Below, in pieces: positions 1-64,000 of a stretch of 64,000 bases of DNA. A model generated the notes under the pieces. It was not told the DNA's origin and did not search any database. It saw only the letters and a list, made by a program, of their open reading frames with translations. Origin of the DNA: Sphyrna mokarran (Eukaryota). Numbering within the stretch: position 1 is the stretch's first letter; each line of letters begins with the position of its first letter. The DNA is taken from assembly GCA_024679065.1 (NCBI GenBank), contig JAGIQG010000022.1, forward strand, positions 39,990,001 to 40,054,000. Reading direction: 5' to 3'. Both the position numbers and the translations under genes were made by a program.

Positions 1-802
1 GTTCAACTGGCTGAAGACGTATGTATTTTTTGGAAAAATTAATTCTATCCAATTTTAAGCCGCAAAGATATAATTTCTCAGCCATAGATTGGAAGTGATT
101 TATCCAGTCACCAGACTGATACCATCATTGTGCATGAATCCACTGACAGCTACCACTCATTGCTGTTGGTAACAAGGAGGACACCTCCAGATAAAATCAC
201 CCTTATCATTTTCTGAGTTTGTGCTGGTTGCCAGTCTAAAATGCTGCACGTGAACCACACCCAGTGTCATTTAATTTTTCAGTGATCATGGGTGGTGGAT
301 GAACTACCTCCCTCCTCAATCCCCCTGCTCTCCAGCCCCAGTGCCAACGTTGCAAATATCATAGGCTTGGAAAGTCAGTATTAATGTGGAGTGATATGAA
401 GGCACTGATGACAGATCACTGTTTATCTTTATCATACCATCAACGGTTCCATTCACAAACATCATTTCTCAATGCTGAAAGGCAATAACCCTGTAAAAAC
501 AGCAGACAGCAACTCTTTAGCAATGAATGTGAACACTACAGGATATTGATTGTAAAGAATAGAAAAAGTGGCTGCTTGAGATACAAGGCAGTAATTGAGT
601 CTCAGGTTTCTGATGACATTGAATATCACTCTCAAGGTTCATAATGGCATATGAGTTCTTCAAATCAATCCATATATCTAACAGCCAGCTATTTATTAGC
701 CTGTATATATATAAACTATCTTAACGTCTGTATCAGATTATTACCTTGTAATTATCTTTTCTTATGTATGCATATATAATACATAAATGGTAAAATCTTA
801 CG

Positions 803-1092
803 TGCAAAAGGAGGCCATTTGTCAAGTCTGCACCAACCACAATACCACTCAGGCCCTATCCCCATAACAGCATGTATTTAGCTAGTCCCCCTGATACGAA
901 GGGGCAATTTCACATGACCAATCAACCTAACCCACACATTTTTGGACTATGGGAGCAAACTGGAGCACCTGGAGGAAACCCAGGCAGACATGGATGAATG
1001 TATGCTGTCCACACAGACAGTGACCTAAGCTGGGAATTGAACCCAGGTCCCTGGCGCTCTGAGGCAGCAGTGCCAACTGTTACCGCGCTATC
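803..1092 (-). mobile_element. HE1-like V-SINE (tRNA-derived head, CR1-type tail)
   Basis: The reverse complement has a tRNA-like head (B-box gggttcaattccc), the V-domain gggtttcctccaggtgctccagtttgctccc and a CR1-like tail. Many similar copies occur in the window. Confidence 0.85.
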
Positions 1093-1109
1093 CATGAGCT
1101 GATCCATCT

Positions 1110-1780
1110 ACCAGCTGGAGAGCTGGTGGTAGCCCATTTCTGGGTCCCCTGAAGGGATTAAGTCCCAATTAGAAACCACTCCCCACCCCCGGCTATTGAT
1201 GAGATTCCTTGCTCCAACGGAAGCAATTTCCCACTGGATTATCTGGTGTGGAACACATATCCAGGCTCCAAGAGCTGCCAGCCAATCAAACTGGCACTTC
1301 AGTATTTCCAGGCTGAAGATCGCTGGAGGCCTAGAGTGAAGGCAGGCACAATGAGTGGAACAGGATTGGCAGGGCCATGAGGGTGATCCTGGTGAGGGGT
1401 AGTTGTTTTCAAGTACACTGCTGGCTTCCGGAGACAGGCTCAGTTTCCACCAGTGAATCTCTCCGTTGGACTCGGGATACCAAAGAAGGAGGACCCAAGC
1501 TTCTAGCAGACTATAATCATACCTGTCAGGATTTACTTGACAGATTACCCACATGTGGCCTTTGCCAATGTTGGATGAATACCCTATTTTGAAGCAAGCA
1601 CTTAAGAGAGGTTGAATACCAGCCATGGTGGGATGAGGCCTTTTGACTGGCCATTTAAGGGCCCAAGAAGAAAGGTAATAGATCTCCATCCCACATTTCC
1701 CTTCCCCATTACATTCCACCCGCCCTGCCCTGCCCTGTCCCCCATACCTCTCAAAACACATTAGGGGCAGCATTTATTTC
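1110..1780. repeat. Probable non-autonomous DNA-transposon relic (Harbinger-associated type)
   Basis: GC-rich block sharing motifs (gccaatca, ccatttaagggccc, tttccaggctgaagat) with the block at 45470-45985. The 221-aa ORF has no recognisable domain. Confidence 0.35.
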
Positions 1781-2224
1781 TGCCACAATGCTCTCTGGTT
1801 GGGATTTGTTCTTCCAAACATTCCTTGATTATTTTAAAGATCCGGTGATGGATCAGAGCCTCACTTATTGGGGTTGCAGATTGGACAATAGACTCAAATC
1901 ACAGTATGGGACTGGAAACTTGGCACTTAATCAAGTATACTGACCTCTGCACCAAATCCCTAATCCATATTGCCTTTGAAAAAGGCTCCACAGCAACATT
2001 GCGTAATCTACCTGTTATAATCAATAGATCTCCAATGAGCGTTTAGAATACAAGCTTCCCTATTAAATGAGTGGAGACTTGCCCAATTGGAAATAGCAGC
2101 AGGAGTTTAATCAGTTGTTTGTATTTAGGCCGGCAGTCAAAGGACTTTAGGGATAACCTGTATAATGTAGCCACAGGGATAACCTGTGTACTGTAGCCAC
2201 AGGTACAGTGCTTTGTTCGTTACA

Positions 2225-3420
2225 ACGAAGAAAGTAGATGAGGGCAGTGCACTCGATATTGTCTACGTGGACTTTAGCAAGGCTTTTCACAATGTACCAC
2301 ATGGTAGGTTGTTGGATAAGTTTAAATCTCACAGGATCCAGGTGAAGTAGCCAATTGGATACAAAATTGGCTTGGTGACAGAAGACAGAGGATGGTTGTA
2401 GAGAGTTGTTTTTCAAATTGGAGGCCTGTGACCAACGGTGTGCCCCAAGGATCAGTGCTGGCTCCCCTGTTATTTGTTATTTAAATTAATGGTTTGAATG
2501 AGAACTTAGGAAGCATAATTGGTAAATTTGCAATTTACACCCGAATTGGTGCCATTGTGGACAGTGAAGTAGGTTATAGAAAATTGCAACAAGACCTTGA
2601 TCAATTGAGCTACTGGACTGATGAATGGCAGATGGAGTTTAATTTAGAAAAATGCATTTTGGTAGATTGAATTAGGGCAGGATCTCCTCAGTTAATGGTA
2701 GGGCATGACGAAATGTTATAGAACAAAGAGATCTAGGAGTACAGGTTCATAGCTCCTTGAAAGTGAAGTCACAGGTGGGCAGGGTGGTGAAGAAGGCAGT
2801 CGGCATGCTTGGTTTCATTTGTCAGAATATTGAGTACAGGCGTTGGGAAGTTGTACAAGATATTAATGAGGACACACTTGGAATACTATTTACAGTTCTG
2901 GTTATCCTATTATAGCAAGGATATTATTGAACTAGAAAGAGTGCAGAAAAGATTTATTAGGATGCTACCAGGACTTGGTGGTTTGAGTTATAAGGGCAGG
3001 TGGATAACTGGGACTTCTTTCTCAGGACCATAGAAGGTTTAGGGGTGATATTATAGAGGTCCATAAAAGAATGAAGGGCATAGATAAGATAGATATTCAA
3101 CAACTTTTCCCAAAGCTAGGGGAGGCTAAAACTAGGATAAGGGCATAGGTCTAAGATGAGAGGGGAGAGATGCAAAAGGGTCCAGAGGAGTAATTTTTTC
3201 CCTCAAAAGGTGGTGAGTGTCTAGAATGATCTGCCAGAGGCAGTAGTAGAGGCGAGTATAATTTTAATTTAGATAGTTACATGGGTAAGATAGGTGTAGA
3301 GGGATATGGGTCAAATGTGGGCAATTGGAATGAGCTTAGTTGTTTAAAAAAAAGGATGGCATAGACAAGTTGGGCTGAAGGGTCCTGTTTCCATGCTGTA
3401 AACCTCGATGACTCCATGTA
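2225..3420 (+). mobile_element. 5'-truncated, decayed CR1 LINE (RT to 3' tail)
   Basis: Broken frames give VYVDFSKAF, GVPQGSVLAPLLFVI, HLEYYLQFW and LERVQKRFIRMLPGL, followed by the CR1 3' tail gggctgaagggtcctgtttccatgctgta. Confidence 0.9.
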
Positions 3421-3759
3421 AATATAGGATGTCAGTGAAGGAAGACTGGCCTCGGCAAGATTATTACATTGGCGCCAAGAAGTAAAATGAGTTATTTTCT
3501 TCCCTTTGGACAATCTCCTTTATCAGTTGGAAGAAAAATATCTCTTTTGGGTAAACCTGAAGCCTCTAATGGAAGCACAGAAGACTGGCTCAATGTGCAG
3601 AGCACGTGCCTTATTTTTTCCAAGCAAATAGCATTAAGGAGAACAAGAAGCAGAAAGTAGTCCAGCCTTGAATGGATTTTATAACTAGGAATATTTTTAC
3701 TATCAAGTGTGTATTATTGATGACACCAAAATAAATGGGATGCTGCTTGTGATTCAATC

Positions 3760-4550
3760 TCTTGCCATTTAAGGAGATGTTGACTTCCCTCTTAGCACTG
3801 GCATGGTGGAGATCGAATATACTTGAGGCTCGTTTGTTGCTGAAGGTGCTATGATTTGCAATATTTGGTCAGCTTTGCAAAATTATTTAGTGTTACCTCT
3901 AGTTTGGGAAATAACTGAACCTGAGAGGTACAGCAGATATCATCAGCGTTGATGATGATTTGGAGGTAGGGTTGGAAGCAGATGATTAACATCAAGATTG
4001 AAAGGGGTTAGGACTACAACAGATCCCTGGGGAAACCTAATAGATTTCTTCCAGGCACTTATCTCGTCACCCATGGGTCCCCTGAACTGTCTGTCTCAGA
4101 GTAATAAGTCAATGGTGTAAGTAATCCACAGAGGGATATTTGGACAAGGAGACCAATGGGTCAGACTATGTTTTATGCTGCAGTGAGAACGAGAAAGATA
4201 CACCTGTTTTGAGATTATTTTCAAAGCAATTTTCAATGGAAGCAGTTAAGGCAAGGACGCATGTGCTTTGTCATTGCCGCAAGCCTTTCAAAGTTTTCTC
4301 CAACTCTGGCTCCATTCACACTGTACGAGACCTTGCAGTGCACAGGGAGCAGATGTGTCGATAGCTTGAAGGTAAGTTTAGGTCTTTGCCTGGTTTTGGC
4401 AGGGCGATGACTTTGGATATGTGCCAAGGTTTAGGCTGCCTTCCTTCACAGATTACCCTTATGAAGTATTGAGCCAATTAGCAGTGGGAATGCAGTCCCA
4501 GGTGTTTGAGGAATTTAGCAGAATGCTGTCATAGCCAGCAACAGTTCTGG
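3760..4550 (-). mobile_element. Highly decayed non-LTR retrotransposon RT fragment, clade uncertain
   Basis: The minus strand has GFPQGS (4021-4037) and an ADD-like motif near 3937-3950. Confidence 0.45.
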
Positions 4551-4569
4551 ACTTGATTTTTTTTCAGAG

Positions 4570-4830
4570 CACTTTGTGAAGGAGGAATTTCTTCAGCTGG
4601 AGAGTGGTAAATCTGTGAATTCTTTGTCACAGAAGGCAGTGGAAGCCAGGTCATCGAATGTCTTTAAGACAGAGATAGATAGTTTTTGATTAATAAGGGG
4701 ATCAGGGGTTATGGGGAAAAGACAGGAAAGTGGGGATGGGAAAAATATCAGCCATGATTGAATGGCAGAGCAGACCCAATGGGCTGAGTGGTCTAATTCT
4801 ACTTCTATGTCTTAAGGGATTATGGTCTTT
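4570..4830 (+). mobile_element. CR1 LINE 3' end
   Basis: RRNFF...RVVNL-type sequence followed by the CR1 tail (gggctgagtggtctaattctacttctatgtctta). Confidence 0.8.
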
Positions 4831-4924
4831 GTCCAACTCTACTGCAGTGAAGGGCTCAAGGCATGACCTGAAAGTGTAATGGCTTCAAGAAACTCTCCAC
4901 TCAGTCTTTATTTGTCTTTTCTCT

Positions 4925-5245
4925 TTTTAAAATTCATTTTACGGGATGTGAGGGTTCCTAGCTGGGCCCAGCACTTATTGCTCGTCCCTAACTGCCCTCC
5001 ATTTCAGAGGGCATTTGAGAGTCAGAGACATTGCTGTGGCTCTGGAGTCACATAAAGGCCAGACTGGGTAACGACATTAGTGAACCAGATGGGTTTTTCT
5101 GACAATCCACAACGTTTTCATGGTAATCATTAGACTTTTAATTCCAAATTTTTATTCAATTCAAATTTCACCAGCTGTTGAACCTGGGTCCCCAGAACAT
5201 TACCCATAGTCTCTGGGTTACTAGTCCAGTGACAATATCATACTC
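4925..5245 (-). mobile_element. tRNA-derived SINE of a second family
   Basis: Minus-strand head (gtcactggactagtaacccagagact...ggttc). Closely similar copy at 53400-53700 and a partial copy near 59500-59600. Confidence 0.7.
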
Positions 5246-5279
5246 CTAATAGCAATATGCCATTGCCTTTCCTTTCTCC

Positions 5280-6283
5280 AGGGGCACCAGCAGATATGAT
5301 TTTAAGGACATACATGGAACAGATAATGCCATCAAAAGGTTACAATATGGTTGATGCAGAATTGAATGTACAAACAACGGAATTACTTCTCCATGTGATC
5401 TGTGGTAATTTTCCAGCTCTATTTGGAAGATCATAGTTGGAGAAGATAAAGCTGAACTGGAGTGTTGTCAACAGATTGGTCGAAGCCAAAACAGACATAC
5501 AGCACCTTCTGGATGAATGCAGTAATGTATTCGAAGAGACACTTGGCTCAATGAAGTGAGTTCAAGATAAAGCCTAATAGTAAATCAAACAATCTCAAAG
5601 CAAGACCAGTACCATATGCGATCAAACCCAATGTTGAAGAGGAATCAGTACGACTGGTTAACAGTGGTATGTTAGAGCCAGTTACAATGAGTGAATGATA
5701 CCTGTCACGAAATCAGATGGTTCAGTTTGTATTTGTGTTGATTTTGAACAACCCTAAATCCAGTATTATGTGCTGATCAATATCCACTTCCTTTAATTGA
5801 AGATTTGTTTGCTGGGTGGCAGAAATTCAGCAAGATTTATCTTTGACAGGTCCAATTTCTTACACAGTTTAAATTGAAGATGAACTAATTTGGTGACACC
5901 AGGCTGGCTGATTGTTATCATCTCAAAATGATTTCTTCCAATCATCTTCAGCAGTACGAACATTTTTAGGCCCTAGTATTGTGAATACTACCACAGAAGA
6001 CTTAGTTGAATCTGATGATGATGTCTATGCAACTATACCAAATAAGAATAATGCGGAATTTGGTTCAAGAGAAGAGTGTCTGCTAATGTTCTAAATCATA
6101 CTTCTAGAGTCGAGAACAACCATGTTATATACAACCAAGGAGGAATAGATATCTTCCTGATCAGCTTTGTACTAACTGTGTATAATGATTAATGATGCAC
6201 AGTACAATGCCTAGAGTATTATTGTCCCTGTGTATAACATTGTAGTAATTTGTTATCATGACCACAGAAGTAAGGTGGAGGGA
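5280..6283 (+). mobile_element. Internally deleted Ty3/Gypsy LTR retrotransposon (protease/RT fragment plus PPT)
   Basis: Frames read ILRTY...GNFPALFGRS*LEKIKLNW, KARPVPYAIKPNVEEE and NPVLCADQYPLPLIEDLFA...KFSKI. A polypurine tract (agaagtaaggtggaggga, 6266-6283) directly precedes TGTTGTA. Confidence 0.8.
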
Positions 6284-6447
6284 TGTTGTATATTTAAATG
6301 GTTACATGATTGCTTTAAGAACTGATCACATGATTTGATGATGCTATCATTAGGGTGTTGCACTGTTTTAGTTTCAGTTTGTTCTCAGCCAAGAGCTGCT
6401 GGAATATGTCCGCTCTTGTTAGTTTGAATTTATTTGTGTGAACCACA
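6284..6447 (+). repeat. 3' LTR of the Gypsy element, probably resuming at ~9483-9559 after a nested insertion
   Basis: Starts with TG right after the PPT. A candidate end (attaaa...acattaCA) lies at 9559, beyond the Harbinger element. Confidence 0.5.
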
Positions 6448-8624
6448 GGGGCAATTCTCCCAAAATAATTATAAGCGTTGAATTTGCGTGAAAACTAAAT
6501 TATCACCCTGTAAATCACCCTGTTTTTTTAGCAGGAGTTTTGAAATGAATCTTCCACATTCTGTGTACTGCAGAGGTCAGTAATGTGAATCATATTAAGA
6601 ATCTGGGGGCGGAGTCTATTCTCTCTGAAGACCCTGAAATCAGTGTGCTGAGTGGAGCCTGGACATGTGCACATCTCTAGGAGATCACCAAACAAGTCCT
6701 CCCAGCATAGACATTGCGGACCCCAATGGACATTACAGGCCTCATCATTATCCTCTCACTCCACTTCCACAAACGTTTCTGCCATATTGTTGGTCTCTCA
6801 CCCCCACCCCCCGCTCAATGAACATTTCTGCCCATTGGCTGACCTCTAACCCACACTTATCCCCTCCAAGAAAATTGCTGGCCTCTCAGCTCCTCATCCC
6901 CCATTGGAAATCACTGGCCTCCTAGCCTCCCCATTCCTCACTGACCTGGACATCAGTGGCCTCTCCATTCCAAACCATCCTCCCTTCACACACGAAGTAC
7001 TGGCCTCATTGCTGTCTTTCACACACAGAGCGCTGTATTGCCATGCACATCCCCTGCTGTGACTTTTCCACTCAAGTGAGAACCTTGAGCATTGCACCCT
7101 TCCCCACCTGACCATAGTACTTTGTTAAGTTCACCCAATCGGCAGCTTTGGAGATGGCTCAGCCTCTATTGAAACCAGGTTTTCCTAAACATTATTCACA
7201 TGCAGTTTAACTAACAAGTTCATGACTGGCCCAAACTGACTGCCTGGAGTCCCTTAACAAGCCAGAAATGTATGTAAGCTGCAATGATGGATGCACAGGC
7301 AGTCACACCAGGAAATGGCCCTGAAGAAAACAGCTCCAAGATTTTTGGAATCATGGATAGTCCCTGGGTGCCGTGCACAGACCTGCAGGATGATCACCTG
7401 GTGGTCACATACGATTTGTACATTGAGGGAGTGGAATCCCTTCCTGTTGATGAATGGTTTCTCTTCACCTTGTGGGGACTACAGGGCTATGTGTGTCCTA
7501 TCCATTGCCCCCTGCATATGGGGCATCCCAGCATTGGCAGTAAAGTTTGCAGCCCTGGCCCCCTGCTGACCTTGCCCGACATCAAAGTGGATGTATTGGC
7601 CTGACGGGTATATATAATATTGTCACCTGACTAATAAATCTGTGAACAGAGGCCTGAGAGATTCCACAAAGGTCACCACAGAGTGCCTGAAACAATCTTG
7701 TTGCATATAAGTGCAGCTGTCACCTTAATTTCTACTGACAGTGGGTGCCCCGCCCCCCCCCCCCCTGCCCTTGGGTGCCAGGTGTGTGAGCACCCCGCAT
7801 ATGTTCTGGACTGTGTCCTTGGATAGGCAGAGCAGGTGATGGCACATAATGTCCGACAGGCCCTCAAATGAATGCCTGGTGTGGTACCACCTTTGCCTTC
7901 CCATCCTCCTCCTGGCCACTCTTTCGAGAGACTCCTCCCATCTCCTGGCCAACAGCAGTAGTCCCCTCCCGTCATTTCTGAGGATCTGCCATGAGTTGCT
8001 GCTGCGATGGTCTCCCATACCCTCCACCTCCTGAGCCACCTGATCCACCTCCTCAGCCACCATTATAATGGCCAACTTTAATTCAGTCAGTTCCAAACCC
8101 ATTCTGCACAGTGCAAGTTAGAAGGAGAGAAGTTAATAGATTCGTGTCATTGCTTGCATCCACCCTAATTCCACCCCCCCCCCCCACTCTCTCATTAAGC
8201 CTCTAATCCCTCATTGGGTCCAGTACCCTCTCTTATGGATGCTGGCAATACAATCTGTGGTGCCATGTGTCACTTGATTAGGTTGCCTGCCATTGGCATC
8301 GTAAACGCAGCAGGCAAGGAGAGTATGCAGGTTGGTGTGTGGGCATGACCATTCTGCTCCCTTGAGCCATTGCCATGAGTGCAATGATAGCATTCCTTTC
8401 CAGGGCAGGGACAGACTTCTTTTATTACAGGATGGGTTCCTATTCACTGCAAACTACATGCAGTAGGAGTGTCAATGTTAACCTGAGCACCTCTGCTCAC
8501 AGTACCAGCTGCTTAAACTGATTAGCCTTCAAGCAGCACATGGTGCACTTCCCCTTGCCATCCCACCACCCCCCTCCACTGAAAGCCCAGTACTCAGTCT
8601 AGTCCCTCATCACACCCCACAGCC

Positions 8625-9110
8625 TGAACAATGGGACATCCCAGTGGCTGCAGACAGCAGTCTGCCCAGCACTCCGTAAAGGAGCCCACCCCAATAGAAC
8701 ATCCCAGTAGTTGCAGGCGGCAGCCTGTCCAGCAGTTGTAAAGGAGCCCACCTCAATGGAACAGCCCAGTGCTGCAGGTGGCATTCTGACCAGCACTCAG
8801 TAAAGGAGCCCACCTTAATGGAACATCCCAGCGGTTGCAGGAGCAACCTCAATAAGAAGTCTCACAACACCAGGTTAAAGTTCAACAGGTTTATTTGGTA
8901 GCAAAAGACCTGTTGGACTTTAACCTGGTATTGTGAGGCTCCTTACTGTGTTTACTCCAGTGCAACGCTGGCGTCTCCACATCACAGCAGCCTAACCAGC
9001 AGTCAGTAAAGGAGCCCACCCCAATGGAACAGCCCAGTAACTGCAGACAGCAAAGGAGCCCACCCCAGCCCAGGGACAATCTATGAAACATCCCTAGGCC
9101 TGGGGACAAC
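8625..9110. repeat. ~61-bp minisatellite inside the Harbinger element
   Basis: Unit resembling aaggagcccaccccaatggaacatcccagtggctgcagacagcagtctgcccagcactcagta, repeated about 6 times with divergence. Related units lie at 47875-47985. Confidence 0.85.
8852..8984 (+). mobile_element. Penelope terminal-sequence fold-back insertion
   Basis: 8853-8890 is the near reverse complement of 8908-8945. The sequence resembles the Penelope termini at 25242-25335 and 30392-30451. Confidence 0.8.
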
Positions 9111-10459
9111 AATTCCAGTTCTCCAGGGACTTCCTAACAGCAAGGAGAAATTTTTCAGCCTCTGCTGCCAACCTCCCCTGCACTCTGGAGGCTGCAGCTC
9201 CATTAAACTTATCTTCTTACTCCTGTTAAACACTGCCACGCCAGGTCCCAACTTTTATACAGCAATTGTAATTCCCGCCAGCGTGATGTTATGCCAAAGT
9301 GGGGGATGGAGGAAGATGCTAGCAAGGGCAAAGATTCTAGTCATGGACTTCTTAATTAGCTGTTAAGGTGTGTAAGCGCATGCTAATGTCTGTTATGCTG
9401 ATTTTCAGCATGGATCTGTCAATGCCAAAAAACTTAGGTTGGAAGATGCGCTCATGGCGTAGTGGGATGGGAGAATCCCTCCTCCTCACCACCACTTCAC
9501 CGCTGTGTCTTTTCATTTTTGTGTAAAATTAAAATGTCAAACGTAGTTAAGACATTACATTAGTAGTATATTTTACAATGTAGAAGAGATTTCCATTTTA
9601 ATTTCTGGACTGGATTTGAAAGGATCCAGAAATGAAAGTTCGGTGTTTAAATCTAAACAATTGCATATTCTTGTTATGGTCTGTATTTCAGAAACATTGG
9701 TCTTGAAACTATTTTTCTTTATCTCTCTTAACTCAAAGTGTAGGCTTGCAGGCTTACCTTCAATTTTGACATAAACATGAATTATGTCAACTTTAAAAGA
9801 AACTTAATTAGAACTTAATAGTACAAAAGAACTGTGCTTTTTTAAAGTAATTTTAATTAGATCTCAAATACTTCGTAGATTAAATTTTGTGAAGAATTTT
9901 TTAAATGAATTAATACTATTTAAAATTTTAAACTTTAAAATTCCTCATTTCTAGCCTGATGGATTTTACTTTTTTCCCCATAAACAATACATTCTGTCAC
10001 CCAATACCTGAGTTCTTTAACCTTGCAGAGTGAGCTCGTATAGCCATCTGGATAACAGATGTCTTCCCAATCATAATTGATGCTTTGCCAGATGTGATGT
10101 AGTGGAGTTATACTCCTGCAGGGTCTCTCAGCTTCTCCTCCTGATTGGGATAAATGACCTGCTGTTTTCACAGGACACCATCTAATGACTCACCCAATTA
10201 CTTGAAAACTTGACCATTGAAGAGTTCTGGATTCAAAAGTCAATTGAAGCAGATGCCCCTGAAAACAGAGGTTAGAGTTGTCAAGTTAAAAGAAAGGCTT
10301 TATGGTAACCTCCTTTTTCAGACCCACATTTGCTGAAGCTACTTCTGGTTGTACAAGGTTGTCCCTAAACAAAGAGCCAGGGTGGCAATCTTGTCCAGTA
10401 GAATACCACCTAAAAGAAGACAATCATTCTCATATCAAACCTAAGATCTTTGGTAATAG

Positions 10460-10975
10460 AGTCAGAGACTCATAGAAATTTATAATATGGAAACAGGTCC
10501 TTTGGCCCAAATTGTCCTTGCCTCTTTTTAAACCAGTAAGCTAGTCCCAATTGCCCGCGTTTGCCCCATATCTCTCCAAACCCATTTTATGCATGTAACT
10601 GTCTAAATGCTTTTTAAAAGACAAAATTGAAACTACCTCTACTACTACCTCTGGCAGCATGTTCCGGTTATTCATCACCCTACGTATGAAAAAATTGTCC
10701 TTCTAGACGCTTTCGTATCTCTCCCCTTAAACATATGCCCTCTAGTTTTAGACTCCCCTATCTTTGGGAAGAGATGTTGGCTATCTAGCCGATCTATGTC
10801 TCTCATTATTTTATAGACCCCTTCAAGATCATTCCTAAGCCTCCTACGCTCCAGAGAAAAGAGTCCCAATCTATCCAGCCTCTTTTTATAACTCAATCCA
10901 TCAAGTCTTGGTAGCATCCTAATGAATCTTTTCTGCGCTCTTTCTAGTTTAATAATATCCTTATTAGTTAGGGAG
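10460..10975 (-). mobile_element. CR1 LINE 3' fragment
   Basis: ORF 10675-11160 contains KDIIKLERAQKRFIRMLP...LGLFSLERRRLRNDL...KTRGH, and the CR1 tail follows. Confidence 0.9.
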
Positions 10976-11510
10976 ATAGTAACAGAGAATAAGAATGGAG
11001 GGAGCCTCCTCCGTTTGATGGGATGTGACAGTATTAGGCAGGGATTGTTACTAGTCCTGTGAAATAAGTCCAAAAGAAAGTTTGGTGTGTTTTGTCCTTC
11101 AAAGTTTATGTTTGTTGCTATAAGAAATTTGCTCCTGCCACACATGATGCAAATATACAACTTCCAGCCTAAAAGTCTTTGACTTCTAGATAGTTCCTCC
11201 CTTCATCATGGTAAGATTCAGAACTGAAACTCAGTGATCCAGTTGTGGTCTCCAAATTGTGGTACCCTGGAAGATGTACTGCAAGACTTTTTGGAAGTCT
11301 TGCAAAGGAATTGCCGGGGAAGTTTCAACCTCCATTGACAATTACCCAGCACCTTGAACAACCCAAAACTCTGATTTAAATCACAGAGTTTGGATGGTTC
11401 TGACTTTTGTCAGACTAGTTAAGGATTAAAACCAATTCTAATTTACTGGGCATTGGAGGGCAGTATTGGAGATTGTGTCTTTTATATTTTAATTTATATG
11501 TCTGTTCATA

Positions 11511-12057
11511 TGTTATTTAATTTCAGCATAATACATGCAAGGCTACATAGAGCAAGCCCAGAGGGCCCGACCTCATCAGTGGGAAGGAAAGGGTTAATGC
11601 AGGTAGTTAGAGGCTTGAATTATCACGACAATGGGAGAACCAGCATTAAGACAGCCAGCTCCATATAGTCCAGGAAAGGTATAGTCTTTCATAAAACATG
11701 ATCATTAGCGGAGGGAGATAGCAATCAACACAAATTGTAAACACAGTGCAAACTGATTGGGCAAATACAACACTTTGACATTATAATCAGGTAAATGGAA
11801 CTACCAAGAAACTGATTAACAAAGTTGTACTGAACAATGCAGTCTGCGTAATGAGATTAAAAGAGCCATTTTGTATCCAACTCAAGGAACTAGTATGCTA
11901 ATATAAACCTTTGTGACTTGAAAAAGTATATTAACACATACCAAATCTACCAGGGACAGGGAGGACTCGCAAGCAACTTAAGGTTCAGGTTCGAGTTCAA
12001 CATTCATGCATGTTTGACATGGTCTCCAAGCTCGACTTGTTTCGTTTCCTTCCTACA
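11511..12057 (+). repeat. Putative 5' LTR of the endogenous retrovirus (start uncertain)
   Basis: Ends in ...cctaCA immediately before a TGG-initiated PBS-like sequence and retroviral gag/pol relics. No second LTR is present to confirm it. Confidence 0.5.
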
Positions 12058-12059
12058 AT

Positions 12060-12077
12060 TGGCACTGCGAGTCGGGT
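12060..12077 (+). promoter_or_regulatory. Putative primer-binding site, tRNA-Ser-like
   Basis: TGGCACTGCGAGTCGGGT starts 2 nt after the LTR-terminal CA. It resembles, imperfectly, the complement of vertebrate tRNA-Ser 3' ends as I recall them (TGGCGCTGTGAGCAGG). Confidence 0.5.
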
Positions 12078-12678
12078 ACCATACCGGACAACTGGCTCCA
12101 AGTCGAGTGAGTACGTTTATGTTACCATCTGTAGTTAGGGAGGAATTTCACACTAGTTGTTAGCTAGATATAAGTTGCAATACTAAAGAACTATATGAAG
12201 TAAAGTATGACCATGTGAGCTTGAAGGAAATTGAAGGGTAATACCATGCACTGGGGCATAGAATTGATAAGAAAACTTAAATAAGAAGTTTTTACAAAGT
12301 TTGCAAATAAATCTCACATCGGGGAAAAGGCAAAGAAAGGATTGATGGGTCTCGTTTACACTGAGGAGGAGTAGCTGCGAGAGAGAATTCCATGAGAGGT
12401 AAAGCCACCAAGGAATATTCTGCAAGAAAAGAGCCGGGGAAAAACATGAGTAAGAAAGATTAAAAGGTCTCGCTTACAGCGAGGAGGAGTAGCCACAAGG
12501 GAGAGTTCAGCCAGAGGGTAGAGTCACCCGCTGAATGAGAAGAGAGAGTGCAAAAGTGACCAAGATGACCAGGTGTAACAAACAGATGCCAGTACAGGGG
12601 ACAGGTGATTTATAATGGGGATTCGCGGGATCTATCATACAAAGTATAGTTGATCATAATATAAAATTGATTAAGAAA

Positions 12679-14080
12679 ATGACGGCTAAGGATTAAACCT
12701 AGATGCCTCTGTGGCCAAGCAGAAGGCCTGGTGGAGTGGGCAAACTAAAAATAATATGAGAAGGCAGTCATAGTTGCAACAGCCATATTGAAAAACCAAG
12801 GAATAAGAGAGCATCATGAAACTAGAATAGCAGCTGTGAGAAGTGTGTGGGAAGGGGACAGGAACAAACCACATGGACGATTGATGGGGGCTGTGGTACC
12901 AACAGCATCAGACTTACTTGAGGACAGTGACTACTAGGCCGAATGGGACAGTTTAGAGGAAGGGATATAGTGGAGTAGACATTATGGTCATGAGTACCTG
13001 TTTCTTCCTCCGTACAGGGAGGAAGGCGAGCCACACCCCATAACCCCTTTGCGAGTGTAAGGAAGACCGCAGATGACAAAGCACTGAGCAANNNNNNNNN
13101 NNNNNNNNNNNNNNNNNNNNNNNNNNNNNNNNNNNNNNNNNNNNNNNNNNNNNNNNNNNNNNNNNNNNNNNNNNNNNNNNNNNNNNNNNNNNNNNNNNNN
13201 NNNNNNNNNNNNNNNNNNNNNNNNNNNNNNNNNNNNNNNNNNNNNNCGAACTACTCTCTATGAAATGACAGAATGAGTTTGTGATCTTGTCTCCCCGTTT
13301 TGCCCAGCACACCTTTTGGTCATGCCCTGACTTCAGCAATTCCAGAATCTTAATGGGCCTGGTCCACAATTCTGGTCAAATCTGGACCCATTTCGTCAGT
13401 CAACATTTTTAAAAAAGATTTCTTTGTCCCAGTGTGGGATGGCTACCCTGAATGGTGTTTGTATGCCTCAAACTTCCTCTCTGCATAGTCCTCTACCCTT
13501 TCCTTTGGCCCTTGCTTAATCAGCATAATCAGCGTCCAGTTTGGGCTGCTCCTTCCCAGGGTAGTTCTTACTGCTAATTTAAAAGCCGCAAAGCCGGTCT
13601 CTTTGCTCATCCCTCCGGTGATCCATGTGCAATCTCTGAACGGCAGTGGCATGCCTGCTCAAATGTGGGGATCTTTGCCCTCAACAATAAATGAACAACC
13701 TTTGCCCAGGGCAGAATGTGTTTTTGGTATTAGATATTGCCAATGGGTTCTGGTTCAGCCCTGTGTGCAGGCAACTTCAGGATTACTTGGCATTTATGGT
13801 AGGGGAAGATCAATATAGCTGGATTCGATTGCCCCAAGGATTTCACAAGGGAGCTTATTCAAGGAAGGGGCGTAAGATGAGCCCCATGGAAAGGATAGAT
13901 GGAGAAAGGCAGTGCTACAACTATGGAAAGGAAAGGCCAGAGAATACAGGGCCAAGAAAGAGCAGGGACTGGGCCCACTGAGATGCTGGAATTGCTGGAA
14001 GTCAGGGCATGACCAGAAGGCTTGCTGGGCAAAAGGGCCAAGACAAGGAAGGTCAGGGACCCATTGCTGTAAAGAATAGT
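12679..14080 (+). pseudogene. gag: ERV gag relic, rearranged and spanning an assembly gap
   Basis: LPPY at 13004-13015. An MHR-like IKQGPKERVEDYAERKFEAY lies on the minus strand (inverted block, ORF 13443-13652). Zinc knuckles QCYNYGKE (degenerate) and RCWNCWKSGHDQKACW lie on the plus strand at ~13910-14030. Confidence 0.75.
13092..13246. other. Assembly gap (155 N)
   Basis: Run of n in the sequence. Confidence 1.
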
Positions 14081-15620
14081 GGGGGGTTCGGAGCCCCTGA
14101 TTGATGATACATGTCTCAGTGGAGAATCTGGCAAAGATGTTTGGCGCGATGAAGCAATAATCATTCACGGCTCTTAGAGGGAAGGAGAGGGATTCCCAAA
14201 TACTTACTGACGTGCTGTTAAGAAGTTGGCAATGTATAGTGTTAATAGATACAGGATCCTCAATATCCTAGCCCTAACTCATATAACTGTCCAGATCCTG
14301 GGAGTAATATATAGTGTTCATGTGGTGACATTCAGCGAGCCCATTCCCCTGGAAATTAAAGATTTTATGGTAAAAATCCAAGTTTGGGTATGGAACTATA
14401 TTAGGGATAGACTGGCTGGAACAACTGGGGGCCGTAATTGACAAAAAATGGACCAAAGGGGAGGAAAATCTGACATTATGTCTGAAATATTGCTTCAGTT
14501 ACTACAGCAAGGGAACAACAAGGAATGTGGGGAATAATTGCACAGGCATACCCAGCAATGTGGGCACAAGGCAAGCAAGATTGTGGGAGGTTGGAGATTT
14601 TTTTCCATTGCGATAAAGAGAGACGAACATCCACCTCATCAGCAGTACCTCCTCAAAAAGGAGGCTTTAGAGGCGGTATGGGTCATAGTACAGGAACCCC
14701 AGGAGCAGAGAGTAGTGAAAAGAGCCCATTCATCTACCAAGTCCCAGATTTGGGCAGTGAGAAAACTGGACAGCTCTTGCTGACTCACAGTAGACTATAT
14801 CAGCCTCAACAAACACACAGTAAGAGAATATCCCATAGTGGTAAACCCAACCACGATATGGAATAACCTTTGCCCAGAGCAGAGTGTGTTTTTGGTATTA
14901 GACATTGCCAATGGGTTCTGGTTCAGTCCGGCATGTGAGGAACTTCAGGATAATTTGGCATTTACCGCAGGGGTGGATCAATATAGCTGGATTCGATTGT
15001 CCCAAGGATTGCACAACAGCCTGGCCATATTCCACAGACATATGGCCCAGATATTAGCCCAGATTGACCTTAGTGGGACACAGAGCACCATGCTGTAGTA
15101 TGTTGACAACATCCTGATAGCATCAAGGAGGAGAAAGACCACATAATTGTCCTAACCTGGATTTTAGCAACCATATAGTGATACGGCCTTAAGATCAACA
15201 CTAGGAAGGCACAGCTGGGGTGGGATGAGGTGGCATATTTAGGCTACCATATTACACAAGGAATGAAGAGAATCCCAGAAGTAAAAAAGAAAGCCATTCT
15301 ACAGATGCCAAAATTGCAGACCCTCGATTGTGGTGGGGGTGAGGAACAGGAGAGGACTTCAGGCAAGTGCTTGCGTTATTTAATTACTGCAAGAATTTTG
15401 AAGAGAACTTCTCAGGACTTGCTGAACCCTTGCTAAAATTGGCCAGCAGGGGTAAGCAATCTTGGGAATGAGTAGAATCGAGATCGGAACAGGACACTGC
15501 CTTTGAAAAGATAAAGCATGCCCTCACAGTAGCCCCAGCCCTGGGGTTATCAGCCTTGACAAACCCTTCCACATATATTTCTACAATGAAGGGGAATACT
15601 ACATGGCAGTAGTGGGCCAG

Positions 15621-15791
15621 AAACATAGAACATTACAGCACAGAACAGGCCCTTCGGCCTTCGATGTTGTGCCGACCAAAATAAAAAGCAATGCCCCTCC
15701 AAACTAAACCATTCCCTTCTCTTCCATATACTTATCAATTAACCTCTTAAACGCCAAAGAGGTTAATTGATAAGTATATGGAAGAGAAGGG
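15621..15791 (-). mobile_element. Short CR1 3' end inserted in ERV pol, with an inverted 5' segment
   Basis: CR1 tail (catagaacattacagcacagaacaggcccttcggcc) plus a perfect 35-bp inverted repeat. Confidence 0.8.
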
Positions 15792-16139
15792 GCAAGATGT
15801 AGCCAGTAGCATATTATTCAGCAAAATGAAGTCCTGTAGTAACAGGATTACACTGGTGCATACAGACATTGGACATGTGGGCAATAGAGACATCAGAACT
15901 GGTAGCGCTTCTGGGAGCAATTATACTCCACTCCTCTCATTCCATAGTGCAGCTATTAGAAGCAGGAAGGTTAAGTGCAGTTTCCAACAGCTGCCGAGCA
16001 AAGTGCGAGAGTATGTTATTCCCGGTGGATAAGCGCATACAAATAGTAAAAGGCTTTGGCCTCAACCCCACATCCACGTTAGTTAGTGAGGGTACAGAGC
16101 ATAGATGTTTAGAGAAAGTTGATGAAGGCCAAAGTTGCT

Positions 16140-16262
16140 AGATAGACTTTAGGCATAGCCTAAAGTCATGGATATGTCATTAAGACGTTAGGACGGCGGC
16201 GTGGGTTCGTTGGGCCGAAGGGCCTGTTTCCCGTGCTGTGTTGCTCTTTGTTTTTTGTTCTA
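16140..16262 (+). mobile_element. CR1-type 3' tail inserted between the tether and RNase H
   Basis: gggccgaagggcctgtttcccgtgctgtgttgctctttg is a CR1-type tail, and retroviral frames continue on both sides. Confidence 0.7.
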
Positions 16263-16874
16263 TATGAAGGAATGGAATTACAATAGATAGATCTGGGACA
16301 TATCATGAGGGGGTCCCACGTGCAGCATGGGTGGTAGTGGATAAAACAGGCACTGTATTAAAGATCCCAGGGACTGAGTCAGCCCAAGTAACAGCCCTAA
16401 CAGAGGCATTGTGACGAGCCGTGGAATAGAAGGCTAACATTTACACCAATAGTCGTTACACATTTGGGGTCATTCATCACTATATGGTAGCTTGAGCTCG
16501 ACGGGGATACATAACTTCCTCAGAGGGCCACGTACAGCATGCGTATTGCGTAAAAGAGTTGGTAGAGTCAGTTAAAGCACCCGCAGCAGCTGCAGTACTT
16601 AAGCTAAGTGCACACAATCCCTGTACAATCCCTGCTGCACCAGGGCAACGATTATGCACACAGGATAGCCAAAGCCCTCACATCACAGGCTCAGAAAGTG
16701 CAGGGGGAAGATGTAAAACCAGTTGCTGTGCACAAGCATGATTCAGATACTGTAGGGAAAGTACAACTAGTTGCAAAGAGGAAGATTCAAATAACATCTG
16801 GAGGAAAAATGGCGTATAGTAACACTGCAATATACAAGGCAAACCTTAGTGAATTCCAGCAAAATTCCAGCATA

Positions 16875-17335
16875 TCCCCAGTCAGCCACCCACAGATGAG
16901 ATGTGTTATTTGCGAGGACCCACATGTACATCAACGTCAATTGGGACCAGGCGAGCCCGGAAGCCAGGGCCCATGAGCTTCACCTGATTAGAAGGCATGC
17001 CCCAGATGCAAGATGCCACCAATTGCACCCATGTGGCTGTATGCTCTATATGGCGGCATGTGACACTATTTATGAACCACAAGAGATTATCAATGTTCAA
17101 ATCATCTGTGACCACACAGTCCAAAAGTGTGTGTATTAGGTTGATTGGCCATGCTAAATTGACTTCAGTGTCAGGGGATAAACTGAGCTGGGTGGATTAT
17201 AGTTGGTGCAGACTCGATAGACCAAATGCCTCCTTTTGCATTGTTGAGATTCTATGAATGTATATCATGCAGGTGCATGCTTATTTCGCAGACAGCGTCC
17301 ATGATAATTACATCTTGGGTTGCTCACAGACTCCG
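16875..17335 (+). mobile_element. Harbinger (HARBI1-like) transposase fragment split by a SINE
   Basis: Reads GMPQMQDATNCTHVA...INVQIICDH, then a SINE fragment, then IMQVHAYFADSVHDNYIL. Confidence 0.8.
17118..17258 (+). mobile_element. HE1-like SINE 3' fragment
   Basis: aggttgattggccatgctaaattg core and gattctatga tail. Confidence 0.75.
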
Positions 17336-18019
17336 CCATTTTTAAATCCTGACCTAACAGAGAGCTGAACAAGTCCTGCCAATGACCAGGCTTATCTTGG
17401 GGTTCAGAGACTCTGGGTCACTTATCTCAGCCATGACTGTTCCTTCTGAGGTCTTGGTGTTTTTCTCAACCTTGTATCCAAGCTGGGCAGCCTCTCAGAA
17501 TTTTGTCAGCTGCTAGCGTCCTCACCACTGGAGAAGAGTGGCTGACAAGAGAAACATGAATGTCGATGTTGAAGAATGGGATTGAGATGGGGATGGCAGC
17601 AATGCAGGATGCTTTACTGTCTTTGCTGAGTCATCAGTGTGAAAACTGGTAGAATCAAAGCACTGCCATCCCCACATTCCACACGGTTGAAGTGCCAAAT
17701 GTGTTATATTTGTTACAGCTCTATATTCAAGAGCAAAAAAAGTGCAGGTTCTTCTATTCCTCTCTACATGTTTTCACTTAGTTGCTAATTGTATCAGTTG
17801 CGACAAACCCAATTTTTATGAGACCAATATGCTGGGTGAATATGGTGTCACAAGTTTGTGGACCATGCAGCAGAACATTATAAGGTGGAGAATCTGTGTG
17901 GGTGAGCAAAGTAATTTTAAATTTTAGAGTTGTATTACAGTGGTGACATCTCTATTCATGTCTAGATTCATTTGTGCCCATGAGGTACCTCTAATTTCTT
18001 TCACTTCCTACCCACCCAC

Positions 18020-19780
18020 TACATGGGAGATGGCGTCCGCTGTGGACCTGTTGCAGTGGTAGGCGAACTGTAGTGACCCAGGCAGTCCAGAGGCTGGAAT
18101 TGATTCATGCTATGACTAGCCTTTCGAATCACTTCTCTACAATGGGTGTCAGAGCCTCTGGACAATAGTTATTGAGGCACACTACTTGATTTTTCTTGGG
18201 TATTGGGATAATGGTCATCTTCTTAAAGCAGATAAAGACCTTGAATTGTTGTAAAGAGAGGTTGAAGATGTCTGCGAATACCCCCACCAGCTGGTCCGTG
18301 CAGGATCTGAATGCTCATCCTGGTACCCCAGTCGGGTCAGTCGCTTTCCATGGGTTGATCTTCGAGGGAAAGCTGCTCTGCCATCTGTAATGGTGACTCA
18401 TTAAACAGGTTATTGCTGACCTCCTGCTCAGAATGGGCATAGAATGTACTGAGCTCATCAGGGAGGGTGCATTGGAGCCGGCGATTTTACTTGCCTTCAT
18501 CTTGTAGCCTGTAATGTCTTGCAGATCTTACCATAGTTAGCAGGCGGGGGGAGCTGCGTGGCTAGCCTGGGAGCCTAGTTTGGTCCAGTGTTGCCTTTCG
18601 GCATCTTTGATGGATCTCCTTAGATTGTATCTGGCTTTATTACATTGGTCAGTGTCGCCTGACTTGAACGCCTTAGACCTGGACTGCAGCAAGCAGCAGA
18701 TATCCCTGTTCATACGTGGATTTGCTTCTTTAGCACAGTCTTTTACACGATTACTAGTGAAGTCAGTTACTATAGTGACATACTTGTTCAGGCTGGTCAC
18801 AGAGTTTTTAAATACTAACCAGTCCACTGACTCTAAGCAGTCCCGTAGGAGATTATCCAATTCCTCAGACCAACATTGCACGACTTTCTTTGATGGATTC
18901 TCCTGTTTCAGTTTTTGCTTGGGAGCTGGGAACAGGAGCACAGCCTTGTGTGCAGGTGACAGAGCAGTAGGCATGTTTGATATTTGTGTAGTAGTGGCCG
19001 AGGATGTTTGGGTCTCTGGTGGAACAGATGTGTCGGCAGTTAGATCTTGAGCATGGCCTGATTGAAATCCCCTGCCACAATGAACAAGGCCTCAGGATGT
19101 TTCATTTCAAGGCTATTTGTCGTGGTGGATATTTCACCTAGCGCAATCTTCACATTTGCTTGGGGTAGGATGTAAAACAATAATGGAGGTGAACTCCCGC
19201 AGAAGGTAGTAGGGGTAGCATTTTAGCATCAGGTATTCTAAGTCTAGGGAGAAATACACCAGTGTAGCTATGTCTTGACACCATGAGATATTGATTAGAA
19301 GGCACATCCCCCTCTCCCTATCCTTGCCTGATGTCGCTATACAGTCCATTCGATGGATTGAGAAGACCTCTGGTTTTGAGCACAGTGTGGTGACGCAGGA
19401 ATGAGCCATATCTCTATGAAACAGAGCACGCAGCAGTCCCTCAGTTCTCTTTGAAAAATGAGTTTGGCTTTAAGTTCATCGAGCTTGTTTTGCAAAGATT
19501 GGACATTTGCAAGCAGTAAGCCTCGGGTCTGCGTTGTTTCACTCTCACCTGCAGGCCTTCATGTTTTCAATGCTTCCTGGAGTGTCTGCTTTTTTCCGAG
19601 CCTGGGAAACGGTGAGAATAATTTGCGTTGTTAAGGATATAAGTGTGCTCAGTGAGGTTCTTCACTCTGGTCAGTGAAGGGATAGAGGATTTGTTGCCTT
19701 GCTCATGGTTCTTGCGTTAATAAATGGGTCTGCATGGTCAGTATTCCAGGTCACTGTCGGGCTGCAGTTTGGCTTTGCTG
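18020..19780 (-). mobile_element. Rex1/Babar LINE relic (endonuclease to start of RT)
   Basis: AGDFNQA, KQKLKQENP...VQCWSEE...LRDCLESVDW and WKATDPTGVPG; the YRPEALT...KCFE and DPLQFAY motifs are also recognisable. Confidence 0.85.
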
Positions 19781-19809
19781 GTCAGTGGACATTCAGACCA
19801 TATTCTGGT

Positions 19810-20490
19810 ATGGACAGGTCAAAGGCCATGGTCAAAAGGTAAATAGAATCTTGACATTTATTGCAAAGGGTCTAGAGTATAAAAATAGAGAAGTGTTGTT
19901 ATAATTATATAAGGCATTGGCAAGACCACACGTGGAGTGTTGTGTTCAGTTTTGGTCACCTACTTCGAGGAAGGATGTGGAGGTGGTTCAGAAGAGTTCA
20001 CTTGATTGATTCCAGGTTTGAAGGGGCTGTTTTATGAGGAGCAGTTGAGTTAGCTTGGGCTTGTATTCGCTAGAGTACAGAAGAATGGAGGGGGGTTGGT
20101 GGGATTTGATTGCAACATATAAAACATTCAACGGGATTGATAAAGTAAATGTTATCTAAATGTTCCCCCTTCCAGAACAGTCTGGGTCAAGATGTCATAG
20201 TTGTAGAACAAGAGGGGGGAACTTCAAGGAAGAGATGGGGAGAAATTATTTCTCACAGAGGATTGTGAATCTATGGAACTCACTGCCCCAGAATGCAGTG
20301 GATGCAGAATCAATCAATGGATTCCAGAAAGAGATAGATAAATATCTGATCAAAAGTGGGATAAAAGGCTACGGGGAATAGGCAGGGAAGTGGAGTTATG
20401 ATGAGATAGAGATCAACCATGATCATGTAGAATGGCAGAGCACGCTCAAAGGGCTGAATTGCCTACTCCTACTCATAACTCCTGTGTTCC
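19810..20490 (+). mobile_element. CR1 LINE 3' fragment
   Basis: LYKALARPHVECCVQFW and RNYFSQRIVNLWNSLP, followed by the tail. Confidence 0.9.
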
Positions 20491-20504
20491 TATATCAGGG
20501 CTCA

Positions 20505-21015
20505 ACAGAGTCATAGAGCCATAGAGCAATACTGCATGGTAATAGGCCCTTTGCCCAAATAGTCCATGCTGACCATGGTGCCCTCCCAATTGGTCCCAAT
20601 TGCCTGTGTTTGGCCCATATTCCTCTAAACCTTTCCCATCCATGTACTTATCCAAATGCTTTTTAAGTATTTCTATTCTATCTGTCTTAACCACTTTCTC
20701 TGGCAGCCCATTCCATATACAAACCACCTTCTGCATGAAGAAGTTGCCCATCAGAGCCTTTTTAAATCTTTTTCCTCTCATCTTAAACCTATGCCCTCTA
20801 GTTTTCAATTCCCTTCATCTGGGGAAAAGACTATGTTCATTCTATCTATGCCTCTCATAATTTTATGCACCTCAATAAAGTCACCCCTCATTTTCCCTCA
20901 TTCCAAGGAATAATGTCCTAGCCTGGCCTATCTCTCTCTAGTCCTGGCAATATCCTCATAAATCTTCTCTGCATTCTTTTCAGTTCATCAATATCTTTCC
21001 TATAACAGGGTGACA
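20505..21015 (-). mobile_element. CR1 LINE 3' fragment, tail-to-tail with the previous copy
   Basis: ORF 20473-20808 contains KTRGHRFK...NFFMQKVVCIWNGLP. Confidence 0.9.
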
Positions 21016-21534
21016 GAGCTCCGGCATTCGTCCCATCCCAGTTCCTTAGGGTGCTCCTGCCTCCACATGCTGTGGATCTCTAGTTCTGAGTTGCTCACCA
21101 GTGAGTGACCCAGAGGCCTGAGTTAATCCCATTGAGATGTCAGTATCTGCACTAATGGAGGGTGCAGGTGATTGATGTGACACCCCTTCAGCTTTGTATC
21201 CAAGATTTCTTCCTCAGCACTCTTCAAGTTGGTAGCCCCCAGAGGGTACGAAGATGGTCTGGGCTGGTCAACTGATTGACCTGCAAGGGAAGTGAAATGG
21301 CATTCATGTAGCAAGGAGGATAACTGATGAGAGAAAGTTTACTCACGTGAGGTTTGGATCATGACTGCATATCTTGATGATTCTCACTTTGTTTGCTGCC
21401 CCCACTTTGCCCTCTTTAGAAGTGTGGTCCTTTCCTCACTGGCCAGCTCAAGGGCTCTTTCCTCAAATAGCTTGGGGCATCTCAGTTCAGGAATGACTCC
21501 GGCCGGCTATGCCCACTCACAACAGTAATGCTCA

Positions 21535-22137
21535 AGTTTGTACTGCAATATACAAGGTTACATTCCACCAATTAGAATGAAAAGGAACAAATACTCTAAC
21601 CCACTGGGGACTGTGAAAAATGCCGAAATCTCCAAAATATTGTGCATGGACGTACAAAGTAACCAGCCTGAGAAGAGAAATTTGTTGCAATTCAAGATCA
21701 GAGAATTAGAAATCTGTTCCATACAAATACACCCAACTGAACAAAACAGCCACAGTGCAAAATTACTGCATTGAGACCAGCCAATGAACAGTTAACTGTA
21801 TTTGTTTTATCTTCCTCATGAACTGTAAAAAATCTTTAGGTCATTCTCTTATCCTACCATCAGCACTGATCTATGTGTGATATATGAATGGTAGTTGAGA
21901 TTTAACTAGTTTTTTTTAAAAAAATTTGGGGAATAGTTTCAATAAACCTACATTGTTCTTTGTTTAAATTCGGAAAACTTTGTCTGTCTAATTCCTTACA
22001 AACTGAAAGCAAACTGAGAAACTCTTGCAGTATTGGCAAAATACATCCTCTCCAAATTCACAAAAATCCCATCATGCTAAGACCTGGAGTGGTAGAACAG
22101 GGGAGTTAGTTTTACCTCTCCTCACGTGGCCATAACA
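21535..22137 (+). repeat. Possible solo LTR
   Basis: CCAAT (~21781), TATA-like (~21881) and AATAAA (~21941) in order, ending ...ggccataaCA. The 5' boundary is not determined. Confidence 0.35.
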
Positions 22138-22359
22138 GATCCCACTTGAACCTGTTGCTCAACATGTTTTTTTTTCTCATTTAAAGAAAGAGCACTTTGG
22201 TCTCTGTCTCTCTTGTATTGTTTGCCGAGATTTATCCAGTTCAGGATTGTCTCTGGACTGGGTCTTCATCTCACTACCATTGCTGCTCAGAGGATGGGGA
22301 ATTTGTGATCTCAAATGTGACATCTGCGACCCCATCAGGGGTTGTGACCCAGCCTAAGA

Positions 22360-22548
22360 TTTGAAATTCTCTCACTAAACCTTCCTCACCTCTCTTTCTC
22401 CTTTTTTAAGATGCTCTTTAAAATCTACCTTGACTAATCTAAAATCTCTTTACGGGACTAGATCAAATTCGATCTGGTAATGCTCCTGTGAAATGCCTTA
22501 AGATGTTTTACTAGACTAAGGTGCCATGTGAATAAAAGTTATGGTTCA
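22360..22548 (+). mobile_element. L2 LINE 3' end
   Basis: tttaagatgctctttaaaatctacctt...ctcctgtgaaatgcctt...ggtgccatgtgaataaaagtt resembles an L2-type tail. Confidence 0.6.
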
Positions 22549-23819
22549 AATAATCAGCATGTTAAAGAGTGTATCTCCTTACATTCTTCATAACCCAAAC
22601 TGTTACTTTTCTGTTATCATTGAGCGGACCAGATTTCAGTGGTTGAGCAGCAAGAAGGCACTTCATCTGTCAGTGAATCTAATGTTATCTGCTGAGGTAC
22701 ACTATGCAAACTGAGTGGTCTGCAAATATAGACTAGGGGAAATCCTAGGCGCAAAATGTCACTCATTCAACATCCCACCACAACACCCACTCCACCCCCA
22801 CCCATCCCACACAATCGCTTGCTCACTTCCGAGCCTAGATACTGACTAATCAAGAGCATTCACATATATTCTAAAATAATGGTAGAATGGAAAAATGTTA
22901 ATCCAACTGTTGCCCACACATGCCTTTTGATAAAACCTAATTATTTTGGTAATTGGCATCAAACACGATCTGTTAACATGAAGCACTAAAAAAATGCAAC
23001 ACTAAAACATTCAATAACATCAGAGGCATTCTTACATTGACATTCAAATGCCATTACAGTTTAAAAGCCGGCAATTCAAAGTGATACTGAGCCCCATCAC
23101 AGCTATCAAAAGATCCCACTTTAAACTGAGCCACCAATCCTGAGGTAACTTTTGCAGTACCAATTATCTCCCAACACATGAATTGCACTAATTAACTGTG
23201 CTCTTTTCATAACCTTTATTCATTTCCCATTCTGAACAAGACAGTGCATCACAATTGCCTCCCTTATTCTTCCCTTTATGATCCCCTATTAAGGATTTTA
23301 TTTGGTTTCCTTCTAAGTGACCTTTTCAGCCAAGGCTGTGTGCCTCAGCAGAGACTGCATGAAAACCTCCATTAACTCAGTTTCAATCTTTTTTTAATTT
23401 GTGAGGTCTGGAGTGACTCATTATCACAATGGCTTTACCCATCTGCCTGTATATTACTTTATACAGAGAGTGATAACAGCTGTCAAAGTTCTCCCACCAC
23501 ATCTAAAAATTGAACATTTGGTGAACTATCAGATTACTGTCGTAGAAAGAAAGTCGTGCAATTAAATTTCAGAAAAGCCCATGAGTGCCATTCAGCGACC
23601 TTCAGCGTCCCTGGGCTAGGCAGAATGAACAATCTGCCCATTCCCAACAGCTATCCAATTAACTGCCGCAATGCCATGTGAGTGGATTCTCAAAGAGAGG
23701 AATGTTAGGCCCAACTATAATGAATTAGGGAAGCCTGATGTCATTTACCAAGGTGGGTTCGTGGCTGGAGAAGGACCACTGGAGCTTCTCTTCATGTAGA
23801 TGTAAATCGGTCTAAATCA

Positions 23820-24705
23820 GTTCTCAGCCATGGCTTAGTTGGTAGTGCTTTCCCCCGCTGAGTTATGGATTAAAGTCCCACTATAGAGCATTCGGACAAT
23901 CAAAACTGATACTTAGTACTTCATTATTGGAGATGCCATCTTGCAAATCTATTCTTAAACCATGGTAACTTTTGATTTCTCAGGAATGTTAAGGATCCCC
24001 CAACACTATTCAAAGAATAGTGCTAGAGCTGCAGAGTGGCACAGTGATTAGTATTGCAGCCTCAGAGTGCCAGGGATCCAGGATCAATTTTGGCCTTGGG
24101 TCACTGACTGCATGGGGCTTGTATGTTGTTCCCCTGCCTGCGTGGGTTTCCTCTGGGTGCTCCGGTTTCCTCCCAGAGTCCAAAGATGTGCAGGTTAGGT
24201 TGATTGGCCATGCTGAATTGCCCCTTGTGTCAGGGAATTAACAGGGTAAATGTTTGACTTGACTTGATCTATTATTGTCACAAGTATTAACATTCTGTGA
24301 AAAGTATTGTTTCTTGCTCGCTGTATAGACAAGGCATACTATACATAGAGAAGGAAAGGAAAGAGTGCAGAATGTAGTGTTACAGTCATGGCTAGGGTGT
24401 AGAGAAAAATTAATTTAATGTGAGGTAGATCGATTCAAAAGTCTAATGGCAGCAGGAAAGAGGCCAAATGTGTGGTGTTATGGGAATATGGCCTGGATCG
24501 TTTGTGATCTGTACAGGCTCGATGGGCCAAATGGCCTCCTTCTGCACTGTAGGGATTCTATGATTCAGTGAATAGATGAGTTTTCCTCTGTGTCCAGGTC
24601 AATGTTTACCCAGCCACGTTTTCCACATTACAATAGATTATATTTGGAATGAACTTCATTGGTTATAAAATGCTTTGAGGTATGTTGAGGTCATGAAAGA
24701 CACAA
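23820..24705 (+). mobile_element. Deu-domain SINE (SacSINE1-like) hosting nested HE1 and Rex1-tail insertions
   Basis: Head and Deu-like segment at 23820-24020, remainder at 24570-24705. It parallels the uninterrupted copy at 34050-34495. Confidence 0.6.
24030..24566 (+). mobile_element. HE1-like V-SINE interrupted by a minus-strand Rex1 tail (24254-24465)
   Basis: Head, V-domain and tail are present. The insert begins with a (ttgac)n tail that matches other Rex1 3' ends in the window. Confidence 0.85.
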
Positions 24706-25241
24706 GGCTCGGATCTTCTCCCCTCATCGTGGTAGGTTTTCAAGCGAAGGTGGCTCACCAGCAGCCACGGGCAGGATCTTCTGATCCCTCCAAAGTCAAA
24801 TTTATGTTGCTCACTAGCCACACCACCAGGGAACCTGCCACAGGGCGTCACCTTTGGTGGGCCTAGATCATCCCACTTGTGGGGAGAGCTGGAAAATTCA
24901 GCTCTGAGTAAATGCAGGAGCCTTCTTGGTCTTATGTCACCTTTTCCTCACATTTAGATATCTATGAATCCACCTCTTTCCTATGATGGTCAGTCCTGCG
25001 ACTCACAATAATCCATGAGTTAAAATGGGGCACGAATGACATGGAAAATAGAATGGTTAGCACTGGCCATCATTTTAAACTCTGGCCTCCATTCAGTTTG
25101 TGAAGTTAAAATCAGAGCTTGTATGTTGGACTCTCATGCTTAATGGGACACATTGCAGTCGCAGAATGCAACACATGTTTTATATGATATAATTCTTCAA
25201 CCTCTATAAAACTTTATCAAAATGACCTGCATTGAGTAATA

Positions 25242-27272
25242 CATGATGTAGAGATGCCAGCGTTGGACTGGGGTAAACACAGTAAGAAGTCTGACAACAC
25301 CAGTTTTAAATCCAACTGATTTATTTGATAGTAAACTCGTAAGTGTTCGGCTCTCTGGCCTTCGTCAGGCGAATGAGGTGTTCCAGCACAGACAGTTTAC
25401 AGATTACTGATTAGAATGCGAATCTTTACAACTAACCTGCTATTCAAGTCTTAAAGTGGCTAATAATGTGAGTGGAAGGAGCACTGAGCACAGGTTAAAG
25501 AGATGTATATTATCTCCAGACAGCACAGGTTTTTTGCGAACCCAGGCAAGTCATGGGGGTTACAGCTAGTGTGACATGAAGCCAAGATCCCTGTTAAGAC
25601 TGTCCTCATGGCGGAACTTGGCTATCAGTCTCTGCTCAGTGGCTCTGCGCTGTTGTGTGTCGTGAAGGCCCCTTGAAGAATGTTTACCCGAAGGTCGGAG
25701 GCCGAATGCCCATGACTTCTGAAGTGTTCACCAACAGGAAGGGAACAGTTTTGCCTAGTGATTGTTGAGTGATGTTCTTTCATCTGCTGTCATAGTGTCT
25801 GCATAGTCTCCCCAACGTACCATGCTTTAGGACATCCTTTCTTGCAACGTATTAGGTAGACAACGTTGGCCGAGTTGCAGGAGTATGTACCGTGTACCTG
25901 GTGAATGGTATTCTCACGTTTGATGACGTCATCCATGTCGATGATCTGGCATGACTTGCAGAGGTTGCTGTGGCAGGGTTGTGTGGTGTTGTGGTCACTG
26001 TTCTCCTGAAGGTTGGGTAGTTTGCTGTGAACAATGGTCTGTTTGAGGTTGCACGGTTGTCTGAAGGCAAGAAGTGGGGGTGTGGGGATGGCCCTAGCGA
26101 GATGTTCATCATCATCAATGATATGTTGAAGACTCCGGAGAATATGTCGTAGCTTGTCCGCTCCGGGGAAGTACTGGACAACACAGGGTACTCTGTCCAC
26201 CATGTCCCGTGCTCGTCTTCTGAGGAGGTCAGTGCGGTTTATCGCTGTGGCACGTCGGAACTGTCAATCGATGAGTCGAGTGCCATATCCTGTTCTCACG
26301 AGGGCATCTTTCAGCATCTGGAGATGTCTGTCACGATCCTCCTCATCTGAGCAAATTCTGTGTATACGAAGGGCTTGACCGTAAGGGATGGCCTCTTTAA
26401 CGTGTTTAGGGTGGAAGCTGGAGAAGTGGAGCATTGTGAGGTTGTCTGTCGGCTTGCGGTACAGTGAGGTGCTGAGGTGACCGTCCTTGATGGAGATGCG
26501 TGTGTCCAAGAATGCAACTGATTCTGGAAAATAGTCCATGGTGAGTCTGATGGTGGGATGGAACTTGTTGATATCATCATATAGTTGTTTCAATGATTGT
26601 TCACCATGAGTCCAAAGGAAAAAAAATGTCATTGATGTATCTAGCGTATAGCCTCAGTTGAAGATCCCGTGCAGTGAAGAAGTCTTGTTCAAACCTGTGC
26701 ATGAAGATGTTGGCGTATTGAGGTGCGAATTTGGTCCCCGTGGTTGTTCCGTGTCTGGATGAAAAGCTGATTGTTGAAAGTGAAGACATTGTGGTCCAAG
26801 ATGAAGCGGATAAGTTGTAAAATTGCATCCAGAAACTGGCAGTTGTTGGCATTGAGTACTGAGGCAGTTGCAGCAATGCCATCGTTGTGGGGATGTTGGT
26901 GTAGAGTGCCGAGACATCCATTGTGACAAGGAGTGTCCCTGGTTCAACTGATCCATGTGTGCTGAGTTTCTGTAGGAAGTCCGTAGTGTCGCGACAAAAG
27001 CTGGGGGTTCTTTGTATAATGGGTTTCAGGATGCCCTCGACAGAGCCGGAGAGGTTCTCACACAGGGTCCCTTTGCCTGATACGATGGAACAGCCGGGTA
27101 TGTTTGCCTTGTGTATCTTTGGGAGGCAGTAGAGATCTCCAATGCAGGGAATACGTGGAATGAGAGCCGGGAGGGTGTTCTGAAGGTCCGGATTAAAAGT
27201 TTTGATCAGAGTGTTGAGTTGATGAGTGTGTTCTTTGGTCCGATCTGAAGTAGTGTAACAATCACATCCCAA
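25242..27272 (-). mobile_element. Penelope-like retroelement (RT plus GIY-YIG endonuclease), 5'-truncated and frameshifted
   Basis: LYCLPKIHK, TMDVSALYTNIP, GTKFAPQYANIFM, YARYINDIF, TSLYRKPTD, and GIY-YIG VVYLIRCKKGCPKAWYVGET. Confidence 0.95.
25335..25374 (-). ncRNA. Minimal hammerhead ribozyme motif with mutated core
   Basis: Minus strand reads attcgc CTGACGA a ggc cagaga gcc GAAC actt acgagt. The core has GAAC in place of GAAA and stem I has one mismatch. Confidence 0.6.
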
Positions 27273-27485
27273 GCTTCTTCCCTGCTGCCATCAGACTTTT
27301 GAATGGATTTAACTTATATTAAGCATTGATCTTCCTCTACACCCTAGATATGACTGCAACATTCCGCACCCTTCCTTTCCTTTTCTATGTATAGTACACT
27401 TTGTTTGTATAGCGTGCAAAAAACTATACTTCTCACTATATATTAATACATGTGACAATAATAAAGCAAATCAAATCAAAATCTT
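27270..27485 (+). mobile_element. Rex1/Babar 3' end
   Basis: agcttcttccctgctgccatcagacttttgaatgg...aataataaagc followed by an (aaatc)n tail. Confidence 0.8.
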
Positions 27486-28659
27486 CTTCAGAAAGTAGGA
27501 GAAAGTTGGGAGGTTAAATGCAGCAGCTAACTTTAAATTAATTTGCATTAATTGCATAATACATAATGATCTCAATCAAGCTTGGCATCCATTTACCAAT
27601 ATTAAGATGTAGCCAAAATAGAAAATTAATGTGTATCCTGTTAGTTTAATCCAAATAAGCCTGGACTCATTCTGATACGTGGAAAGGGAGCTTGGCAACT
27701 GTCAGAGGTTATCTGGTGTTATGCCAGTCTCTGTAGCTGCAATGGAAAACCATGCACAGATTATCTCAGCGAAACCTGGGAAGTGGGAACAAGCATTTAG
27801 TAATTCAGATAATGAAGTACATGTTGTCCAGGCTGACAAATGTGAGCCAACTCTCACTTAGTCTGCCAGAAGTGAGTTTGATAGTTTCTGGTCAGATTGT
27901 GAAGTGGTGTATAATCACTGCCGTGACTGAGAGAAGCAAAGGTAGAGAGCCTGGGAGGTGGGAGGAATAAAGCTGATGTTTTCCTTCCTTCACATATACT
28001 TCCCGTCAGCTGGTCATTCCCACATTCCTCTGTGGAAGAACTGTTGATAAGATCCTGACTTTAGCAGGGAAGTGGAGTGGAAATGGTGGAGTAGTTGTTG
28101 TCATTCTAGCTGCGAAACTTCAAATATTGACACCCACTGACCTGGTTCACATGAGAGTAGAGACAACTTGTACAAGGTAGGAGAAGGATCTAATCCAGAA
28201 GAACATTCCAAATGCAGAAAAAGTTGGGAAATAAGTAAAAGGCTGAAAAACAGAAAACATTAATAGTTATTTTTTGATGGAGGAAGTATACATTGGGTTT
28301 GCTCAAGGGTCAGTGGCTGGACACCTGCTTTTTCTGATATATACTGATGACCTAGTCTTGGATAGGCAGGGCACATTTTCAAAATTTGCGCATGACACAA
28401 AATTTAGAAGTATTATGAACAATGAGAATAACAATAAACAGAGAGGATACAAACAGGTGGGATGGGCGAACAAATGATGGATGAACTTTAATGCAATAAT
28501 TATCAAGTGATACATTTTGACAGGGAGAACAAGAAGAGGCAATTTGAAATAAAGGATACAGTTTGAAAGAGAATGCAGGGACAGAAGGACCTGAAGGTAT
28601 GTGTGCACAACTCATTAATAATGGTAGGTCAGGTTGACAAAGCGATAAATAAAGTAACC

Positions 28660-28830
28660 ATAGAATAGAATCATAGAATCCCTACAGTGCAGAGGGATCA
28701 ATAACAGTCCTACTCAGGCCCTCTTCTGTAATTCCACAAATTTACCCTAGCTAGTCTCCCTGACACAAGGGGTAATTTAGCATAGCCAATCCATCTAAGT
28801 TGCGCATCTTTGGAGAGTGAGAGGAAACCA
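28660..28830 (-). mobile_element. HE1-like SINE, partial
   Basis: (atagaatc)n tail and ttagcatagccaat core. Confidence 0.75.
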
Positions 28831-28929
28831 GAGTGGATCCTGACTTTAGTAGAAAAACAAGGAAGTTATGATCAACTTTAGTAAACCACTGGGTCAGCTG
28901 CAGCCAGAGTATTGTGTTCATTTCTGTTT

Positions 28930-29218
28930 AAATTTTTACTTAATAGTGTCACAAGTAGGTTTACATTAACACTGCGATGAAGTTACTGTGAAAATCCACA
29001 ATTCACCACACTCCGGCGCCTGTTTGGGTATATCAAAGGAGAATTTCTCATGGCCAATGACCTAACCAGCACATCTTTTGGACTGTGGGAGAAAATTGAA
29101 GCACCCGAAGGAAATGCGCGCAGACACAGAGAGAATGTACGGATTCCGCACAGAGGCCCCAGCTGGGAATTGAGCCCAGGTCCCATGAGGTAGCAGTGCT
29201 GATCATTGTGCTGCCCCA
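28930..29218 (-). mobile_element. HE1-like SINE, alternative-tail subfamily
   Basis: Same head and V-domain, but the tail is cacagtaacttcat..cagtgttaatgtaa..ctacttgtgacact. Confidence 0.85.
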
Positions 29219-30391
29219 GGCCACTACACTTTCAAAGGATGTGACAGTATTGGAGAGGGTACAGAAAAAAATGAACAAAAATCTCTCTACAGATAAGGAA
29301 CTTCAGTTACGTGGGTAGGTTGAAGAAGTTGAGCTATTCTCTTTGCTTAAGAGAAGATTAACAGAAGATTTTGTTTTTAAATCATGTGGAGTCTGAATGG
29401 AGTAGAGGCAGAAACTACCCTCATCAGCAGAAGGATCAAGAAGAAGGGGGCACCAATTTAAGGTGAGTGGCAAAGAAAACAATAGCGACATGAAACTTTT
29501 TTTTACACAGTGGGTGTTTAGAATTTGGAATGTGCTGCCTGAGAATATGGTAGAGGCTAATTCAATTGTGGGTTTTGAAGGTAATTGGATTATTATATGA
29601 AGAAAAATAAATATCAGCCCTGTGAGGAAAGGGCAGGATGTGGGACTGGATGTGTTGCTCTTGCAAAGGACTAATATGACCATAAAAAGCCAAATGGTTT
29701 CTTTCTGTGCTATAACCATTCTATGATTCCATGATTTTACAAAAAGAATGTTTCAATCCATTCTTGGTGTTCCAGGTGACATGGTGGTATGCTTGCTTTT
29801 TATACAAGGTGTAATTATAATTTTATTTTGAGATTAATCATGGCCGCTGAGCCAAGTTTACACTCAGTTTATTAATCACTTTCTAACTTACCCTGCTACC
29901 CTCAATAAATTGTGATTGAGTTATACTGTGACAATTTTTCTGTTTCGGGAATTAATGATTTAAAAGGACATCAGTAAGTGATTTACAAGGTTTATTTTAA
30001 TGATTACTTTGCATCTTTCAAGTTGACAAAAGCTAGTGCTGCAGAATATGGTAGAGGCTAATTCAATTGTGGGTTTTGAAGGTAATTGGATTATTATATG
30101 AAGAAAAATAAATATCAGCCTGGACTCATTCAAAAAATAAAAAAAATAGTGCTCTGGTTCAACATTACCCAGCTTAAAACTCGGATAGTTTGAAACACAA
30201 CAATACTCCAGCAAATGTCTCAGTCCTCATCCTTAGGGCAACAGACCTTTACTTTCATATTTTCACCTTCCTGTGACTCTTTTTTACTTATTTGTGGGAC
30301 ATGGGCATTGCTGAATGGCCAGCATTTATTGTACATCCCTAGCTGCCCTTAAGAAGATGGTGGTGAGCTGCCTTCTTGAATTGCTAGTAGT

Positions 30392-31420
30392 CATGATGTA
30401 GAAATGCTGGCGTTGGACTGAGGTAAACACAGTAAGAGGTCTGACAACACCCTCATCGTCACCCTGGCTAACAATGTGAGTGGACAGAGTACCCTTTGTT
30501 GTCCAGTACTTCCCCAGAGCAGAGAAGCTACGACATATTCTCCGGAGTCTTCAACATATCATCGATGATGATGAATATCTCGCCAGGGCCATCCCCACAC
30601 CCCCACTTCTTGCCTTCAGACAACTGCGCAATCTTAAACAGACCATTGTTCACAGCAAACTACCCAACCTTCAGGAGAACAGTGACCACAACACCACACA
30701 ACCTTGCCACAGCAACCTCTGCAAGACATGCCAGATCATCGACATGGATGACATCATCAAACGTGAGAATACCATTCACCAGGTACATGGTACATACTCT
30801 TGCAACTTGGCCAACGTTGTCTACCTAATACATTGCAAGAAAGGATGTCCCGAAGCATGGTACATTGGGGAGACCATGCTGACACTACGACAGCAGATGA
30901 ATGAACATCGCTCAACAATCGCCAGGCAAAACTGTTCCTTTCAGTGGTCACGGGCATTCGGCCTCCAACCTTCAGGTAAACATTCTTCAAGGGGGCCTAC
31001 ATGACACACGACAGTGCAGAGCCGCTGAGCAGAGACTGATAGCCAAGTTCCGCACACATGAGGACGGTCTTAACAGGGATCTTGGCTTCATGTCACACTA
31101 TCTGTAACCCCCATGACTTGCCTGGGTTAGCAAAAAACCTCACTTACTGTGCTGTCTGGAGACAATACACATCTCTTTAACCTGTGCTTAGTGCTCCTTC
31201 CACTCACGTTGTTAGCCACTTTAAACTTGAATAGCAGTTAGGTGTAAAGATTTGCATTCTAATCAGCAATCTATAAACTGTCTGTGCTGATACATGTGCT
31301 ATTGCAGACCAGAATACCTCATTCGCCTGAAGAAGGCCATAATAGCCGAAAGCTTGCGAGTTTACTATCAAATAAATCGGTTGGATTTAAAAATGGTGTT
31401 GTCAGACCTCTTACTGTGTT
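30392..31420 (+). mobile_element. Penelope-like element (GIY-YIG end plus terminal region) with an inverted terminal copy at its 5' end
   Basis: ORF 30480-31004 is nearly identical to 25790-26203. Part of 30392-30451 is the reverse complement of its own 3' end (31395-31420). Confidence 0.95.
31321..31361 (+). ncRNA. Minimal type I hammerhead ribozyme in the Penelope terminal region
   Basis: attcgc CTGAAGA a ggc cataata gcc GAAA gc tt gcgagt: 6-bp stem I (one G-U), core CUGAnGA...GAAA, 3-bp stem II and palindromic AAGCTT in the stem III position. Confidence 0.75.
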
Positions 31421-31694
31421 CTTGAATTGATGCAGTCCTTGTGCTGTGAGTTGATTCACAATGCTGTTAAGGAGGGGATTCCTGGATTTTGACCCAGCAA
31501 CTGCGAAGAAACAGCAATATATTTTCAAGTCAGGAGGGTAAGTGGCTTGGAGAGGAACTTGCACGTGGTGATGTTCCCATGTATCTGCTGCCTTTGTCCT
31601 TCTAGATGGAAGTAGTTGTGGGTTTGGCAGGTGGTGTCTGAGGATCTTTGGTGAATTGCTTTAAGAAAAAGAAACTATTTTTTCTCTCTTTCCA

Positions 31695-32600
31695 ATATTT
31701 GATTTGATTTGAATTATTGTTGTCACATGTATACAATGAAAAGTATTGTTTCTTGTGCGCTATACAGACAAAGCCCACCGTTCATAGAGAAGGAAACAAG
31801 AGAGTGTAGAATGTAGTGTTACAGTCATAGGTAGAGTGTAGAGAAAGATCAACTTAATGCAAGGTAGGTTTGATGGCAGCAAAGAAGAAGCTGTTCTTAT
31901 GTCAGTTGGTACGTGACCTCAGACTCTTCTGGATGGAAGAAGGTGGAAGAGAGAATGTTTGGGATGCATGAAGTCCTTAATTATGCTGGCTGTTTTGTCA
32001 AGGCAGCAGGAAGTGTAGACAGAGTCAATGAATGGGAGGTTGGTTTGCATGATGGATTGGGCTACATTCATGATCTTTTGTAGTTTTTTGTGGTTTTGGG
32101 CAGAACAGGAGCCATATTAAGCTGTGAAATAACCAGAAGGAATGCTTTCTACGGTGCATCTTGTGAGGCACCGGTGTTCAGCACAAACATGGAGGAGGTG
32201 TTGTTGCCTGTCCTCACTGATTGTGGCCTATGAGTTTCAAAGTTCAGGATCCAGTCACAGAAAGAGCAACTGAGACCCAGGCCATGGAGTTTGGAGATGA
32301 GTTTCATAGGAATAATGGTGTTGAAGATTCAGCTGTAGCCAATAAATAGGAGTCTGCCATAGATGTCTTTATTGTCTAGGTGTTCCAGGATTGAGTGCAG
32401 GGCCAGGGAGAGGGCATCTGCAGTGGACCTGTTGTAGCGGTAGGTAAATTGTAATGGATCCAGGCAGTCTGGGAGGCTGGAATTGATTTGTGCCATGATT
32501 AAACTTTTGAAGCACTTCATAATTATGGATATCAGAGTCACCAGACGTTAGTCATTAAGGCACGCTTTTGGTTTTTCTTTGGTACTGGGGTGATGGTGAT
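31695..32600 (-). mobile_element. Rex1/Babar LINE 3' portion with internal deletion
   Basis: IIMKCFKSL...LDPLQFTYRYNRSTADA...HLDNKD, and an (atttg)n tail at ~31700. Confidence 0.85.
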
Positions 32601-32984
32601 TCCAATATGACTCAACCATTGTCTTTTCTTCCTCCTCATGTTTGGCAGGCTCTCACCTGCCTGAGCGAGATTGTTAATTCATTGCTAGTTTTACACCATA
32701 GGCTCATGCTGAAACTGTCCATAGTGATAATGACCAAAGTGAGGTGGTTTTCATTTTTTCAATGCAGGCTGAATCCAGGTCCCGGGGGTGAATAGATAGT
32801 TCAGTAATTCATCACAATCTTCCTAACACGGCTACAAGTTAATAAATAATTAGAAAACAAATGGGTTAATTTCTGAAAATATTTTTTATACATCAGTGTT
32901 GAAACCCTAATTCATGCCTTTGTTGCTTCTAGAATTGAGTTTCCCATGGTATCCTCACCAATCTCCCATCTTTTGCTGTAATTG

Positions 32985-33555
32985 ATAGGGCTTGGTGAAG
33001 CGACAGCTGGAGTATTGTGTGCAGTTTTGATGTCCTTATCTGAGGAAGGATGACCTTGCTATAGCAGGAGTGCAGAAAAGGTTTACCAAACTGAATCCTG
33101 GGATAGCAGGTCTGTCGTATGAGGGGAGACTAAGTCGGTTATGATTATATTCACTGCAGTTCAGAAGAATAAGAGTATCTCATAGAAACTTATTAAATTC
33201 TAACAGGGTTAGGCAGAGTAGTTTCAGAAAGATTCCCAATAGTGGGGGAGTCCAGAACTAGGAGTCATTGTTTAAGGGTATGAAGTAAACCTTTTAGAAC
33301 TGAGCTGAGGAGAAATTTCTTCACCCAGAGGGTGGTGAATGTGTGGAATTCACTACCCTGAATGTAGTTGAAGCTAAAATGTTGTCTGATTTCAAGAAAA
33401 AATTAGATATAGCTCTTGGAACTAAAGAGATCAGGGATATGGGGAGGAGGGGATCAGGATATTGAATTTGATGAACAGCCATAATCAAGAGGAATGGTGG
33501 AGCAGATTCAAAGGGCCAAATGGCCTATTCCTGCTTTTAGTTTTTATGTTTCTAT
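32985..33555 (+). mobile_element. CR1 LINE 3' fragment
   Basis: LEYCVQF, VQKRFTKL and RRNFFTQRVVNVWNSLP, followed by the tail. Confidence 0.9.
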
Positions 33556-33589
33556 TTTCCAACCTACATAATTTTGAGTTCATTTGAAA

Positions 33590-33790
33590 CCGTTGCCTGG
33601 GAGCGTTGACAGTGAGAGACAGGGTTGGAGTGGCAGGGACTGTGAGCTGCAGGGTTGGCAATGTCTGGGAGTTGGAGGTGTGGTGAAAGGAAGGATCTGC
33701 AGCAACAGGAAGGCTAAGGATGGATGGTGTGTGGTGAAGAGGTGGTCAGATGACTGGGATTTGTAGCGAGCAGGAGAGGCAATGAGCATG
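33590..33790 (-). mobile_element. L2 LINE fragment
   Basis: SDHLF motif plus pyrimidine-rich sequence resembling the L2 endonuclease end. Confidence 0.45.
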
Positions 33791-34049
33791 AAGAAAGCTT
33801 ATTTTAAGTTTCTTCATTTATAAATGTATGAATTTAGTAATGCGTTATATTTCAACCTACAGGGTATAAAGTTTCCATTATTTCTTTCTGATGGTGAAGG
33901 TCCTACAGGATGTAATGGTAGCTTTTACATTGGTTTTAAAAGGAAAATCTGATTTGCGTAAAGTTGTTTTATTTAGAATTGCCCTTTTCAGAATTTAATT
34001 AGAATGTTAAGTGAAAACTTACTGTAGGTCCATCCCTAATGTCAGGTGT

Positions 34050-34495
34050 CAACTGGGGCTCATTTGGTGGCATACTTGCTCATGAGTCAGATGATTTTGG
34101 ATTCAAATACCATCCAGGACTTCAGCATATAAAATAAGGCTATAACTTCAGTGCAGTCCTGACGAAGTGCTGTACCATCACAGATGCTGTCTTTTGGAAA
34201 GATGTCAAATTGAGGTCCTATCAGCCTCTTCCAGTGGATGTCAAAGATTTCATTGTATTATTTAAAAGACGAGCAAAAGAGTTAACCCTGATGCCCTGGC
34301 AAATATTGATCAATCAGTATCACAATGATCTGGTCCTTATCACTTCCCTACTTGAGAGAGCTGGCTGTGTGTAAATTTCGTACTATGTTTCCTGCTTCTC
34401 AATAGTAACTACGCTTCAAAAGTCTTAATTGGGTGTAAAGTGCTTTGGGACATCCTGTGGGCATGTAAGTTGCTACATAAACACAAATCTCTCTA
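34050..34495 (+). mobile_element. Near full-length Deu-domain SINE (SacSINE1-like)
   Basis: tRNA-like head (ggctcatttggtggcatacttg...ggattcaaatac), Deu-like core (gtggatgtcaaagat...aagagttaaccctgatgccctggcaaatatt) and L2-like tail (aaagtgctttgggacatcctg). Confidence 0.7.
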
Positions 34496-34509
34496 TGTGG
34501 CTCAATGAG

Positions 34510-34760
34510 GGTGCCGCTGTGGCACAGTGGTGAGCACTGCTGCCTCACTGTGCCAGCGAACTGGGTTCAATTCCCAGCTTTGGGTCACTGTCTGTGTGGA
34601 GTCTGCGCATTGTCCTTGTGTCTGCATGGTTTTCCTCCAGATGCTCCAGTTTCCTCAGTGTGCCTGAACAGGCCCCCACAGTGTGACACCTGGGGGATTT
34701 TCACAGTAACTTGACTGCATTGATAATGTAAGCCTATTTGTGACTAATAAATGAACTTTA
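34510..34760 (+). mobile_element. HE1-like SINE, alternative tail
   Basis: tRNA head, partial V-domain and ggggattttcacagtaact tail. Confidence 0.85.
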
Positions 34761-35719
34761 AAATGTTAAATTTTGTTTGATAATATTTTTGTGAAGTGGC
34801 TTGTAACACTTTACTATGTTAAAGGAGTTGGCTAAAAAGCATCTTTAGCAGTAATGTGGGAACTATCCTTTCAATTGGGTAGGAATCTAAGGTAATGTGA
34901 GTGGGAAAAGAAAAGTAGATAGGTTGAGAATTTTAAAAGTACTCTGTCCCCATATTCATAACATTTCATAAACCAGGAGTCCAAATAATAACTATTCATT
35001 TCTGCAGTTTTACCTTATGAAATATTTGTTCTGGGGATGTCAAGGACATGGACAAGGCCAAATTTGTTGACTACCACAAGTTACCTTGAGAAGGTGTGGG
35101 CGTTCTTCTACTTCTGCTGGAGTTTCTGTTGTTGAAAGTGGTGTTAAGTAAGGAATTTTGGAAATTTTACTCAATACATCACCCAAGGAGTCATTTCTCA
35201 AGTAGAACACTTGATAAAGAAGCTCAAGAGGCAATTAAGTGATTAAACTAAAGCTTAATTTTTCACTTTATTTGCAGCTACTTCAGTACTATTTGTGGAG
35301 TATGTATGATTAGTTTCCTTCCAGTGTATAGCCCTTAGCATCATTGAATTTAATTTGCCATTAATCTGCCCACACAGTTATTCTACCTGATTTATTCTGC
35401 AATTTAATTCCTCCAAATCTCTTCTCACTTTGGCATCATCAACAAATTTCACCACTTTGTGGGGAGCTTCTCAATTCACCTTCTTCCAAGGCTTGAAGAC
35501 ATAACATCTTTTCTCATCATTTGTTCATAGGATCAATATCTCAGCATTATCTTGAATGAGCACAGTACTCCAGGAGTGATTTGGTTAGCATGTTAGATGG
35601 CATTCTCCAGTTTACAATTAATGTTTTGGCTATTGAGCATTCTATTTGATCTGCTAATTACAATTCAGCAGCAATAGATCACTGATTCATAAGTTTACTA
35701 ATATATCTAAATCTCCACC

Positions 35720-35885
35720 TTAATCAACTTTCTGTCTACCACACTACCAAAAGAACTCTTCTCAAAGCCACAGATTGCTTTCAATATGATTGTGACATAG
35801 AGAAACAATCCTTACTCATCATTATTGATCTGCCTGCAACTTTTGATACACACTGTTGATCACACCATTCTCCTTCAATTATTCT
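35720..35885 (+). mobile_element. L2 LINE RT fragment
   Basis: HTTKRTLLKATD...SLLIIIDLPATFDT/VDHTILLQ resembles the L2 motif LDLSAAFDTVDH. Confidence 0.75.
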
Positions 35886-35899
35886 TCAGGATTTGTATA

Positions 35900-36095
35900 G
35901 TTTATTTATTTGTAACAAGTAGGCTGACATTAATACTGCGATGAAGTTACTGTGAAAAGCCACTAGTCGTCACACTCCAGCGCCTGAGGGAAAATTTAGC
36001 ATGGCAAATGGCACCTAACCAGCATGTCTGTCAGATTGTAGGAGGAAACTGGAGCACCTGGAGGAAATCCACGCAGACACAGGGAGAACGTGCAG
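35900..36095 (-). mobile_element. HE1-like SINE, alternative tail, 5'-truncated
   Basis: V-domain and tail match other copies. Confidence 0.8.
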
Positions 36096-36096
36096 A

Positions 36097-37130
36097 TTAG
36101 GGGTGATCTTGAGCTGCATTCACCATTTGTGAGAATGTTGGCAGGGGCCAAAGATCCGGTGAGACCCAGAAATCATGAGTTTTACTGGTGAGATTGTGAT
36201 TTAGATCTACACCACCCCTTGCCAGCAATGTAACCAGTGAGTGTGAACCCAATTTATGTTCATTTGAATATATTTGCTTGGTATTAAAGGCCCTGGGCAT
36301 GTATTGAGCCCCTGCTGTATTAACAAACTGTGTCAGTATGTCACATTGGCGTTTACACCATATTCACTCAGGCATGAACATGGGAATGCCCCAGGGGCAT
36401 AAGGTGTATATAACTCTCAGGGGTAAGAGACATGATCAGGCAGTAGCTTGGCAATTCCCCTGACTCTGCCCTTTTGCACAGGTTAGCACCATCAGGTTGG
36501 CACCATGCCTGTGCCAACCTGACAGTGCCAATCTGGCAATGCACAGGATGGACCCATTAGGAGCTTCAAGCAGTTGGGGGGGAGGATTGATTTCTTTGTG
36601 GTGGTGATGGGCAGGAAATGCTGGAGCTGTCCGTATGGGTGGGGGTTTGGAGGGAAGGAGTCTGATGTTTGGGGGGAAGTGGGGTGTTGCTGTCACTGAC
36701 GTTTGAGGTAGGGTAAGTGTCTGATGTTTGAGAGGTAAGTGAGGTATTAGCACTGACTATTGTGGAGGGTAGGGAACGAAGGGTGGGATAGTGGGGGGTG
36801 GGGACAAAGAGTCCAACGCTTGGAGAGAAGGGAGAAGAGTGATGAATGTTAGCTGTGAAGGGGGAAGTGGAGGGGATGAATGCCGGCTCTGGCCTCAGGG
36901 CTCGAAATGGGCTGGAGCCCCTGAGAACTCCTTGGAGGGGCTGGGAGGGAGGTAATTTTTTGATCTGATTGGGGCCCCGATGTCAGTGCAGCCAGGCTTT
37001 GCTGACATGTTGAGATTTTGCCTGATTACATGATGGTATAAAACAGATCCAGTTGTTTTTGACAGTGGTCAGATCTGGAGAGAAACATGCCATTTTTCTC
37101 GCTAGATCCAACATTCTGCCGCTCATCCCT
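36097..37130. repeat. Probable non-autonomous DNA transposon (Harbinger-associated type)
   Basis: Central ggcac/gtgcc palindromic motif clusters and G-rich tracts shared with 40385-41072 and 55271-56060. Confidence 0.45.
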
Positions 37131-38137
37131 AGTTTCTTAAGGCCTGGTTAAGGTGCATTGAGATGCTATATCACTAAAAGCTAAAGCTTCTGTTATTGTT
37201 ATACTCTCAGAAAAAATGAGCAACTTCCTTAGGAGAGGTACAATGTTCAATATTTTATATTTCTCTATTAAGTTCCACCTATTGCAGATTTGCTCATTTA
37301 TATCTAAAGCAGATTTTGTTACCCCTTCAATTATTAACAGCATCCTTTTCCTATGCCTTTTGATACTATCTCCAAGTTGATTAAATTTATGCTGAACACT
37401 AATCAGACAGAATATCGGCTTTAACAATATTGTTGGCTCATTGAATAATATCTGATGTTCGGAACTCTGACTGACTTATTTCAGGGAAATTAAGGAACAT
37501 TTCTTCACAAAACAAGGTGGCAGAAATTTGGAATTCTCTAGGTTGTAGACACTGGAACATATAAAGTTTTCAAGATGGAGATTGATCAATTTTTTTTGGT
37601 TGGGTAAAGGTATCAAGGTGATGGAACAATGATGAGGCTGAGATACAGATCAGCTGTGAACTAATTGAATGGCAGAACAGGGTCAAGGAACCAATCTATT
37701 TCCTGTCTATTGTTCATATATTCATTTGTCTTAGCATGGCTTGAAAAATATATCTAAGATGATATCAAAATGAAAATCAGATAGGCTAAAAGCAGCAGTG
37801 GCAGTGTGAAATAGTATCATCAATCTGGTAAGCCTCACTTCTCTATTTCTAAACAGACTGCTCTATACTTTGACAGCACCTTCCGATTAGCTTAATCAGT
37901 AGCAGTTTAGCTTTATTGAACTCTTTCTGTTGCATCTTAAGCAGCAGGGCTGATCCAGCTTGATTTTAATTACTTCAGTAATTGGTTATCACTATACCAA
38001 TATGTTTAAATTTTAGCATGTTCAGGTCGGGAATGTAAGGGTTGACTCCACAGAATTCTGCAACAATAGTGGATCTAAGCTGTACCTAGGCTGCATATTT
38101 GGGATGTTTCATTATTCTAAATGTACTATATACCATG

Positions 38138-38440
38138 GGGTGGCATGGTGCATAGTGGTTACAGCTGCCTCACAGCGCCTGGGACCTGGGTTTGATTCCT
38201 GGCTTGGGTCACTGTCTGTGCAGAGTTTGTACATTCTCCCCATGTCTGCATGGGTTTCCTCTGGGTGCTCTGGTTTCCTCTCACAATCTGAAATAAATGC
38301 TGGTTAGGTGGATTGACCATGATAAATTCTCCATCAGTGTACCTGAACAAGTGTCAAAATGTGGCGACTAGAGGAGTTTCACAGTACGTTCACTGCAGTG
38401 TTAATGTACGCCTACTTGTGACACTAATAAATAAAGTCTA
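38138..38440 (+). mobile_element. HE1-like SINE, alternative tail, full length
   Basis: Head, V-domain and tail ending aataaataaa. Confidence 0.9.
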
Positions 38441-39139
38441 AGCGCAATTTGTTATATTGCAGTGGATCAAAGTGGTACTTGGGAGAAACATGCTGCTGAA
38501 AAGAATTTGACAAATTTTATCAGGTTAATTCTTCATTTGTCGTAGTGAGAAAATTATTTGACATGTTTGCCTCTTGTCTGCCATTCATCCAGGAATTGTG
38601 GTTACTGTTCCTGTAGGTTGTTAATTGATGAATGCCCCACCTTAAGTGAATCATTGCTGACAGGCAATTGGAGCCAATTATATGTCTTGTTTACAGATAC
38701 AAGAGATGGATATATACAGTAATCTCAATTTTTCAGTAATTTGCTTGTCAGTTCTTGCAAGGCAAGACGGGTAGGGTCACATTCTTCTACTCCATGTAAT
38801 GCAACACCTAATAAAGCTGTTTGGCAAGTGCAGAGTCGATAAGTCTCATCATGATTGTGGTTGTCAGATCCACGCAGTTCTGGCAGTTGAATCTACAGAA
38901 GAGTGGATGAGAAAAGAGCCAAACCCAATCCCAGGTCAAATCAGAAGCACTATAATAATTGCCTCCTCCGTGTTAAAAGGCAAAATGCAAACCTGTTTTC
39001 ATTCCATCATGGGAAAAAAAATATTGCATAAACACACCTGAAACCAAACTTACCAAAGCCTGCTGGGTAGGGCAAGTTTAAATAAACAGATTCATATCCA
39101 TGCATTTCCTTTTCCTCAAATGATTGTTTAAAACTGCTT

Positions 39140-39440
39140 TAAAGTTTATTTATTTATCAATGTCCCAAATAGACTTACATTAACACTGCAATGAAGTTAA
39201 TTCCCTAGTCGCAACAAAATTCTCTAGTCACCACATTCTGGCATCTCTTTGAGTACACTGAGGGAAAATTTAGCATGGCCAATGCACCTAACCAGCAGGA
39301 AACCGGAGCACCCAGAGGAAATCAATGCAGACATGGGGAGAATGTGCAGACTCCACACAGACAGTGACCCAAGCTGGGAATTGAACCTGGTCCCTGGCGC
39401 AGTGAGGTAGCAGCACTAACCGCTCTGCTACCATGCTGCT
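39140..39440 (-). mobile_element. HE1-like SINE, alternative tail
   Basis: Reverse-complement match to 38138-38440. Confidence 0.85.
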
Positions 39441-40384
39441 TTAAATTGCAACCCGAGTTTTCAAATAAGCAAGCCAACTGTTATTTGCCTGTATTTAAAG
39501 ATCATTTTTGTACTGTTGGAAAATAGAAATAGCCCCCAAAAGCATTTTATAGCTAATGAAGTATTTTAGAATTGTCATCACTTGTAGAAAGTAGTAGCTA
39601 AGTTCTCTCATTCCATTCTCATCTCACCTGTCCCCTTCGTCATCCCCTCATTCCACCCCACTCACCTGCATCCCCCTTTGAGATTAAACTAGAATGTGCT
39701 AGTTGATGGAAATAGTTATAGAGAGGAAAAATAAAGTCATTTACACAAATATTCAAAATGTAGCCTTAAAAATAAATGTTTCAAGATTATAAAACATTGG
39801 CAAAATTACTTGTATAAGTATCAGGTATAGCTGAAGTTAATGCCAAAATAGCATTGGAAAAGATAACTGAGCAGGTGGCCTTTCCAAGGTAAAGTTTTAT
39901 AAGTTCCATTAGTGGCCAGAAAAGCCACATGGGTCCTTTGAAAGATTTATCATGGTAGTAAGGATTGAGGAGAAGGATATGGCTGAAATGGAAATATGTT
40001 TTTTATTTGTTTTCACTATTAAAGATGATACAGCCGGAGATATAAATACTTTAAATATTGACTCATTGAATGTAAATACATAAATGGCCTTACCTGGTTT
40101 CAGACACTGAAGATTGAGTAGGATTGCTGACCTGATAACATTTAATTTCGAATGTTGGAGAAAATTGGAGAGGTAAAATGCAAGCCATTAATTTAGCTGA
40201 CGAATATTTCTTTGCGATTTGTACTATTTTGAACTGACTGAAGAAGAGCTTGTAGCATGAATCCTTGCAAACATGTGCCAAGGCCCATTCATTAATATCT
40301 AGATAGGAACACAGGAACAAGAGTAGGCCATTCAGCCCCTTGAGCTTGTTCTGCCATCCTGGCTGATCTGTATCTTATTTCTAT

Positions 40385-41072
40385 GGGGGGGATTTTGTAC
40401 CTGTGTTTGCTGTGAGTACTGTTGGCAACTTGGGCACAAAATCCCAGGAGAGTTGGGGAATGAGAGTCTCACCGGCAAAATTCTGTTTTCCAATTTTCCT
40501 CTCTCCCTTGCTGGTGACTTAACAAGGTTCATGCCCACTACAACCTAGCAGTGCCAACCAGTGCCAGGGCAATGCCAGAGTGAGCCCTTTGGGGAGCCCC
40601 GTTGGCGGTTTCCCCTTACCTGTGGTGATGGGGGAGAGGCTGATGATTATGAAGGGAATAGCAATGGCTGTGACGGGGAGAATGTGTTTGCAATTCTGCT
40701 GCAGTGGGGTGGCGAGGGAGGAAAGTGCCCCCTGGTACTTGGGTGATTATTGATGTTGGGGAGGAAAGAATCTCCGATACCTCCGTGGTGCATGATGGGG
40801 GGGCATCCTGTGCTTGTGGCAGAGGGGTCATCCTTGTCCATGAGGTGGGGTTGGAAGGGTTAAATGCTAGAGCTGATTAGGCACCCTGTAAAAATGGCAT
40901 CTTAATCTCCATCATGCCCTGCTGTGTCAGAGTGATGGCACAAGCCATACACTCAGATAGTCTGTGCACCGTCTGCTAGAAAATCTTGTCTTAAAACCCA
41001 GATGTCCATCTGAGGAGATACACATTTTCAGCCAGAGCCTGACACACTGACAATAAGGTAAAATTCTGCCCT
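40385..41072. repeat. Probable non-autonomous DNA transposon with short TIRs
   Basis: Starts ggggggattttgtac and ends gtaaaattctgccc, an imperfect inverted pair, with internal motifs like those of 55271-56060. Confidence 0.55.
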
Positions 41073-41189
41073 ATTTATACAACTTGGTTCAGTATCTTGT
41101 CACTCAAGCTTCAGAATTAATGTTTTGAATCAGCTGGAATTATATAATGGAACTGTTGCATAATTAATTTCTAGCTCATTTACTTATAA

Positions 41190-41465
41190 TCCTGATAGTG
41201 CAGAAGGAGGCCATTCGGTCCATTGAGTCTGCAATGACCACAATTCTACGCAGGCCCTATTCCTGTAATTCTACACATTTACCCTGCTAATCTTGTGACA
41301 CTAGGACCAATTTAGCATGGCCAATCCACCTAACCAGCACATTGAAACCCACATAGACATGGGGAGAATGTACAAACTCCACACAGATAGTGACCCAAGC
41401 TCTGAACTGAACCCGGGTCTCTGGCTCTGTGAAGCAGCAGTGCTAATCACTATGCCACTGTGCCA
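41190..41465 (-). mobile_element. HE1-like V-SINE
   Basis: Head and CR1-type tail with part of the V-domain deleted. Confidence 0.85.
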
Positions 41466-41629
41466 TACTTTGCCCTAAAGATTAATAATTCAATGACTCA
41501 TGGTTTGAGGTAAAGTGTCAACCGGCACTAATAGTTTTCACTTAAAAAACATCATTTTACTGAAGTTTGGGGACTCAAAATGATGAATACATAGGAAACC
41601 AAGAAAATTGACTACTGAGAAATTATGCA

Positions 41630-42030
41630 AACAGAAATGGAGACATTCAGAGACGGTATTTCAAAATGATGGCTGAAGGCTTGGCCACCAATAGTTTGTG
41701 TATGAGGCCAGAGCTGGAAGAATGTAGAAATTGGGAAAGTTGTAAGTGCCCAGGTGGGTACATAGATAGGGAACGGTGTGACCATGTAAGAATTTGAACA
41801 TAAGGGTGTGCATTTTAAATTTGTGATGCTGCTGGACTGGGAGCCATGTAGATCAGCAAGCACAAAGATGACAGCTCAATGGGACTTCTTGTGAGTTCAG
41901 ATATGACCTGACTGTTAGAGCATGGAAGATGGGGGATCATTCAAATCATTTGGTCTGGAGGTAATAAAGGCAAGAATAAGGATTTTAGCAGCAATTGGGT
42001 TAAAGAGAGGCGGAAATGGATGATTTGACT
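41630..42030 (-). mobile_element. L2 LINE 3' fragment
   Basis: LHGSQ...FK...GGQAFS resembles the L2 C-terminal pattern LHWLP...GGRAFS. Confidence 0.6.
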
Positions 42031-42039
42031 TTCCCTAAT

Positions 42040-42826
42040 TTTTACAGAGTGCCATAGAAAACATTCTTTCTGGTTGTATCACAGCTTGGTATGGTTCCTG
42101 CTCTGCCCGACACTGCAAGAAGCTACAAAGGATCATGAGCATAGCCCAGTCCATCATGCAAACCAGTCTCCCATCCATTGTCTCTGTCTACACTTCCAGC
42201 TGCCTCAGCCAACGTCATTAAAGATCCCCATGTACCACGGACATACTTTCTTCCACTTTCTTCCATCGGGAATAAGATATAAAAGTCTGAGGTCACCCAC
42301 TAACCGATTTTTGAATAGACGTATCTTGCACAAAATTGACCTTTCTCTACACACTAACTATGATTGTAACGCTACACTCTGTACACTCTCCTTTCCTCCT
42401 CTATGAATGGAATGCTTTGCCTGTATAGCGCACAAGAAACAATACCAATTTCGGCAGCACAATGGTGCAGTGGTTAGCACTGCTGCCTCACAGCACCAGT
42501 GACCCAAGTTTAGTTCTGGCCTCGGATCACTGTGTGGAGTTTTCACTTTCTGCCCCTGTCTGCACGGGTTTCCACAGGATGCTCAGTTTTCCTCCCGCCA
42601 AGATGTGCAGGTTAGGTTAATTGGCCATACTAAATTGATTTTACTGTGAGGGAGATTAGCAGGAAAAATATGTGGGGTTATGGGGATAGGGATATGGGAG
42701 GGATGGTCGGTGCAGACTCAATGGGCTGAATGGCCTCCTTCTGTACTGTGGGGATTCTATGATTCTACGCATAACTTCACTGTATACTAACACATTTGCC
42801 TATAATAAATCAAATCAAGTCAAATC
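42040..42826 (+). mobile_element. Rex1/Babar 3' end split by an HE1 SINE (42452-42768)
   Basis: SGCITAWYGSC and LPSGIRYKSL with an (aaatc)n tail. A full SINE head, V-domain and tail lie inside. Confidence 0.85.
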
Positions 42827-43621
42827 AGTCCTGCAGATTTGGGAGGGTATGCAGTCAGAGACAGAACTGCTAGGACAGGAGGCATCTTCGGAAGCTACCA
42901 AGGGACTTTAAAGCCATTTAGGCTGTAAGGTATGGAACTAAAATTTCCGATTATTAAATTAAACTAGTCAGAATAAAGGAAAACAAATAAGGTACTGGTA
43001 AACGTGCTCCTGAAAGGCAGATAGTTCAACCATTTACTTTCATTTTCATGGGTTATTTCTCTCAGGAAGAAATAAAACAAATGATTTCACATCTCTGGAA
43101 CCAGAAAACAAAATATCTGAAGAGTTTGGTGTCTGTTGTTGCCTTTGAGAAATCTTATTGTTTTCATTAATGAGCTATAAAGGGACAGAGTAACGACAGG
43201 GATGGGCCACAATGGGACATTAGGTTGTTACTTGCCCAATGGTGTTGTTTACATTGTGCCCACCAGCAGGTGTAGGAAGTGGGTCCCACCCTCCATTGTT
43301 GGGAGGGGTAGGATTGCAGTCCATTCCCACGTTTAGTCAGCCTGGCTGTTACTATGGGAATGTGAAGCACATCATCAACTCATTGTTTAGGGGCTATTAG
43401 TAGCACAGAGAATCAGGTCCAGCAATGCCAGTTTTGCAAACTCTTGTGATCTTTTCATGGTAATTGATCTGCTGGGAGAGAATGATATTAAAATAGGTTT
43501 AGTATATTGATGGAATTATTGTTTTGTTCTTTAGAAGCAGATGTTTTGTGATGTGTTTTCGTGAAACGCAAACTTGGTTTTCCCCAACAAGAATTTGGAC
43601 GTATTTAACATTTCTTTATTT

Positions 43622-43925
43622 GGGCAGCACGGTGTCACACTGCTTAGCACTGCTGCCTTATCGCACCAGAGACCTGGGTTCGATTCCCAACTTTTCTGTG
43701 TGGAGTTTGCATGTTCTCCCTGTGTCTGCGTGTGTTTCCTCCAGGTGCTCCGGTTTCTTCCTACATTTCAAAGATGCATTGGCCATGTTAAATTGCCCCT
43801 TAGTGTCAGAGAGACTAGCTAGGGTAAATGCATGGGGTTATGGGGATGGGTCCTGGGTGGGATTGGGGCATAGATTCGATTGGCTGAATGGCTTCCTTCT
43901 GCATTGTAGGATTCTATGATTCTTA
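43622..43925 (+). mobile_element. HE1-like V-SINE
   Basis: gggcagcacggtg head, V-domain and gattctatgattct tail. Confidence 0.9.
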
Positions 43926-44446
43926 GATCCATAAGAAGTAAAATATGCTAAGGCTTTTCAATGAAACATTATGAAAAACATTTGATTGAAAAAGACAACC
44001 CTTTACACATGCTGACCTGCTTCATGTTCCCAGAACTTTCTTCTCTTATTTCATATGTCTAGGGGATTTTTTTCCCCTATGTGATGATATATAACACACC
44101 GACAGTGTTCCTTGGTGCTGCATTCTTTCCATTTTTATCCTGGGTAGATTTAGAGCCAGCTGCTCACAGGCTGAACTTACACTTGAGCAATTACTCAAAA
44201 AGAATCACTGAGGCAATTTTACACCATCTCTCTGCATTCAAACACTGCACCTCCTCAATCAGTAAAAAGCTTAGTCTGTGCCAATCTCATCAAAACCGAA
44301 CAAGGGTACTCAGGGAAAGTCCACCAATGGCTGAAACAGATTGCTGAGCTGTGAGAGTTGTTGATTTCAGTACCCACCAACTGTGGTATGGGGATAGGTT
44401 GTAGATGGGCAGAAAGGCAGAGAGCTAACCACTCTTCTCTTTATAA

Positions 44447-44745
44447 GCCAACAGTGGCACAGTGGTTAGCACTGCTGCCTCACAGTACCAGGGACATAGT
44501 TTTGATTCCTGCCTTAGGTCGCTAACTGTGTGGACTCTGCACGTTTGCCCAATGTCTGCGTGGATTTCCTCTGGGTGTCTGATTTCCTCCCACATTCTGA
44601 AAGACATGCTGGTGCATTGGCCATGCTAAATTCTTCCTCAGTGTACCCGAACAGGCACCGGAGTGTGGCGATTAGGAACTTCATTGCAGTGTTAATGTAA
44701 GCCTACTTGTGACACTCATAAATAAATGTTAAATTAAAACTTTAA
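44447..44745 (+). mobile_element. HE1-like SINE, alternative tail
   Basis: Matches 38138-38440. Confidence 0.85.
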
Positions 44746-46439
44746 AGAGCCAGCTCAGAGCAGGTGATGACAGTGCGGTCATACTCTATGACCCTCTGGA
44801 GAAGGTTTAGCGGAACACTGTGTAGTGGCCTGCAAATAAACAAAATCCAGCTCATTACCTCCTTGACACTAACATTGCCCCATATGGAGACTTTTCCTGG
44901 ACCTACAGATGGAATATACAAAATCAGCAAGGACAGTTACCTCCTGCTGAGATATGGAATGAGATTGAGGCTGCATTTATTGAACTGATGGTTTCCTGGA
45001 TTCATATGGTGAAGGTGGCAATTATGGATAAAGACTATCAAGGAATTAAATGGATCCAAAAAACACCTCCCAATTATAACAGTGTTTCTGTAATATTGCC
45101 ATGCTTTGAAGAACATGAGGATATCAGCTTCCCATCACCATCACTGAATGATAATGGACGCATCCCTGGCCTAAACAGCACTCACCACATGCCGGCCTGC
45201 ATGCACATCACTCTATTTCCCTCAGCTGAGAGACCCCTCTTCTCACACTGGGAGCTGGACACCTCACAACAATGCAAGAGAACAATGACACCTAGACACA
45301 AACAGGGTGGAGTCCCTCTTCTGAGAAAACTGTATCAAGTTTCTTGAAGCTAAGTGGGTATTAGCTGCTTTTTGTCAAACTGTGATGCTGGCTGAAGGAA
45401 TTGAACACCTGGCATGCAGCTTGGGCCTCATAGCGAGCTGTCTTATCATCAGAACACAGGGTTCATGGCCTGAAATTTGTGGAATGCGGGGACAGCTCCG
45501 TCAACTTTGACAGGATTGCTGATATTTTATTCTCAAATGAGCTTTAATTGACAGAAGGAAGTCCGACCTTGGAGAGCTGTCAGCCAATAAGGCAGTGAGG
45601 TCCAGAGATGTATGGTCCATAAAGGTGCCCACCCACATTCCCTCCCAGGATTGAAACTAGTGAATGTTTCTGTTCCTCACCCTCAATTATTACTGTTTGC
45701 CAGCCTGAAGATTGAGAGAAAAGACCTTTAAATACTCATTTAGTGGTCACTTGAGGGCCTTAATTGGAGGCAAGGGCAGGCTTCGTATCCAATATCCTGC
45801 CTGCTCCACCGTAAATTCCCACCTGGATTAGGGCTGGCAGAATTCTGGAGGGAACCTTGTCCATCTACACAAGTTCATGTTTCGCCACCATCGCCTCACC
45901 ACCCTCCCAGCCCCTCTCCCCTCCCCAACCCTCACCTACTCACCGCTCAAAGCCCACTGGGGTGGAATATAAAATTCAGGCCCGTGATATTCCTGGGTGC
46001 AATGTGGGATATTCACTTGCATTCCAATATTGCTGTTTCCCATCTGGAGTGAAGCCCCACACATTCCAGTGTCAATGTTGGATGCCATGGCCAATGTTAT
46101 GACTGAGCCTTGATCAACAGTTTGCCCTGCCTCTCCATGCCTCTTCCTCCCTTTAAGGGATTCCATAAAACCTGTTTCTGGGAGCCAGACATCACTGTTA
46201 CCTTTTTGTGATGTGGTGTGAAATTTTATCTTCCAATGCTCATTCAGCACTTAGGGATTTTTTGGTTAGATCGCCTCTAATGAAATTATTTCACTTTGAT
46301 TCTACACTCATATTCACTAAGACCACATATTTTCACCTCTGTAACATTGCTTCATTTCAATCCTGCCTAACTCATTATTTAAACTGCTGCAGAATATAGA
46401 CTATATTCTTGTACTTTGGGCATCATTTTGTCTTTCCAC

Positions 46440-46690
46440 AAGAACGTGCCTGATTCCAGCAGACACGACCAAAATCAGTGGCAAGGTAAAGCAGGCCTGA
46501 GCCCTGGTGCTAACGCTGTTTAGCATATTGTTTTCCATGCTGTTTATTGTATGTTTTCAGTGATTCAAGTGAGTGTTTCTTCCTGCATGTCAGAGTTGAC
46601 AGCAAACTGTTCAACTTGGCAAGATTGCACAAAGGGCATAAATTCCCAATTTGTGTCTTCCTGTTTGCTGATGATATCATGCTATCTTCA
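46440..46690 (+). mobile_element. RTE (BovB-like) LINE RT fragment
   Basis: VKQA...TLFSILFSML and DSKLFNLARLH...FLFADD. Confidence 0.7.
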
Positions 46691-47990
46691 CTCGTATTCA
46701 CTCCATATCTGGCTGGGGTCGATACCCCTCCTCCTTCTGTAGTTGATCTCCCCACTGCTGTGCAGTGTTGTACAGATGCAGCTGACTGTATGAGGCCCAC
46801 ATAGGATCGTACTGTCGGGCACTTCCCAAGCAGTCCAGACAACAGACTGCATCTTCAACAGGCTTCTACAACAATGGACCAAGTGGCAGCACAAGCCTCA
46901 TTGTAGCTGTCCTCAGCCTCGGTCTCAGGCCTCCACACTGGCATCATCAGGCAGGGCCTCAGCAGGTAGCCCTCGTCTCCCAGGAGCCATCCCAGGAGCC
47001 TGGGTTGGTCTCCAAAGAGCAGGAATGTCTGACTGCTTCAGCACAAAACTGTCAAGAAACTGTCATGGGTGGCATGCACAGACCTGCATGATGATCACAT
47101 AAGATTTGTATACTGAGGGAGTGGAATCCCTTCCTGTTGATGATTGGTTGCCCCTCACCTAGTGGGGACCACAGAGCAATATGTGTCCCATCCTCTTCTC
47201 CCTGCACATGTGGCATCCCAGCAATGGCAGTGAAGTCTGCAGTCTTGGCCTCCTGCTGACCCTGTCCAACATCAAAGTGGATGAATCAGCCGGCCCAGAT
47301 GTACATGGCATCTGTCACCTGACTAATACATTCTACAAATGTCCCAACTGGGTGCCTGGTGTAGAAGTTGAGTGCTGTCTCACCTTAACTTCTATAAGAA
47401 TGTATGGCCATTCCTCCCCTGAGGTGCCAGATCTGTGAGGATCTCATAACAGGTGCCGCATCATATCATTAGTTAGGGGGAGTTCACAACGTTACATGGC
47501 TTCCAATAGGCCCTCAAATGACCCCCTGTTCCTATATTGCCTAGGACCCTACATCCTCCTTCTCCTGGCCCCCGCTCTTTGGGAGACTGCTGTCCCACCT
47601 CATAGGAAACACCAGCAGACCTCTGCCGTCCTCCCTCTGCCACTGGCTGCTCCAGAATGGCCTCCCCTACGCCTTCCACCTCCAGAGCTGACTGCTCCTT
47701 TGTGGCCACCATGATGGCCAGCTCCACACCAATAATTCCAAAATCCATTCTGTACAGTTGGGGTTAGAGAGAGTGATTGATATATACATATCATTGCTTG
47801 TAACTATCCCAGCAACCACCTCCATCCCTAAAACCTCAGCACTCAGTGCAGTTTCTCACCACACCCCACAGTCAGAACAATGGAACAGCCCAGTGGTTGC
47901 AGACAACAGTCTGTCCAGCAGTCAGAAAAGGAGTCCATCCCAACCCACAGACACTCTATGGAACATCTCTGAGCCTGGGGACAGCATGTG
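46690..47990 (-). mobile_element. Second Harbinger (HARBI1-like) transposase relic
   Basis: [14 protein letters not shown] and GWLLGDEGYLLRPCLMMPV...EDSYNEA. Collinear with 7290-8110. Confidence 0.85.
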
Positions 47991-48004
47991 TTACTGTGCC
48001 GCCC

Positions 48005-48170
48005 AAGTAGATCTTTCTCTTCCCCCAACTATATTTGTAACACTGCGTTCCGTATTCTGTCCTTTCCTTCGCTACGTACGGTATGCTTTGTCTGTATAGC
48101 GCACAAGAAACAATACTTTTCGCTACATGCTAATACATGTGGCAATAATAAATCAAATCAAATCAAATCA
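48005..48170 (+). mobile_element. Rex1/Babar 3' tail
   Basis: tgtatagcgcacaagaaacaatactttt followed by (aaatc)4. Confidence 0.8.
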
Positions 48171-48389
48171 TCAGCTGCAATACCTATGAAGTCATGCCCA
48201 TCAAGCAGTGCCTTCCCCTCTTTGTCCTCTGAGTTTCTTTGTGCAAGTGTGGAAGGATTGTTTGAAGATCTGTGCCATCTTTAATACAGGCCTCAGTTGT
48301 TGCTGGCCCTGAGGTCACAGGCACTCTAACTACACGGGTGTAGGAAGTTCATCATCACCAAACATAGCCATCCTAATAAACTGACAGAA

Positions 48390-48565
48390 AGGAAAGAAAG
48401 ATGTACATTTATATTGTACCTTTGACAATATCAGTGCATACCAATGTGTTTAACTGCTAATTACTTACCTTTTGAAGTGTGGTCGCTATTAAAATGTCAG
48501 AAATGCAGCAGCTAATTTGCACAGGTCTCACAAACAGTAACATGACCAAATGATACATTTTTGGA
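48390..48565 (-). mobile_element. Deu-SINE 3' fragment
   Basis: Reverse-complement similarity to the tail of 34050-34495. Confidence 0.55.
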
Positions 48566-49589
48566 TTCAACCACAAACCAAGACTGAATTCAATCCCAGT
48601 GACCCATATTTGCTTTATATCCTTTAACACTCTTAGCTGATATGATTTATCTTTCCTTGTTAGTTCAGGGATTAATATTGGTTATCTGAGACTGTAAAGG
48701 AACTAGTAATAATATTCATTCATGTAACATTTTGAATTTCTTTCATACTTAAAAAAGAATCAATAAGATGGATGTTAGTGCGAGTTGTCTGTGTGTACAA
48801 TAGACATCATCTCCCAAGCATGTTAACAGCTGTTGCTTTGAATAGCTAATCCCTGGAGACTGCCAATGCCACTGTACAAGCAGCTTTTTACTCAACTTGC
48901 CATTATCTTAATGATTACTGAGGATAAAATGTTCAAGTAATGGACACCAGTTAGAAACCATCCAGCTTGGAATATTGAGGGGTGTTGTTGCTACTGACAA
49001 CAACATTTATTTTTAAACTGTACAGCTGTAATTCTGTGGGGCAGTGAAATTGGGGCTGTACTCCATCCCTGAGAACCTGAGTGCTCTGGTTTATGCAAGG
49101 CTGGCACTTCCTTCTTTCTCATTGGGCATGGGGGGAATTTGATCAGCAGCAGCCTTGGCTGGTGCAGAATGAAGGGAATGGAAAAGAGATCTACTGCCTG
49201 CCCTTAAAAGGAGAATTTCTACTGTGATGTGGAGGGAGTGGGGAGGAGGTGGGCAGCTGTGGGGGTGGGAGGTAGTCAGGGGGCGAGAGTAGGTGGGGAG
49301 TCTGGTGAGTAGTTGTGGGACCTTGGAATAGTCAGACAGTACTGTGGAGTGGTTATGGTGTTTGGGGGGGTGGGGGTGATGGTCAGTATTAAAGCTACCC
49401 AGTAGTTCAAAGATGGTTTAATTTTTTTAACCTTTCCTAGGTAACCCTGGAGAAGAGTCAGAAGTATCCAAGGAAGCTTGAGATTGCTGGGGGCAGAGAA
49501 CCTTGAGAAATGAGTCACTAAACATTAGTAATAAGGGAGTAAGCTGAATGGAGAATCTTTTATAAAATTCAGCAGGAAAGCCATCAGGG

Positions 49590-49890
49590 TCTGAACCTCG
49601 CCAATTTGCAGGCTATCTCGTCCAGATGCAAAAGATTGTGCAAGTCTGCACACAAGTTTTTATCCATGGATGGGATGTCCAAATTATTTAGGAAGTCATG
49701 TTCCTATCTGAGGGACTTCCAATTCATAAAGATTACAGTAAAAAGAAGCAAAGATCGAATTTATATCAGAGCGGTCAGTAGTAAGATTATGGGAGGAGTA
49801 ATAGACTTGGGAGATAAGCTGAGAAGCAGATTGGCACCTGAGGTGATGGGTCAGAAGGCAGCCATTTTCATAAAACTTCCCCCTCAACTG
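49590..49890 (-). mobile_element. L1 LINE ORF2 fragment
   Basis: RGKFYENGCLLTHHLR...DINSIFASFYCNLY resembles the region of vertebrate L1 ORF2 between endonuclease and RT. Confidence 0.7.
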
Positions 49891-49894
49891 ATTA

Positions 49895-50391
49895 TTCAAA
49901 ATGCAGCTGGGCAGAGGGATCTGGGTGTCTGTGTTCATGAATCATAGAAAGTTGGCAACCAGGTGCAGCACGTAATAAACATGGCAAATCAGATATTGGC
50001 ACTTATTGCAAACAGACCAGAGTATAAGAGTAGTGTTGTTGCAATTGTATAAGGTGTTGGTGAGACTATACCTGTTTCCAGTTTTGATCTCCTTATTTGA
50101 AGAAGGATGTGATGGTATTGGGGGCAGTTCAGAATTCACCTGATTGATTCTGGGATGAAAGGGTTGACGTATGAGGAGAGATTAAATAGTTTAGGCTTGT
50201 ACTCGCTGAAGTTTAGAAGGATGAGATGGGATGGAATGTTAATAGAGATTGATAAAGTAAATCTAGACAAAATGTTTCCTCTGAAGAGACAATCTAAAAC
50301 AAGAGGTCGTGGTTATAGGTTGAGAGGTGGTAGATTTAATATGGCGATGAGGAGGACCTACTTCTCCCAGAGGGTGGTGAATGTGTCTGAA
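49895..50391 (+). mobile_element. Old CR1 3' fragment, continuing at 52772-52860 after a nested insertion
   Basis: QRDLGVCVHES and YEERLNSLGLYSL...YFSQRVVNV. The remainder (ESLNGFK...) follows position 52772. Confidence 0.85.
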
Positions 50392-52771
50392 TCAAAGAAC
50401 AACAAAGAAGAACAAAGAACAAAACAGCATGGGAAACAGGCCCTTTGGCCCAATGAGCCCGCGCCGCCACCCCGATGTTCCCACCTCTACCCGTGATCCC
50501 TGTCTATGTTTGTAGATCTATGGATTAAAAACCAAATTTGAGACAATTTAGGGAGAATTTGTTTTGCCAATTAGCCTAAGAGCACATCTTTGGGATGTGG
50601 GAGGAAACCAGAGCGCCTGGAGAAAACCACGCAAGCATGGGGAGAATGCGCAAACTCCCACAGACACAGGCCCAAATCCATGTATCTGCACAGCACAGCG
50701 ATAGTCACTGAGTTGTCGTGTTGCCCATCAAATGGTCCAGGTCAAGTGTACACTAACGACATGAAGCACTAGGATACTCTCAAAAAAAATCCAAGAGCAG
50801 CCCTCTCACGACCCATCGCGTGTATGCCCCTTGTTAGACAACAAGGTGGACCAAAGCACCTGTAGGCTAAAAACAAGTACATCAATATCATCATCTATTT
50901 ACACACTTCCCAGGGACTCCCAAGGCTCATGATCCCTATTTTAAATCAGTTTTCTATACCCCTCCATTCCCATTCTGTTCATTTGCCCATCTAAGTATTT
51001 CTTAAATAACTCCAGAGTACCTACGTCCACCAATTTACTCGGCAGCGCATTCCATACCCCCACCACCCTCTGTGTGAAAAAACTCCCTCTAGCATCCAAA
51101 CTATACCTTACCCCCCTTACCCTAAGCCAGTGACCCCTTGTGCTATTTGAGTCCATCCTAGGGAGAAGCTTAACCCTGTTTACTCTATCTATACCCCTCA
51201 TAATCTTGTACACCTCTATTAGATCTCCTCTAAGTCTACGTCTTTCTAAGGAAAACAGTCCCAATTTAACTAACCTCTCCTCGTAACTCTGACCTTCCAT
51301 ACCAGGCAGCATCCTGGTAAACCTCCTCTGCACTCTCTCCAGAGTCTCCAAGTCCTTCCGGTAGTAAGGCAACCAGAACTGGACACAGTATTCCAAATGA
51401 GGTCTAACCAACGTTTTATACAACTGCAACATTAAAGGCCAGCTCTTGTACTCTATACCCCTTCCTATAAAGTCTAGCATACTATATGCTTTCTTCACAA
51501 CCTTCTCCACTTGCTCTGCTACCTTCAGAGACTTGTGCACCTGCACCCCCAGGTCCCTCTGCATTTCTATACTCTTAAAAGGTCTACCTTTTATCATATA
51601 CCTCCCCCCTACATTCCTTCTCCCAAAATGCATCACCTCTCATTTATCAGGATTGAATTCCACCTGCCATCTATCTGCCCAAGCTACCAGCCTATCTATG
51701 TCCTGCTGCATCACCTGCTCCTCACTATCCGCAAGTCCAGCCATCTTTGTATCGTCTGCAAACTTGCTGATCATTCCACTGACTCCCTCTTCCAAGTCAT
51801 TTATATATATAATAAATAGAAGAGGTCCCAATACCGAGCCCTGCGGTACACCACTAGTGACCGACCTCCAGCTAGAAAAACACCCTTCCACTATTACTCT
51901 CTGTCTCCGATTACTAAGCCAGTTACTTATCCATCTATTTACCTGTCCTCGTATCCCATGAGCCTTGACCTTCTCAACTAACCTCCCATGAGGGACTTTG
52001 TCAAACATCTTACTGAAATCCATATAGACAACATCAACGGCTCGCCCTTCGTCCACCGTTTTCGTCACCTCCTCAAAAGATTCTACCAGATTTGTAAGGC
52101 ACAACCTCCCCTTAACAAATCCATGCTGCGTATCCCTAATCAGATCGCAACGCTCTAAGTGCCTATACATCCTGTCTCTAAGAATCCCCTCCAACAGCTT
52201 CCCTACCACTGACGTCAAACTCACCGGCCTATAATTTCCAGGGTTATCCCTACTACCCTTTTTAAACAACGGTACAACATTAGCTATTCTCCAGTCCTCT
52301 GGGACCTCACCTGTGTCCAAAGAAAAGACAAAGATTTGTGTCAGAGGCCCAGCAATTTCACCTCACACCTCCTTAAGCAGCCTGGGATAAATGCCATCAG
52401 GCCCCCCGGAGATTTATCAGTTTTAATGCTACCTAGAAGCTCTAACACTTCCTCCCTCAGTATGGATATTTCACTCAACTGGTTCACAGCTCCCTCAGAG
52501 ACAGGAGCTGTCAACAAACCCCTCTCCTTCGTGAACACCAACGCAAAGTATTCATTCAAGATCTCCGCCATTCCCTTGGGCTCTAAGCACAGTTCCCCTC
52601 CTCTGTCCCTAAGAGGTCTGATTTTTCCTCTAACCACCCTTTTATTCCTAACATAGGAGTAAAAAGCCTTTGGATTTTCCTTAATCCTATCCTCCCAAAT
52701 CATTTCATGCCCCCTTTTTGCCCTTCTAACTCCCTGTTTGAGCTCCCTCCTACTTTCTCTATATTCCTCCA
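50392..52771 (-). mobile_element. Young 5'-truncated CR1 LINE (near-intact ORF2 RT) with a long 3' region ending in a V-SINE-like sequence
   Basis: ORFs 52341-52772, 51640-52320 and 50941-51636 have few lesions: PGNYRPVSLTSVVGK, YMDFSKMFDKVPH, GVPQGSVLGPLLF, SKFADDTK and RPHLEYCVQFW. Confidence 0.95.
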
Positions 52772-53069
52772 ATGCTGCTGGAATCGTTGAATGGTTTCAA
52801 AAAGAAGATAGATATATTAAAACAAAGGATTAGGGGGTGTGGGGAACAGTGGGGAGGTGTACCTGCTATGTGGTGGGGAGTGGATAATTAGCTTAATTAA
52901 TGGCCTAATTGGTGGCAGGTTACCGAGATTTCCCCAGAGTTGGACTGGACTATCTGCTAGGCTGGGAGGCCAATGGCAGCTTGGAGGCAATCTCTAGGTG
53001 ACAAGCAGGAAAGTCAATGGGGTATTATCTCATTGGCTCCATGAAGCGGACACAAGAGTTCAAAGGGTT

Positions 53070-53362
53070 TAAAGTTTATTTATTATTTATTTGTGTCATA
53101 AGTGGTCTTACATTTGTACTGCAGTGAAATTACTGTGAAAATCCTTAATCGCTACACTTTGGATACACTGAGGGAGAATTTACAACAGCCAGTACACCTA
53201 ACCAGTATGTCTTTCAGACTGTGGGAGGAAACTGGAGTACACAGAGGAAACCCATACACTCACAGGGAGAATGTGTGAACTCCACACAGACCCAAGGCCG
53301 GACTTGAACCTGGGTCCCTGGTGCTATGGGGCCCCAATGCTAACCACTGTGCCACCATGCCG
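53070..53362 (-). mobile_element. HE1-like SINE, alternative tail
   Basis: Head, V-domain and tail present. Confidence 0.85.
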
Positions 53363-53399
53363 CCTTTTTGAAGAGTCTGGAAGGTGCTACATAGATTTT

Positions 53400-53700
53400 T
53401 TAAATTCATTGGTGGGATGTGGACGTTGCCAGCATTTACTACCCAAACTAGTTGCTGTGGCTCTGGAGTCACATGTAGGCCAGTCCAGATAAGGATGGCA
53501 GATTTCCTTCCTTAAAGGACATTAGTGAACCAGTTGAGCTTTTCTGACTATCAACAATGGTTTCATGGTCATCTTAATTCCAGATATATTTTATTGAATT
53601 CAAATTCCACCACCTGTGGTGGTGGGATTTGAACCCAAGCCCCCAGGATATTAGCTAGATTAATAATCTAGCGATAATACCACCAAGCCATCACCTCCCC
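53400..53700 (-). mobile_element. tRNA-derived SINE, same family as 4925-5245
   Basis: Shares ttgctgtggctctggagtcacat...gacattagtgaaccag with that copy. Confidence 0.75.
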
Positions 53701-54469
53701 TTCCTGAAGCCCTTCAGCATATGAAGATATTGACTGTCATTAGTTGGATAGAGAGCAATATGTTTATTTTTGGAGAGTTGCTGAGAGCATAGGTCACACG
53801 CATCAAGAGGCAATGCTGCTGTTAATGACAAACTGGCTGCAGGAATGGTTTGGTCAGTTTACAGCAGGTAGCCTCCTAATTGGTCGCCGTGGTCTCTTTT
53901 TGCAATTAATGACAGTAGTGGCCTCCTCCTGCTGTCTGACTAATCAGAGAGCCAACAGTTCTGAAATCTCTGCACAGCTCATTGGGAATGCAGGGATTAC
54001 ATTTGTGTCTATGGCCCCCTCCTTGGACCATGAAGACTCCACTCTGGTGATATCCTTGCGCTGTTGTAGAGAGACCATCTCCATGAAGCTGACAGCCTCC
54101 ACAAGTGGTGGGGAAGGAGAGGAGAGGAAATGGTGGTTTCTAAACATCGGCAATAAAAATGGCCCCTTATTTGGGCTCTTGATTTATGCAAATCAGCTGT
54201 TGATAAGGGAACCAATCTGTCTCTCAGCCCACTGCTGGGAAACTGTTTGTGTCAGTGAAGAGAGGCGTCCTTATGCAACTCCATGCTATTTAATTGGCAA
54301 TCCCACCCTCTTTGTTCCTGCCACCAGGAGCTGGTAAAGTTCAGCCCAAACCATCAGATGGCAAGCCTCAGGTGTGCTGCAATAGGTGGAATGGGGGACA
54401 CGAATGAAAGCTCTGAGAAATGTTGACTAAATTGATTGAAAGATTGGATAAGACAGTTTGTGAGAAATC

Positions 54470-54770
54470 ATTTCCAATGCTAGAGGAATCCAGAACAGAT
54501 GGTTAGAATGAGGTGATTCAGAAATGGTGTCAGGAAGTATCTCTTCACACAAAGAATAGTGGAAATCTGAAACTCTCTCACTCAAAACACTGTTGGTGCT
54601 CGGCCTAATGGAAATTCCAAAATTGAGATTGATCGATTTTTGTTTGGTAAGAATTAAAAGCTATGGAACAACGACAGGTGAATGGAACTAAGGTAGAGCT
54701 CAGCCATAATCTAATCAAGTAACAGAATAGGATTAAGGGGCTTACTGGTCTACTTTTGATCCTATTTTGC
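54470..54770 (+). mobile_element. Old CR1 3' end
   Basis: RKYLFTQRIVEI*NSL-type frame and tail; a similar copy lies at 37480-37720. Confidence 0.7.
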
Positions 54771-54781
54771 AACTATCAAGT

Positions 54782-55043
54782 TGTAATTACAAAATCAGGC
54801 CATGAAGTTGGCCTTTTGGAATATGAACTCCCTGATTAAGGATTAACAAAATATGTCCCTGATTAAGGATCTACTTGATGGGCCAATCAGGGAATCTTTG
54901 TCTTGTACTTAACTGGGAGTGTCAATTCCTCTGACACCCCCTGGGGATAGACTGCTAACCCTCAGAACTCTGTGAACTGCTGTTAGAGTTTGTAAATAAA
55001 GGCATTTTAATGAAGAGATTTCTGCCTCTGCAGACTTATTACA
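54782..55043 (+). repeat. Solo LTR, Gypsy-like
   Basis: TGTAAT...ATTACA inverted termini, CCAAT box, AATAAA and an internal duplication of tccctgattaaggat. The TSD is not clean. Confidence 0.7.
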
Positions 55044-55270
55044 AGAGTTCCTCAACTATTAAGTTTATCTCACATTACAGCAGTGATTACATTTCAAAAA
55101 GCACATTTGGATAGAAAATGCTATGGAATGTCCTGAGGTAATGAAAAGCACTACAGAAATTCATCATTTCTTTCATTTAGTCTCCAGCTGTGCTGCACAT
55201 TATTTTGAAGAAATTTTCAGAGAGTGAAAATGTTGGCAAGCACCATGAATGAGAGGAAGAATCAAAGATA

Positions 55271-56060
55271 TAGGGCGGAATTTCCCCCAAAGGTTCTAAG
55301 GCGTGATCTTCCTGGTCAGTTGCATTGGTCGATCAGTGCAGTGAGCTGGGAAGATAGGGTGTGAGGCTTTCATGCCAGGCGCGATCAGCTTCATGCTGAT
55401 TTAAATGACATGCCCAGCACTGCTATTTCCAGCCTCCTGGACTTGACCCCCCCTCATCGGTGAGAAGTCTTGCCGTGACAATCACTTGTGGTTTCTATGT
55501 GATGGCCATCCAGGGAATCAGGCCACTGGAACTCTTGGGTGGTTGGGAGCAGTGCTCCCTGAGGCAGTGCCAGCTTGGCAATGCACACCGACCACCCTGG
55601 CACTGTCCACCAGGCACCATACTGTGCTGGGCTGGGGCAGTGCCAAGGGAATGGAGCCTGAGTGGGGCTTGAGGCACATGGGATTGGGACAATGACTGGG
55701 AGGCAAGGGGGGAGCTTAGCAGGGGGGAGGAGGGAACTCTGCAAAGGGGGGAAGCAAGGAGGGGAGCTTTGCAGGGCTGGTGATCGGCAAGAGGGGTGGC
55801 ATGTCCTTGGAGTGGGGGCAGGAGATCTCCCAGCATACGTGAAGATCATCTGCGCAATGGCACTCCAGGAATCCTGCAGCCAGTTTCTCTGGTGTGCTCA
55901 AACTCTGCAACTGTCCCCCTACTGACGCAGAGCTGTTGAATGCATCCCTTGCTGGCAAGGTGCACCAGTGGCGGGACTGTAAGATCCTGCTGGCATGAAC
56001 ACCAGCAAGATTTTGGCAACAGTTTTGGCAGCTGCTTAAACTCCTTAAAAATTCAGGCTT
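55271..56060. repeat. Probable non-autonomous DNA transposon (Harbinger-associated type)
   Basis: gggcggaatttcc left end and aaaattcaggc right end, with internal ggcac/gtgcc clusters and short G-rich tandem repeats at 55700-55780. Confidence 0.55.
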
Positions 56061-56509
56061 TGACACTACTTCAGGTGTAGCCTGGGCAAGCTTAGTGCTC
56101 TGATACCACTTCAACTCATTGCAAGATTTCTATTAAATATAAAAACAATAATAGGATTAACACAAAATTGAACAGTCATGTCTTGAGATTTAAATATTTA
56201 GATAAAAGTATTTATGATTTATAATCTTACAAACATTTAAATGTAGTTTTTTGTAGCGTAATTGATTTTAGGAACAAATAGAGTTTCTGACTCTGGTCGA
56301 GTCGGAGGCTAGTAGAAGAATTGGTGATTTCCAATGGTTTGAGCTTTGTGGTCAGCATAGAAGGGATGATATTCACTGTTTATTACTTTGACAGAGTTTT
56401 CATGGCCTTTTGAATAGACACATTGGTTGTCTAACCCAGTGCCTTGCTCTCTGCAGGGGCATTTCTGTTGTCTTTAAACAGAGCAAGAAGCATCAAGATT
56501 CTTCAACCA

Positions 56510-56760
56510 ATAGAATCATAGAATCCCTATAATGCAGAAGGAGACCTTTTGACCCATCAAATCTATACCAACCACAATCCCACCCAGGCCCTATTCCCAC
56601 AACCCCACACATTTAACATTGCCAATCCACCTAACCCGCTCCACCGGAGCACCTGATGGAAACCCATGCAGACACGGGAAGAATGTGCAGACTCAAACTG
56701 GGAATCAAACCTTGGTCTCTGGCGCATTGAGGCAGCAGTATTAACAACAGTGCCACCATG
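56510..56760 (-). mobile_element. HE1-like V-SINE
   Basis: (atagaatc)n tail, core and head. Confidence 0.85.
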
Positions 56761-57104
56761 GTATAGAGTGAAGAATTCTCACTGTGCCACACACAACTGA
56801 ATTTTCTTTGCCCCCATGGAGATGGTTCTGGAGGTGGGGAGGCTTAGATAGTGATATTCTGATACTGTCTTGCCCTCCCCAGATGAATTTCTAGGATAGT
56901 CAGTAGGTCCCACAGCAGCAGAATGTTGTTAAGGCTGGCAATGAGCTACTTTACTGCAAATCCCCTTGCTACAAGAGAATTCTCTGCTCCCCACTGTGCC
57001 CAGAGTCTGACAATGCATTGGAGTTGGTTTTGCAGAGGGAGGTTCAAACTGTGATTGAACTGAGGGTTTTCATTTACTGACCATGTTTAGGCACAGCCTT
57101 TTTA

Positions 57105-58487
57105 CAGACCATGTCTGTGCTTGCTATACATTAATTGATATAAATTGTTCGGTTTGATTAGTCAACAGCATTGCATCATGTTACTATCTGGATGGTAAAA
57201 GGGGATTTCTTCATTCAGCATTTTCTACATTCCATCATAGCTAATGACTGCAGTGAAACTGGATGCCGTGACTTTATGCGTAAGTTATAGACACTGAATA
57301 ACACATTGAGCTGGTCTAACGTGTGTTCTGCTAACAAACGTTCACATACTCAGCAAATTCCCTGATAACCCTTCATGTTGGCTCATTATTGATTTCGCAA
57401 AGGGATATATCTTCAAGCACCAAGCATTTCCTTTAGGCCTTCATGGGGGCTGATGGCTCTATTAAATGCCCGTCCTGCTGCAATGGCAGTTGTTTCCCTC
57501 CTGCTGGGCGAACATCCATGGTTCAGCCCAGTGTCAGCATTGGCACACAGGCAGCAAAATCTGGCCCACTAAATCAAAATTAGAAAGTGTAAATCAGATC
57601 TAAATTATGTGTGAAGGATAAAGAAAGGGAAATAAAGAGAATGAAATAAAATAGCCTGGTGGAAAAAATTAAAAAATACATTTTTATTTGCTTTTTTACA
57701 TCCAACATTGGTTAAAGGCTGAAGGAATTGGATTGCACACTTGTAAAATTAAATTTTCAGTGTTAGTGAAGTTGTTTGGACATAATCATGGCTTTGTACA
57801 CTATTAAAAATTCACTTAACCTGAACACACTGGCCCTAAACTGCCTCGTGGGTGAATATAGCAACGTGCTGCCTTAAGTTGATTTTGATGCTGTGTTATT
57901 GCTGACATAGCTGGAGGATTTGTACAGTGACGCCTGGATTTCCGTATTTAATGCCCCAAGTTGATACCTGATACTCCTCTGTGATAATGCAGGTGATATT
58001 AGCTTGACAGATATTTTCAAAGCAAAATCCATGCCATTGTTATCCTAAATTAAAATAAGACATTTGATAATACTGCGCAAATACTGGTGCAAGACTCAAA
58101 CACAGTCTGATCAATATAAGACAGGCTGTCTGAGCGTTCAATGCCTTAGATGATGCCGTTTCAGCATTGTTAGCTGAATGGTACAGTCAGATGATGAAAT
58201 CAATAATGAGCTGACACAAAGGGTTATCAGAGAATTTGCTGAGTATGCGAACATGTGTTAGCAGAACGCTCATTAGACCAACTCAATGTGTTATTCGGTG
58301 TCTATAACCTACATATAAAGTCACGGCATCCCGTTTCACTACAGTCATTAGCTATGGTGGAATGTAGAAGATGCTGAATGAAGAAATCCCCTTTTACCAT
58401 CCAGATAGTAACATGATACAATGCTGTTGACTAATCAAACCAATCAATTTATATCAATTAGTCTACAGCAAACCCAGACATGGCCTG
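57105..58487. repeat. Long inverted repeat (~292-bp arms, ~800-bp spacer)
   Basis: 57105-57396 is the near reverse complement of 58196-58487, e.g. atcatgttactatctggatggtaaaaggggatttcttcattcagcat versus atgctgaatgaagaaatccccttttaccatccagatagtaacatgat. Confidence 0.95.
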
Positions 58488-58738
58488 AGGAAATTCTCCC
58501 AAATGTGGCAAGTTTTGGAAATATTAGATCCAAAGTCATGCGTTTTTCCCCAAACATTTCACATTCACCATCTCATATTGCAAATTCCTCTTCTTAAAAT
58601 TTTATTCCTTCGTGCGATGTGGACATCACTGGCTAGGCCAGTATTTATTGTTCATCCCTAATTGCCCTCCAGAAGGTGTGGTGAATGTTACAGATTTAAT
58701 AATATAAATGGATTGATTTTCCCTGGATACTTTACGCA

Positions 58739-58887
58739 GAACAATGAACAAAACAGCACGGGAAACTGGCACTTCGGCCCAACAAGCCCACGCCGCCACC
58801 CCAATGTTCCCACCTCTACCTGTGATCCCTGTCTATGTTTATAGATCTGTGGATTAAAAACCAAATTTGAGATAATTTAGGGAGAAC
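58739..58887 (-). mobile_element. Short copy of the 3' end of the 50392-52771 element
   Basis: Near-identical to 50410-50557. Confidence 0.85.
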
Positions 58888-59839
58888 TAAGATGTGCAAG
58901 AACCTCCCAGGTGCTCAAGATGGGACTTTAAGCTGAATATTAAACTGCACTTAGTACCGAGACTCTGGCTGGAATTTGCCAGCCCCTTGCCCTCCATGGT
59001 GGGGCCAGCGAGTCATGAAATCTTTGCTTTTATCGATGGGATCTTCCAATCCCGTTGGCATGAAGACTGGAAAATTTCAGCTGATATTTTGGTAAAGGGG
59101 TTGAAGCCTGCTGCAGGATATGTCACCTTGCAGATCATTAAGCAGCTGATAACTGTTTAAATTATCCATTAGTGCTCATTAAAGATGGTACACTGAATTT
59201 TGACGTTTAGTGTTTATCCTAATCTCCTTTCCTAACAGCAATTTGCTGTTGAAGAGGATGTCGATTGCTGCTTTAACTCTAACTTTTCACTCGCTGCTGG
59301 AGATTTGATGAAGAGCATCAGGACAAGTTTGCTCAGTCTTCAGCAAATACTCTTAACATTTAATCTAGGAATTCTCAGCAGTAGTGGATAATTTAAGCAG
59401 AGACTATCATCCATCTTGGTTTCCAATGTGGAGCTGATTATATAGAAAAAAAGGCCAATCACAGGTCCCGCTACAGTCCTGCTAATGTTTCCTGACCCAG
59501 ATTTTTATTGAGTTCAAATTTCACGATTGAACCTGGATTCCCTGAGTCTTATCCTGGGACTATCAGTTACTAGCCCAGTGACAGTACCACTGTGCCACTT
59601 TCCCCCCGAGCTACACTGGTGTGCAGACATACGGAGGAAACTTATCTGCTGCCTGTGTACCGGATGTGTCCTTCCACAAGGGCTGCACCTCTCTGTAGAT
59701 TCCATCTCTCCTGTAGAGTTGGAGGTCAATAAGAAGGCAGGTTATTGTTTCTTCTGCTGGTCGTCTCGGTCCAAGGTATAAAATAATATGGTTGACTTAC
59801 AGATCAGACTTTTGATCTTTTAAAGTATAGAGGATGTGG

Positions 59840-60125
59840 AACCATAGGAACCCTACATTGCAGAAGGAGGGCATTTGGCCCATCGGGTCTGCACCAATTC
59901 TCCAAAGGAGCATTTTACCCAGAACCATCCCCCCTGCTTGGGCTAAATTATTCCTTGGATATCAAGGAACAATTCAATACAGTCAATATATCTAACTTGC
60001 ACATCTTTGGACTGGGGGAGGAAACTGGAACACCCGGAGGAAACCCACACAGACAAAGGGAGAAAGTGCAAATTCCACACAGTTACCCAAGGCTGGAATC
60101 AAGCCCAGGTCCCTGGTGCTGTGCC
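59840..60125 (-). mobile_element. HE1-like V-SINE
   Basis: V-domain, B-box and CR1-type tail. Confidence 0.8.
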
Positions 60126-61799
60126 ACTCTAAGTTGTGACATTTCTGAATTGTGTAAACTAACCTTTTAGCTAAGGTACTATGAATAAATCCTTTCAGAC
60201 CTATGAACATTGAAAACTTACTGTCATATTTCCCTGACACAGCTTCAGCCTGCAACTCACCCACACCCTCTTCCCACCTCCAATTGCTGTTGTGTTCTCA
60301 CCTGACTTTCGTTGGCAAGTTCTTGGAAGCCCTGGAAATCCTTGGGTTGAAATGTTACCGCCCACCACGGGAATCTGAGCGAGTGAGGAGTGGATTACGT
60401 AAAGGTCCATCGACCTCGGAAGGGATTTACGGTTTTGGGTTGAACGTGACTGTAAAATCCTGCCCAAGGATTCAAAGTTAACAAAGTTAAAGTACAAAAC
60501 ACATCTCTATATTCCTCTATCTGAGCAATTAACATATTGAAATTGACAGTCCAACTCTCCTTAAGCGGGTACATGCCCACAGACTCAAATGAGATGATGA
60601 AGTTCATAGGTTGAAACCGGCTTCCCAACCACTCGTATTTTTCTTGGATTTCAATTGTCCCCAAACCCACATGCTCACCTACATTTGGAATTATCTGATT
60701 GTTTCTGCTGAATAGCTTTTGAATTTATCCCACTTCAAGTGCAGATCACGTTCCCTCGTCTGGATGAAGTAAAATATTTTGTTGTGGTCTATATTGGAAC
60801 ACTAAACTCTAATGGTTGAGAGACGGTGTTGGTTTATGTAATGTCTGACTGCTTGATGTAGAGAAACCTCGAAAAGCAGCATTCCTCGACTTAGTGACTC
60901 AGACAAGATTCAGAAAATAGTCCCTTGGAGCGTAGGACCTACTGAAGAGTGAATCTGAACATGATCTGAGATTCTGAGATACTGTGTTCTGGAAAGAACT
61001 GTATCAGCTGACTTAATGAAATTAATGAAGAATTTAATGCAAATTATTTGGGGTGGGGCTTTGTCCTGAACATTGGTAGAGAAGAACTGAAACACTTTTG
61101 AAGGTATAACAGAGAGCAGTCTAGCTAAATACATACAGACAATCAACAAGAACAGCCTAAACAAACATGGCCTTAAATAGATTAACAAATTCCCCAGAAA
61201 GAAGGAACTCACTGGGGAGTACTTTCTGAAATACTTTAAAAATATAATTAAGAATGAGAAGTGAGACCTAGAAAAGGGTATGGTTTCAGAATCAAAAAAA
61301 AACTTGAAAAATAATGAAAGCTTGGGAGTGATTAAAGGCTAGAATTAAATCAAGGAGTTTGAGTGGCTCATGCAAAGAGTAATGGATTTTCTGGACTGAG
61401 TTACAGGCTGGAATCTAATGGAGGATTTCTGATGGTTTGTTTATATATTGAATAATGGATACCTGGCAATGATTATAGGCTGTAACCTAATAGAGGGATT
61501 TGGCTGATAATGGACATCTGGGAATGGTTACACAGAGATTAATGGCAGAAAGTGATGCTCAAAATGAATGGAGGGAGCTCCAGAAAGTTGAATTGGGATT
61601 CACAGAAGACCTGACACAGGAGTAACAGAAGGGAAAAGGAGATATACAGAATGCTGGGATCAGAGTACTGGAATGTACAGAAGCAGACACAAGGCTGAAG
61701 AAAGCCCATAGAGCTTTGTTAAGTTTGTTTCAGCCTGGGTACAGCCAAAGAGCAGAAGCAGGTGTACAGAATGTACATATACACAAATGCCAAGTGATA

Positions 61800-61893
61800 C
61801 CAGCTTTGACAAAGTCATCCAGACTTGAAACGTTGGTTCTGTTCTTTCTCCACAGATGCTGTCAGACCAGCTGAATTTCTCCAGCACTTTCTG
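61800..61893 (+). mobile_element. Terminal fragment of a second Penelope family with a decayed hammerhead-like motif
   Basis: tttgacaaagtcatccagacttGAAAcgtt...ctccacagatgctgtcagaccagctgaatttctccagca. Stem II agtc/gact and palindromic AACGTT are retained, but the CUGAnGA box is mutated. Confidence 0.6.
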
Positions 61894-62449
61894 TAAGAAA
61901 GTAAAAGTCTTTGTTTTACCCACTTGCTTTTTCAAAGAAAAGTCTATTTCTGAAGATACATGATGGTTATACTTCCATTGTTATCCAATGTCTTGGTTTA
62001 ATCTTTCAAAAAGAAGCAACTTAATGACAAATCATGTTGTGGATTCATATCTCTTCTGAGATAGAGACTAATAACCTACCAACAGGGAGACAATAAGAAG
62101 TTATATTTGTGATTCATTCAGCGTCAATTACCTATTCAATTATTTACTTTTATTTTTTATCTGCCTCTTGCTAATCATTCTCCAATTTTACTTAATGTCA
62201 TTAAGCTAGAGTCTCAGTGAAGCACTAAAGGTCTAAGTTATGTTTTTCTGAAATTCTAAGTACAGAATTAATTCTTCTTATTCCTGCTTTTAACTGGAGA
62301 ATGTAACCGTAATTTTGTCCTCATTATTGTTTTATTTTATTTTTGTGCTTATCAAGTTGAGGTCATGCTGAGAGTGTAACATTTTCTTATATTAGCATTG
62401 CCAGGTGAGATACCCCAATGCCTATGTAATGACTTCAATGAGACACATG

Positions 62450-63060
62450 AGATTGATTTGATTTAATTTATTATTGTTACATGTATTAATATACTGTGAG
62501 GAATATTGTTTCTTGCACACTATACAAACTAATCATACCATTCATAGAGAAGGAAAGGAGAGAGTGCAGAATGTAGTGTTACAATCATAGCTAGGGTGCA
62601 GAGAAAGATCAATTTAGTACAAGGTAGGTCCATTCAAAAGTCTGATTGATTGCACAAGGAAGGAACTGTTCTTGAGTTGGTTGGAATGTATCCTCAGACC
62701 TTTGGATCTTTTTCCCGACAGAAGAAGATGGAAGAGAGTATTGTCTGGAGTGCGTGGAATCCTTAATTATGCTGGCTGCTTTTCCGAGGCAGAAGGAAGT
62801 ATAGACAGTGTCAGTGGATGGAAGGCTGGCTTGCAGGATGGACTGGGCTTCATTTACGACCCTTTGTAGTTTCTTGCAGTCTTGGACAGAGCAGGAATCA
62901 TACCAAGCTGTGATACAACCAGAAGGAATGCTTTCTATAATGCGTCTGTAAAAGTTGGTGAGCATTGTAGTGAACATACCAAATTTCCTTAGTCTTCTGA
63001 GAACATAGAGGTGTTGGTGGACTTTCTTAACTATAGGGTCAACGTGGGGGTATCAGTCCA
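62450..63060 (-). mobile_element. Rex1/Babar 3' end
   Basis: ORF 62609-62977 contains LTNFYRRIIESIPSGCITAWY, and an (atttg)n tail follows. Confidence 0.9.
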
Positions 63061-63449
63061 ATATTCATTTAGAGCTGCAGATTGTTTGTCTCAGTCTTTA
63101 GACACACTTGGTCATCCTATCCCATTATGCCTTGCAATTGCCATCTTTGGTGGCCCATTTAGTCACAGCACTCAGGATAGTAGATGCTTGCAACACTTCC
63201 ATGAATAGCAATTGACACTAGACCAATTGTTAACGCAAAATAGGAGTTTGACAGATTTCTGTTAACCAAGAACATAAGAGAAATTGGGCCGAGGCAGATA
63301 TGTGGAATTATTTCACAGATCAGATCATTGAATGGCACTGGAACCAACTCAAGGGATGAAATAGTTTTTTCTGTATTTCCTGTGTGGCAACATCAGAGGG
63401 GCACTATGACTGCATCAGTGTTGATATTTCTATGTCCCAGGACAGATAT

Positions 63450-63695
63450 GGGCAGCACAGTGACACAGTGGTTAGCACTGCTGCCTCACAGTGCCAGGGA
63501 CCTATGTTCAATTCCTGGTCTGTGTGGAGTTTGCACATTCTCCCCGTGTCTGTGTGGGTTTCCTCCAGGTATTCTGGTTTCCTCCACAATTTGAACAGAT
63601 GCCGAAGTGTGATGACTGGGGGATTTTTCACAGTAACTTCATTGCAGTATTAATGTAAGCCTTAATTGTGACTAATAAATTAATTTTAAACTTTA
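63450..63695 (+). mobile_element. HE1-like SINE, alternative tail
   Basis: Head, V-domain and tail present. Confidence 0.85.
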
Positions 63696-64000
63696 AGATA
63701 GGTACAAAAGGTAATTACCTTAAAAATATTACCATCTTGATGAGCATATCTGAGCTTGCATACCATGTCAGATGATACGGGTATGAGAATTTGGGCAGCC
63801 TTTTGCACATTAAGGTCTAGTATTTCCTTTTAAGTGTATTGTAGCTTTCAGTGCAATTTGGCCAATATAAATGGAGCTGGTGCACAAAAACAGTTTCTAT
63901 TCAGCGCAGTTTGGCTTTCTGGCATCTTTTGTGCTAATTTTCAAAATATGGTCCTGGAAGCCCCATCCATTTTATCATTTGTCAATTGTGTAAAATGGGC

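Follow-up and report, generated by a model that had tools for sequence, protein, structure and literature searches.

The element is the dead, rearranged 5' part (about two-thirds) of an old provirus, and it survives as a partly inverted relic in the window, the 64-kb stretch of the Sphyrna mokarran genome analyzed here. The phylogeny of its reverse transcriptase (RT) and the composition of its Gag suggest that it is probably a member of the grade around snakehead retrovirus (SnRV-like, or "Huo") in class III and that its parent likely replicated as an ordinary enveloped orthoretrovirus. It likely represents a family not described before, of a kind already known, and not a new virus lineage. 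The sequence-only reading had pointed to a lokiretrovirus, which is excluded by the RT tree, the AU test, the RNase H tree, and the RT motifs. Its fallback, a related basal lineage and possibly an undescribed elasmobranch family, stands, and the RT trees bear out a basal retrovirus that is neither Gypsy nor a gamma/epsilon ERV.

The order LTR, tRNA-Ser primer binding site (PBS), gag, protease, RT, tether, and RNase H is kept, and the provirus breaks at the start of integrase. The element runs from about 11451 to about 16846, and not from 11511 to 16870 as first proposed. This copy retains no integrase core, no env, and no 3' LTR, and no second LTR match was found within the 64-kb window. The 5' LTR (11451-12057, plus strand, about 607 bp) ends in TACA and matches both ends of sibling elements; its starting TG is present in sibling copies and decayed at this locus. 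Of the 40 scored among 263 candidates, 39 are other places in the genome with 71-82% identity to the LTR. The PBS (12060-12077, plus strand) matches the host tRNA-Ser(TGA) L226 at 14 of 18 positions, and nothing else on either strand of the window matches as well; the match is 18/18 in two siblings (L210 and L215). A first tRNA pattern search had given 0 matches, and the later matching to host tRNAs agrees with the tRNA-Ser-like PBS originally described. Flanking repeats of 5 bp (5/5 and 4/5) are found at the two solo LTRs with both ends readable among 13 loci examined. The element is a member of a multi-copy family in this genome, and its siblings still carry integrase and an env-like gene.

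The gag region is broken up and partly inverted. Its decayed 5' part, in the matrix region (12590-13091, plus strand), resembles the N-terminus of the Heterodontus Gag-Pol protein P0010 weakly by tblastn (E 0.034). It contains LPPY (13004-13015, plus strand, read directly), which may be a late-domain-like motif. A run of Ns (13092-13246) is followed by an inverted piece on the minus strand (13247-13690), the strand opposite to that in siblings L027 and L029. This piece holds the C-terminal part of capsid, the major homology region (MHR), and a second copy of the last knuckle (13307-13333, 84-86% identical to 13966-14047), and it is 31% identical to P0010 Gag over 124 amino acids (E 1e-7). The MHR had been correctly noticed, but it lies on the minus strand (13470-13514), in an inversion that had been missed. 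Next comes a duplicated RT fragment of 156 bp (13693-13848, plus strand), 88% identical to 14861-15016; a single contig of run X1 (13565-13914), free of errors, covers both of its junctions. The nucleocapsid (13853-14100, plus strand) has an intact CCHC knuckle, CWNCWKSGHDQKAC, at 13984-14025 and a decayed one that starts at 13913 in a different frame; the sequence-only reading had likewise named two knuckles, one of them degenerate. This region has no Pfam match at E 0.1, and it is 52% identical to the SnRV nucleocapsid over 25 amino acids (E 0.003). The Gag of P0010, a shark-clade relative, also has two CCHC knuckles, and from the MHR through the knuckle it is 28% identical to SnRV Gag over 186 amino acids (E 2e-10).

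The pol domains are all on the plus strand. The protease (14150-14475) is frameshifted; its motifs, LIDTGS (14242-14259) and ILGxDWL, were read directly, and it is 74% identical in nucleotides to sibling L029. RT and the start of the tether (14601-15621; PF00078, E 9e-6) are spread over three frames with stops. LDIANGFW is found at 13730 and 14898, YSWIRL(P/S)QG(F/L)H at 13814 and 14982, and YVDNI at 15099. The RT motifs are present as described, but the first set belongs to the duplicate lodged in gag. The tether is interrupted by a high-copy repeat (15622-15791), perhaps SINE-like, with 96-99% matches in unrelated loci and very high contig depth. The rest of the tether (15792-16144) is 38% identical over 114 amino acids to residues 824-936 of P0010, a region assigned to PF17919/PF17917 by Pfam. 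A second, younger repeat (about 16145-16283) is missing from a contig of run X3 that joins 16144 to 16284. RNase H (16284-16740; PF00075, E 9e-6) is followed by a linker and the first integrase codons (16741-16846), and similarity to sibling L023 ends at 16846. The tether with a separate RNase H holds up, except that the tether is broken up by the two high-copy repeats. All of the motifs first listed (LPPY, LIDTGS, the RT set, MHR, knuckles, and PBS) are present by direct reading and Pfam.

The motifs do not point to lokiretroviruses. LD(L/I)xNGFW had been taken as a spumavirus-type signature, but LDxxNGFW is not diagnostic because it is common to SnRV, Loki, and foamy viruses. Similarly, a tether with a separate RNase H is not diagnostic of Loki because it is common to all retroviruses. 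The combination of an MHR with a CCHC knuckle, read earlier as part of a Loki-like mixture, is the Gag pattern of SnRV. The family's RT motifs (YPIV, LDI(A/S)NGFW, WxRLPQGFH, and LQYVDD) are those of the SnRV row in the Loki supplement, whereas its Loki rows have WNRCPFGYSNSP and GNLIYVDD.

RT phylogeny places the element in a shark clade within the retroviruses. Over the core, its RT is 49% identical in amino acids to P0122, 36% to SnRV, and 31-32% to the Loki references. A second comparison gives RT identities of 48% and 42% to the shark proteins P0125 and P0010, 32% to SnRV, and 28-29% to the Loki references. Of 195 RT rows, 121 with at least 190 residues were kept after near-duplicate removal, and 53 and then 40 were picked by hand. 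The outgroup rows are Gypsy-type by motif. The Loki references P0091 and P0102 were recognized by motifs that they share unchanged with Loki rows of the supplement, and P0079 by its position in the tree. The trees do not contain fish foamy-like ERVs, CmiERV-I, or labelled Odin references. Database neighbors came from a query with the sibling-family RT and are therefore biased toward that family; a protein search with the element's own RT gave no match, nor did a viral-contig search with the sibling-family RT, and a metagenome pattern search for fish foamy-like RT gave 0. In the 53-row tree, the element's family (100/100) lies within a 10-row shark clade (99/95) that includes the Heterodontus and Mustelus proteins, and Loki branches off as the sister group of all retroviruses (99/95). 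The base of this tree is a polytomy. The mixture-model tree of 40 rows again has the shark clade (99/95) with Loki outside (98/97). The element nests neither in Gypsy, from which two starred branches separate it, nor in class I and II, which form a 100/99 branch without it, nor in the mammalian-type foamy viruses, which form their own 100/100 clade. In the RNase H tree (41 rows) it is in a shark clade (95/87) outside a Loki and foamy group (89/84), which was recovered as published and flagged as a long-branch join.

Integrase and Env, known from siblings, differ from those of SnRV. In a tree of 40 rows, three sibling integrases fall with gamma, epsilon, and Loki in a 96/97 group that leaves SnRV outside; they share this broad group with Loki, yet are not its sister, and CGIN1 is not among the rows. 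A sibling integrase scores 112 bits against Loki and 70 bits against SnRV. Integrase and env can thus be read from other copies in the genome, as the sequence-only reading had proposed; the fusion class of Env is ambiguous. The family Env has no significant similarity to SnRV Env, no Pfam or PDB match, and no match to the Env of the L031 family. Its catshark homologue P0161 (57% identical) lacks the N-terminal part. A likeness of P0161 to SnRV Env seen by eye was borne out neither by hhalign nor by shuffling (score 32 against a mean of 33.8 for shuffled sequences), and neither P0161 nor its profile nor SnRV Env had a PDB match. An AlphaFold model of Env was poor (pLDDT 47.6), and a fold search from it was empty. 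PF00523 had no match in Env, and a genome-wide search for it gave 0, its control being likewise silent. In sibling Envs a fusion-peptide-like stretch follows a basic cleavage site, about 300 codons precede the site in two siblings, and by eye the site and the cysteine spacing recall Loki/F-type Env.

The SnRV-like assignment, with monophyly assessed on RT only although Huo is defined on Pol, has two features in its favor. The RT lies inside Retroviridae and outside the class I, class II, foamy, and Loki clades, and the Gag is of orthoretrovirus type (MHR, CCHC) and homologous to SnRV Gag. Integrase and Env are not of SnRV type; these are features of SnRV itself and are not stated as defining the clade. 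Against this assignment, the shark clade and SnRV are never joined with support in any tree. The shark clade and a few fish relatives could instead be a separate, unnamed basal lineage nearer to the foamy/class I stem, with integrase and env of other origin, an unlikely but appreciable alternative. In the mixture tree, an 85/83 branch separates SnRV from the shark clade, which falls on the foamy/class I side, the AU test comes near to rejecting SnRV as direct sister (p 0.055), and the integrase and Env stand apart from those of SnRV. However, the 85/83 branch, like other deep branches, is unstarred, a clade that unites a broad SnRV-like set is acceptable (p 0.36, with groups named after the tree was seen), and Gag is detectably homologous to that of SnRV. 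A review (PMC8922424) also describes RT positions as unstable and RNase H and integrase as replaced several times. A version of the separate lineage in which Env is a rhabdovirus/Monjiviricetes-type (class III) glycoprotein, not a class I fusogen, would be quite improbable. It is suggested by language-model neighbors of the P0161 Env (score 0.95, 194/256 features), while the same tool gives F-type families for SnRV Env. The incomplete N-terminus of P0161, the sibling cleavage site and fusion-peptide-like stretch, and the cysteine spacing, which by eye recalls F-type Env, argue against it. If true, this would be a vertebrate retrovirus with a captured fusogen of a third kind.

A foamy virus or fish foamy-like ERV is very improbable. 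The best PDB matches of the RT are foamy RTs (E 1.5e-12), with SnRV absent among the matches listed, the AU test allows foamy viruses as the sister group (p 0.06), and a catshark "ERV-Spuma.0-Sca" has been published (PMC10699275). However, true foamy viruses group without the element, its RNase H is outside foamy and Loki, and its knuckles and tRNA-Ser PBS differ from the fish foamy-like ERVs, which in the available text of PMC5210030 have Gags without Cys-His boxes and mostly use tRNA-Lys. The chance of a lokiretrovirus, the first in cartilaginous fish, is slighter still, although the dual RNase H layout, the NGFW motif, the sibling integrase scores, and the Env cleavage site and cysteine spacing would fit. 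Grouping of the shark clade with Loki is refuted by the AU test (p 7e-5), unless the three Loki references are mislabelled. The RNase H and integrase trees keep the two apart, the Loki RT motifs are missing, RT identity is low, and PF00523 is silent. A Loki-motif pattern had 0 exact matches in the genome, a result that says little about decayed copies. The chance of a Gypsy or Odin retrotransposon, or of a layout produced by the assembly, is close to negligible. The N run adjoins the inversion, and Odin also has dual RNase H in the accessible part of PMC9040795. Against this, the two starred branches and the env-like genes of siblings argue against Gypsy, and an assembly artefact is at odds with duplicated pieces that differ by 12-16% and a short-read contig that spans both junctions.

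The SnRV-like reading suggests the following history. Minus-strand synthesis of the parent virus would have been primed on host tRNA-Ser(TGA), its RNA packaged via two zinc knuckles, and its budding helped by a PPY late domain. It may have entered cells by a cleaved, membrane-anchored Env, and its integration may have duplicated 5 bp of the target. Once in the germ line, this copy would have lost integrase, env, and the 3' LTR, and further damage probably included the inversion, two short duplications, and two repeat insertions, with neutral decay. This copy appears to be shared with another species and could therefore give a minimum age.

Sharks carry several families of a clade that is well supported and apparently without a name, at the poorly resolved base of retroviruses. 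A Loki identity, now excluded, would have added cartilaginous fish to the Loki hosts. The shark clade combines an SnRV-like Gag, an integrase on the gamma/epsilon/Loki side, and an Env not assigned to a class. Such families are of modest use for resolving the class III grade and for tracing how domains were swapped. As a truncated and scrambled copy, this one is a poor representative.

The closest parallels are in fish and sharks. SnRV-like ERVs have been described in elephant shark (CmiERV lineage I, PMC4422223), which is likened here by its published description, and clade Huo is found in all major vertebrate lineages (PMC6001957; see also PMC4977317). SnRV (L059, 10,688 nt), itself from a fish host, shares the RT motif set, the detectably homologous MHR and CCHC Gag, the tether and RNase H outside the Loki/foamy group, and a long surface part ahead of the cleavage site in Env. 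It differs in having one knuckle instead of two and another PBS sequence than the tRNA-Ser type, its integrase is in another group, its Env is not alignable, and no sister relationship is supported. Loki (PMC7947760) shares the LTR-gag-pol-env layout, dual RNase H, xNGFW, and the broad integrase group, but differs in RT and RNase H phylogeny and RT motifs. The F2 part of its Env is short (about 100 amino acids in the four Env rows shown) compared to about 300 codons in two siblings, and the one Loki Gag read by eye over its whole length, Loki-Xtr, has no Cys-His box. That paper screened five cartilaginous fish genomes, none of which is positively marked, on our understanding of its asterisk. 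Some Loki members also carry an smc-like gene; in the element, the 5' region is too decayed for comparison. Foamy viruses and fish foamy-like ERVs share LDxxNGFW and give the best PDB match, but the element differs from them (PMC5210030) in its Cys-His boxes, its tRNA-Ser primer, its RNase H group, and its separate RT clade. The nearest relatives are annotated only as uncharacterized proteins: Mustelus asterias XP_078069418.1 (P0125) and Heterodontus francisci XP_067870587.1 (P0010) belong to the same RT clade, and Scyliorhinus torazame XP_072343881.1 (P0161) is the catshark Env homologue, all three from families other than that of the element.

The element at window positions 11451 to about 16846 is a real but dead, scrambled endogenous retrovirus (ERV). 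All motifs listed in the sequence-only reading are present in a six-frame reading of the window, but their arrangement is not as described there: the MHR lies on an inverted gag piece, and one set of RT motifs is a duplicate. Pfam detects RT and RNase H, with two of 14 pieces at E < 1e-5, and the layout was derived from self-comparison of the window and comparison with sibling copies. The 5' LTR (11451-12057) is followed by the PBS (12060-12077), a decayed 5' gag up to 13091, a run of Ns (13092-13246), the inverted gag piece (13247-13690) with the MHR and an additional copy of the last knuckle, and a 156-bp RT duplicate (13693-13848) that shares 88% identity with the main RT. Next come nucleocapsid, protease, RT, tether and RNase H, in that order. 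The tether is interrupted by two high-copy repeats, the provirus breaks off where integrase begins, at about 16846, and comparison with siblings revealed no second LTR within the window. Divergence between the duplicated pieces is 12-16%, and both junctions of the RT duplicate are crossed by a single error-free contig from sequencing run X1, possibly the source sample, so the rearrangement is an old one rather than a product of misassembly. A sibling provirus (L029) likewise has a displaced, inverted gag piece (1537-1665 of that locus), with a different breakpoint.

The family is numerous, and some of its members are more complete. At least 150 RT matches were found in the 2.77-Gb genome (150 of 150 scored, from 657 candidates), the LTR occurs at 39 other places among 40 scored of 263 candidates, and there are 96 env matches from 144 candidates. 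Pol identity to the window ERV is 74-79% in six siblings. The sequence-only reading had called for a search for full-length copies, and several siblings retain an integrase core (PF00665), an env-like gene and a pair of LTRs spaced about 9 kb apart. The suggested tRNA-Ser-like PBS is borne out: a tRNA-Ser(TGA) gene was located in the host genome, the window matches it at 14 of 18 positions, and no other window position scores that high. A PBS-like stretch is present in seven of the fetched copies; two of these match at 18/18, three at 14-16, and two are gap-shifted. Flanking 5-bp repeats are present at two solo LTRs (5/5 and 4/5), the ones with both ends readable among 13 loci.

The two LTRs of a copy share 81-83% identity across aligned blocks in three cases and 74% in a fourth. 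We calculate that a divergence of 18% corresponds to about 47 Myr under a rate of 2.2e-9 per site per year and to about 200 Myr under 0.5e-9 (the rates cited in PMC7947760 and PMC10699275), so the age of the family can be expressed as old and nothing finer. The window insertion is likely common to another species (run X3, one study), since X3 contigs, about 8-10% diverged, extend past the 3' break into the neighbouring sequence and are without the 16145-16283 insert. The closest named proteins make a shark the likely host.

Several other elements were encountered. L031/L032 (G000:C224, about 19.512-19.522 Mb) represents another family from the shark clade; it has integrase and a pair of LTRs with 89% identity over about 660 bp. 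Its RT has 81% identity to a database protein (P0001), its env-like frame could not be aligned to the window-family Env, and its PBS differs from that of the window family and is presumably tRNA-Pro-like. L039 (G000:C1215, about 108.164 Mb) is a further basal ERV with an RT frame open for 529 aa, and it clusters with Latimeria and Rhinophrynus proteins, not the shark clade. Four env matches (L185, L191, L192 and L194; G000:C1548, 109.9-110.2 Mb) lie within 300 kb, two scoring identically, and are likely a segmental duplication. At 25276-31420 in the window, a decayed RT (PF00078, E 5e-4) sits between inverted repeat arms that are about 940 bp long and 88% complementary, a layout that we take to be reminiscent of a Penelope-like element with inverted pseudo-LTRs. 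A decayed DDE_Tnp_4 (Harbinger-type) transposase (E 6e-7) lies at about 7300-8100 on the reverse strand, and part of another copy lies near 47089-47291.

Contrary to the proposal made from its motifs, the window ERV is not a lokiretrovirus; it most likely represents an undescribed shark family within class III, in the SnRV-like grade. In the main RT tree (53 rows, 268 columns) lokiretroviruses are sister to all retroviruses (99/95), repeating the published result. The window family (100/100) falls inside the retroviruses, in a 10-row clade (99/95) that also holds other families of the same genome and Heterodontus and Mustelus proteins; the rows nearest to this clade are fish proteins or unnamed ones (94/85 and 82/80). 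A mixture-model RT tree of 40 rows agrees. Joining the shark clade to lokiretroviruses is rejected (AU test, p 7e-5); p is 0.06 with foamy viruses as sister, 0.055 with SnRV (snakehead retrovirus) alone and 0.36 with a 25-row SnRV-like set. The RNase H tree reproduces the published grouping of lokiretroviruses with foamy viruses (89/84, long branches), and the window lies outside this group, again contrary to a lokiretrovirus. In an integrase tree with three siblings and no outgroup, the shark clade (95/94) belongs to a 96/97 group with gamma, epsilon, lokiretroviruses and other basal elements from fish and turtles, and is not sister to lokiretroviruses. SnRV is outside this group, which counts against simple SnRV membership. 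Lokiretrovirus integrases nest (99/99) with those of proteins from Latimeria and Rhinophrynus and of turtle 'NYNRIN-like' proteins, all with RTs of a non-lokiretrovirus type, and this may point to the donor of the lokiretrovirus integrase.

The SnRV reference (L059) has motifs identical to the SnRV row in the PMC7947760 supplement, and its length is the 10,688 nt given in PMC12193657. P0091 and P0102 bear the lokiretrovirus motifs of that supplement, and P0079 groups with both at 100/100. Foamy rows were labelled from motif and tree. The labels WDSV, Xen1, beta, delta, lenti, ERV-L/S and gamma are presumed from genome lengths, motifs and tree position. SnRV-like ERVs have been reported from elephant shark (PMC4422223), and the literature searched held no report of lokiretroviruses in cartilaginous fish. 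No publication naming the family was found in a search that stopped short of subscription papers and repeat libraries.

The sibling env-like gene begins with a signal-peptide-like segment and carries a basic cleavage site, the motif LGDIGxLF and a transmembrane stretch. Among 1.84 billion representatives it has a single full homologue, from a catshark (Scyliorhinus torazame XP_072343881.1; 57% identical). This is annotated as a 362-aa open gene ending in a transmembrane helix; the family env copies read are broken. The catshark gene may be a young copy, or else an env that was co-opted. Pfam and PDB searches with it gave no match, its similarity to SnRV Env is not significant, and its predicted structure is poor. 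Its nearest atlas feature neighbours are Monjiviricetes and rhabdovirus glycoproteins (0.95); those of SnRV Env are Baculo_F, Fusion_gly and Gypsy Env.

The RT, Gag and Env can be compared with those of known retroviruses. The xNGFW motif, offered earlier as a spumavirus-type signature, is found in SnRV, lokiretrovirus and foamy RTs and is thus no argument for a spumavirus. Lokiretroviruses have WNRCPFGY, or a PFGY variant, whereas the window family and SnRV have WxRLPQGFH at the same place. Fish foamy-like Gags are described in PMC5210030 as being without Cys-His boxes. The Gag of SnRV combines an MHR with a CCHC knuckle, a pattern also found in the window family; the window knuckle is 52% identical to SnRV Gag over 25 aa (E 0.003), and the alignment of the Heterodontus francisci relative (XP_067870587.1) to SnRV Gag extends for 186 aa (E 2e-10). 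Judged by eye, the window-family Env is reminiscent of both lokiretrovirus and SnRV Env in its cleavage layout and in how its cysteines are spaced.
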